From Octopus vulgaris (Eukaryota), in contig OX597837.1 of NCBI GenBank assembly GCA_951406725.2, positions 45,384,001 through 45,448,000 on the forward strand: a stretch of DNA of 64,000 nt, read 5' to 3'. The translations under genes and the position numbers were made by a program. The notes beneath the pieces were generated by a model. It had not been told where the DNA came from. It saw only the letters and a list, made by a program, of their open reading frames with translations, and did no database searches. Below, in pieces: positions 1 through 64,000 of this stretch. How positions within the stretch are numbered: position 1 is the first letter of the stretch; each line of letters begins with the position of its first letter.

Positions 1-280
1 TGTCGAAAATGTCTTTCCTTTTCAACTTCGCACGCCATCGTCTTATGTCAAAAAGGAGGTGACGTATATTCAGACTTCAAAGACGATAAACAAAAGTTCT
101 AAAGGAAGAATAGAGCAACAAAAAATAAAGTGAAGGAAAAGAACATAAAATGTATGACGAAAATATTTTCCATGCAAATTCAAACAACATCGAAAAGAAA
201 CGAACGAATTTATCAGAAAAACCCAATAATTTTATACGTATGTAGTGAATGCTGCTTCTCTTGTTTCTAATAAGAAACGG

Positions 281-282
<2 letters not shown>

Positions 283-343
<61 letters not shown>
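283..343. repeat. (GT)n microsatellite
   Basis: Pure TG dinucleotide run; representative of many such runs in the window. Confidence 0.98.
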
Positions 344-346
<3 letters not shown>

Positions 347-436
347 TTGTATTCGTTCAATGAATCTGCGTGAGAGAGAAAAATATTTGAAGCTTGCTCG
401 TTTTTCAACAAATTTTTACGGAAAAATATACAATAT

Positions 437-523
<87 letters not shown>

Positions 524-839
524 CATACAACCTTTCAGTAGTTCCATGGTGATTAGTCAGCTGTTTCACAGGCAGCTTTCAAGCTTTTATATTCAAAGAT
601 TTTTTTTTAAAAAAACAATATTCTGCAACACGCTAATATTTATACCCTTATCTACTTCGAGTTGGACCGTTAAAAAATAATGTAACTCATATCTCTCCAG
701 CATTCAATATTTTTATAATGTTTACATACACATACCTACAAATGTATGTGTGTGTATGTGGGGTATTGTAAATACTATATATATATATACATATATATAC
801 ATATATATATATATACATATATATACATATATATGTGTG

Positions 840-906
<67 letters not shown>

Positions 907-968
907 TATATATATATCACATATATATATATCATATATAATATCTATTACACACACACACCCACACA

Positions 969-1017
<49 letters not shown>

Positions 1018-1023
<6 letters not shown>

Positions 1024-1309
1024 TAAATATTAGGGAATAAATCCAAATTTACAGGGAAAAAATCAGGGATTATATATAGGTTATATATGGATTATATATT
1101 TATATTTTTTCATTCATACTTTAATTATTTTAAAATTATTATTTTATATTTTAAAATATTGATATTTTAGATTGGAAGTCCACCTGAAGATTGTCGATCA
1201 AGACAAGAAACAATTGTAGTGGCGGTTTTTTTTACTATTTATTAAAATGTTATGTATTGATTAAGTCTTTCCTTGTTTGTTTTGCAAAATAGTGGTTTTG
1301 TCTCTAATA

Positions 1310-1315
<6 letters not shown>
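1018..1315 (+). mobile_element. Short hammerhead-bearing unit in (TA)n, probable Penelope-like solo pseudo-LTR fragment
   Basis: About 300 nt of non-repetitive sequence bounded by (TA)n tracts on both sides and containing a complete hammerhead motif. Confidence 0.6.
1180..1222 (+). ncRNA. Minimal type I hammerhead ribozyme
   Basis: CCAC-CTGAAGA-TTGTC(gatcaa)GACAA-GAAA-CAATTG-TA-GTGG: stem I, intact core, 5-bp stem II, palindromic stem III, GUA cleavage triplet ending at 1218. Confidence 0.9.
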
Positions 1316-1340
<25 letters not shown>

Positions 1341-1684
1341 GTAACTATATGCATTTGTTTCTACGTGTAAAAGTTTCCCAAAAGCAGAACATGCATACAA
1401 ACATGCGAGACCGACCCATTTCTACCAAGCATTGTTCGTTTCTTTCATTCTTCCTATCTCCGCTAGCAGTTTTCTAACTAGAAACAACGCCGTTATCTAC
1501 CCGTTCGATAATAATTTCGACATTCCCTGCAGAACCAAAGATTGCTACTTATCTCTAAGTTTAGGCACAATAGGAAGATTGTTTTAAGTTTTTGAAAGAT
1601 GGAGTCAGTACTTATATGTCGGTATGTATGAATACATGTTTAGTTACATACATACATACGTGAACTGCTAGACATATATGTATG

Positions 1685-1730
<46 letters not shown>

Positions 1731-1831
1731 TTTATATATATATATATATGTATACATGTATACATATATGTATATATATATGTGTGTGTGAATATATACT
1801 TATGCATATATATATGTGTGTGTGTATGTGC

Positions 1832-1867
<36 letters not shown>

Positions 1868-1985
1868 GTATATATGTATGTATGTATGTATGTATAGTTG
1901 AACTTTAAAGAAAAACAAAAGACGAACACAAATGTATGAATAACAAGTAAGTGTATTAGTTTGACGCTAGGGAAAATGAAAATGT

Positions 1986-2020
1986 CTTTTAAGTTCCGAG
2001 CTACGCTCTTCAACAGAAAG
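1986..2020 (-). ncRNA. Degenerate hammerhead-like motif
   Basis: Minus strand CTTT-CTGTTGA-A-GAGC(gta)GCTC-GGAA-CTTA-AAAG; hammerhead topology with core substitutions; paralogous to 35937-35973. Confidence 0.45.
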
Positions 2021-2651
2021 AAATAAGAGGAAATAAGCACAGAGGGAATTGAAAAAAAACTTAGAGATTTCAGCAGTCCAGCATGGCGGATGATTGGAGA
2101 AAAAAGTTTGAAAGAAAGTGAGATAATAATGAAAAAGATAGGTTGAAAGAGAGGGAGATAATAAAGCGCTGGTAATCCCAAGAGAAGGTACACATGCGTG
2201 TGTGTGCATGTGAGAAAGGTGTGTGTGAGTGTGTAAGTGTGTATAGGTTTTGAATGACTCTGGGTTGAATGGTTTGAATGACTCTGACAAGTGTGAGTGC
2301 AGTATATGAGGTGTACTGTTTCACGTGGCGTGTGTGTGTGTGTGTGTGTGTGTGCGTTTGTGAACAAACTGTGCATGGTTATGGCGTATATATGTGGGCG
2401 AAAGTTATCTTTGTCTATGTATGTTGCGTGTGGTGTTGCGTGTGTATATATATAGCTTGTGTTCAGCTATTACCTGCTTGTGTTGGCGTAGTAGTATATA
2501 TTGTCTATATTCAGGTATTATGTGCTTATATAGGTGTGGGGAGTGAGCATGATGGTGTGTGGTGTGTGTACTGAGTTGAACAGTGTGTAGGGGTGCTCGT
2601 ATAGTGGTATGTGTGGTGAGGCTATTGAAAATTGAAAATTGATTTAATTAA

Positions 2652-2899
2652 TGTGCCCTTTTAAAGCCTAGCCAGGCTCATGGGCCCGGTTTCCCGGTTT
2701 CTATGGCGTATGTGTTCCCCAGCTGGACGGGACGCCAGTCCATCGCAGCGTTACTCATTTTTGCAAGCTGAGTGGACTGGAGCAACGTGAAATGAAGAGT
2801 TTTGCTCAAGAACACAACGCGTCGCCCGGTCCAGGAATCGAAACCATAATCTTACGATCATGATGCTGACACCCTAACCATTAAGCCACGCGCCTCCAC
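2652..2899 (-). mobile_element. tRNA-derived SINE (body 2 + tail 1; V-SINE-like)
   Basis: Minus strand GGAGGCGCGTGGCTTAATGGTTAG (A box), GGTTTCGATTCC (B box), then TGTGTTCTTGAGCAA and GCGATGGACTGGCGTCCCGTCCAG blocks. Confidence 0.85.
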
Positions 2900-3499
2900 T
2901 AATAGAAAATATAGGTGTAGTTATTTAAATATCCTAAGATTTATTTCCTGATAAATCCGACATTGAGTTGTGCAAAGAATAAGATCACATTTTTGATGAA
3001 ATCTCAATCGACCAAGATTGAGCAAGGGTTGAACAACAATAACAACAGCAGCAACATATATTTGTAAATACTCGATCATCCAGTGGTCGTATTTTGTTTT
3101 TCTTAATAAATCCGACGTTGATTTATAAAAGATACCGAAATATATCTTTGATCAAAGGTCAGTTCGATCAGGGTTGACCTAGGATGAAACAACCTCAATA
3201 TTAAACATTGAAACATCTAGCAGGTGTAACAGTTTAATATCAGATGAAAGCCGATCACTGAATATTGATCTAGTATCGATTATTTTATTCTTTGCTCAGC
3301 AGAGTAAATTTTGCTAAAAGGCCGTTACTTCTCTGCAATGAGAGGTCACAACTCCGGTACTACGGACGTGTACTTAGTAGTACTTGGGGTAGCATTCACC
3401 CGAGGTAATTTGACCCGGACCCGACCAACGATTTGGCCAGGTCGATCACAAGTGCTGACCCTATCCAAGCAAGGACGTCAGATAGCGCAGACACCACAG

Positions 3500-3720
3500 C
3501 CGTAGTCATGATTCGTTGCTGAAGTCTAGAGTTCGGAGCCGAACTACGGACATCTAATTAAAATGTCATAGCAACAGATTATAAGACAAATTCTTCCAAC
3601 CGGGGCTACCGGTAGAAGAACTGGGGGTAAAGCAAGAATGAGATGGTTGGATAATATCCATGATCTCATTTGGTCTCACTTGGGTATCAAACCGAAAAGT
3701 CTAACAAAAGAAGTACCTGA
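3500..3720 (+). mobile_element. RTE-clade LINE, decayed ORF C-terminal fragment
   Basis: Translates as YGHLIKMS*QQIIRQILPTGATGRRTGGKARMRWLDNIHDLIWSHLGIKP, matching the RTE GH..RM...G.R.RGRP..RW.D motif. Confidence 0.7.
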
Positions 3721-4127
3721 GAATAATATCTACAGATTCAGTCTGTCACGCTTGAGATTCCAGCAAGAAAGTTAAATGATGTTTACTTCCAAAAGTTCCC
3801 TATAGATGAGGTACCTGAGAAATATGCTCCCATAACCCCACGAGGAATAATATGAGGAGAAAATGGATGGATGGTTCCTATAAAATGGACGGATGGGTCT
3901 TATAAAAAACTGCAGTTTCTATTAGCTCTACATTTTTTACCATCTATTATTGCGCATGCGTACCATACAAGTCGTGGCTGCCATAACCACTATACTTCGT
4001 ACATTTTACACACAGTACATATCATTTCTACTTCTACAGTATCACGGTGCATCTTCAGTTACAAGGCATTAGCAATGGGGTAAAACTTTTCAGAGAAATT
4101 TTGTTGTGATATAAGCGCAGGTGTGAC

Positions 4128-4147
4128 CGCGCATGCGTGTGTCAGTG
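4128..4147 (+). promoter_or_regulatory. Candidate core promoter (NRF1-like GCGCATGCG site followed by Inr-like TCAGT)
   Basis: CGCGCATGCG at 4128-4137, a second TGCGCATGCG at 3951-3960, TCAGT at 4142-4146, directly upstream of a strong splice donor. Confidence 0.45.
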
Positions 4148-5029
4148 CTTTCTTTACACTGAGAGGAGTCACGACGCTGGTGTACAGCGTCATGAATTAT
4201 TGAACTAGGGAAGCTCAACTGCAAGGTAAGACTTTTGTTTTCTGCGATTCAGTGGGGGTTTATTATTTCATGTTTACTTTTTCTTTTCAGTCCTCACTGG
4301 ATTCTGGGCATTCGTCTGCCTGCGGTTGGGCATAAGTATCTCACTTAGAGGTAAGAAGTAAGTTGTTTTGGGGACGTATCCTGCTTCCAAAAATTGTAAA
4401 CGTTGCTTTTGTGTTCCTGTTGCTGTGTTCCTGCTACTATTTGGTCGGCCTAGAGTACTGATGGCCGGAAGATTGTATGCAGTATTTTGGGGGCCTATTC
4501 CACCTCCAAATATTGTGAAATATTTTTTACCAAATTTTGTATTAATTTATTGGGGAAATTTGTGATAGATAGATAGATAGATATGAGTATGTGTGTATGT
4601 GTGAGTGTGTGTGTAATGTGTGTGTTAGCATATGTGAATGTGTATGAGTGTTTATCTGTGTGTGTGTTTGTGTCTGCTTATGTGTGTCTGTGTAATGTGT
4701 GTGTTTGCATGTGTGTGTGTGTTTATGCGTGTGTGTGTGTGTACCTGCCTTTTTGTCCTGTGCTTGACAGCTGGTGTTTGTGTGTTTACGTCCTCGTAAC
4801 ATAGCTTCTCCGCAAACGAGCCTAGAATAATAAGTACTAGGCTTTAAAAAATGACTGAAAAAAGTAAAAGATTAAAGATTAAGATAAAAAAAAATCAAGA
4901 TAAAAGATCTTTATCTTTTCCATAATCTCACTCAGTCCGATATTTATTATTTTCTCTTTCAGGCCCAGCGGCATTTTCATTCTTTCCTACATTCATTTGC
5001 ATGTTTGAACCAACATCTTTTATTGAACG
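4144..5029 (+). other. Candidate spliced 5' exons (about 4144-4225, 4291-4350, 4963-5029) of a lncRNA or 5'UTR
   Basis: AAG|GTAAGA at 4225/4226; TTTACTTTTTCTTTTCAG| at 4290; GAG|GTAAGA at 4350/4351; TTTTCTCTTTCAG| at 4962; ACG|GTAAAT at 5029/5030. Confidence 0.55.
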
Positions 5030-5344
5030 GTAAATGCTGTGTGAATTTCTGGAAGCATGAAGTGAAATAACGATCAGGTGTTAGACATCAGCTCATTAAT
5101 ATTTATTTGAACATTTTCCAAAGGTTAAAAGCCAGTCAATCACCGGCTGACATATTTTCAAGGTTCTTCTCTTGGAAGTCAGACAGCGATAAATATATAT
5201 ACTTCTACTTAAGGCAGATGTATAACCTGATGTTACAAACATGCATGTGCGCAGAGACAACGTGTGTGCGTTATATAGTAGATACAGGCATATATATCCA
5301 TATACATATATATGTATGTATGTATGTATATATATATTATATAC

Positions 5345-5385
<41 letters not shown>

Positions 5386-5585
5386 ATGTGTGTATGTACT
5401 ATATATATATATATATATAAATATTTACATATTTACATATAAATATATGCATATATACGTATGTATATGTATGCATGAAAAGAAATATACAAAATAAAGA
5501 AATATATATATATGTGTGTGTGTATAACTATACAGACAGATAGACAGACAGGCAGCCAGACCGACAGATAAGTAGGTGAGTAAGT

Positions 5586-5620
<35 letters not shown>

Positions 5621-5689
5621 TAGATGGGTGGATGGATGGATGGATGGATGGATGGATGGATGGATGGATGGATGGATAGGTAGACATGA

Positions 5690-5858
5690 ATGTGTGGCAA
5701 AGGGTTCGTTTAGCACCCATGTGGTTTCGGGCTCGGTCCATCTCAGCAGCATCATAGGCAAGTGCCTCATACTCTAGCTCTGGGCCGACGAATGTGGAAG
5801 CCCTTCGTGTACATATGTTTGTGTGCGCATGTGTATGTATGTCCATATACACTCTTAC

Positions 5859-5896
<38 letters not shown>

Positions 5897-6145
5897 GCGT
5901 GCGTGTGTGTGTGTGTGTATCTATATGTATATGTCCTTGTGTCTTTGTCCACCTCCACTACCATTTGGTAACCTCTGTTGTTTTGTTCACGTCCACGTCA
6001 GTTAGTGGTTTGGCATAAGAAACCGATAGAATATATACCAAAATTTTAAAACACTGGTACTAAGAGCGATCTCTTCAACAAAAGCTGTTCAGAGCAGTGC
6101 CCCAGCGTGGCCGCAATCCAATGATTAAAACGAGTAAAGGATAAA
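5690..6145 (+). mobile_element. Decayed CORE-type SINE
   Basis: GGCAAGTG..TAGCTCTGGGCCGAC block, internal CA/TG tract, tail GTGCCCCAGCGTGGCCGCAATCCAATGATTAAAAC; similar to 32753-33200. Confidence 0.65.
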
Positions 6146-6405
6146 ATGAATACATAGAAAAAGATAAACAGATATTAAAACTACTATTTCAGAAACTGAA
6201 CCATAAGAACAGAAGGGATTACGGACGATTAGGAGATGGAGGGGTTATAAGGATTAATGTCAGCTTTATTTGCTGTAGCTTTGAAGGTTGTTGACTGAAC
6301 AAGCAGGTTCCATAATTATGCATTTATAAAGGGCGTAGTCATTGTTATATGCGCAACAGAATGGAGGTTAGAGGTCGTGAATGGAATCGGTGTTACTAGT
6401 CGTAT

Positions 6406-6711
6406 TTTGTTTGTTCCTTCTCGAGCCATGCCTGGCTCATAACGGCCGGTTTCCCGGTTTCCTTGGCGTATAGGTTCCCCACCAGGACGGGACGCCGGTC
6501 CGTCGCAGCTGAGCTGCAAGATGCAGGAGGAAAGAGTGAGAGAAAGTTGTGGCGAAAGAGTCAGCAGAAGTTTCGACATCACCTTCTGCCGGAACTGCAT
6601 GGAGCTTAGGTGTTTCGCTCATAAACACACACATCGCCCGGTCTGAGGTTCGAACCCACGATCCCTCGATCGCGAGTCCGCTGCTCTAACCATTAGGCCA
6701 TGTGCCTCCAC
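6406..6711 (-). mobile_element. tRNA-derived SINE (body 1 + tail 1) with target site duplication
   Basis: A/B boxes on minus strand; flanked by TTACTAGTCG(T/C)AT at 6393-6405 and 6712-6724; near-identical to 22482-22932 and 56012-56314. Confidence 0.92.
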
Positions 6712-6892
6712 TTACTAGTCGCATGTGTTTAGTTTGCTGACGACGTGCTTCGAAATTTCAAGAAAAACGTGTGTGTTTGTGTGTGCCCTCATGTGTGTGT
6801 GTGTGCGGGCGTGTGTGTGCGGGCGTGTGTGTGCGGGCGTGTGTGTGCGGGCGTGTGTGTGCCTGTCTTGTTTGTGGGTTTTATCCTCTATG

Positions 6893-7230
6893 TTGTACTT
6901 GTTTCAGTCACTGGACACCAACCAGTATTTATTTTTTTAAATATGGTACTTATTCTATCGATCCTTTTGGCTGAAACGCTAGATTACAGGAACAGTAAGT
7001 TTGGAACTTATTCTATCAGGCACTTCTGCCGAACCACTAAGGTAGGGGACGTAAACAACAATTCCTGTTATCAAGCGGTGGTGGAGGACAAAAACAGGCA
7101 CAACGACACACACACACATACACATACATGTAGGTTTCTTTCAGTTTCCGTCAACCAAATTCACTCACAAGGATTTGGTCGGCCCGTAGCTATACTAGAA
7201 GACATATGCTTAAGGAGCCATACAGTGGAA
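6893..7230 (-). mobile_element. Decayed CORE-type SINE
   Basis: Reverse complement of the 32753-33200 family (TTCTTTCAGTTTCCGTCAACCAAATTCACTCACAAGG). Confidence 0.75.
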
Positions 7231-7384
7231 ATAATAATAATAATAATAAAGCAAAAACAAAAAATAATAAGCCGTGAACGGTTCTCTCCCTTAGGGGTAA
7301 TTTCTCCCTCCCTTCTATTTCATAGCGAACTCTCTTACTCTTCGCCTCTTACACTGGAAGCACTACCAAAAGCCACCAGTTAAA

Positions 7385-7451
<67 letters not shown>

Positions 7452-7487
7452 CATTTATATGTGCATATGCATATACATATATATGAT

Positions 7488-7874
7488 GGATGGAAGCACT
7501 CCGTCGGTTACGACGATGAGAGTACCGGTTGATCCGAATCAACGGAACAGCCTGCTCGTGAAATTAACGTGTAAATGGCTGAGCACTCCACAGACACGTG
7601 TACCCTTAACGTAGTTCTCGGGGAAATTCAGCGTGACACAGAGAGTGACAAGGCCGGCCCTTTGAAATACAGGTACAACAGAAACAGGAAGTAAGAGTGA
7701 GAGAAAGTTGTGGTGAAAGAGTACAGCAGGGATCACCACCATCCCCTGCTAGAGTCTCGTGGAGCTTTAGGCGTTTTCGCTCAATAAACACTCACAATGC
7801 CCGGTCTGGGAATCGAAACCGCGATCCTATGACCGCGAGTCCGCTGCCCTAACCACTGGGCCATTGCGCCTCCA
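7488..7874 (-). mobile_element. tRNA-derived SINE (body 1 + tail 2)
   Basis: Head GGAGGCGCAATGGCCCAGTGGTTAGGGCAGCGGACTCGCGG; body shared with the 6406 family, tail shared with 39473-39810. Confidence 0.9.
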
Positions 7875-7894
7875 TATATGATAGACATACATAC

Positions 7895-8055
7895 GTGAAG
7901 CGGGATTCCGCATACTTTCTGCCTAGAAATCCACCCACAAGGCATTGGTCGGCTTGGGGCTATAGTAGAGGACACTTGCCCACAGTGCCACGCAGTAGGA
8001 CTGAACCCGAAACCATATGGTTGCAAAGCGGGCTTCTTAACTACACAGCCATTCC
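7895..8055 (-). mobile_element. CORE-type SINE 5' part
   Basis: Reverse complement of GGTTCAGTCCTACTGCGTGGCACTGTGGGCAAGTGTCCTCTACTATAGCC. Confidence 0.8.
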
Positions 8056-8099
8056 TGACACTCTGTGTTTGTTTTGATGTTTGTGTGTGTGTGTGCGTG

Positions 8100-8141
<42 letters not shown>

Positions 8142-9126
8142 CGTGTGTGTGTGTGTGTGTGCGTGTGTCTGTGTGTGTGTGTGTGTGTGTATGTGTGTGT
8201 GTGCGTGTGCGTGTATGTACGCCTGCTTCTTTTCATGTTCATGTATGTGTGTTTAGGTGTGTGTGTGTGCCTCTGTGTGTTTGCGTGTGCGTGTGCCTGA
8301 GTTTGTGTCTGTCTGTCTGTATGTGTTTGTGTGTCTTCGACAGCGAAAGTGCAAAAATGATTTAGAATTCGGAATCTGGAACCTGCCTGCTTTGCTCTCT
8401 GCATAAATCATAACCATTAATCATTGATCATTAACCATTAACCATTAACCTAACACACACACACACACGCATTTCAAGCTTTTATTCATTTATTCGTTCG
8501 TTTGTTTTTATTTTTTTCTGTTTTCCTTATGAAACAGAATCTAATTGTAAATTAGTCAGAGCAGACATTTGCCTGTATTGCATATCATTATTATAGTTGC
8601 CGTTTAACATCCAATTAACCACGCGGCTTCTAGACCAATTAGCCAGCACGTACATAGAGAGAGAGAGAGAGAGATGCGCAACGGATCGTTCTTTGTACTG
8701 TTTGTCATAAGGCTTCGTGTCTTTCTGAGAAGAGATGTCAATTAATTGACCCGCCTGACTGGTTGGCTGGCTGGTTGGCTGGTGTGCGGTTGGGCGGGTT
8801 TTGGTGGGTGGGTGAGTTGGATACGTTCAACGCGGCAGGAAAACGAAGAGGTAACTGTATGAAATATGGTGTATCTGTTTATAATATACGCGGTGTCGAT
8901 ATGCAATTTAAAATCCGGTATATGCAACTGAGGCGGTATTTAATAAAACTATTCATCCATGTATCATCAGACTTTATGTATGTACGCTGTTGATAGGCCA
9001 GTTGCTGCGGATTTTGTCCTGAGATAACATATCTCAAAGACTTTCTGTGTTGAAAGTACGCTAGTTATGAGAGGTACATACTACAGAAGGACAAAATAGA
9101 ATAATCAGAACAAGAGGAGACAGGGA

Positions 9127-9169
9127 GTCACTGATGAGTACAAAGAATGTGTGACGGACGAAATCTGAC
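9127..9169 (+). ncRNA. Hammerhead-like motif lacking stem III
   Basis: GTCA-CTGATGA-GTAC...GGAC-GAAA-TC-TGAC: core and stem I present, stem II imperfect, stem III absent. Confidence 0.35.
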
Positions 9170-9213
9170 AAATAACAACAACAACAACAACAGCAGCAAC
9201 AATAACAATAATG

Positions 9214-9280
<67 letters not shown>

Positions 9281-9563
9281 GGTGAAGATCAAATAAATAG
9301 TACATGTGTTTAAATAGTAAAAAGAAAACACGTACCAACCCCGAGAGAGAGAGAGAGAGATGCGAAAATGCATCCCAACAGCCAACCAGCGAAAACGCGT
9401 TAAGTAAAAGACATTTGCCCAAGATGCCACGCAGTGGGCCTGAAACCGAGTCCAGTTGGTTGTAGAGCGAGCTTCTTTTCCAAACCAAGAGAAGAGGAAC
9501 AAAAAGATGGGAAAAGATGCAGCATTGTGTGATTGTAACGGCTAACACAAGCCATTTACATAC

Positions 9564-9627
<64 letters not shown>

Positions 9628-10901
9628 ATATTTCGGAATGGTCATATTGCCAGTTTAGCCAATAAAAAAATCTTGCACAACAAATATTTAAACGTATATA
9701 TATATATATATTGTTATATTTCGGAATGGTCATATTGCCAGTTTAGCCAAATATTTAAACGTATATATATATATATATATATATTCTCTAAGACACACAC
9801 ACACACATACACACATATATATAATGTAATATATATTTTAGGCATAGCCGTGTGGGAAGGAGAATACTTCCAGGTTCAGTGACGCTAAGCTGTTCCTTGC
9901 GAAAGTGTCTTCTACTGTAGCCCCGGACCGACAATAGCTTTGTGAGTAGACTTGGTAAATGGTAATTAAAGGAAGACTACCGTATATATGTGTGTGTGTG
10001 TGGAGAGAGAGGGGGAGAGAAAGAGAGAGTGGGGGGGAGAGAGTACGAGTAATTTCGCCAGAATGACCCAATCTAATAGGTATGCGTTGTGAGTGCTCAA
10101 ATAGGTGTACCACTGAAATTTCAGTAAGAACAGAGGTTGAAGTTGTGGTTGTATGATTATCTTGTTCAAAAAACGGCTGGAGGTGACATTCCTTTGAGTC
10201 AGTACGTATAAGTTAAAGCAGTGAAGAAAGGTAAACAATTAGGCAATAAAGGACAAAGACAGTAAAATTTAGGTACATAAAGAATGCGTGCATGCGTGTA
10301 TGTATGTATGTATGCATGTTTTTATGTATGTACGTATGTATATATATGAATGCATGTATTAATGTATTTTATGTATGAATATGTATGAATAAATGTGTCT
10401 TTATGTGTGTACGTATGTATGTATGTTTGTATGTATGTATGAATTAATCTATGCATATCTATGTATGTGTGCATGTATGTATGCATGTATGAATGTATGT
10501 ATGTTTATGTATGAATGCATGTATGTCTATGTGTGTACGTATGTATGTATGTATGTATGTAGGCAGGTATGTATTTAATCAAACAGACCCCAGAGAGGCG
10601 GTTGTTATTCTCTGTCGGCAAGTCTTCCATTGTGTTCTGCACCCTACACATACATCTACACATGTGCGTAGATGTAAGCTAAAAGATTACATCACTTCCG
10701 ACCGACAAAGGCCAGTTTAGATTCATACAGTAATTTATAATGACAGCAATCAGAGACTTACTTCTGAAATCTGATTTATATCTCCTATCTGTCTGACGGT
10801 ACACGAGAATCACTGACTCTGTGTATGTATGGGTATGCACCATTTGTAGCCTCTGTACGTATACGTATCCTAAGTGTTCTCAGATCATACATACATACAT
10901 A

Positions 10902-10943
<42 letters not shown>

Positions 10944-11213
10944 CTTAATATGTCTGCATTGCTCACGGTGTCTGTCGTGTTCTGGTTGTGTGTGTGCGTT
11001 TACGAAAATGTCTGTAGATGTGATTTCGCCATTAAATCACTTTATGTCACTGAACAAATATCCTTTTCAACGAATACGGCGTTTGACGTCGTAAATCTGT
11101 TTATACGTCAACTTATATGTTCGCTAAATTTTGCCAATACATTTACGTATATATACATATATAGATATAAACCTACTATACCCATATATACATAAATGTA
11201 TATATATATATAT

Positions 11214-11345
<132 letters not shown>

Positions 11346-11708
11346 ATATATATGTAAGCATGTATGTATGCATTTGTATGCGAGTAAGTATATATATATG
11401 TATATGCGTTTAAATATATATATATATATGCATATATGTGTATATATAAATAAATATAGATATGCGTGTATGTGCGTGTGTGTGTGTGCGTGTAAGCGAA
11501 ATCGCACTAGACACATAAACAATGGTTAGAGGCGTATTTAGTGGTTATTTGTTGCGTTATTTTACGTCCTGAGTTCAAGTGCTGCGTGGCGCCGTTCTGC
11601 TTTTCATTCTTACTGGTCCTGAGAAGATAAAGTATCTCACAAGTAATAAGGTGATTAAACCAAGTGAATGGGTGACCTCGCGTCAACAAATCATTATCAT
11701 CATCATCA

Positions 11709-11784
<76 letters not shown>

Positions 11785-11787
11785 CAT

Positions 11788-11864
<77 letters not shown>

Positions 11865-12030
11865 GGCGAGATGGCAAAATCGTTAGCAGTGTTTCGTCCA
11901 TCTTTACCGTCGGAGTTCCTAGCGGTCGACTTCCACATTCATTCTTTCAGGGCCGATAAAATATGTACCAGTTGAACACTGGGATCGATGTGATCGACTT
12001 ACCCCGCTCCTTACAATTGCTGGTCATGTG
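11865..12030 (+). mobile_element. Decayed Meta-type SINE
   Basis: GGCGAGATGGCAAAATCGTTAGCA head and GGTCGACTT...CATTCTTTCAGGGCCGATAAAATATGTACCAG block, as in 54378-54585. Confidence 0.7.
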
Positions 12031-12370
12031 ATTTGAAGATAAAACAGAGTAAGAAGTTTTCTTAGAAGAGACGAGTCGAAACAATTGGCCATGTTGTAAA
12101 AACAACGAACTCCACACATACACCTACGTATGTGAATGCATGTCTGTAATATGTAGAAACTCTGTGTGTTAGAAGGTGATAGAAGAAATGGGTCTAAGTT
12201 ATATAAATGAATGCAGCTGTCCAACAACACCATTCGCCGAAATATATATATGTATATTTATGCCGTGAGAGAAATACAGCGAATTTCATTTGGGAAGTAC
12301 AATTCGGCCATTACGAATGCCGCCTCCGCAAGAGTACATTACCTTTAAAAGAAAAGAAAAATGAACAGTA

Positions 12371-12722
12371 CACCTTGAGCAAGTGTCTTCTACTATAGCC
12401 TCGGGCCAACCAAAGCCTTGTGAGTGCATTTGGTAGACGGAAACTGAAAGAAGCCCGTCGTATATATGTATGCGTATATATAATATATATATATACTACT
12501 GAAGAGGAAAAAATATATTATGAGATTAATTCCGAAATTGATTCAATATAGAAATAACGAACTTTTTAATAAATTCTTTTGGCCAGCTTTCCTAATTTCA
12601 GCTCTACGTGTTTTCTGTAGCGAGTAAATAATATGTGGAAATTGACGATTTAAAAGTCTGTTATCAGCATATTGGCATAGAAATAATTTTCTTTAACCCT
12701 TGTTTATGAGTTATATACATAT

Positions 12723-12768
<46 letters not shown>

Positions 12769-12777
12769 ATATGTATA

Positions 12778-12820
<43 letters not shown>

Positions 12821-13055
12821 GTGTGTGTATATTTGAGTGTCTGTGTTTGTCCCCCTAACATCGCTTGACAACCGATGGTGCTGTGTTTAAGTCCCCGTAA
12901 ATTAGCTGTTAGGCAAATGAGACCGATAGAATAAGTACTAGGCTTACAAAAGAATAAGTCCTTGGGTCGATTTGCTCGACTAAAGGTGGTGCTCTAGCAT
13001 GGCCGCAGTCAAATGACTGAAACACGTAAAAGAGTAAAGAGTAAAGAGTAAAGAT
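12371..13055 (+). mobile_element. 5'-truncated CORE-type SINE interrupted by a hammerhead-bearing insert in its TA tract
   Basis: CCTTGAGCAAGTGTCTTCTACTATAGCC...GAAGCCCGTCG, foreign sequence at about 12495-12715, then SINE 3' half ending in (AGAGTAA)n. Confidence 0.85.
12496..12551 (+). ncRNA. Hammerhead-like motif, weak stem I
   Basis: CTA-CTGAAGA-GGAA(20 nt)TTCC-GAAA-TTGA(t)TCAA-TA-TAG. Confidence 0.6.
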
Positions 13056-13323
13056 TAAAAGGACATGCAGAGAGACATCGCAGTTACTACTACCGTTAGC
13101 AGTCGTAATTCGATAATCTGGCAGAAAAAGAAGACATTTTCATCAACAACAAAACGAAAACACACAGGCAAGCTAACAATTAACAAAAGGTTAGAATTGA
13201 ATAAACGCTTGAGGCTAGTATAAATAACGGCCATAAATGGTCAGCTGAATTCTGGACCCAATTCCTCTTTATACACATCAATGTCGATGGAACACAATGC
13301 ACAACGGCAAATTATACAGCAAC

Positions 13324-13375
<52 letters not shown>

Positions 13376-13392
13376 GAGAGAGAGAGAGAGAG

Positions 13393-13469
<77 letters not shown>

Positions 13470-14043
13470 TGACTGTGTGTGTGCGTGTGCTAAATCGGAT
13501 ACCGCACATGATGCGATACCCTCTCTCACACTTTCTCTCTCCCTCTGTCCCTTTCATTCACTGATTATTTCTCTCTCTCTTTCCCTCTCCCCCCTCTCTC
13601 TCTTTTTGTCTCTATCTTTCTCTCCCACTCGGCCCTTTTATTAGCACCTTTATAAAATAACTATAAAGGTATTTGTGAAGAAAATTGGAAAATTATTGAC
13701 AAAGAGTTTTTAACCTGAAATATCAAGATTGATTAAATATTTCAAAGGCGATATTACAACAAGCTTCCTACTGTCATTTTTTATATCTCAGTTTCTATCT
13801 GCATTGCGATTACCTACACGCATACAGAGACACACACACGCACGCACACACACACACCCACACATACACACACAGACACACACACACACACATAATACAA
13901 ACACACAAACGCATGCATTTATCTATGTATATATAACCATGAATATATGCGTATATAGCCATGTATATATGCATATATATAAGTACATATATGTATATAC
14001 TTATGTATGCATATTTATCTATCTAGCTAGTTAGCTATGTATG

Positions 14044-14112
<69 letters not shown>

Positions 14113-15409
14113 TGAAATCTATAGTTATGAGGTGATAAGGAACGTAGCTAAATATGAGTATATATATAATGTATAAAAATGTGTCTGTGTATATATATAT
14201 AGATAGATATGCATGTAAATAAATAAATACATTCATATAAATATGTGTGTGTCTACGTATACTCATAATGTACACAGACACATATTCATGTGCATACGTA
14301 CATACACACGCGTACATATAATATAATATATATGTATATATATATATGTATGTATGTATGTATTTATGAATATTTACATGAGTGTGCGTGAATGTGCTTG
14401 TGTGCGGGGTGCGGTGTACGTTTGTCATAAGGGCTGCTGGTATATCTGTTGATAATCCTATTGTCCCTTTGGCAAGCTGAGCCCATTATCTCCAGTAACG
14501 CTCTTTTATCTAATGATTAATATATTCACTCTACATTGATTTTGTATTGAGCACTGCTTATTTCATTTTGGTTATATCTGCCATCACCTGTAGATGTTCT
14601 GTACCTAAACGTTCCTTGAGACCATTATCTCCGCTAGCAATAACTATACATATACACACACACTCATATATATATATATATATATATATAAGTATATGTA
14701 TATATAAATATATATATATATATCCATGTATGTATGTATATATGCGTGTGTGTATACATATATATATATGTATGAGTATATATATATATGTGTGTGCGTG
14801 TATATATATATATATCCATATATGTCTATTCATATGCATGTGTATGCATATATAGAAATATATATACGTATATACATATACATATGTATATATATATATA
14901 CATATATATACATATCTATACATATATATATATATATATATTAACATGTACGTATAGGTAATAAAGAAGAGTGCGAGGAGAGTGTGTGGGAAAGTGTATG
15001 TATATGTATACGTGTGTGTATTTGTGTGTGTTTGTGCGTGTTTGTATGTGTGTGCGTACATTTGTTAATATATATATATATAGTTGCGTATGTACATGCA
15101 GATACGTACATATAACTTACAGAATATAATAATACTTATATGTATTTGTATGTATATATCTACATGCGTGCGTGTATGTATACACACACATACACACAGG
15201 CTCATACACACATACACACATACCCGTGACAGACATATGGCGAAGTTTGCTAAAATGTGTTGAAGTTTCTGTGCCAAATAGTTTTCTTTTCCTAATCAAT
15301 TTCTATCCTTTCTTTCGAGTTCTGTCGATCTATATTCTATACCTACGTTTGATGGAGAGTATATATATAATGGTTTCTCACACACGGACACACATTCACG
15401 TATAAACAC

Positions 15410-15452
<43 letters not shown>

Positions 15453-15721
15453 GAGTACGAGAGTGAAAAAATTGTATATATATATATATATATACAAGCA
15501 TATTTATATGTGTGTGTATCTATATATACACACACGAATACATGTAGATAGATATATTAATAGAATAGATAGATAGATTGATTGATAGATAGGTAGGTAG
15601 ATAGATAATATATAAGTATTTAAATATACATAACCATGTCGATATATGTGTGTGTGTTTCTGTGTAGATATATATATATATATACATATGTATACATATG
15701 TGTGCACATATACATATGTAG

Positions 15722-15764
<43 letters not shown>

Positions 15765-16197
15765 GGTATACATGCATACCTAAAAATATATATTTATACA
15801 CGCTAATATATATATGCAATTATATAATGTATATATATATTTATATGTATATATATAGAGAGAATATAACAGAGGTGTACATATATATCTATATATGTGT
15901 ACATATACGCGCATATATATATATATATATAGATATATATCGTATGTATATGTATATATATATATATATTGACATGCGCATATTTCTTGCGTGTATTTGT
16001 CGTAAAGTGATTACATCAATATGGACATAGATATATTGATGGCCAAAAGGGTTTATTACAGAGATACGTATATAAATTGATAATTAGATCGATAAATAGA
16101 TACAGAATTATATACGTAGAAACGCATATAGTTTAGCAAGCGTGTGTATATACAGATACATAGTGAAACATGTGTAAATATGTCTTGAAGCGAACGA

Positions 16198-16264
<67 letters not shown>

Positions 16265-16353
16265 GAAACGCTCTGAGTTATATAGATATATATTTCTGAT
16301 CGAATGTATGTGTATAGATATTAGGTTTATTTCCCTTCAAAACTTCAGATATT

Positions 16354-16354
<1 letters not shown>

Positions 16355-16438
<84 letters not shown>

Positions 16439-16439
16439 C

Positions 16440-16525
<86 letters not shown>

Positions 16526-16540
16526 AGGGATGGATGGATG

Positions 16541-16576
<36 letters not shown>

Positions 16577-16582
16577 TGGATG

Positions 16583-16660
<78 letters not shown>

Positions 16661-16690
16661 AAGATAGATAGAAAGATAGATAGATAGATA
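16355..16690. repeat. (AGAT)n/(GGAT)n compound microsatellite
   Basis: Long GATA run with GGAT and GAAA variants. Confidence 0.97.
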
Positions 16691-16881
16691 TTCATGCAAA
16701 CATTTTTGTGAGTTGTATGGGTATCTGTAGATTCAAACACGTACGTATACACATATATTATGTTGTGCGCCAACATGGCGAAATCTGCGATATTTGAAAC
16801 AAAAAGCAAAAAAATTATTTTCTCAATATATACCTGTGTTTCTTTCTGTAAATCTTTTTCTCGCTCCATCTTTTTATCAAT

Positions 16882-16953
<72 letters not shown>

Positions 16954-17276
16954 TTATCTATCTATCTATATATATATCTATCTATATATCTATCTATCAT
17001 CTATATATCTATCATTCGAAATACACTCACACACATTGCGCAATACCTTTCGATCTTGGTAGGTATCTAGTTACGTCTCCGTAGCTTAGATATCAGAGAG
17101 TCTTCAAAGTAGTCTATTTAGATTATATATATATAATATATATATATGCACACACACACATATATGTACATATATATGCATATGCATATACATATATATA
17201 TATGGATATATATACGTATATATATACATACATATGTATGTGTGTATGTATGCATATATGTATATATCTATGTATA

Positions 17277-17413
<137 letters not shown>

Positions 17414-17615
17414 TAATGGTGCCATTGAAACCCAAAGGTTTCAGGTAACGTTGAATAAGTGCTATAGGCAAACTATAGTTAAGTTCCAGATTCGGGAATT
17501 TTGCGAATAAGTGGTTCAACGTTGGTTCTATGTCAGCGTGTGTATATAAGAATTTTTTGCGTAATGAGATTAAAAAAAACCAAGGCTGTGTAGATATTAG
17601 AACATTTATAGATAG

Positions 17616-17667
17616 GTCTTACAGCTGTTTCCAGGATATTTATTAATAATATCCCTTCGTCGGAGAC
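17616..17667 (-). ncRNA. Minimal type I hammerhead with one core substitution
   Basis: Minus strand GTCT-CCGACGA-ag-GGATATT(attaata)AATATCC-tg-GAAA-CAGCTG-TA-AGAC; CUGA core reads CCGA. Confidence 0.7.
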
Positions 17668-17929
17668 GGTGTGAGGGGATAGATGTGAGGGGGTAGTTTA
17701 GATGCGATACAAAATAGAGAGTGAGGTGGAGGAAAGACAATAGATGCAAGATATGTATGGATATTGAATTTGTAGATCCATTGTTAGGCAGAATGGTATA
17801 CATGTAATATTCCAATACCCTATGAGTAAAGTCCAAAAGTCCAACAGAGTTTAAAATGGGTCCTTCCAAATATGGAGTTTATACACAATGTAAGATTGCC
17901 TTATGAGTGAGATCAGCAGTTTTTAAACT

Positions 17930-18500
17930 TGGTCATTCCAAGTAGAGAATTTATATACAGTGTTGCAGAATCAATTGTTTTTATTTAGATAAAAACCATT
18001 GACTCTGCAACACTAATAGTGTCTCTGTCACTCTTATATATATTTTTAAAGAGGAGTGTATCCGAATGTCTCTTAAAAACCGTACTTTGATACTGAGATA
18101 CTTTTCAGCCAGAAATGGCCGGGACCATGATTAGCTTAATAGAACAATCTGGAGAAGACATTTAATCAGATTTCATGTTGCAGCCATACTTTGGGCACAA
18201 TATCCTACTCGAGCAGAGAGTGAATTTGGATGTAAGGGCTTTAAAAATTTGTTGGGATTCATCCAGGAACTGTTTGAATGTTATGAGGAATTTTTCTTTC
18301 TTTATGTCTCTTGGGGTGGTGTTAAAGAGAGCAGGGCCAGTTGAGTCGGACAATTTTCTCTTTGTTTTATGGTGTGATGCGAGCACGATTTTTAAATGAT
18401 CTTTGAGGCGGTTTTATAACTAAGGACCTTAAAATGCCAAACCCTGGTATTATAGGGTCAGTATGGTGCCAGAATATGAGGAAGGAATGTTGTGGTCAGA
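17930..18500 (-). mobile_element. Decayed CR1/L2-like LINE 3' fragment
   Basis: ORF 18162-18386 contains STGPALFNTTPRDIKKEKFLITFKQFLD, resembling the post-RT GP.LFN.LP..I.......FK..LD motif. Confidence 0.55.
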
Positions 18501-19002
18501 CAGTACTTCTATTTGAACTTTTTTTCTTTCTTCTGTGGAACGTCAAAGTTCCTAAGATTTTCGAGAATCTTATACACACACATATATACTCGTATATGCA
18601 TACATACACAACTTACGCTTGTACACACATCCACACACACACATTCATACAGACATACACACACACATATATATCTATTTGTATACACACACACACATAT
18701 ATATATATAGAGAGAGAGGGATAGATATAGGCATAATATGTATGTATATATAGGCGTGTATGTAGTAATATTTTCAGGTTTATCAATAAATATGTATGTG
18801 CACATAGGTAGATATATTTCACATTATTTCTTATGCCTATACTCTTGATATGAGCTTATATATGCGTACATTTTATACGCGCTTGCGCAGGCACATATAC
18901 ATATGCTCATACAAACTCACACATACGCACACACACCCTTACACACATATATATGCATATATATATATATATATATACTCAAAGTATATATGTATGTATA
19001 TA

Positions 19003-19041
<39 letters not shown>

Positions 19042-19111
19042 TAAATATATATATATGTATGCAAGTCTACATATGTATGTGTGTATAAACATATATATAC
19101 ACACACAAATA

Positions 19112-19142
<31 letters not shown>

Positions 19143-19368
19143 GCACACACACACACACATATATATATATATACTTACATATATGCATACATACATACAC
19201 TCATATGCATTAGGAATGACATAAACATGATGTAAAATGCTATCCCCGTTGCGGGATTCACCGCTTGAACCTGTAACTATGATACAGCATTGTAGTTTTG
19301 CCAGGAACCTCCATCTATTACCTTCTTCCCTTCCTTCTTTCTCATTCTCTCTTTACATCTTCTTCGTG

Positions 19369-19399
<31 letters not shown>

Positions 19400-19788
19400 T
19401 TACACACGCGCACCTACACTCCTCCTCTCCTTCTTCTTCGTTCGTCTCTTCTGCTCTCGCCTGCTCAGAGTCTAGCTTTCATCTTGTTCCATCGACTAAA
19501 CGTAATGGTTAAACGAGATGCCCAGCTGTGAGGCAACATTATTGATATTCCAACGAGGAGCGGGGGGGGTAGGAGGAAAAGAAATATTAAGAGGAGGAAG
19601 GGGAACGGCAGGAGGAGGAGGAGGAGGAGGAGAAAGAGAGGCATGTGAATACAGAGGGACACAGAAATAATCAAACGAACAACAACAAAAAAAGCACACA
19701 AATAAAAACAGAAACAAGAGATACACAATCGGAAAAAAATATATAAAAACCTAAAACAGACGAAAAGCAAAAATATACAATAACATGT

Positions 19789-19819
<31 letters not shown>

Positions 19820-20172
19820 CCCTAATGCACAAATTTATATGAAATAAATATACCATATATCTTAACTTATTGACATCTGCCATTGATAGATTGGTTCAAC
19901 ATCACTTGTAGAACGTTGATGATGATGCGGTGATGATGATGATGATGATGATGATGATCATAATAATAGCAATAATAACAACAACAACACTAATATATAC
20001 TTTTTTTTTTTCCAAATAGAAAAGTACTGCAAAGTTACTACAGCGGAGTAAGAAAAATTACTTTGAAGTAAGCAAAGGAAAACTGCTGAGTGCAATAAGG
20101 AAAAGCGAAGAAAACAAAACACAAATATTCTTTATTTTCACATATACATACATACATACATATGTATATATA

Positions 20173-20478
<306 letters not shown>

Positions 20479-20506
20479 TGTATATATACATTTATATATG
20501 TGTGTG

Positions 20507-20587
<81 letters not shown>

Positions 20588-21094
20588 ATGTATATATATG
20601 TATATATGAAAACAATGGAGTACAACCTGGAATCTAAGTACATCGAAAAAGATTCAGATAAGGACAAAACAGCAGAAAAAGTTTCTTTATGCAAAAAAAA
20701 AAAAAAACAGTAACAAACGACAAAATCAGGATAGAATTCCAAGATATACCGAAGAAAAAGAAAACGCAGAGGAGAAAATAAAAGAAAAGCCAGCCCAGAG
20801 TCAATATTTCGTAGGATTTGAATAGATGGAAAATGAAAGCCAGCGATAGCTGAATAGTTCTGTTCGGAAAGCAGAAAGAGGAGGTTCGATTTTAGCTTCA
20901 TAAAACCGTTAACTGATCACAATCAGCCGCAATAATTAGTGAGAAAATATATATCGAGTGCAAAACTGTGCAATCAATACATTATTTGCAGTTGACCACA
21001 ATGTTTGCAGTGGCTCAGTCCTTGCCATGTGGGTTCAATTCACAGATGCGATTGAACTGGCAGCTAAGTCTGCAGCCATATTACCCCCTTTGAT

Positions 21095-21405
21095 CTTTTA
21101 CTTGTTTCAGTCACTTGACTGTGGCCATGCTGGAGCACCGCCTTTAATCGAGCAAATCGACCCCAGGACTTATTCTTTGTAGCCTAGTACTTATTCTATA
21201 TGTGTCTTTTGTCGAACCGCTAAGTTATGGGAACGTAAACACACCAGCATCGGTTGTCAAGCGAAGTTAGAGTGACAGACACATAAACACACACACATAT
21301 ATATATACATACATACGATGGGCTTCTTTCAGTTTCCATCTACCAAATCCACTCACAAGGCTTTGGTCGGCCTGAGGCTATAGTAGAAGACACTTGCCCA
21401 AGGTT
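21095..21405 (-). mobile_element. 5'-truncated CORE-type SINE
   Basis: Reverse complement of the 32753-33200 family, truncated at the same point as the copy at 12371. Confidence 0.88.
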
Positions 21406-21729
21406 TACTGTTCAATTTTCTTTTCTTTTAAAGGTAATGTTCTCTTTCAGAGACGGCATTCGTAATGGCCGAATTGTACTTCCCAAATGAAATTAGCTGT
21501 AGTTCACTCACGGCATAAATATACATATATATATTTCGGCGAATGGTGTAGTTGGACAGCTGCGTTCTTTTATGTAACTTAGACCCATTTCTTCTAATTA
21601 AAAGACAGGACAGTCACGAGTATCTAAATAAAAGACAGAACACTCACGGCTGCGTGAAAAAGAAACGGAACAACCACGGTTGTCTAAATAAAAGACGAAA
21701 CGGTCTCAGCTTAATTTCTTAATCATAGG

Positions 21730-22310
21730 TTTTCTTCATTAGGTATTTGAACTTGCCTACAGTAAAAACAAAGTGAAATAAACAAAATATAGGCTATGAA
21801 AGCAGAACCAGTGCCAGTAACATTAGTTCCACAAGGCATTTATTAAAAACGTGAAGAAAGGCAAACAGATGTTTTGCAAACAACCTGCAGAAACAAGTCC
21901 TACCATTTGAAAGCTCCACGTCCTAGACGCTGGCAAGCTTATAGGGTCACCAGCAGAGAATGTGCGCTGTTTCAGGGCCTTCCTCTCAACGGCATTACTG
22001 TGCACTGCCCCCCTCCTCACTGAGATGGGACCCTGCTTGCTAGATGAACGGGTTACGAGGTTTCGCTTAATATTTTTCTCGCCATTGCTCATTGTCTCTT
22101 TTTAACCAAATCCATTGGCTTGCCATTTCTGTTGTCGTTTGAATATCATTCATGAAGGTATTTGCTTTACGATGAGTTAGGCCCAGCGACAACAGTCGCC
22201 TGACACAGTGTCCAAGGAATCAGCTACAGACAACTTTTATTGGAAAATGCTCTGCTATCCAGCCTTCGTCTTCACATTCCTCGAGGAGGTTTTTTATAAA
22301 GAGTCAGAAA
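21730..22310 (-). mobile_element. Possible decayed Mutator-like transposase fragment
   Basis: Minus-strand peptide RTCFCRLFAKHLFAFLHVF resembles a SWIM finger; adjacent ~30-bp imperfect tandem repeats at 21599-21710; many stops. Confidence 0.3.
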
Positions 22311-22481
22311 AGATACTAATAATATTCTGGCTTGTAGCTTTACATAAACGAGCCAACGAAGCGTCACTACACGGTCAACCGATTTGTTAGAGTTGGCAAC
22401 CAAATCTCCCTTGAGTCAAATTCCACTGTCTTACAATAAGAAGGACACAATAAATAATGATGTCACGGATAGGCCTAAAAT

Positions 22482-22932
22482 GTTTGTTCCTTCTCGAGCC
22501 ATGGCTCATAAGGGCCGGTTTCCCGGTTTCTTGGCGTATAGGTTCCCCACCTGGACGGGACACCGGTCCGTCGCAGGTGAGCTGCAAGATGTAGGAGGAA
22601 AGAGTGAGAGAAAGTTGTGGCGAAAGAATCAGCAGAAGTTTCGCCATTACCTTCTGCCGGAGCCAAGTGGAGCTTAGGTGTTTCGCTCATAAACACACAC
22701 ATCGCCCGGTCTGAGATTCGAACCCTTGATGAGCTGCAAGATGCAGGAGGAAAGAGTGAGAGAAAGTTGTGGTGAAAGAGTCAGCAGAAGTTTCGCCATT
22801 ACCTTCTGCCGGAGCCACGTGGAGCTTAGGTGTTTTCGCTCATAAACACACACATCGCCCGGTTTGAGATTCGAACCCGCTATCCCTCGACCGTGAGCCC
22901 GCTGCTCTAACCACTAGGCCATGTGCCTCCAC
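22482..22932 (-). mobile_element. tRNA-derived SINE (body 1 + tail 1) with internal ~150-bp tandem duplication and TSD
   Basis: TSD ATAGGCCTAAAAT at 22469-22481 and 22935-22947; segment GAGCTGCAAGAT...GATTCGAACCC present twice. Confidence 0.92.
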
Positions 22933-23489
22933 CAATAGGCCTAAAATACTGGGTGGTGGTCATTATGAAATGTCTGACTCTCGGTTTAGTCTACCGGTTT
23001 TCAACAACAGCAGAAATAAAAAGAGATTTATTGGATAATGCATTTCTGGCTTCTCGTTAAATCGGCGAAAGACGGGATGGTCAAACATGGAATATTTCTG
23101 CTCGATCAAGTCTGACCTGTGGTTAAACAACAACAATAACTTCACAGAAAATGCCAGAAATAGTTATGGCAGTCACAACGCTTTTATAATGGAATTCATA
23201 ATGGAATTCCTGGTATGTTAAGGAAGCTTGATCGGGGATATGACTTAGATTGTAATACCTATCCGCTCTAGTACACTCATAAATACGCACGCATGCACAC
23301 TCACACAGAGGCATGTACAGGCATGTACACACAAATATACATGTGCACATGCGCAGACACACACACTCATATTCGCATACATATACATTAAAATCCCATG
23401 TTAGAAACAATATTAGGATGAGCAAACAAAAGCAATAAACATGATAATGGTTTCTTTTGAATAAATATTGGTTCGTTGATAATATAAAC

Positions 23490-23515
23490 AGTGATAATAA
23501 TAATGATAATAATAA

Positions 23516-23546
<31 letters not shown>

Positions 23547-23649
23547 AAGAAAAAGAAGAAGAAGAAGAATTATAATAATAATAGTAATAATAATGATAAC
23601 AATGATAATAATAATAATAATAATAATAGTAATAATAATAATAATAATG

Positions 23650-23731
<82 letters not shown>

Positions 23732-23769
23732 TAATAATAATAATAATGATGATAATAATAATAATAATG

Positions 23770-23809
<40 letters not shown>

Positions 23810-23868
23810 TAATAATAATAACAATAATAACAATAATAATAATAACAATAATAATAATAATGATGATG

Positions 23869-23899
<31 letters not shown>

Positions 23900-24034
23900 T
23901 AATAGTAATAATAATAATAATAATAATAACAATAATAATAATAATGATAATGATGATAATAATAATAAGAAGAAGAAGAAGAATATAAGTAATAATAATA
24001 ATAATATGGACAATAATCATAAAAATAACAATAA

Positions 24035-24101
<67 letters not shown>
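23490..24101. repeat. Compound (AAT)n/(AAG)n/(TAG)n microsatellite
   Basis: About 600 bp of trinucleotide runs. Confidence 0.97.
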
Positions 24102-24102
<1 letters not shown>

Positions 24103-24258
24103 TTGTAATAATAAATAAATGATTAAAATTAAACATTATATGTGACAGAGAGCAGATAGAAAAAACCAAAAAAAGTAAAGCCCTCCCCCCCACCATCTTT
24201 GTTTGGTTGAATGGAAACAATAATTAAAAACACTCAAAGAATTCTGGAAAAAGCCGAA

Positions 24259-24305
<47 letters not shown>

Positions 24306-24750
24306 TTGCTTAGCGCCATCTGAGAGACATCTTTCGGATTACGGAGATACCATTATCAACTACAGTAACACGTAATACCACTACTACTACTATTGCTACT
24401 AAGAGTACCACTAACACCAACACCACCACCACTACCACTACTACTACTACTACTACTATTACTACTACTACTGCTACTACTGCTGCTGCTGCTGCTGCGA
24501 CTACTACTGCCATGTTTTTATTGATTTTCTTACGAGCGGTTGTGAACAGTAATCTCTTTGAGCATTTGTTGTTGCGTTGCGCAACGGGAGATCTCCAGCC
24601 GACCAGTTTATGGTCGGTTTTTCTTGTTTATAGATGGCTGATGCCACAATGCAGAAATATGACAGGACACATGGAGAAGAAGCTGTTAGCATCGCGAACA
24701 TCAGATTGCTTAGCACTTCAATAGTAATAGGGATATATATACACATATAC

Positions 24751-24810
<60 letters not shown>

Positions 24811-24811
24811 G

Positions 24812-24859
<48 letters not shown>

Positions 24860-24876
24860 CATATGTATAAATATAC

Positions 24877-24923
<47 letters not shown>

Positions 24924-25002
24924 TATGTATAAATATACATATGTATATATATATATATATAAATTGATCAAAATAAAATAAAAACATGATGCGAAGGATT
25001 CA

Positions 25003-25080
25003 GCGGTACATATGTTTCGGGCCTTTATTAGACAGATTTATAACAATGCATAATGTATGTCTGTGGCCTTCTTCAGCCGC
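25003..25080 (-). ncRNA. Type I hammerhead ribozyme with extended stem II
   Basis: Minus strand GCGG-CTGAAGA-aGGCC...GGCCc-GAAA-CATATG-TA-CCGC; lies in a ~200-nt unit between (TA)n tracts. Confidence 0.85.
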
Positions 25081-25220
25081 GCACAACAGCTTCCGCAAGG
25101 ACATGTGTTACATCAAAAATTCTGGGTTGGGGATGCAAATCCTCTCATTCACGTACGACATAATGCGTATATATATATATATGTATATACACATATATAT
25201 ATGTAAATATATATATATAT

Positions 25221-25259
<39 letters not shown>

Positions 25260-25281
25260 ATATACACATATGTATATGTAA

Positions 25282-25339
<58 letters not shown>

Positions 25340-25429
25340 ATGTATTTATATATATGTATGCATATATAAACATGTATGTTTTTATGAATGTATGTATCTA
25401 AGTATGTATGTGGAAGTCATGCCGTCCAG

Positions 25430-25550
25430 TTGGGGGATTAAACGAGATTATGTCAGAAAGCGTCATCCTGTGGCACCTGGTCCTAACTGTGCATTATGCA
25501 ATAAAATGTGCAAATCATCTTTTGCAGGGTTCAAGTGTCATACAAGGACC
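25430..25550 (+). mobile_element. Possible RTE LINE C-terminal zinc-finger fragment
   Basis: CALCNKMCKSSFAGFKCHTR resembles the C..C.R.C.S.AGL.SH.R tail of RTE ORFs. Confidence 0.4.
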
Positions 25551-25745
25551 TCCCTTTACATTATCAATGAATCATTTCTATGATTCATTCTTGCAATGGC
25601 TATTCTCGTTTACGAAAAAGTTGCCACCATATACATATATAATGTATTTATGTATGCATACATACATATATATTAACGTTTCTATATTTAAGAGATGAAG
25701 AATATATTATTTACATTCGACGGATATTTGTCATCTTGTTTGTTA

Positions 25746-25789
25746 ACACAACATTTCGGCTGATATACCCTCCAGCCTTCTTCAGGTGT
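25746..25789 (-). ncRNA. Minimal type I hammerhead
   Basis: Minus strand ACAC-CTGAAGA-A-GGCTG(gagggtatat)CAGCC-GAAA-TG-TT-GTGT; stem III reduced to ATGT. Confidence 0.75.
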
Positions 25790-25855
25790 CTTGGGGAAAT
25801 TTCTAACCTAGGTTCTCATTCGATGTTATTATTATTATTATTATTATTATCATTG

Positions 25856-26120
25856 TCATTTACTTTTAATCTGCATGTTTGATGCAATCACCTGCCGGGG
25901 CACACCCAGCGCCCTAGGGCAAGTGAAGGTTAAGAGTTGTTGAAATATAGCTGAAAGCTTGGGGAGGGGAAGTAGAGATATATCTCCATGTAATGCAAAC
26001 ACAAACATTTACATTGATAGGGTTTTTCTAAGGATGTGGGCAGTACTTGTTAGCACAATCTTTTGGATTTCCTTGAGACATGGTTTTCCAGGGATATTGT
26101 CTAGGTGTTTCTGACATCCC
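25856..26120 (-). mobile_element. R4/Dong-type non-LTR retrotransposon 3' end in (TAA)n
   Basis: Minus strand GCQKHLDNIPGKPCLKEIQKIVLTSTAHILRKTLSM* (26119-26009) plus 3'UTR, flanked by ATT repeats; homologous to ORF 28688-28936. Confidence 0.82.
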
Positions 26121-26192
<72 letters not shown>

Positions 26193-26209
26193 CATCATTA
26201 TTATTATTA

Positions 26210-26306
<97 letters not shown>

Positions 26307-26323
26307 CATCATTATTATTATTA

Positions 26324-26393
<70 letters not shown>

Positions 26394-26407
26394 CATTATT
26401 ATTATTA

Positions 26408-26496
<89 letters not shown>
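26121..26496. repeat. (ATT)n microsatellite with ATC variants
   Basis: About 375 bp trinucleotide run. Confidence 0.98.
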
Positions 26497-26498
<2 letters not shown>

Positions 26499-26526
26499 AT
26501 CTGCACACACGAACGTACGTATATAA

Positions 26527-26650
26527 AGTTCGCCATTGCCTTCTGCCGGTGCCGCGTAGAACTTGGGTGTTTCGCTCATAAACACACACATCGCCCGGTC
26601 TGAGATTCGAGCCCGCGATCCCTCGAACGCGAATCCGCTGCTCTAACCAG
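26527..26650 (-). mobile_element. tRNA-derived SINE fragment (body 1)
   Basis: Matches the head and body of the 22482-22932 copy. Confidence 0.85.
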
Positions 26651-27259
26651 GTGGTATGCGGTGGCTGTACGAAACCTCTAAGTGATACGCCATCACAAAA
26701 AGGTTGGAAACTACTGTTCTACATAAACGAAGGAGCGGTGCTTTGTGTACCATTTTCCGTATTTAGCATATATTTATGAGTTGTGGTTATACATATGTTT
26801 ACATTGTCTTTCGTTCTATAATTCCTAAATTATTGGTTATTATAGGGATTACTTCTGTTTATTTTAGTGCCTACATTCAGGTTGTCTTCATTCTTAGATA
26901 TTTGTATTTGGATTCAGTTTTCGTGTCTTCGAGGGCCATTATTAACTGTTTGGAGTGAGATTTCAATTAGAATATCCTCCTTTTCCCGGTGGCTCTTGAC
27001 AACAATATCTAAGGGATTAGCGCTGAATTTCGTGCTTCTATTATTTGCATAATCCATTCTCGGAGTTTTTAGCTAGAGTAAGGATTGGCAGAAGCGATAG
27101 AGCGCCGAACAAAATGTTTTATGATATTACTCTTGGTTTTTGCTTTCTGAGTTCAAATCCACAGAAATCAACTTTGCTTTTTATCTTTCCGCATCAATAA
27201 AATGAAAAATAAGTTAAGTGCTGGAACTTATGTAAACAGTTAACCATTCCGTTTTGAAC

Positions 27260-28189
27260 TTACTGGCGTCTTGTGCCGTTAATATGAAACCGCCAGTCTC
27301 TGCTTTCAGTCCTGAGCTTCTGCGCCACTGATGGGTTGTTGTTTGGTCTACATCGGCATTTCGGCTTCGAAGTATAAACCGTCCGTGCAGAGGCTTCTTG
27401 CTCCACGATCTTCAATTTGTTTCTGCCCGTTCTTTTTTGCAGTCTGTTTGATCCGTTTTGCTTGTTTGGTGGCTGTGATTTCAGCTTCTTCATCTAGTTC
27501 AGGGTTAATGCCGAGTTCCTTGGCGAATTTGCAAGCTTCTTTGACAATGGAATATGATTTTTTGCTGCTTTCGTGTTTGCAGACAAGCCGCAGCATCTAG
27601 TCCTCTGCAGTAGATAAGTGCCTGTTTATTTGCTATCGTGGGGGTCTTACAGAACAGTTCTACCTGCATCATTCCTCTTCCCCTATTACTTCCAGGTAAG
27701 TACAGACTATCAGCTTCTCCTTTTGGATGGTGCATGTTCTTAGATGTTAGTAGTTTTTCTGTCTTCCTGTCCAGGCGTTGGAGTTCTGTAAGATTCCAGT
27801 TAATGATGTTAAAACTGTATTGGACTACTGGAACTGCCAGAGTGTTAATGGCTTCGATGCGATTTTTGGAATTGAGTTACGAGTCTTTAGTACGAGTCTT
27901 TAGTACGAGTCTTACTCTCTTGTAATACTCCTTTCTCCTTTTTTTCCTTCATAGTAGCATGTTGTATACCATCTCCTTCGTTTATCCCCAGGTATTTATA
28001 GATTTTTGTGGGTCAAGCTCCTTGATGGTCGTGTCAGTATCTAATTTAATGGAAGCTGTTTGCCTGAGCTTACCTCTTACAAAAGTTGCTTTAGCACACT
28101 TATCAAGGCCAAAATACATCTTGATATCATTGCTGAACTATTTAACGGTTGTTAACAGCCCTACTAGCTCTTCGTCATTCCTAGCAAAC
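27260..28189 (-). mobile_element. R4/Dong-type reverse transcriptase fragment (frameshifted)
   Basis: Minus-strand peptides FSNDIKMYFGLDKCAK, HHPKGEADSLYLPGSNRGRGM, KPLHGR...SSGLKAETGGFILTAQD typical of R4-clade RT C-terminal region; 5' end abuts (TAA)n. Confidence 0.85.
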
Positions 28190-28199
28190 ATTATTATTA

Positions 28200-28285
<86 letters not shown>

Positions 28286-28288
<3 letters not shown>

Positions 28289-28403
28289 TAGTTTTATTTT
28301 TATAGCGTGCTTTCACTTCACTACCGAGCGCAGCTCTGTGTGCCTTGGGTATGTGCTGTGATGCTCTGATGGTTATTGTATGGAAAGTGTTCTGCGTAGG
28401 ATG

Positions 28404-28404
<1 letters not shown>
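28286..28404 (-). mobile_element. R4/Dong-type extreme 3' end in (TAA)n
   Basis: HILRRTLSIQ* followed by short 3'UTR; ATT repeats on both sides. Confidence 0.75.
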
Positions 28405-28436
<32 letters not shown>

Positions 28437-28516
28437 CATTATTATTATTATTATTTTTATTATTATTACTATTACTATTATCATCATTATTATCATTATT
28501 ATTATTATTATTATTA

Positions 28517-29058
28517 CTTTTTTTTTCTTCTTTCAAATTTTCTTCCATTTCTTGCCGAGTGTCTTCCCGACTCCTAGGGCAAAGAAACTCATAGTGTATA
28601 TTGGTAGGCCATTAAACCAAACTCAGTAGTTCGTTCATTTTTTTTTTTTTTTTAAGTTAAATTAAAATGCATGAGCAGCAACAGTTCTCACATCGACAAT
28701 GCTCTTCTCAATACGTGTGATGTACCAGTTAAGACAATCTTTTGCACTTCTTGCAGGGATGGTAAGCCAGGGATCATTCTCATATAATTTTCGGTTCCCT
28801 TCTTGATCATTCCTAGTGCTCCTACGATCACTGGTATTGTAACCGCCTTGAGATGCCACATTTTCTCAATTTCAATGAGTAGGTCTTTATATTTTCTGAG
28901 CTTGTCAAACTCTTTCGCTGAGATATTATTGATCACAGGGGATGCTCATGTCGATCAATAAGCAAACTTTATTGTTTTGGTCTTTCACAACAATATCTGG
29001 TTTATTGGCCTTGATGGTTCGGTCTGTATGTACTGGAAAGTCCCACAGAATGGTTTTT
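28517..29058 (-). mobile_element. R4/Dong-type restriction-like endonuclease domain plus 3'UTR
   Basis: ILWDFPVHTDRTIKANKPDIVVKD...LLIDMSIP...KEFDKLRKYKDL...VIVGALG...HVLRRALSM*, poly(A)-like tail, ATT repeats on both sides. Confidence 0.9.
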
Positions 29059-29916
29059 ATTATTATTATTATTATTATTATCATTATTGTTACTGTTGTT
29101 GTTATTATTTATGGTGTTGTTATTTTTCTTTCGTAAATGGGTTTTAGTTGCAATTCTGATCAGCGTATTAAGTTGAAACATTGCCAGACAAACACCGCAT
29201 TACACGGCATAACGAAACCGAAGCCATTATTCCGCCATTGTCATCGTGAAAGAACAAAGCGTTTCATTAGCCTCCTTAGCATAAAGTAGTCTTCAGAAAC
29301 AAACACAATAACAAGCAGACGATACAAACTGACGATCACGAACAACAGAAACGAAAACAACAGCAGCCACACCAATAATGTTTTCATAAAATAGTATTTA
29401 GTCTCGAAATTGGAAGCCAAATTTTATTTATTTTATATATAATTTGTCTCGAATGTTATTAAAGACTGCACCGAGGTTTTAGCTGTGGAAATATGGCGGC
29501 CATTTGTAAAGGAAAAAAAAACAAGTGGGGAAGATTAATGTGTAATTTTGTTTATACTTGAATAACAAGTATTAGCATCAACAAAGACGGTGACCACAGA
29601 GAATAACAATAAAGCTAAGCATCTATTCTCTCTCTCTTTCTTCTCTCTCTTTTCTCTCTTTCACGCGCTCTCTTTTCTTCCACCACCACCCTCTCTCCCT
29701 TTGTGTACGTGATATATAACATAAAGATAGATACGAACAGTAGTTTCTTCTCTGAAGACCTCCTTCTGTTCAGCTCTCATGAGAGTTTCTCTTACACATA
29801 CACACATATGTATGTGTGTGTAAACATGCATACATATATATATGTGTGTGTGTATGCGTGCGTATATGTATATATGTAAGTATATATACATCTATATATA
29901 TATGCAAATATATATG

Positions 29917-29964
<48 letters not shown>

Positions 29965-30243
29965 CATACATGCATACAGACATATATATGTAAGAATAGA
30001 CACAATTATATACACATGCAGACATAAACAAAAATATGTGGTTGCGTATATGTATATTTATTTATGGAGTTGAGTATATGCATTTATATATATATGTATA
30101 TGTATACACACATATATGTATATGTAAGTATATACATATCTATATATGTATATACGTACATATATGTCTATGTATATATGTGTGTATTTATATGCATATA
30201 TATACATGTATATCTATCTATATATATGTATATACATGCATGT

Positions 30244-30274
<31 letters not shown>

Positions 30275-31236
30275 CATATATATGTATTTATATATATATA
30301 TACACATATGTGTGTGTGCAGGATTGTGTTAGCGTTTCAAAGTTTAATATTCTGAACCTTAAATACATGAGATGCATATATATATATAAACACACACCCA
30401 CATATACTTGTGTTTGTGTGTGCGTGCATATATGTGCGTGCGCTCGTGTGTGTGTGTATGAACTATAGTGTAAGTTCTTGCGAGTGCCTATTGGTATGAC
30501 TGTGTCGGTTCCTTAAAACATGTATAGGTACCATAAACTCTCTCTCTCTCTCTCACACACGCTCACACACACGCGCACACATGCACACACGCACAGGTAT
30601 TTGAAGTTACAAATACATATAACTCTATATACAAGGTGTATGGGAGTGTATTGTTTAATAAGTATATTTATATTTATATATATATATGTGTGTGTGTGTT
30701 TGTATGTGTGTATGTAGGCCTATATGATGTGTATATCTGTGTGTATATCTGTGTGTGTATGTATGTATGTATGTACGTATGTATGTATGTATTTATATAT
30801 GTATGTGTGAGTTTGTGTGAGTGTGTGTATTCAATGTACGTAGTGTATTTACTGTCTGAAGCATATTATCTATGGTTGTATTTAAACGGATTTTTTAAGT
30901 GTGTCATAAGATGTAAACACTGGCGACTCCTTGTCCGAGGAATCCAAAGATTAGGAGACACCAACACAGTGACATCAATAAATTATATATATATACACAC
31001 ATACATACACACACATGCACAGAGAGAACAAGATATAAATATATATATATATATGTTTACATATATATATATATATATATACTCACACATATATTTCTAT
31101 GTAAACATGTGCATGTATCTATGTATAAATTTATGTATTTATGTGTATACACAAATATATGTATATGTGTGTGTATATATATATATATATATACATGAAT
31201 GCTTCAGTTTATGTATATAAATACGTATAAAAACAT

Positions 31237-31274
<38 letters not shown>

Positions 31275-31767
31275 ATGGAAAGATGGATGGATGCACAAAC
31301 ATACATAAAGACATAAATATATGCATACGCACGGTATGTGTCTGCCTATATATATATACACACATATACATATATATATATACCTGTATACGCATATATA
31401 TTCAACCGTACATGCATGTTTTTATCTATATATCTATAAAAATATGCATACACACACGCATGCGCATGCAAACAAACCTTATGAGACGTAAGCTTATTAG
31501 AACTGTTGAAGCTATCATAAGTCCTTTGTAAATATTCCATCGATCAAGTATTTCAGATTTTCAAAATACTGACAAGGCATCACATCGAATACCAATGATT
31601 TGCAGAACTATTTGAGGAAAATGTCTTCAGACTCATGTTTGGTATTGTGGTTGACACTGGAGATCGCAAGGCCTTTAATCTCTACTTCTCTGCGTAGCTA
31701 TTAAGTTTACTCCGAAACAAGGATCTCACTGTAACCGCAACTTGTAGACCATGTGTCCATTTCTGAT

Positions 31768-31820
<53 letters not shown>

Positions 31821-32093
31821 TCGGAAGTCGACCAGAGCTGATGAATGAAATTCTGTAGTTGGTAACTTTCCAGAAACCCGTTTAATATGTTTGTGAAGTC
31901 AGGAGATATGAGAGATGAATACAGACTTCCGTAGGATTACAGCTGTTTCGCAACCTTCGTGTAGTATTAATTTTAGTATACGTTTCACTACTTTAAAATT
32001 AATTACTATGTGTACACTGATAGCCGAGTCCGTAGGACGAGCTCACTGTGCTAGCTACATAATCCTCTGAATCCATATCTTATACTACTCATT

Positions 32094-32129
<36 letters not shown>

Positions 32130-32369
32130 TACACACATACACGCATACATATATGTGTGTGTATCTGTGTACGGGTGTGTATATATATATGTGTGCATGT
32201 ATATATATACAAACATATATATATGTATATATCCATACATATATATTTATATAGATACATACACACATTTATTGGACATATATGTATATATGTGTATGTA
32301 TATACATATATGCGTACGTATGCGTGTGGGAGAGTCACATGGGTATGTGTGTGTGTCAAGTTATACGTG

Positions 32370-32918
32370 AAACATACTAATTATCCGTTTGCTGTTCTGA
32401 TGAGCTTCTTTGATGGGACGCTTATCTGGTCTTGTCGATTCTTTACCCTTGATAAATCGTGATTACCATCTTAGAAAGCGGCATATACAGAGATGATAGT
32501 CTACCATCTACAGACGATAAGAAAGGAGATAATCTAGAATTAATATAAAATCCTGGCCCCTTTTCAACAGCTTGGACTTGTATCACAGAAACTACAAATG
32601 AAAGTACGGTTCACTTCATAGACGTTACCTTAAATCCCAACGTAATTACATGGTCACACAAATCATAGAAAATAAAACAAGAAGCTCGTTTACATTATTG
32701 AATCCACCCCGAACACTATCATCTTTAAGAACTTTGTCAACAATAGAAGCAGAGGCGCAGGAGTGGCTGTGTGGTAAGTAGCTTGCTAACCAACCACATG
32801 GTTCCGGGTTCAGTCCCACTGCGTGGCAACTTGGGCAAGTGTCTTCTGCTATAGCCCCGGGCCGACCAATGCCTTGTGAGTGGATTTGGTTGACGGAAAC
32901 TGAAAGAAGCCTGTCGTA

Positions 32919-32983
<65 letters not shown>

Positions 32984-33500
32984 CTATATGTTTGCGTGTC
33001 TGTGTTTGTCCCTCTAGCATTGCTTGACAACCGATGCTGGTGTGTTTACGTCCCCATCACTTAGCGGTTCGGCAAAAGAGACCGATAGAATAAGTACTGG
33101 GCTTACAAAGAATAAGTCCCGGGGTCGATTTGCTCGACTAAAGGCGGTGCTCCAGCATAGCCGCAGTCAAATGACTGAAACTAGTAAAAGAGAAAAGAGA
33201 GAGAGAGGGACCTCTATTATGTTCTGAGATAAAACAACAGTTAGTGGAGTCGTAAACCCCGTATCACAAAGCGCTGGGCATAGTGGATTTAAAGAAAAGA
33301 ATAACATACCATTCTTTAATTGCATTCAGATATTAAAGCTGAGGACTAAAAATTTAAACGTCATGTAATATGGTTCAATTCTCCATATACTCTCCATGGA
33401 AAGTCCATTGTTGCCAAGAACTTTCTAAATTTGATTCACAAACATTTTTTCCGCTGGACATAAATATTCCAAACTTCTTAGTCAGTAAAGCAAAACATTG
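32370..33500 (+). mobile_element. Naiad-type Penelope-like element, decayed RT core and thumb, interrupted by a SINE
   Basis: FAVLMSFFDG (cf. FDVTMGSFDG), GIYRDDSL (cf. GLYRDDGL), VHFIDVT, then after the SINE RHVIWFNSPY...NFLNLIHKHF. Confidence 0.8.
32753..33200 (+). mobile_element. Full-length CORE-type tRNA-derived SINE
   Basis: GGCGCAGGAGTGGCTGTGTGGTAAG head, GGTTCAGTCCC B box, TTGGGCAAGTGTCTTCT block, internal (TA)n, tail GCCGCAGTCAAATGACTGAAAC. Confidence 0.92.
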
Positions 33501-35099
33501 ATCAAGAGTTACATAACGGATATTTGCAACCCGTAATATAAAAATTGAATAAATATCTCATCCGTAATTCAGTTCCGTTCTTTGTTGTATTTCTTTGCTC
33601 TCTCGTCTATTGAAATATTGATAAACTAAGAAACAGAAAAAGTATTGACGTCAATATATATATATATATATGCATTGGATTCAATATATATATATATATA
33701 TATTTATGAAAGATTCGTGAAGATTTTCAGAAGATTTCACTGATCTCAGTATGTATGGTCATGATAAAAAAAAAATCTAAAACAAAAAGGCTTAAACTAA
33801 AAGACCAAAGTGTCTCTGCGCAGTTGCTCGACCTTGCAGAAATAGCAGCCAAAACCTCCCTCAAAATTGCAGACCATAACTTTTTAAATAAGAGGGTGAT
33901 GCATTGAGATATGTGATACGTTGATACATGAGGTCTTCATTCGTTGGTATGCCTTTGACTAGAACTGGGATGACCTAGGGTTAGGAAAACAATAATAACA
34001 ATGAGAGAACGCTGTTGCTCGACCTGCTAAGTATAGCAGCCAAATTTCCCTCAAACAAAAATTTCCTGGACTTTTTAAGAAAGAAGATTCTTTGGACAAT
34101 GTTGTCGGGTGTAGACTGTATCTAAACAGAAAGATGGGATGATCATATCCGGTATGAGTTTGTTCATATGACTAGTCCGTCCAGGACAAAACTGGCCTTA
34201 GACAGCAACATTTTTGCAAGAAAAGGCCATTTAGCATTTGTACGCTCTGTGTCTCATCTTTGCACCGCAACATTTCCTGCAGGCATTATCGAGTCTTTGA
34301 ATTCGGTCCTTGATTACGATAAACACATTGATTACGACGAAGAACATAGATATTTCCAGGACTTTCCATTGGATAAAGTTCTATGTCAACCAGGGAATAC
34401 ACCTGGTACCGTCTTTATATATAAGCAAGAACACACTGGACAATGTAGCCCGATGTACACTATGCCTAAAAATAAGGGCGAGATGGTCGTGGTTAGAACT
34501 CTTTAAACATAAATATTATCGAACAAGGCTGAATGGACCCTGTTTAAGCAAGTTCTCACAAGTGGAGTCATAGTTAATCGATATCATAAAAACTGATATA
34601 TCTGATCGATTTTATAGTAAAGCACTGATGTACATAGAAACATTGAATGAGATAACAAGAGAGAAAGTTTTTAATATTCGAATATGCGTGGGTGTTGCGT
34701 GGGTGTGTGCTTGTGCGTGGGTGTGTGTGTGTTTCTGCATGTGTGAGAGTGTGTGTGTTTGAGAGACAGAGGAGGAGAGAGAAAGAGAAGGATAGAAAAA
34801 CAGACAGACTGAGTAATAGAGACGAATATTGTTTTTAAAGCAAAATGATCGATTACACATGTATCAATATTGGTCTTTAAACAATATGAAACCTTTCGAA
34901 GTTACTTACTTCAAGCTAAAACCATATAACTTGCTTGTATTCATTGACCCATGATATATATGTGTGTGTGTGTGTGAGTAGATACGCAGACGATAACGTA
35001 TGTGGTACATGTACATATATGCATGTGTATATGTAGGTATATATACATACATACACATATACACGCATCTATACGTCTATGTGTACACATATATATATA

Positions 35100-35155
<56 letters not shown>

Positions 35156-35761
35156 GTATCTACAATCACACACACCGATATATATATACACATATAAACA
35201 TATATGTGCCTATATATACATATATATATATATATATACGTATCTACACTCACACACACCGATATATATATATACACATATATGTGCCTATATATTTACA
35301 TGCCTATATATACATATATGAATATATATATATACGAGTGTGTATGTATGTCCGTATGTATGTATGTATATATACATACATGTATACGCGTATTTATGTA
35401 TGTATTTATGTATTATGAATGTATGTATATATGTATGTATGTATATTAAAGTATATACTACTAAAATAAGTAGAGGAAAAACTGCGAAGCGGACAGTCGA
35501 GAGCCATCAAGTATTAGGCAGAGAAGTCGGTGCAAAACATAAAGAATGGTTAGTGACCAGGGATAATGGAATGATGGGGTTGTGTTTCTTGTTGTATACT
35601 TATGGCGTCGCTGAGTTAACGATTTTGATTGATCGATACTGTCTTATGACAGACAAGACAGTGAGTTCAAACCTTACAATAGAGCATAAAAACACTTTAT
35701 ACTTATATACATGCAAAACGTGCTAAAAAGACGTTAGACATCATTTTCCAAATGTAAGCAA

Positions 35762-35796
<35 letters not shown>

Positions 35797-35805
35797 AGAG
35801 AGAGG

Positions 35806-35836
<31 letters not shown>

Positions 35837-35936
35837 GAGAGAGAGGAAGAGAGTTTACGTAAAAAGCAAAAGACGAAGACAGGTGGTGTACAAAACAAAC
35901 AGATGTATTAGTATAACGCTCAGGAATAGAAAAAAG

Positions 35937-35973
35937 TATTTTATGTTTCGAGCCTACGCTCTTCTACAGAAAG
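35937..35973 (-). ncRNA. Degenerate hammerhead-like motif
   Basis: Minus strand CTTT-CTGTAGA-A-GAGC(gtag)GCTC-GAAA-CATA-AAAT; same repeat family as 1986-2020 with homologous flanks. Confidence 0.5.
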
Positions 35974-36359
35974 GGACACAGAAAAAAACAAGGAGAGAAA
36001 GAAAATGTGTGTAGTGGCTAACAATCTATCATGGCGTATATATATATGTATATATCACGTATTACCTTATATTATGTCATATTATATTATATTATATTTT
36101 ACATATGCGTGTGAGGGCACTCACTTTTGTGATTGTATTTGTTTCTGTTTGGTTGTGTCGGGGTGGTAAGGGTACGTTATGAATTTAAATTATATACTTT
36201 TGATAAAATATTGAAATACTTTTGGATATGGTTTTTTACCATTCTGCCTCAGTTATTGTTTTCTAGTCTATTATTGTTTCTACGAGACAAATATTGTAAT
36301 TATTACACTGTTGTTTTCTAACCCTATAAGTTATTTTCTCACTCCACCTTACAATTTTT

Positions 36360-36404
<45 letters not shown>

Positions 36405-36794
36405 GTATACATACATACACACAGACGCACACTCACACGCTCACACATACACACACGGCTGTGGAAGTATGTGTTTTTCACTGTCTCTCTTCCGCAATTA
36501 TATATTCGATAAGGATCTTTTTGATCGAAATATAATTGCAGCAAAAAAATAAGAAACTAATAAAACTCTGTTTTATTAAAATCACATTATTACGCTTTTC
36601 AAATTTCTGTACAACTTGATATATGCATATACATACACGCATATACATATACATATATATATATATATATATATTTACATATATATATATATATATTTAC
36701 ATATATATATATATATATATATTTACATATATATATATATTTACATATATATATATCAAATGAAATAAAATGAAAAACAGAACACAAAGGATGT

Positions 36795-36889
36795 TGCGGT
36801 ACACATGTTTCGAGCTTTATAGAACAACTTATTCTTACATCAATGTATAATCGACATAACAGATAGTTCAAAAGCCCTCTTCAACCGCA
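36795..36889 (-). ncRNA. Type I hammerhead with UUGA core variant and long stem II
   Basis: Minus strand TGCGG-TTGAAGA-GGGCTTT...AAAGCTC-GAAA-CATGTG-TA-CCGCA; flanks resemble those of 25003-25080. Confidence 0.75.
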
Positions 36890-37578
36890 TGCAATTGCTA
36901 CACCAAAGACTGGTATCACATTATGAAAGGTTTGAGAAAGAACATTTGGTATTATTTATAATGGTAGGTAAACCGAGTATCACTGAGAAAGTATGCTTTT
37001 AAATCTTCATAAACAAATAGGCGCACAGGGTATTATTGGACTCCAAAAAACAGTCCATACCGTTTTCTCACTCAATATAGTGAATACTGGGTAGATTCCG
37101 GTTGGGTTCATTTTTCTTGTAAGGGAAGGAAAAAAGGAGGATTGGGTATTGAGAAAAAGAGAAAAAGAAGAAAAGAGGGGAAGGGGAGGAAACGTTAATG
37201 AAGTTGGGATCACAAAAAAAATATATAAATATAAATATAATTATAAAAGATAATAAAATATAATAAAAGGTAAAGATGTAAAAATATGAATATATAAAGA
37301 TATAAAGAACGTCAGGTATAGGGTCATAAATTCTAGAAATGTATTGTGAAAGTGTAAAATGTACAAAAAATATTTGTTTTTGTAAATTTCAACTATATAT
37401 TATACGCTCACGTGGTCACTCCAGTTTTATCCTGCTTTAACCTCCTACGCTTTGGACTTACACATCTCAACTACTGCCTGAACTTTCTGCACCTCTTTTC
37501 ATCTACATACTAACATTCCACCCGGATTACCACTGGATGTACTTTCGATTTCACTGAATACTTCCGTACACACACACA

Positions 37579-37655
<77 letters not shown>

Positions 37656-37769
37656 ATATATACATATACATATATATGTCTACATATATACATATATATA
37701 TATATACGTATATATTTATATATGCATATACATATATATATATTTACATATGTACGAACATATATTTAT

Positions 37770-37801
<32 letters not shown>

Positions 37802-39000
37802 CTGCGCATACGCACACACCTATTCACCCCTTTTTTTCTGGTAAATGTAATCAACCGTGCTGCCTATCTGGGCCAGTGTATTCAATGCAATTCCATAATT
37901 AGATCCTCCTGTTTATTTCTGTTTGAGTCTAATCTCAACTTATCTCTTAATTGATTATATTTTAAACATATTTCTTATTACCAGTACATCTAGTGTATTG
38001 CTTACTCTAATTTTGTTCTTCACGTTTAATTATTGCCTGGAGATGACGAGTGTCTCTCATACACATTCCCAGTTACTTTCCGTCAGTTTGTTCGATGTAT
38101 CATTTATATTTATATTTACCGTAGACTCTCTTGTTATTTAATTCTATCATTGTTTATATTTAGTGTTATTTGCATCTTTTGCACTTCTTTCTTTCTTTAT
38201 ACTTGGGCTACATTTTTACTTTCTAACTATTTTCCATTTTCAGTATATTTTTATTTATACTTATTTTAATTTCCTGTCTTTTTTTTCATTTCTGTTCCTC
38301 GACTTACATTACCATCCATTTGTCTGTAGACCTACGTGTGAGTAAATCAATATTTGTAAATATGATTTTACCGTAATTTTTCTACTCAATTTTTTTTATC
38401 TTAATCATCTCGCTTAGCTTTTCTAATGGTTTCCTGGCAGGCTATCTAATTGTTTAGCGCAGTTCTTATCTTCGGATAAACAATTACACACTTTTTTTTA
38501 CCATTTTTTATTGCTTACAGCTTTCAGTTTCAGCCATGCTGTGAAATAGTTATTATTGCCGTTTCATCCTTTATTTCGTAGTTGTCATTTGATGAATGAG
38601 CGAATCTGATGTCACGGGCTTCATCCGTCTCCCCTAATATAATGTGGTTTCATTTAGAATCCTTTACATTTCGGAAAAGAATATTCTATAGATAAGATTT
38701 TTTAAACTCTATCTCGTAGTTACTATTTGATGAATGAGGTGATATGATACCCGCCCGCGGACCCCATCTATGTTTCCTGGTTAATGTGGGTTCATCTAGG
38801 ATTTTACCGTTTCAAAACGTTGACCTTTACTTCTTACAAAAGCTTTACATTTTGGAAAAGAATATTCTATAATCTACGTTTAAGTGAGATTAGACATTAC
38901 CCGCTGGTATAAATAGTGCCTCTATTTATATACACAAAATGTGACCAAAAATATTGATTATTTCATGAACGATATTACTCATCTAATACCACTTAATATA

Positions 39001-39345
39001 CAGGGTGCAATGGGTAAATTTTATATTGTTTGTACTTGATTTTGTCGACTACTCAGTATAGTAGGGTTAGTTGAGCACCGTCTGTGAGGAAAACAGTGCC
39101 ATAACGCAATTCACTCTGCCACAAATTTGGAAACGGCATGCTGTACTGCTTGGCATTTGCACTACAAGCTCCAATACGAACATTTCAGAGTGTTTGGATG
39201 TCAATCTGGGGACATGCACCGAGTGTGATAAAAAATCAACCATCCAGTCAATATCATGGTGTTTGGAGTATAGTGATTGTAACGTTATGTCTCCATTCGT
39301 CTTCCCTCACGGCCTCAGATTCAACACGGAGGCCTACATCAAGTA
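39001..39345 (+). mobile_element. Internally deleted Tc1/mariner-superfamily transposon
   Basis: TA|CAGGGTG terminus; peptides WKRHAVLLG...NISECLDVNL and VMSPFVFPHGLRFNTEAYIK resemble transposase HTH and catalytic segments. Confidence 0.7.
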
Positions 39346-39472
39346 GTACTGCCCTTGTCTGCTATATCAGAGCTTATAGAATAATAAACAACACATCTTT
39401 AGTTACATACACATCGGCCTGTTTTGCCACATCCCTCTGTGTTAGAACAGCTCTTTCTGTTTTCATCCAATT

Positions 39473-39810
39473 GAAGGCACGTGCCTCAGTGGTTAGGGTA
39501 TTAGGCTTATGACCGTAAAGTTGTGAGTTCGATTCCCGGCGGCGCGTTGTGTCCTTGAGCAAGACACTTTATTTCATATTGCACCAGTCCACTCAACTAG
39601 CAAAAATGAGTTGTACCTGTAATTCAGAGGGGCCAGCCTTGTCACACTTTGTGCAACGCTGAATCTCCTTGAGAACTACGTGTGTCTGTGGAGTACGCAA
39701 GAGTACGCGTGTCTGTGGAGTGCTCAACCACTTGGGCGTTAATTTCACGAGCCGACTGTTCGTCCGATCACATCAACCGGAACACTCTTCGTCGTAAGCG
39801 AATGAGATCC
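39473..39810 (+). mobile_element. tRNA-derived SINE (body 2 + tail 2)
   Basis: A/B boxes; body as in 2652-2899, tail as in 7488-7874. Confidence 0.85.
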
Positions 39811-40621
39811 AGGCCTGTTTTCCTCCACGATGGCACATAGTCGACAAAATGTTAGACATTAACAAAACAAAAAAAAAAACATACATCATCACCGCGAGTG
39901 GGTGTTTACCTGTTAAGTCAATAATTCAAACGAGGAACCAGAAATATTCTAACCTCTCAGGGCTTCAGGCTCTTCCAGTTTGTTGTTTTCATTAGTTACC
40001 CTTGTATTAAAAATAGGTGCGCATGTTACAATGGCTTTAACAATTCTGTCTGCATCTGATGATGCAACTTGTCTGCGTTCCGTTTATATTCCAGTTTGTT
40101 GTACCGAAATATCAGACTCTTTTTAGTTTACTCACCTCCGGCATTTTAATTCTTCCTGCTGTTCTTCGATACAATCAACTTGATCACAGATTCTTCGTTC
40201 TTTATCAAAACAACATTCTCTTTTCTCCTGTGTTATTCTTTAATCTTTTATCTTTTATCTTTTATCTTTATCTTACATCTTTTACTTGTTTCAGTCATTA
40301 AACCGCGACCATGCCGGAGCATCGCCTTGAAGTATTTTTAGTTGAACGAATTGACCTCCGTGCTCCAGCATGGCCGCAGTCAAATGACTGAAACAAGTAA
40401 AAGAGTAAAAGAGTAAACAATAGCGTGTTACATGCATAAACCGGGTGTTTTCACACCTTTACCATAAAAGAGAGATATTTTCTCCACGCTAATTACCGTG
40501 TATTTGGTCTTTAACAGTCGAAATATGTCACAAACATACTTTAATTAACTTAAATTTTGCTTATGCCCAAATGCTGCTTAGCGCTAACATTTCGTTATAT
40601 ATAAAATATACATTATATGTG

Positions 40622-40695
<74 letters not shown>

Positions 40696-40821
40696 GTGGT
40701 TTGGAATTTAACTATTCTTCTAGCGTGCAAGGATCCTTATGATGGATGTCTCTTATGTATTTAAATGTACATTGTATTTATATATGTGTGTGTGTTTGTG
40801 GGTGGGTGGGTGGGTGGGTGG

Positions 40822-40866
<45 letters not shown>

Positions 40867-42102
40867 CAAAGAACTATAAGGAGCTTCGTTTACAATGACA
40901 AGGATAAATTTTGTAGTCAATTATGAAAACACTGGCTTGATAAAAGGGCTATGAATCTGTTGCATATCAAACATTTTACTCGAACTTTACAAAAAATGTT
41001 TTAGTCAATTCCCCCGTTGCTGCTACGAGTTTATCAGGTTAGTAATCGATGAGAAGGCATAAGGAAAGAAGACAGTGTGTGGATGGGCCGAACATTTTTT
41101 GATGAATAACATCTTACTGCTTAAAGAAAACACCACAGACTTCTTGTGATTCACTGGTTTCATGTCAGAAAGTCAGTTGATTCTGTTACCTCCTCTCGGT
41201 TGCTGGGGTTACTGCCCTTAAGAAAAGTAGTTAGTACTGTCTTTGTTTCTGTCATTGAAACACACGCTGGCCAAGAATATTCACACCTGTACCAGAAAGT
41301 GCAACGAGCGTCCTATGTTTTTGGCTCTCTTCAAAGAAATATTTTAATGAACCTCTCTGTCCTCTTGATTCTTTTGTACTAAATCCACGGCTGGCGCTTT
41401 TACAGAAACCGCCTGCGGTTTATGTCAGGATCTGCAACATTAGTAAACACTAGTGTAATTGAATTTCTTTGAGGACGATTTAAAGATAAATAGTGGCAAT
41501 GTCTATAATGATTGGAAATAATTAAATTTGGTAACAATTTCAGCTGATTTGTGATGGAATTCGGCCAAAAGAAATCATGATATTTGACAGATGAACGCGG
41601 TGAACTGTTTTCTAAACTTTTACATCAATGGTCTATATATCTTCAAAGTTCTACAGAGCTTCCACATACTTAAGTTTTCATAAAAATCGTTGTAAGATGA
41701 AAATGTAGCATACAAAGTTGATCTCGCCAAAGATGGAATGCCCAAAATATTATACTAAACTTTACAAAATATGGCAATCGAGGCTTTCCTTTTATAAGAA
41801 AGCAATATCACACCATGTCATTTTAGTATCACGGCTGATACATGCGTTTAGGATATTTGGTTGGTTTACAGAGGAATCAGTTTCATAGACATTAAAGCAC
41901 ACAAGATCCTGAGGTCAGATAGAAGTTTCTACGAAAATAGTAATATTGGCAAACCCTATCTCAGAAGAAAAAAGTGAGAAAGGAGGAGAAACTGAAAATC
42001 ATTGCAGACTGCCTCTTGTATGGCATCACTTTTATATCATCTGCTAAACAACAGCAGCAAAAGTAAATACAGCATTCAAGTACTTACACCTTAAGGGTAA
42101 TA

Positions 42103-42280
42103 CCAAGGTTCACATTTTATTGTCGGTAATTTTGCCGCTAGAACACATCCTCTACAACTTGCATTAAATTTACGATTACTCGTTCCATTTTTGGCCAATA
42201 CACGTAGCAACGCATTAAAACTTTCATCAGTGAAATACCAGGTTAGCCAACACGATATTCTCTCAACATTCGTAAGCAAA
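42103..42280 (-). mobile_element. Gypsy integrase zinc-finger fragment, inverted copy of 44612-44790
   Basis: SCRGCVLAAKLPTIKCEPW; high nucleotide similarity to the + strand copy. Confidence 0.85.
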
Positions 42281-43045
42281 TTCCTTAGAAAGTACTAACT
42301 TCTCAATGACCTTCTCTGTAACGGTAGACTGACTGGACCAGCATATTTGGAGAAAGGCTTTGAAGAGAAACTCTCTGCATACCATCAAACGTGTTGTGTA
42401 AAGGCATGTCCTATAAACTTGAACTTGACGTAAATATGAACAGGAAGCGTAACCACTCTTGGATTCGTCACATTCTGAAGGTTACGCTTTTGTGCCCCAT
42501 TAACAGATATGATAGAAAAGTACTGGAGTCGAGTCGATTCGTTCGACTAAGATTCTTCAAAGTTGGGCCTCAGTATGATCGGAGTCTTAAACTGAAACAA
42601 GTAAAAGATGAAAGTTAATGAAATACCTAATGAGCGAAAGATGATGACTTATTTAAAGACAGTGATGGATGTTTAAAGATAGCGATTTCTTTATATACAC
42701 AAAATGTGACCAATAATATTGATTATTTCATGAACGATATTACTCATCTAATAAACAGCTTCTGCAAAATAATATTAAGTTACTACCTTACAATGCAGTA
42801 TGATGTTGTTACTAAAACAGCAAACAGCGTCATCGAATGGAATTTTAAATGCATGTTTCCAGAAAAGAAATATGCGTGTAATATTCTCAAAAATAAAAAA
42901 AACACCGCCAAATGCAAATACAACAGACTTCATTATGGAATGTTATGGAAAGTCTTGTTCAAATGTCTTCTACAAAAGACCCAAAAAAGGCGGAAACTGT
43001 GGGAAATCCCATCATGTATTCATGTGTGAATGTGTGTATGTATTC

Positions 43046-43137
<92 letters not shown>

Positions 43138-43876
43138 GCACACACATACATTATACACATTAATGCATGCACATACACACACGTATCTTACATATGAGTA
43201 GCAGTTTGTCTGTCTCTCTGTTACAATCTTGCTACCCAAACCAGGGAATCAATCTTCACCACAAAAATTCGTAAAAAAACGTTACAAATTAACAAATTGC
43301 GGTGGTAATGGCGGGAAACTAAAATTTTGTAAACGTGATTTCTGGTTAAAATCGTATTGACCCTCTTTTATACGATGAAACAATACATAGTTTGTGATCC
43401 TTCTTAAGAACAGAAAGCACTTTCATGCAGACCCATGCAAATTGTATCCTTTCCCCTTCGATTACGTCAGTAACCAAGTTCACTGTATATCAGCTGTGCT
43501 GATTCTGTCCATAAAAAAAGAACAAACAATACAATACGGTTGTATGTCATAACAGACGGGCAACGCCGGGATGCATTGCTAGAGTGTGTGCGTGCGTGTA
43601 GGATATTGAGGGAGGATTGAAAATTCGCCAAAAAATTTTTCTTGTATATATATATAAAGTAATTAGAACAGATTAAGCCTTTTAACGTAAGTGGAGAATA
43701 ATTTTATTCAATATGTTTAAATGCATGAAAAGCTAAAATATTTATATTGATACACGCTTTTACAGAATAAATGTTCATAGTTAAACTGTAATTATATTGA
43801 TATACGTATTCTTAAAGTGATTTTGATGTATATAATTTATATAGACATATATAATGGAAGCCAGAAGGCTGGAAGG

Positions 43877-45020
43877 TGTTATGGGGATAATAGTAATAAT
43901 GGTGCACCCCTCCCAGGTGACGAGTGGTATGTGTTAGTCATTATAAATACTGTCAGTCGGTGTAGGTAGAGAGTAGGAAGTAGGCGCTCATAGATAGTCG
44001 TGGTCTAACTTGTCTAACTATACTGCTGCACCAGAGAGGCGTGATAACAGTCCGACAGGGAATTACACCAGTGGCAACGAGGAATTAACAAACTTACAAG
44101 GAATGAACGAATTCACACGGAGTTACGAAACTCACAAAAAGTTTTTGTGCGAATTTTACGCTATACAAAATCATAAAATTATGGGGAAATTGTTGACCGG
44201 TTTGCTCGGGTTGCAAAACTAGCAACAACAACAACAACTGAAAGAACAACAACAGTAGCATTCTACGACTGCAAGAACATCGGCAGAAGCAGCACCAACA
44301 ACAATTACTATTACAGCAGCAGATGCTGCAATTAATGCGAGCCATTCGAAGATACAGTAATTGCAACATTAAGATCAGAAGGAAAAATAAAAAGTGCAAT
44401 GTGGAATGTGGAACGCAAATTACCGGTAATCCTAGAAGACATAAAACGAAATGCGGTAATGGACAAATTCATAACAGAAATGAAAAGAATACTGTAACCA
44501 GGAAAAGTAAATAGGAACGGGAATGGTGCGAAATGAAACCAAACGTGAATCTATACTCCATTTGTGATGGTGTACTGATGTATGCACAGAGAGATGTAAT
44601 ACTTGAAACATTGCAAATGAAAATGTCGAGAGAATATCGTGTTGGACATCCTGGTATTTCAATGATGAAATTTTTAATGCGTAGCTACGTGTACTGGCCG
44701 AAATTGGAATGAGTAATTGTAAATTTAATGCAAGTTGTAGAGGATGTGTTCTAGCGGCAAAATTACCGACGATAAAAAGTTGACCTTGACCAAAAATGGA
44801 TGTTCCGCGGTTGAGACTACACTTCGATTTTGTTGCTCTTTTAAACGGTTCATACTACTTAGTGGTAGATACTTAGTGGCAGAGGATAGTTTTTCTAAAT
44901 GGCCAAACATTTCTAAGTGCAAAAAGCCAAACTCCTCAACTGTGACACATTTTTTACACGAGCTGTTTGCGAGATTTGGCATCCCAGACGCCATAGTATC
45001 TGATAATGGACAGCAATTTC
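43877..45020 (+). mobile_element. Deleted Gypsy (Mag-like) LTR retrotransposon: 5' LTR, PBS, gag start, integrase
   Basis: TGT at 43877, TATAAATA at 43942, CA at 44070, PBS-like TGGCAACGAGG at 44072-44082, Gln-rich gag start, GHPGISMMKFLMRSYVYWP and DSFSKWP...LFARFGIPDAIVSDNGQQF. Confidence 0.85.
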
Positions 45021-45421
45021 TGTCTATTATTAAAATATTTATTATTTATTAGAATATTAAAACAGAAAATATAAAACCAAAAGCATTTGGCATTCTAAAA
45101 ACAGTTGTAAGGGATTCTTTTTATCATAACTACTCTGCACTATGCTTATATCCTTTATTTAAATTAAAGGTTTTTCCACCGGTGCCAAATGTTTTGCTGT
45201 ATCATTTTCTATTTTAATCTATATAAACCCGCTCAAGGAGAAGCCACTTACAGCCACCTTTGGTAGTCATTTTCAGCACATTTTTTCAGTGGCTTTCAAA
45301 CCGGAGTTTAAGTAGTTACCCATACTGAGCACCCATAGTAGATACCTATTGCATTACGTCACTTTACAAAAACACACTTGTATATTCCAACTCACTTGCC
45401 CTCTCTCTTCTCTCTCTCTCT

Positions 45422-45455
<34 letters not shown>

Positions 45456-45498
45456 GCGCGCGAGAGAGAGAGACAGCCGGTTAGATAGATAGACAGAC

Positions 45499-45564
<66 letters not shown>

Positions 45565-45585
45565 GTAGGTAGAGAGAGAGAGAAA

Positions 45586-45655
<70 letters not shown>

Positions 45656-45857
45656 GGATAGATAGATAGATAGATGCACGTGTGCATGTGTGTATATACA
45701 TATGAATGCGTGGATATATGTAAGATGAAAAATATACAGCTATCTTTCCAATGTTCAACAGTGATGAATGTGTCTTCGTTAAAAACGAGTTACTTTCTTT
45801 ATCGGAAGTATTTAAATAATTAAAAACCATCACACACACACACACACACACACACAC

Positions 45858-45913
<56 letters not shown>

Positions 45914-46338
45914 TATGTATATATATATGTATGTATATGTATATATATATGTATATATATATATGTATGTATGTATGCATGTATATGTATATACGTATCT
46001 ATGTTTGTATATATATATATATATATATATACCATATAAATTCTATGCACTCATATATATATATTAATAGTAAAACACATATATAGATACATTCAACATG
46101 TACGTAAACATACAGACATGCATACATATACACATATACATATATGCGTGAACAGATATGCGTATACACACACATACACGTATATGCACACATATACACA
46201 GATATACTCGTACATTTACATACGTAGATACATATGCATGTACATTAACTAAAGAAAAAGTAATTTTCATTTAAAAAGCGAAGAGAAAAGTCACTTAAAT
46301 ACAAATATCGATAGAAAACAAGTCAATAACAACACCGC

Positions 46339-46720
46339 AAGAAGAAGAAGAAGAAGAAGAAGAAGAAGAAGAAGAAGAAGAAGAAGAAGAAGAAGAAGAA
46401 GAAGAAGGAGAGGTGGAGGAGGAGGAGAAGAAGAAGAAGAAAGAAGAAGAAGAAGAAGAAGAAGAAGGAGAGGTGGAGGAGGAGGAGAAGAAGAAGGAGA
46501 AGGAGAAGAAGAAGAAGAAGGAGAAGGAGAGGAAGAAGAAGCAGAAGAAGAAGAAGAAGAAGAAGAAGAAGACGGTGGAGGAAGAAGAAAAGAAGAAGAA
46601 GAAGAAGAAGAAGAAGAAGACGGTGGAGGAAGAAGAAGAAGAAGAAGAAGAAGAAGGAGGAGGAGGAGGAGGAGGAGGAGGAGGAGAAGAAGGAGAAGAA
46701 GAAGAAGAAGCAGAAGAAGA
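46339..46720. repeat. (GAA)n/(GGA)n polypurine tract
   Basis: About 380 bp almost purine-only, with higher-order duplicated units. Confidence 0.97.
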
Positions 46721-47149
46721 ATCGCAACAATTGCAACAAGAACAACAGTTAGCACAACTGCAACAGCAGCCGAAGCAGCAACACCAACAGCAAGAACAAC
46801 GACGAAAATATTAACAATAACTGCAACAACAACAACAACAGCAACAACGGATTTTGTTCTGTATTGATTTTTTGGTTCGAACGAAATATTACGCGAGTAT
46901 CGAATATTTATTTTTTGTTTTATGTCTTTGTTTTCTTGTTTTGAATATCTGACTGCAAATGGCGGTTGGCACAGTTTTCTACACTATCGTTGTTGTTGTT
47001 GTTGTTGTTGTTCTTGGTGGTGGTGGTGATGATGATGGTGGTAGCGGTGGTCTTGACTTTATTAGTAAAAACAAATCAGAAACAGTAACTTAAAATGAAG
47101 GCCTACATGTCTGATGAGAAAAAGATAATCCTAATTCTTTTTTTTTTTT

Positions 47150-47547
47150 CTGCTACAGGCGAAAAGCTTGAAAATATTTTACGGTGGAAGTAGGGGGGGG
47201 GGGTATTCGATTACATCGACCCCCATGTTTCAACTGGTACTTATTTTTATCGGTATCGAAAAATTAAAGTCGACCTCGGCGGAATTTCATCTCAGAACTT
47301 TAAAATTCCGCCAAGGTCGACCTCGCCTTTAATCTTTTCAAGGTCGATGAAACAAGTACCAGTTACGCACTGGGGTCGACGTAACCGACTAGCCCCTCCT
47401 CCCCTTTCCTCAAATTTACAAGCTTTGTGTCTATAGTAGAAAGGATTACTATTATTATTATTAATATTATTATTGAGTGAGAGAACGGTGCATGCCATCA
47501 AAGTGACACTGGGGTAAAATATACGAAGCCCAGTATATCCATCTTGT

Positions 47548-47599
<52 letters not shown>

Positions 47600-48190
47600 T
47601 GATTTATAGGTACGTGGTATTCCGTTGTGCAACCATAATATAAGGTTGTCCCAAAAGTTCGTAGAAAGTCTTGGAAAATAATGGTCTTTATTTTGAGGAA
47701 TAATTTTTGTTGTTTTTTGTTAGTACTTGGCGAGTAAAAATTCAATTTTCGCAAGTGTTTACGAACTTTTGGGACAACCTAATATACTAACAAGTAATAT
47801 TCTTTTCTACTCTAGGCACACAAAGCCCGAAATTTTGGGGGAGGGATTAGTCGATTAGATCTACCCCAGTATGTAACTGGTACTTAATTTATCGACCCCG
47901 AAAGGATGAAAGGCAAAGTCGACCTCGGCGGAATTTGAAACTCAGAACGTAATGGCAGCCGAAATACCTATTTCTTTACTACCCACAAGGGGCTAAACAC
48001 AGAGAGGACAAACAAGGACAGACAAACGTATTAAGTCGATTACATCGACCCCAGTGCGGAACTGGTACTTATTTAATCGACCCCGAAAGGATGAAAGGCA
48101 AAATCGACCTCGACGGAATGTGAACTCAGAACGTAGCGGCAGACGAAATACTGCTAAGCATTTCGCCCGGCGTGCTAACGATTCTGCCAC
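47150..48190. mobile_element. Cluster of four Meta-type SINE copies (about 47150-47290 -, 47295-47450 +, 47800-47965 -, 47968-48190 -)
   Basis: Repeated block CCGCCGAGGTCGACTTTGCCTTTCATCCTTTCGGGGTCGAT in both orientations. Confidence 0.85.
47641..47782. mobile_element. Mariner-type MITE
   Basis: TIRs TAAGGTTGTCCCAAAAGTTCGTA / TACGAACTTTTGGGACAACCTAA with TA on each side. Confidence 0.88.
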
Positions 48191-48314
48191 CTGGACTATA
48201 GAGTATATTAAAATCAATGCCACGTTCTACTGTGTTAGCAGTGCGCTTTACATTATTTGTTGAGGTTATTTCTACAGAGATTCTATAGAAATTATAAATA
48301 GCACTAATTTTTGC

Positions 48315-48748
48315 GGTTAATGTTTATTTTAATACCTAATCATCTAAACCAAAAAACAAAAAGAAATAAAACAAGTGTAATAGGTGTAAAAAAATGTGTA
48401 TTAAACGAATATGAGAACAAAAATTTTGCCAACGAACCGATTATAAAGAAATTTGTGGGGAAAACTTTTTCCGAGGGGGTGTAGAAAGAACTTTCGAAGA
48501 GAAAGAAATTCATAGATGATTTTTTTGTTTGAGTGCTATGGAAAAAGTTAAGGGTGATTTAGCTGTTGTTTTTAGGTACATCTCACAACCATCTGATACT
48601 TTCCTTGTTTGTTTAATATTTTCGTTTAATAACTACAAGTTCTCTCGGTCACCAATAAACAATTTGGGGCTAATACAGTTTCACCCACCCCACTTGAAAA
48701 AATTTCTTCCGATTCCTAGGTTTTAGATGCCGGAAATTACGAATATGC

Positions 48749-48782
<34 letters not shown>

Positions 48783-48802
48783 GTTGATGATGTTGATGAT
48801 GT

Positions 48803-48848
<46 letters not shown>

Positions 48849-49481
48849 AATATGCAAATAAAAAAATTGGAAAACCAATGACAATACTTTTAATAAATTT
48901 GAAAGTTGTTATAAGCATTGAGAAGTTTAACTGAAAATATACGAATGTGGTGCTGAGAAGGTTCGTTTGATGCGTGTGTATTTGTTGTTAAATCCGTTTG
49001 CGCATGCGTCAAACTACTAAACAAGCCATTTCTGCACCACATGCGTATATTTTCAGTGAAACTTCTCGAAGCTTATAAAAACTTTCAATTTTATTTAAAG
49101 TTTTGTCATTGGTTTTCGTGGGTTTTCTAAAACCTAAGAATCCGGAGATATTTTTTTCAAAAACGAATTTTTCAAGGTGAGATGCAAAACTGCATTAATC
49201 CCCTTTTTTCTATTACACAAACGAAAAATAATTGAATCTAAAAAAATTTTTTTTTTTTTTCCATTACACTCAAGCAAAAAATAATTTAAGAGTGTCAGTC
49301 TATTCTAAAGTCTTCTCCCCACGCCCTCGGAAAAAAGTTTTTCCCACAAATTTCTTTATAATCGGTTTGTTGGCGCAAATGTTTGCTGTCAGATTCGTTT
49401 AATGCACTTATTTTAACACCTATTAGACTTAGTTTTTATTTTTGTTGTTTTGGTGGCCGGGTGTTAAAGTAAACAGTAACC
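48315..49481. mobile_element. Foldback element with long inverted arms (Mutator-like non-autonomous)
   Basis: Arms match in inverted orientation to a centre near 48990; GG...CC termini; 9-bp flanks AATTTTTGC / ATTTTTTTC (7/9). Confidence 0.8.
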
Positions 49482-49614
49482 ATTTTTTTCTACTACGTTT
49501 CGTATACGAGACGACAAATGTAAACAAACCAAACAATGAGATCGAAGATAAAAAATGGATAATTTGAATGGAGTTTAATATAATTTATAGTATACCATGG
49601 TGGCAAATGACCTT

Positions 49615-49705
<91 letters not shown>

Positions 49706-49800
49706 GTATATATATATATGTGTGTGTGTGTGTGTATTATTAATAATAATATGACAACAAAAGAATGAATGATATTATGTAAATAGAGGAATTTATCTAT

Positions 49801-49898
49801 AATATAATATGTGACGATTAGTCGGTTGCCATAATAAAACTCAGACATCCGAAACTCTGAGTTTTATTAAGTCAACCGACTAATTGTCACATTATATT
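49801..49898. repeat. Near-perfect ~100-nt hairpin
   Basis: ATGTGACGATTAGTCGGTTGCCATAATAAAACTCAGA pairs with TCTGAGTTTTATTAAGTCAACCGACTAATTGTCACAT around a 10-nt loop. Confidence 0.9.
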
Positions 49899-49902
49899 AT
49901 AT

Positions 49903-50004
<102 letters not shown>

Positions 50005-50421
50005 ATGCATGTAGATAGATAGATACATATTTATATGTATGTTTATATTCAAATATAAACACACACTCACATACAGACACCCACACGTACAGTGCCCTAC
50101 GAAAAGTTTTAAGCAACCCGTCGATTCTTCGGTTTCATTTTTCTTTTTTTCTTTTCCCTAATTAGATAATATTTTCTCCTCGATGGAGATAAATGTATGA
50201 TATTCTATTATTCCCTTAATTTGATAAAATCCAAGCATAAAAACTAGTAAAAGAAAAACGTATCAATGAACATATATATATACGAGCAAGTCATCAGCTA
50301 ATATCAGCGGACAAATCAATACAAACTGTTCGATTTGATGGGGTAGGAAGAGTTAATCATTGAACGATAAATAATGTAAACAAAATTGAGCTAAGAGAAA
50401 TAACTCTGAATGGAGAGTAGC

Positions 50422-50504
<83 letters not shown>

Positions 50505-50992
50505 TAATAATAATAATAATAATAATAATAAGACTATATAGGATTGAAGTAACTCATCCAGAAGTTATACAGAAATAAATAGAAGAGTGCCATATCATGT
50601 GAAATTGGTTGAACGATATTTCGGCATCGAGCGTGCATTTGAGACGAGCTCCACTTAAGAGGAGATAATCTTAAGTTCAAATGAATTTCCAAAGAACAGG
50701 CTTCTTGCCTTGAGGTAAGAGAACAGTAATAGGCTCGTGTTTCTGGCTCAACAGCCGTCATTAGCACAACAGCTCCTTAACCTTGTTTCCAGGAACTATA
50801 TAAAGGGCATGGATACAAACAACATAGTAAAGAAACCTATATACGCACACAAACACACAGTAACTTCACAAACGGCCGCAACAACAATAAAACCACTAAC
50901 AATAACGATGATAACAACAATATGAAAGGACACATGAGCACAGAAAGGTGCAAAAACAATACCAAGAGTAAGGGTCAAGAACAGCAACAGCA

Positions 50993-51185
50993 GTGGAGGC
51001 GCAATGGCCCAGTGGTTAGGGCAGCGGACTCGCGGTCGGAGGATCGCGGCTTCGATTCCCAGACTGGGCGTTGTGTGTGTTTTTTTAGTGAAAACACCTA
51101 AAAAGCTCCACGAGGCTCCGGCAGAGGGTGGTGGGGACCCCTGTTGTACTCTTTCGCCCCAACTTTCTCTCACTTTTTCTTCCAG
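50993..51185 (+). mobile_element. tRNA-derived SINE head + body 1
   Basis: Same head and body as 7488-7874 but followed by an unrelated sequence. Confidence 0.88.
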
Positions 51186-51596
51186 TTTCTTGTCCCCGAC
51201 TTCCTACGCAACCGTTGAGCCTGGATGCGCATTCAGCCATCCGTCGATGCTCTCGGTGTCAGGGGTTGACCTGCTTTCTCTTCTGCGGGTCTTACAAATA
51301 GCAAAGGACCACGATTCGGACTTCTCCCACTGCGAGTTCTGGGACGAAGACCGTTCGCTCAACAGCAACAGAAGCAACAGGAAAGAAAACGTAGATGAGG
51401 GGAGGGTATCACTAAGAGCAACGACGATAATGATAACAACAATATAAAGTGTACGAGTATAAACAGTGCAGTAGGTAAGCCCATATATACACAGATAAGC
51501 GCACATACAAAGCACATACACGCGCATACGTGCTTGCGCTAGCACACACACACACACATACACTCACACATGTACGCACATGAAGACGCAAATGCA

Positions 51597-51875
51597 TCAG
51601 TGACAGAACAGACTAAGTGGAGCAGGAGGATACAGGAAGACGAAAAGTGTGGCTGAAGAGGTCACAGATGTACGACGAAAGATTTCTGGGCAATGGATAA
51701 GTAAGAGAGAGGAGGGAAGGAGAAAGAGAGAGTGAGTGGAGAGAGTCAATGAGGGGGCAGAGAGAAATGGAGTCAAAAGGGAGAGATCAAGAACAGTAGT
51801 AAACGAGTGAAGAAAGAATATAGAGTGCGTGTGTTTATTTGGAAAAAGAAAATGACCGTCCCGAAATATAACAAT
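51597..51875 (-). mobile_element. Possible solo-LTR-like fragment
   Basis: Minus strand begins TGTTATATTTCGGGACGGTCATTTT; related starts TGTTATATTTCGGAATGGTCAT at 9624 and 9712. Confidence 0.4.
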
Positions 51876-53816
51876 ATTAGTTTGCATAATTCAAACAAAA
51901 ATGAGCGAAGGGAAATAACTCATGCAATGGCTATACATGAATCAGCCTATCATTTATAATTTAAGTGGCTTCATGCTTAATTGAACGAAGCTCAGGTTTA
52001 TTTTTTTAAATCATTTAAATGGCCCAAAATACAGTTAGATAGTGGCAAAAGGTCTGTGATTCTTATAAGGAAAATGAAGCCCATGTTGAAGAAGCAAGGT
52101 AACACAAGTTGAGAAACAAACTCATGGAATCAAATCTCTGAAACGGTGTACTCAAAGACCCGATATTAAACCAATTGAACGTATGGAAAAAAACGCTTAA
52201 TAGAAGGTTGCGTGAAAGATCGAGGAAAATTACATCAATTATAGAGCTGAAAGAAGCATTGAGCGAAGAATGGATAAACACGGATCAGTCTGTCATTGAT
52301 GATTCGATCGATTTCATGCTTAATCGAACGAACGGCATGATATTAGGTCCTAAAAATATTGAAACAAAACTTCGTTCATTTTGGATAGTTTTTTTATGGA
52401 ATTAACGTTGCATTTTATTGCACTGTCTATATTATAAAGTGATTGTCGGTCACTGCGTGTATGTATGGGTTGTGTACATGCAGTGTGTGTATGTGTGTGT
52501 ATGTGTAAATTAATCATTTGGGAACGTTATGTCATATAGACTGGTATTGTATGCAGGACTGTGAGCAAGATTGATCTCTCGGTGTTTTCACGCCATAAAG
52601 TTGGAGCCAAATAGACGAGCGATCGTTAAAAGTCCCATTAGAGCTTTAGGAGGCGAAAGAAAAAAAATATTGTTAGATAAATTCTAAGCCCTGTGGAGTT
52701 GGAGAAAGTATTTAAAACCAAGTTCTGTGTTTTGTATATTCCTTTCTGAGAGTAAAAACAGGAAGAAACAAAAATGGTGTTTAATGTTTCCTAAAGGGGG
52801 ATCAGCCGGATTTGTGCGCGAACTCTTGATAATCCGCATACATCAGAAGTCACTTTGACCGGGGGGCTTTCATGTCATAAATCATATTAAAGCCATTGGG
52901 AAATATGTCAAAACAGGAATCCCCTTCCTTCGGTTGTAGGCTTGTAGTTAGAGAAAGATGAGGGATGGAGGAAGAGAAGGGGTAAGTGAGAGGAGGGGGA
53001 GAAAGAGGCGGGAAGATAGAGGAGGGTGGAGAAAGAGGGGGATAAGGAGCAAGGAGGGAGAAGCATCGAGAGAAAAGAGACGGAGTGAGAAGAGAGGGGG
53101 ACGGGAGAGAGCGGGGGAGTGAAGAGATATACAGGAGTAAGAGAGAAGAGAGAGGGAGAAGAGACGGGTGAGACAGGCGGAGAAGTGAGAGAGAGAGGAG
53201 GGAAGGAGAAAGAGAGAGATAGGAAGAGTGAGGGGAGGGAGGCATGGGAGGAGCAGAGAGAAATGGAGTCGGAGGAGAGAGGTGAAGAGAGAGGGATAAA
53301 GAAGGGAGAGAAAGAGAGAGAAATGCCAAAGGTGTGTGTGTGTGTGTATGTATGTGTGGTTATGTAGATGAGATGTGTATATATATTTGATTGTAAGTAC
53401 AGTATGTGTTTATGCTTCTGCTTTATATATCACAAGTCGAATTACATACAGACACGCACACACACACACACTCACACATACTCACATATACACACACATA
53501 TAAACATATATTTAGAAAGAAGGATTTTTTTGCCTTTTGAATTAAAAAAAAAGGTATGTAAGCCATTTATATACGACTAAATATAATATAAATTATTTAC
53601 AAGCTACGAAACAATTTGTTGTGAGATCGATAAATATAATTTCATCCAACTATTTCTCAGTCATTTGTGACTAAATATATGATTGTATATGATTTTGTAG
53701 GTATTTATGTGTGTGCATATATACATGCATGTTTGTGTGTATATGTATAGATATACGTATGTATAGATAGATAGATATAGACAGATAGATAGTATATATA
53801 TATATATATATGTATG

Positions 53817-53877
<61 letters not shown>

Positions 53878-53930
53878 CTATAGATACATATATAGAGAGA
53901 GACAGACAGACAGACAGACAGATGTGTGTA

Positions 53931-54024
<94 letters not shown>

Positions 54025-54026
54025 CG

Positions 54027-54085
<59 letters not shown>

Positions 54086-54377
54086 GTCTGTGTGTGTATA
54101 TATATGTAGATATGTATTGTATAAATAATGATCCAGGTATATCCGATTCTTGGAGCTTTGATGATTTGTTAATCTTTACTTGCTTGCTCGATTTATGTTG
54201 ATCCGTTGCGTATTTCATTGTAATTCGGTGACTTACTTGATGATTTAGCTCCTCTTTCTAGCAAGTAAGCGCCTCGTACGCCCTCTATTATAATTACAAA
54301 TTTTATTCTCTAGCTTTTTAACGCTACCATTTATTGCTATCACCTATAATTTTTCGTTATTATTACGAGTGATTTAT

Positions 54378-54770
54378 GAAGGCGGCGAGCTGGCAGAATC
54401 ATTAACGCCGACCGAAATCCTTAGAAGTATTTCGCCCGTCGCTACGTCCTGAGTTCAAATTCCGCCGAGGTCGACTTTACCTTTCATTCTTTCTGGTTCG
54501 ATATGCTGAATACTAGGGTCGATGTAATCGTCTATCATGCTTCCCCAAATTTCAGGCTTTGAACCTATAATAGAAAGAATTATTATCAATTATTTATGAA
54601 GGGTGTGAGCTGGCATTTCGCCAGTTGCTATGTTCTGAGTTCAAATTCCACCGAGGTCGACTTTACCTTTCATCCTTTCGGGGTCAGTGAATTAAGTACC
54701 AGTGAAACACTGGGTTATTCCCCCTCCCAAATTTCAGGCCTTGTGCCTATAGTAGAAACGATTATTATTT
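54378..54770 (+). mobile_element. Two tandem Meta-type SINEs
   Basis: GAAGGCGGCGAGCTGGCAGAATC head; GAGTTCAAATTCCGCCGAGGTCGACTTTACCTTTCAT block twice. Confidence 0.88.
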
Positions 54771-54834
54771 ATATTTACCGCTGATACTAATAACAATAAA
54801 AACATTTATACGAATATTCGTTTAAATTTTTACT

Positions 54835-54878
<44 letters not shown>

Positions 54879-54962
54879 CAAAATTATTACCTTTGTATGG
54901 TATTTTTTACCATGCTGGCCACTTGATAATATCGATATTTAAATATCGATATTATCCTTATT

Positions 54963-55007
<45 letters not shown>

Positions 55008-56011
55008 CGGCATTTTAAAATTACAAGCGTTCGCTTCACATCTTCGCTTTCCATATATGTATATGCGTGTATGTATGTAGACGCTCCTGTATGTACATTT
55101 ATATATGTGTGTGCATGTGTTCGTGTATATGTGTGCGTGTGTATGTCTATGTATACGTGTGTTTATATGTGTATGTAGCTATACGTGTATGTATGTATAT
55201 ATATATATATATAAACGTCACATATTGGAGTTTCTTACATCTGTTAAAATGTCTAATCTATGCACACTGTTGTTTATATCCTCCCCGATAAGATTGATGC
55301 ATTGCTCCACATTATTCATCCTGTCGGATTCATTTTGAATGCATCCATCGGAGCATATGTCAATTATATGAAGATTTAAATGATTTAATAACATCTCGAT
55401 CGTTTGTCTCCATTTTCAAATTTTCCCATCTTCTCCAAAATACGTTCCGCTTCTCACCGGAATTAACTCCCACACAAGTGTGACCACTGATTCCTAGGAC
55501 ACTTCTGTCACATTTGGCCACCTTATAATCATTCCCTTGGATCTTTCCTATAACTTGAACATTCATACATATGCACCAGGCTTTCTTTGGATAAACCTGC
55601 AACCAGAATAATTACTGCAAATGGAGATCATTAATATTAACGGCTCCCTCAAGAATATACTTATTCCCCCAAGAAACGTTCTCCTGAAGCAAGTAATCAA
55701 TAAGGTTAACTCATCCATTAACCGTATCAGATGGCAAGCTTTCTTCTTCGATAATAAGGATATCAAGCCAGCCTCCAATGAGCAATATTCGGAATTTAGT
55801 AAATTGTTCAAATCTGAAAATAATCCTCCTAAGAGTTTGAAGAGGGCCTCGGGTCTACTGTTAAGAAGATTAAATTCCATTGTTCACCCTTAAGAAAGAA
55901 ACATCTAAAATCTTTGCATAATGTTACCAAAGAAATAAACAGCAGGGATGACGTTCTTGTTCAATCGGATAAAACTGGTAACCTGTATCACTTAAACACA
56001 GATTTTTACCT

Positions 56012-56314
56012 GTGTGGAGACACATGGCCTAGTGGTTAGAGCAGCGGACTCACGGTCGAGGGATCACGGGTTCAAATCTCAGACCGGACAATGTGTATGT
56101 TTATGAGCGAAACACCTAAGCTCCACGCAGCTCCGGCAAAAGGTAATGGCGAAGCTTCTGCTGACTCTTTCGCCACAAATTTCTCTCACTCTTTCCTCCT
56201 GCATCTTGCAGCTCTCCTGCAATGGACCGGCGTCCCGTCCAGGTGGGGAACCTATGCGCCGGGAAACCGGCCCTTATGAGCCACCCGTGGCTCAAGAAGG
56301 AACAAACAACAAAG
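56012..56314 (+). mobile_element. tRNA-derived SINE (body 1 + tail 1) with 12-bp TSD
   Basis: AGATTTTTACCT at 56000-56011 and 56315-56326. Confidence 0.93.
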
Positions 56315-56666
56315 AGATTTTTACCTAAAGCTACTCAGAAAGGAAATACAAAAAGTATACAAGACTACTAGTAAAAATGCTGTCAGAAAGGTTAACCTAG
56401 AGGCTAAGAAAATTATGGGAAAATATAACTTACAAATGAAAATTCAGCCTTTATCTCCAAAACAACCCCTTTTGGCCTTTAAGGATCACAAGCCTAAATT
56501 CTTCAATAACCCAACTCACCGTTTATCTGCACTTCCAACTCGGATATCGGTATACTTAGCAAAAATATTCTTGGTAAGTACATCCCGTCGTTAACGAAAA
56601 TAATTAAACTTAATTTATGGTCTAACTCGTTCCAGGTTGGGGAGTGGTTTAACTCTATCGATAATT

Positions 56667-56900
56667 TGTTTCTTTATTGCCCACAGGGGGCTAAACGCTG
56701 AAGGGACAAACAAGGACAGACAAAGGGATTAAGTCGATTACATCGACCCCAGTACGTAACTGGTACTTTATTTATCGACCTTGAAAGGATGAAAGGAAAA
56801 GTCGACCTCGGCAGAATTTGAACTCAGAATGGACCGGCAGACGAAATACGGCTACGCATTTCGCCCGACGTGCAAACGTTTCTGCCAGCTCGCCGCCTTC
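56667..56900 (-). mobile_element. Full-length Meta-type SINE with 16-bp TSD
   Basis: AACTCTATCGATAATT at 56651-56666 and 56901-56916. Confidence 0.93.
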
Positions 56901-57300
56901 AACTCTATCGATAATTAAGTAAACACTAAATCTATCCACTTCGATATCTGCAGTTATTATTCCTCTATCAATCCCATCATCCTTAATAAAGCCCCATGGT
57001 TCGCGCATACTAAAGCTGACCTCACCTCCTGGATGAAATTAATGTTGTTCTAGCAACTAAAATATGTTATCCAATTTGATAACAAATACCCCATTTTTAA
57101 TATATACGGCTCTATATCTTCGAGTGCGCATCTGAGATTTTACAAAAACAACAAAAATATTATTTAAAAAAACAAAAACATTTTTTAATTTTTTAATTTT
57201 TAATTTTTTAATTCGGACTTTTGTTTTTTACAAACAACACACAGACTCACACACACTCACACACACACACATATATATGTATATAAATTTAAGCATATAC

Positions 57301-57357
<57 letters not shown>

Positions 57358-57483
57358 CGTCCGTGTTTGTGTAGTGTGAGTATATGTATGCTGAATATGT
57401 GCTTATGATCTATGGAATCATATATATAAGCTTGTGTACATGAGTTATATGTATCTACATACATACACACACACACACACATG

Positions 57484-57521
<38 letters not shown>

Positions 57522-57697
57522 CGTGTGTGTGTAAATGCACAAACACACATACATAAATGCTTATACAAGCATACAGAAGAGCGAAGGAAAATAAAATTAA
57601 TTTGAAAATTGCAAAATAAACTAATTAGGGATAACGTTAATGTTTATATATTTTCATAATGTGGAACACTAAACATGACCAACATACAGACGTATAC

Positions 57698-57787
<90 letters not shown>

Positions 57788-57868
57788 GCACATATTTATC
57801 TTTGCATGAACATACATATGTTTTTATGTGTGTGTATACATATATGTATTTACGTACATATACGTATT

Positions 57869-57914
<46 letters not shown>

Positions 57915-58140
57915 TGTGTCTGTGTGTGTGTGTACAAATACATATATGTAGATGGTGATAATAATGATGATGATTATGATGATTATAAATAACTGGAGAG
58001 AGAGAGAGAGAGAGACATGTCTCTGTCTGCATGATATTTCAACTTTGTCACAGTTATAGTATTAACGCTCTGACAATCACCTTATTCTTATTATTATTTT
58101 ATTATTATTATCATCGTCATCAACATCCTCATCAGCATCG

Positions 58141-58177
<37 letters not shown>

Positions 58178-58203
58178 TATTATTATTATTATCATTATTA
58201 TTA

Positions 58204-58290
<87 letters not shown>

Positions 58291-58574
58291 TCTAATTTTG
58301 TTAAGTGATACAATCAGCCATTATTCCCGAGTGAATATCTTGTGTGTGGGAAAGCGGCAAAAATGTTACTGGGTGAAAGCAATGCTTGTGTGTGTTTGTG
58401 TGACTCTGTGTGTGTGTGTGTGTGTCTGTGTGTGTATGCGTCTGTAATGTATGTTTAATACACAGAATGGTTTAAGATACTCGTAAAGAGTTGAATGACA
58501 TGTTATTGCATGAAGGCAGTGATGAACACACAACACCATATCTATGCTCCCCTCATTTTCTAGTTATATTTATT

Positions 58575-58725
58575 AGGCGCAGGTTTTTTTTTTTTCCATT
58601 CTGACGGTTCCTGATTCAGTCCCACTACGTGACACCTTGGGCAGGTGTATTTTGCCATAGCCCCGGCCCGATCAAAAGCTTGTGAGTGGATTTGGGGACG
58701 GAAATTGAACGAAGCCCGTTGTATC
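58575..58725 (+). mobile_element. Decayed CORE-type SINE 5' part
   Basis: TTCAGTCCCACTACGTGACACCTTGGGCAGGTG...TGTGAGTGGATTTGG. Confidence 0.75.
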
Positions 58726-58899
58726 TAATATATACATATGTGTGCATGATTTTTCATTGAGTTTTATGAAAGTTCTTCCTAAGAGAGTTCAAACCGATGG
58801 CTCACAAACCGACAAAACCTTTTGCTTTAAGAGTTCCTGGTATTTGTAGATGTGTGGTTTAGTTGTGTATTGGCTCAACAGTCGATGCTGACACACAAG

Positions 58900-59560
58900 T
58901 GTGTGCATATATAAACATGAGAATCTCAGATGGAGAATTTGGGGAACGTCTTACAGATCTTCACTGTGCCACTAAGAGATTGGATTTGGAGAATTCCCGT
59001 CAGTTTCTCTTGCTCTTTCTCCATGAAACCGTATATATATAGGCTTCATCGTTGCTTCCTTTTTTAAAAGGCATATGTAGCTTACTTTGTAACCGTGCTT
59101 TTCTCTTACATTTTAAAAGTGGATTTATGATTATTCAGCCTGGCTTTAAAAGGGTTCTTCTTATGGGTTCCGATCAGTTGTTACTGGACGACACCTCCTC
59201 TGCTTCGTAGAAGACGATTTCTATGTTACACTGACCATTCCCTGGGCACTAAATGTAAACCTTACCTGAACATTTTGCCTCTAACGGGGTACTGGGAAGT
59301 ACTCACTTATATATATTTGTTATATTAGGTGCAACACTGATCGTGAACCTTAAGTTATGCCTTTTTAATATTTTACTATATCTGTGGTTTTGAGTAAAAT
59401 GTTTACTCAATAATCTATGGAAGACAAACCAAATGACTATTTGTCAGCGCTATCTTTTGTGGTGTTAGGGCCGGGAAAATAAATGATGCGGTCTTTAAAT
59501 TTGCTGGCTACTAGAGCCTTGTTGTAGTAGGAGGTCGCTGCACCAGAAACATCAGAATGG
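58900..59560 (-). mobile_element. Naiad-type Penelope-like element, thumb plus Cys linker plus GIY-YIG endonuclease (decayed)
   Basis: AATSYYNKALVASKFKDRIIY, LLSKHFTQNHRYSKILKRHNLRFTISVAPNI, CPGNGQCNIEIVFYEAE, EEPFKARLNNHKSTF. Confidence 0.8.
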
Positions 59561-59681
59561 AAGTAAACATCGCAAGCTTGTAACATGCCTATACCTTTTC
59601 CACTTAAACATCTCAATCTTCCACCCACTTTCCCCATCCAATAACCATCCTTTAAGTGCTCTGTTTGTTATTTCCAGCAAA

Positions 59682-59792
59682 GGCTCTGACGAAGGTATCA
59701 TTAATTCTCTTATGTCTTTCAATTCATCCCAATTGATCAATAGACCAATTGAGTATTGTACCTATAATGACTACTGGAAACAGCTGTAAGCC
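59682..59792 (+). ncRNA. Type I hammerhead ribozyme with 84-nt stem II domain
   Basis: GGCT-CTGACGA-aGGTATCATTA...TAATGAcTACTg-GAAA-CAGCTG-TA-AGCC; AATAAA at 59804. Confidence 0.85.
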
Positions 59793-60057
59793 AGGTTTGC
59801 TACAATAAAGAAATTATATGTAATGGCCATTATTTTTATCTTGTCTCTTAAATATCACTCTGAATAAAAACCAGCTTATCTCAAGCTTATCCACGGGTTT
59901 ACAATATAGAACTGTAATGAACCATAACTTTGAACATTACCAAAAGATTACTTGGAGTTTTTCACTCATCTAAGCTGAAGTGTTAGCCTGCTGCGCCAAC
60001 AGAGGACTTATGAAGTATTTTGCCCGGATTGATACTCACTCACTATTTGTTATGTAT

Positions 60058-60089
<32 letters not shown>

Positions 60090-60258
60090 ACATACACGCA
60101 CGCACACACACACATTCACACACATTCACACACATTCACACACACACACATATATATATATACATACACAAATTTTTAATCTTCGGATTTTTTAAATATG
60201 CTAGGCCACTGGTTTTAATTGATTAATGTCAATTTCTAACCTTATTTAATTATATATA

Positions 60259-60393
<135 letters not shown>

Positions 60394-61601
60394 CATAAAC
60401 ACACACACACATACATGCATACATACCTATATATATAATACGTAAAGCTTATATATATATATATACGCGCACACATATATATGCATAATTATATACATAC
60501 ATATATACACATGTATACACATGCACACACACACACACAGACGTACGCACGCATGGAAATTCTACAATGTTTCCATCTACAAAGGTAACAGTCGTCCGGG
60601 ACCTATAGGCAAGGAAGGTTGCCGAAGCTTCCACGAAGTGGAATTAAACACTAACCTACGTTGTCGCAAAGCGAGGTTGTGAACCTCCCAGCCATCACAA
60701 CTGAAATGACTCCGATCATATTTCTGCGTGATTACGGATGACCTGAAGCCAAACAATCTGTGAAATAATGGCCGTTGAAGTTCCAGCAGCGGAAAACCCT
60801 TTATTCGTTCAACCATTACCTCATTACAGAATGCTTAAATGGGATTTTATTTCTTTTAATCTTAAACAACGAACGAATTAAAACTAAAAACCGCCATTTT
60901 CTTTCTATTACAAACGACGAATTATTTGCTTGGCTTCCTTGAAGATAATTCTGTTTTAAATTGTTAACTATTTATTTAGAATTCCAGTAAACCATTTACA
61001 GCAAAACACTTTCATATCATACTCTTTAGCACTAACACATCTAATTATTTGATTGATTTCCTTCAAGATAATTCCAAAAACTGTTTTTCAACTTTTGAAA
61101 ACTCTTTACAGATTTAAAGCTAATCTTTTATTCCAATAAATTTATCTTCTGCGTTTATCGATTCTTTGAAGTTTTTGTTCTTTTTCATTTTCTCTTTGTT
61201 ATTTCTTTGAAAATTTATTAGTAAACCTAAATGTAATTATTTGTTAAAATACCAATATTCCGACATTTCTTCAGATCTTACTTTCTTCATTGTTTTCGTT
61301 CTTCCTTTTTTCTTTTAAAAACTTCCTTTCTTCTTTCCCTTTCCTTCAGCTACCGATGTTAGATAATTTCATTGCAATAATCATTGATAAAATCAAACTG
61401 ACGGATTTATTATACCCAATTCTTAAGTTAAGTCGTTAACAAAATCGTTATTCAAAAGATTAGATTCTTCAATGTGTATATATGTATACATATACTATGT
61501 ATATACATACATACATAAATACATATATATATAAACACACACGCATATATGTCTGTAAATACATATATATGTATGTATGCATATATGTATGTATGTATGT
61601 A

Positions 61602-61991
<390 letters not shown>

Positions 61992-62268
61992 ACGAATTCG
62001 CTTAGACTAACGAAATTTTTACAATTTTGTTGAGCTCTGTGGTTTAGGTTCGGTTTGGGTTTGGTTCGGCTTTTCATTGGTTTTCCTTCGAAGAGATAAA
62101 TCCCAAGTTATGGCTGACCTTATTTCCTAGTTCAAGTCAACATCAAACAACTGATGTGACGTCAACAGACCACGTGATTATTCAGTTCATCGAGTTATTG
62201 ACATTGATATTGTATGACAATCTAGTCAACATTTATAAGGATGTTTCTGATCACTCTCTCTCTCTTTA

Positions 62269-62300
<32 letters not shown>

Positions 62301-62465
62301 CCTTGCTCTTTCTCTTTCTCTCCCTTTCTCTCCCCCTCTCTCTATCTTTCTCTCCCTTTCTCTCCTCCCTCTCTCTTTCTCTCCCTCCCCCTCTCTAGAT
62401 TTATGCATATATATACATATATATATATATATGACTGTTTACATCTGCATGTAGTTACATATGTT

Positions 62466-62540
<75 letters not shown>

Positions 62541-62629
62541 CATATATATATATTTATATATGTTTGTAGACATTTATATATATACATATATATGTGTATA
62601 TACATATACATATATACATTTATATATAT

Positions 62630-62663
<34 letters not shown>

Positions 62664-62825
62664 ATAATATATGATATATATATATAAACATATATAGTAC
62701 CTATATAATGTTAAATATTTTTATATATAAATATGTACACACACATATATATATATATACATATATGTATGTATATAAATGTATATATGTATATATAATA
62801 TAGTTACACACATCTGTACATATAT

Positions 62826-62858
<33 letters not shown>

Positions 62859-63464
62859 GAGATGCATATATGTGTATGCATATAAAATATGATATGTGAA
62901 ATGTGTACATTGCACGAAAACATATACTCATACACAAGTACATAAGTACGAGCGTACATACGTACGTACGTATATCTATATGTATATGTACGTACGTATT
63001 ACGTACATCTCGTCAATGTCTCCTAAAATACAGTATCCTAAATATCTATTTCACTGATTTTCCTGACCTCTGTTCCGATAATGTATTTCTAATCGATATC
63101 TATAACATCCCTCTGGTGATTGATATTCAGTTTTTCTGTGTTGGAGAACAGATCAAAAGAACGGTCAAGTCACACGAGTTGTCGGTGAGCAGTCAAAACG
63201 AAACCTTCCATAGTTTTTCTTAAATTAACAAATAAGGCTGGATCGCGTTATTTCGGAACGCAAGAGGGGAAACCATGAAGAAGGGGAAACAAAAAAAAAA
63301 GACAGGAAAGCAAACGAGGTAGACAATATATGGGTGTTGGGATCTTCGTTACCAGATCGATAGTGGGGAGGGCTTTCCTTCGGAATGGTGGGCATTATGA
63401 GAACATTTTAAGGTGCACTTGTGGTCAAGTTTTGAACTGATGCATATTAGCGGGTCTTTCGTTC

Positions 63465-63561
63465 TCTTCTTCTTCTTCTTCTTCTTCTTCTTCTTCTTCT
63501 TCTTCTTCTTCTTCTTCTTCTTCTTCTTCTTCTTCTTCTTCTTCTTCTTCTTCTTCTTCTT
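63465..63561. repeat. (CTT)n microsatellite
   Basis: Pure TCT run followed by decayed pyrimidine-rich sequence. Confidence 0.97.
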
Positions 63562-64000
63562 GGCCTTCTCCTTCTTGCTCTTCTCATTTTTCTATCTTCA
63601 TCTTGATCTCTTCTGCCCTCTTTCTCCCCTGCTTCCTTTGCCTTATTCTCTTATTCTCTCCTTCGTCCTCTTCTATGTCTTATTCTTCTTTGAATTGGTC
63701 TTCTTCGTCGTCGTTTTCTCTTCTTCATCCGCTTCCTCTCCTGCTTTTCCTTCTCTTTTCTGCTCCTCCGTCTCCTTTTTATTTGTCGTCTGACAGACAG
63801 AAAATAAGTAAATGTCCTTTGTATTTAAAAACCATTTCATTTAATTTTTCCACAATTCAATTGTTTTTTTTATGCTTTACTCTAAGTTGAAAAAGTCGCA
63901 AAGACTGAAACCGGTTCTTATTTTCCTTATACATATCAACTCGTGTGCTCTTTTCCAACCTTCTACATATATCTATATCTATCTATCTATCTATCTATCT

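Follow-up and report, generated by a model that had tools for sequence, protein, structure and literature searches.

The ribozyme-bearing unit at the locus

The window (the whole stretch of DNA analysed here, 64,000 nt of the Octopus vulgaris contig OX597837.1) contains, close to its left end, a short unit embedded in a target microsatellite of the (TA)n type, whose left flank spans 973-1017 and whose right flank spans 1316-1340. Matching to a longer parent element resolves the unit into two arms of opposite orientation. On the minus strand, 1013-1066 hold the distal part of a tail of ~85 nt (the stretch of 5' UTR downstream of the end of the pseudo-LTR, or pLTR), which starts from a fixed end, B. 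This inverted arm corresponds to +89 to +36 of the parent relative to a second fixed end, A, with a match of 100% (copy L001), and its first ~5 nt are ambiguous with TA (start at 1013 or 1018). On the plus strand, the last 104 nt of an intron of ~1.8 kb (1067-1170, colinear with long copies and reaching to the acceptor AG at 1169-1170) are followed by the exon 2 part of the pLTR (1171-1315), at whose start spliced arms elsewhere join exon 1 and which runs to end A. In other words, ~50 nt of inverted tail meet the final 249 nt of a pLTR head-to-head, in a copy of the unspliced class that follows the end rule of the family, with B on the left and A on the right.

The sequence-only reading had taken the unit for a solo pLTR or an independent, non-autonomous retrozyme-like element mobilised by the enzymes of a Penelope-like element (PLE). 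The TA tracts on both sides and the lack of an ORF inside are borne out, and so is the tie to PLE pLTRs and PLE enzymes. The sense arm (1067-1315) shares 98.5% identity with the pLTR carried by a copy whose ORF is intact. The unit of ~300 nt is present too, although not as one colinear piece, 1013/1018-1066 being antisense and 1067-1315 sense to the parent. It is not a solo pLTR, but an inverted two-arm truncation that does not derive from recombination. Its independence is contradicted by that same identity, by an internal junction that occurs once in the 2.8-Gb genome, and by the absence of a tandem array of the unit at the locus, where a single ribozyme is found. The window unit is an ordinary stub of a young PLE family, that is, a truncated inverted insertion, which is a known kind of structure.

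The hammerhead, of type I and of the minimal/dimer type, occupies 43 nt of the plus strand (1180-1222), as judged from the sequence, from computed energies and from 492 exact copies of the 43-mer in the 2.8-Gb genome (0 for the reversed control). A stem I of 4 bp (1180-83/1219-22) encloses the core CUGAAGA (1184-90), a stem II of 5 bp (1191-95/1202-06) with a loop of 6 nt, GAAA (1207-10), and the triplet GUA (1216-18), with predicted cleavage between 1218 and 1219. The position, the intact core bases and the predicted cleavage after A1218 stand as they had been read. The label of a textbook hammerhead with all three stems perfect has to be given up, as stem III comprises only 2 bp and a palindromic AAUU loop, and the pair 10.1-11.1 is U-A (U1191-A1206) and not the conserved G-C of hammerheads (PMC4209133). 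As a monomer, stem III is computed to be unfavourable (-5.4 kcal/mol closed vs -6.2 open), and its 8-nt palindrome pairs with a second ribozyme copy at -6.4. The conserved core and the three-stem topology of type I are thus present in a dimer-compatible form. PLE hammerheads have been described as dimer-type designs with low in vitro activity (PMC4209133), and weak cleavage, as a dimer, is predicted for the present one. Shuffled sequence folds as well as it does (z -0.48), and Rfam gave no hammerhead match at gathering or loose thresholds, a result which is uninformative for minimal motifs. The three common variants found across 213 arms keep pairing or sit in loop 2, but this conservation is not evidence of selection, because the family is so young. 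A relaxed hammerhead descriptor gave 2 matches in the 64-kb window vs 0 in each of 30 block shuffles. The second one is a type I hammerhead-like motif of another family (25752-25795, minus strand), with a 6-bp stem II and a 10-nt loop, and it is followed by an (ATT)n tract.

The parent element

The parent is ~6.3 kb long and is organised, in copy L034, as pLTR, tail, ORF, a 3' UTR of 3.6 kb and a further pLTR, with the ATG 138 nt past the pLTR end. Full ORFs starting with Met (837-851 aa) are found in six copies, and further copies have open frames of 838-841 aa. At the motif level, the ORF combines an RT (YRDD at 359) and, at the C-terminus, a GIY-YIG domain (YIG at 732) with KWK at 43 (the RWK motif with R changed to K), DKT at 128, CxCx5C at 690, CxxC at 796 and CxH at 825, the last two in place of CCHH. 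This agrees with the signature described for the Hydra clade, including Hydra-1_Obim (Craig et al. 2021, PMC8557442), namely RT plus C-terminal GIY-YIG, xWK (KWK), DKT, CxCx5C and CxxC/CxH. The hammerhead in the pLTR, the preference for (TA)n (TA borders 97 of 98 A/B ends examined in the family), the partial tandem and inverted structures and the optional tail are likewise shared with that clade. Unlike the Hydra-clade PLEs of the same source, which are generally <3 kb (a typical and not a strict value) and have tails of 30-40 bp, the Octopus family has a monomer of ~6.3 kb, a tail of ~85 nt, an internally repeated 3' UTR and an Asn-rich linker. On its motifs and on a by-eye fit to the published alignment, the parent is assigned to the Hydra clade of PLEs. 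Two of its protein motifs and its ribozyme string are absent from the available part of the supplement of PMC8557442, so it would not be Hydra-1_Obim, and it is regarded as a new Hydra family. Pfam and PDB searches with the parent ORF gave no significant match; a protein search with it returned 40 relatives, mostly unnamed and two of them from Argonauta, with 31-42% identity in the main matches.

Some further traits of the long copies deserve mention. The Asn-rich linker (~90 residues; 4640-4920 of L034) lies between the RT thumb and the endonuclease region, and recalls the N-rich inserts in Penelope ORFs of Adineta vaga. The 3' UTR (5630-9285 of L034) contains degenerate GT-rich repeats of 250-420 bp and an inverted AC-rich block, as does the intron, and in some long copies the donor region is present twice, at a spacing of 1.2 or 1.7 kb. 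The window itself also carries a fragmented RT from another Hydra-type PLE family (55639-57086, plus strand; 34-46% identity), in four pieces and broken up by other repeats.

Spliced arms and paired ends across the family

The family-level pattern matters more than the window copy. The 5' breakpoints of the arms cluster between window positions 1170 and 1171, directly after an AG, and the upstream partner of this breakpoint lies, in long copies, 1.8 kb upstream, where it is followed by GTAAGT. Genome-wide, 462 arms are spliced in this sense vs 296 that keep the acceptor (by eye, ~42 of 99 among the matches listed for contig C1). The junction uses the first GT in 357 arms and a second GT, 4 nt further on, in 34, while in 71 arms it uses the second GT and the first one is mutated to GA, an allele that 37 of the first 100 unspliced donors listed (264 in total) carry as well. 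No microhomology was found at the splice junction, and both main haplotypes occur as spliced and as unspliced arms. The intron is of the GT-AG type, measures 1805-1853 nt in all but one of 12 long arms (2360 nt in that one) and is kept in all 12 long arms having donor and acceptor. Exon 1 is also sharply bounded: in 106 of 110 spliced arms it spans at most 23 nt, ending at the A of an initiator-like TCACTT (TCACT has been termed Inr-like; PMC3846280). Genome-wide, only nine spliced arms extend past this proposed start site, with more than 32 nt of exon 1; the longest has 301 nt, and none reaches the ORF. From this we infer that the intron-less arms reflect splicing and a transcription start ~23 nt before the donor. 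In contigs of four runs, presumed to be RNA and compared with exon 2 and the ORF start only (a comparison blind to splicing, strand and level), the stretch from exon 2 to end B is far deeper than the ORF. Among the papers listed by a literature search, none reports spliced genomic PLE copies or twin priming in PLEs.

The opposite ends of the arms are just as constrained. The 3' 24-mer of the unit occurs 1540 times in the genome, and 99 of the first 100 3'-end matches listed (contig C1) could be parsed, with 57 arms ending at A (window position 1315), 41 at B, which is 83-89 nt beyond A, and one running through. Random truncations of a long PLE had been named beforehand as the case against an independent element. 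The copies are indeed truncations of a long PLE, but far from random: their 3' ends are fixed, and one fixed 5' end, likely set by spliced RNA, predominates. Where two arms face outwards, they end at A and B in 23 of 24 pairs among the contig C1 matches listed (p ~6e-8 for 23/23), the remaining pair being composite. The same holds for 55 of 58 adjacent pairs from a wider, partly splice-selected locus set, whose exceptions include one A+A and one B+B pair.

Each pair also appears to have a common origin. Variants were common to both arms of one insertion in 28 cases vs 5.2 expected (maximum 13 in 2000 shuffles), and the rare +4 splice isoform was common to both arms in 10 of 11 clear pairs, which together indicate that both arms usually come from one template. 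That template need not always be a single RNA, given the insertion L221, whose arms differ in splice form and allele. Variants present in both arms could also reflect hairpin repair or conversion after insertion. Identical palindrome centres are found on different haplotypes and flanks, which implies that the palindromes recur independently. With regard to target-site duplications, a non-simple duplication was seen in 1 of 46 insertions, TA repeats hiding the remainder. This one insertion, L235 (G000:C29:19038700-19040000), is flanked by a 62-nt duplication that includes ~42 nt of unique sequence and may be a long target-site duplication.

Some arms stop near the ribozyme. Among the contig C1 matches listed, the stop falls 76-99 nt upstream of A in 15 of 99 arms, and between 100 and 141 nt in just one. 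The U-run 3' of the ribozyme is where most arms of 34 short palindromes end, and it holds the stops of both arms in 22 of 31. By eye, four arms stop exactly at the cleavage site, two are ambiguous and seven pass beyond it. The stops are no more than a hint of cleavage in vivo, since RT pausing accounts for them equally well.

Probable twin priming on a sense RNA

The window unit is a doubly truncated, head-to-head insertion of the young 6.3-kb Hydra-clade PLE, probably twin-primed on one sense RNA. The element protein would cut both strands of the TA repeat, and two cDNAs would then be primed on one sense RNA, one at site A and the other at site B, ~85 nt further 3'. Both would copy toward the 5' end of the RNA, stop early and become joined at their 3' ends. 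In the window copy, synthesis would have ended at ~50 nt for one cDNA and at 249 nt for the other, the latter inside the intron, which points to unspliced RNA, or the downstream pLTR of a full-length transcript, as the putative template. The spliced mRNA would start only ~23 nt before the donor and carry the priming sites in its 5' UTR, and as a template it would give only short promoter-less ribozyme palindromes of ~400 bp. Copies with an ORF would instead arise from the downstream unspliced pLTR, in which A and B lie 3' of the ORF. The intron of this 3' pLTR apparently stays unspliced, possibly for want of a cap-proximal donor, and such an origin would explain why full-length PLEs retain the intron.

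Alternative explanations share part of this evidence. A closely related one starts from the same parent and derives the inverted arm from fold-back self-priming of a single cDNA (or from an antisense template, as proposed in PMC3846280 for head-to-head junctions and intron retention, with a sense template left open there), the centre being deleted later. The variants and the splice form common to both arms would fit it, as would the frequency of palindromic junctions and the 28 of 55 pairs whose arms have 5' ends at most 10 nt apart. However, either arm may be the longer one (A in 13 pairs, B in 14), L221 combines two different templates, and the arms of five pairs, that of the window unit among them, share no overlapping stretch, which excludes copying of one arm from the other by fold-back unless the palindrome centre was lost later, as could have happened. 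The antisense version meets a further obstacle: precise intron loss needs sense RNA, and an antisense template cannot yield spliced palindromes, whose head-to-head form therefore requires a sense one. We consider fold-back improbable. The variable longer arm and the non-overlapping pairs, taken with the in vitro finding, for an Anolis PLE, of two internal sites at which RT starts and between which the tail lies, both strands being cut and extended (PMC11167929), make twin priming the best model.

Two other explanations depart further from it. The apparent splice junction might be a DNA deletion or a template jump in one master copy, amplified afterwards as a short MITE-like subfamily; splicing is deduced here from DNA, and some palindrome centres do recur. 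Nonetheless, the breakpoints fall exactly at GT...AG without microhomology, two donors 4 nt apart are in use, the GA-mutant allele uses the second GT, and spliced arms are found on all main haplotypes, so that this origin is barely conceivable. The unit might also be, as the sequence-only reading had it, an independent non-autonomous retrozyme-like element amplified via circular RNA by PLE enzymes. It is non-coding, carries a ribozyme and is flanked by TA, an origin from PLE pLTRs has been proposed for animal retrozymes (10.64898/2026.07.22.740005), and one locus of the PLE family, L214, holds three tandem ribozyme units of ~108 nt. Yet non-LTR retrozymes are head-to-tail tandem hammerhead monomers amplified as their own fixed unit, whereas the window unit has a single ribozyme and head-to-head arms and a junction without any second copy; the near-identity to the pLTR of an ORF-bearing copy and the short palindromes with identical centres on different haplotypes also speak against it. 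For the window copy this explanation is largely refuted, and we deem it highly unlikely.

Twin priming may go beyond this family. Whether PLEs integrate by obligate twin priming on sense RNA, with spliced mRNA as the commonest template and palindromes as its dead ends, is a question on which we are evenly divided. Priming would then occur ~170 and ~255 nt from the 5' end of the spliced mRNA, and full copies would form only via the downstream unspliced pLTR. If true, a single geometry would account for the tail, for inversions of the head-to-head kind, for the excess of solo hammerheads and for intron retention, with no need for an antisense template. Intron retention and head-to-head inversions with a one-sided tail are stated to be open questions for PLEs (PMC8557442, PMC3846280), and the hundreds of precisely spliced arms, the natural donor mutant and the near-strict A/B rule speak at the population level for a sense template and for twin priming. 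From the pattern, exact start sites follow as predictions that an existing in vitro assay could take up; it is also a caution that many of the "solo" hammerheads in genomes may be dead-end cDNAs rather than retrozymes.

Precedents exist for several of these traits. The Penelope element of D. virilis (Schostak et al. 2008, PMC2377424; Cervera and de la Pena 2014, PMC4209133) also has a start site in the pLTR, a short exon 1, a dimer-type ribozyme and a 5' UTR intron, which begins 46 bp from the start and has its acceptor right next to the hammerhead. That intron measures 75 bp, vs ~1.8 kb in the Octopus family, and is retained in genomic copies, in contrast to the excess of spliced arms found here; for the Hydra clade, the available text of PMC8557442 reports no such intron with abundant spliced genomic copies. 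The Poseidon element PAc of Anolis carolinensis (Frangieh et al. 2024, PMC11167929) shares the two start sites bounding the tail, the AT-rich targets and the cutting and extension of both target strands, the latter being proposed for the Octopus family. Its start sites lie inside the ORF, vs the 5' UTR here, and its account, in the part available, neither assigns one site to each insertion end nor discusses spliced templates. With animal non-LTR retrozymes (PMC7229834; 10.64898/2026.07.22.740005), the window unit has in common being a short non-coding type I hammerhead unit tied to PLEs, but those are head-to-tail tandem monomers with their own amplification, in contrast to a single head-to-head truncation. 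In L214 (1480-1810; G000:C5:64451600-64451900), each unit of ~108 nt contains exon 1 in inverted and in direct form together with a complete hammerhead, and the tandem units lie inside one spliced A+B insertion, where they resemble raw material for a retrozyme array.
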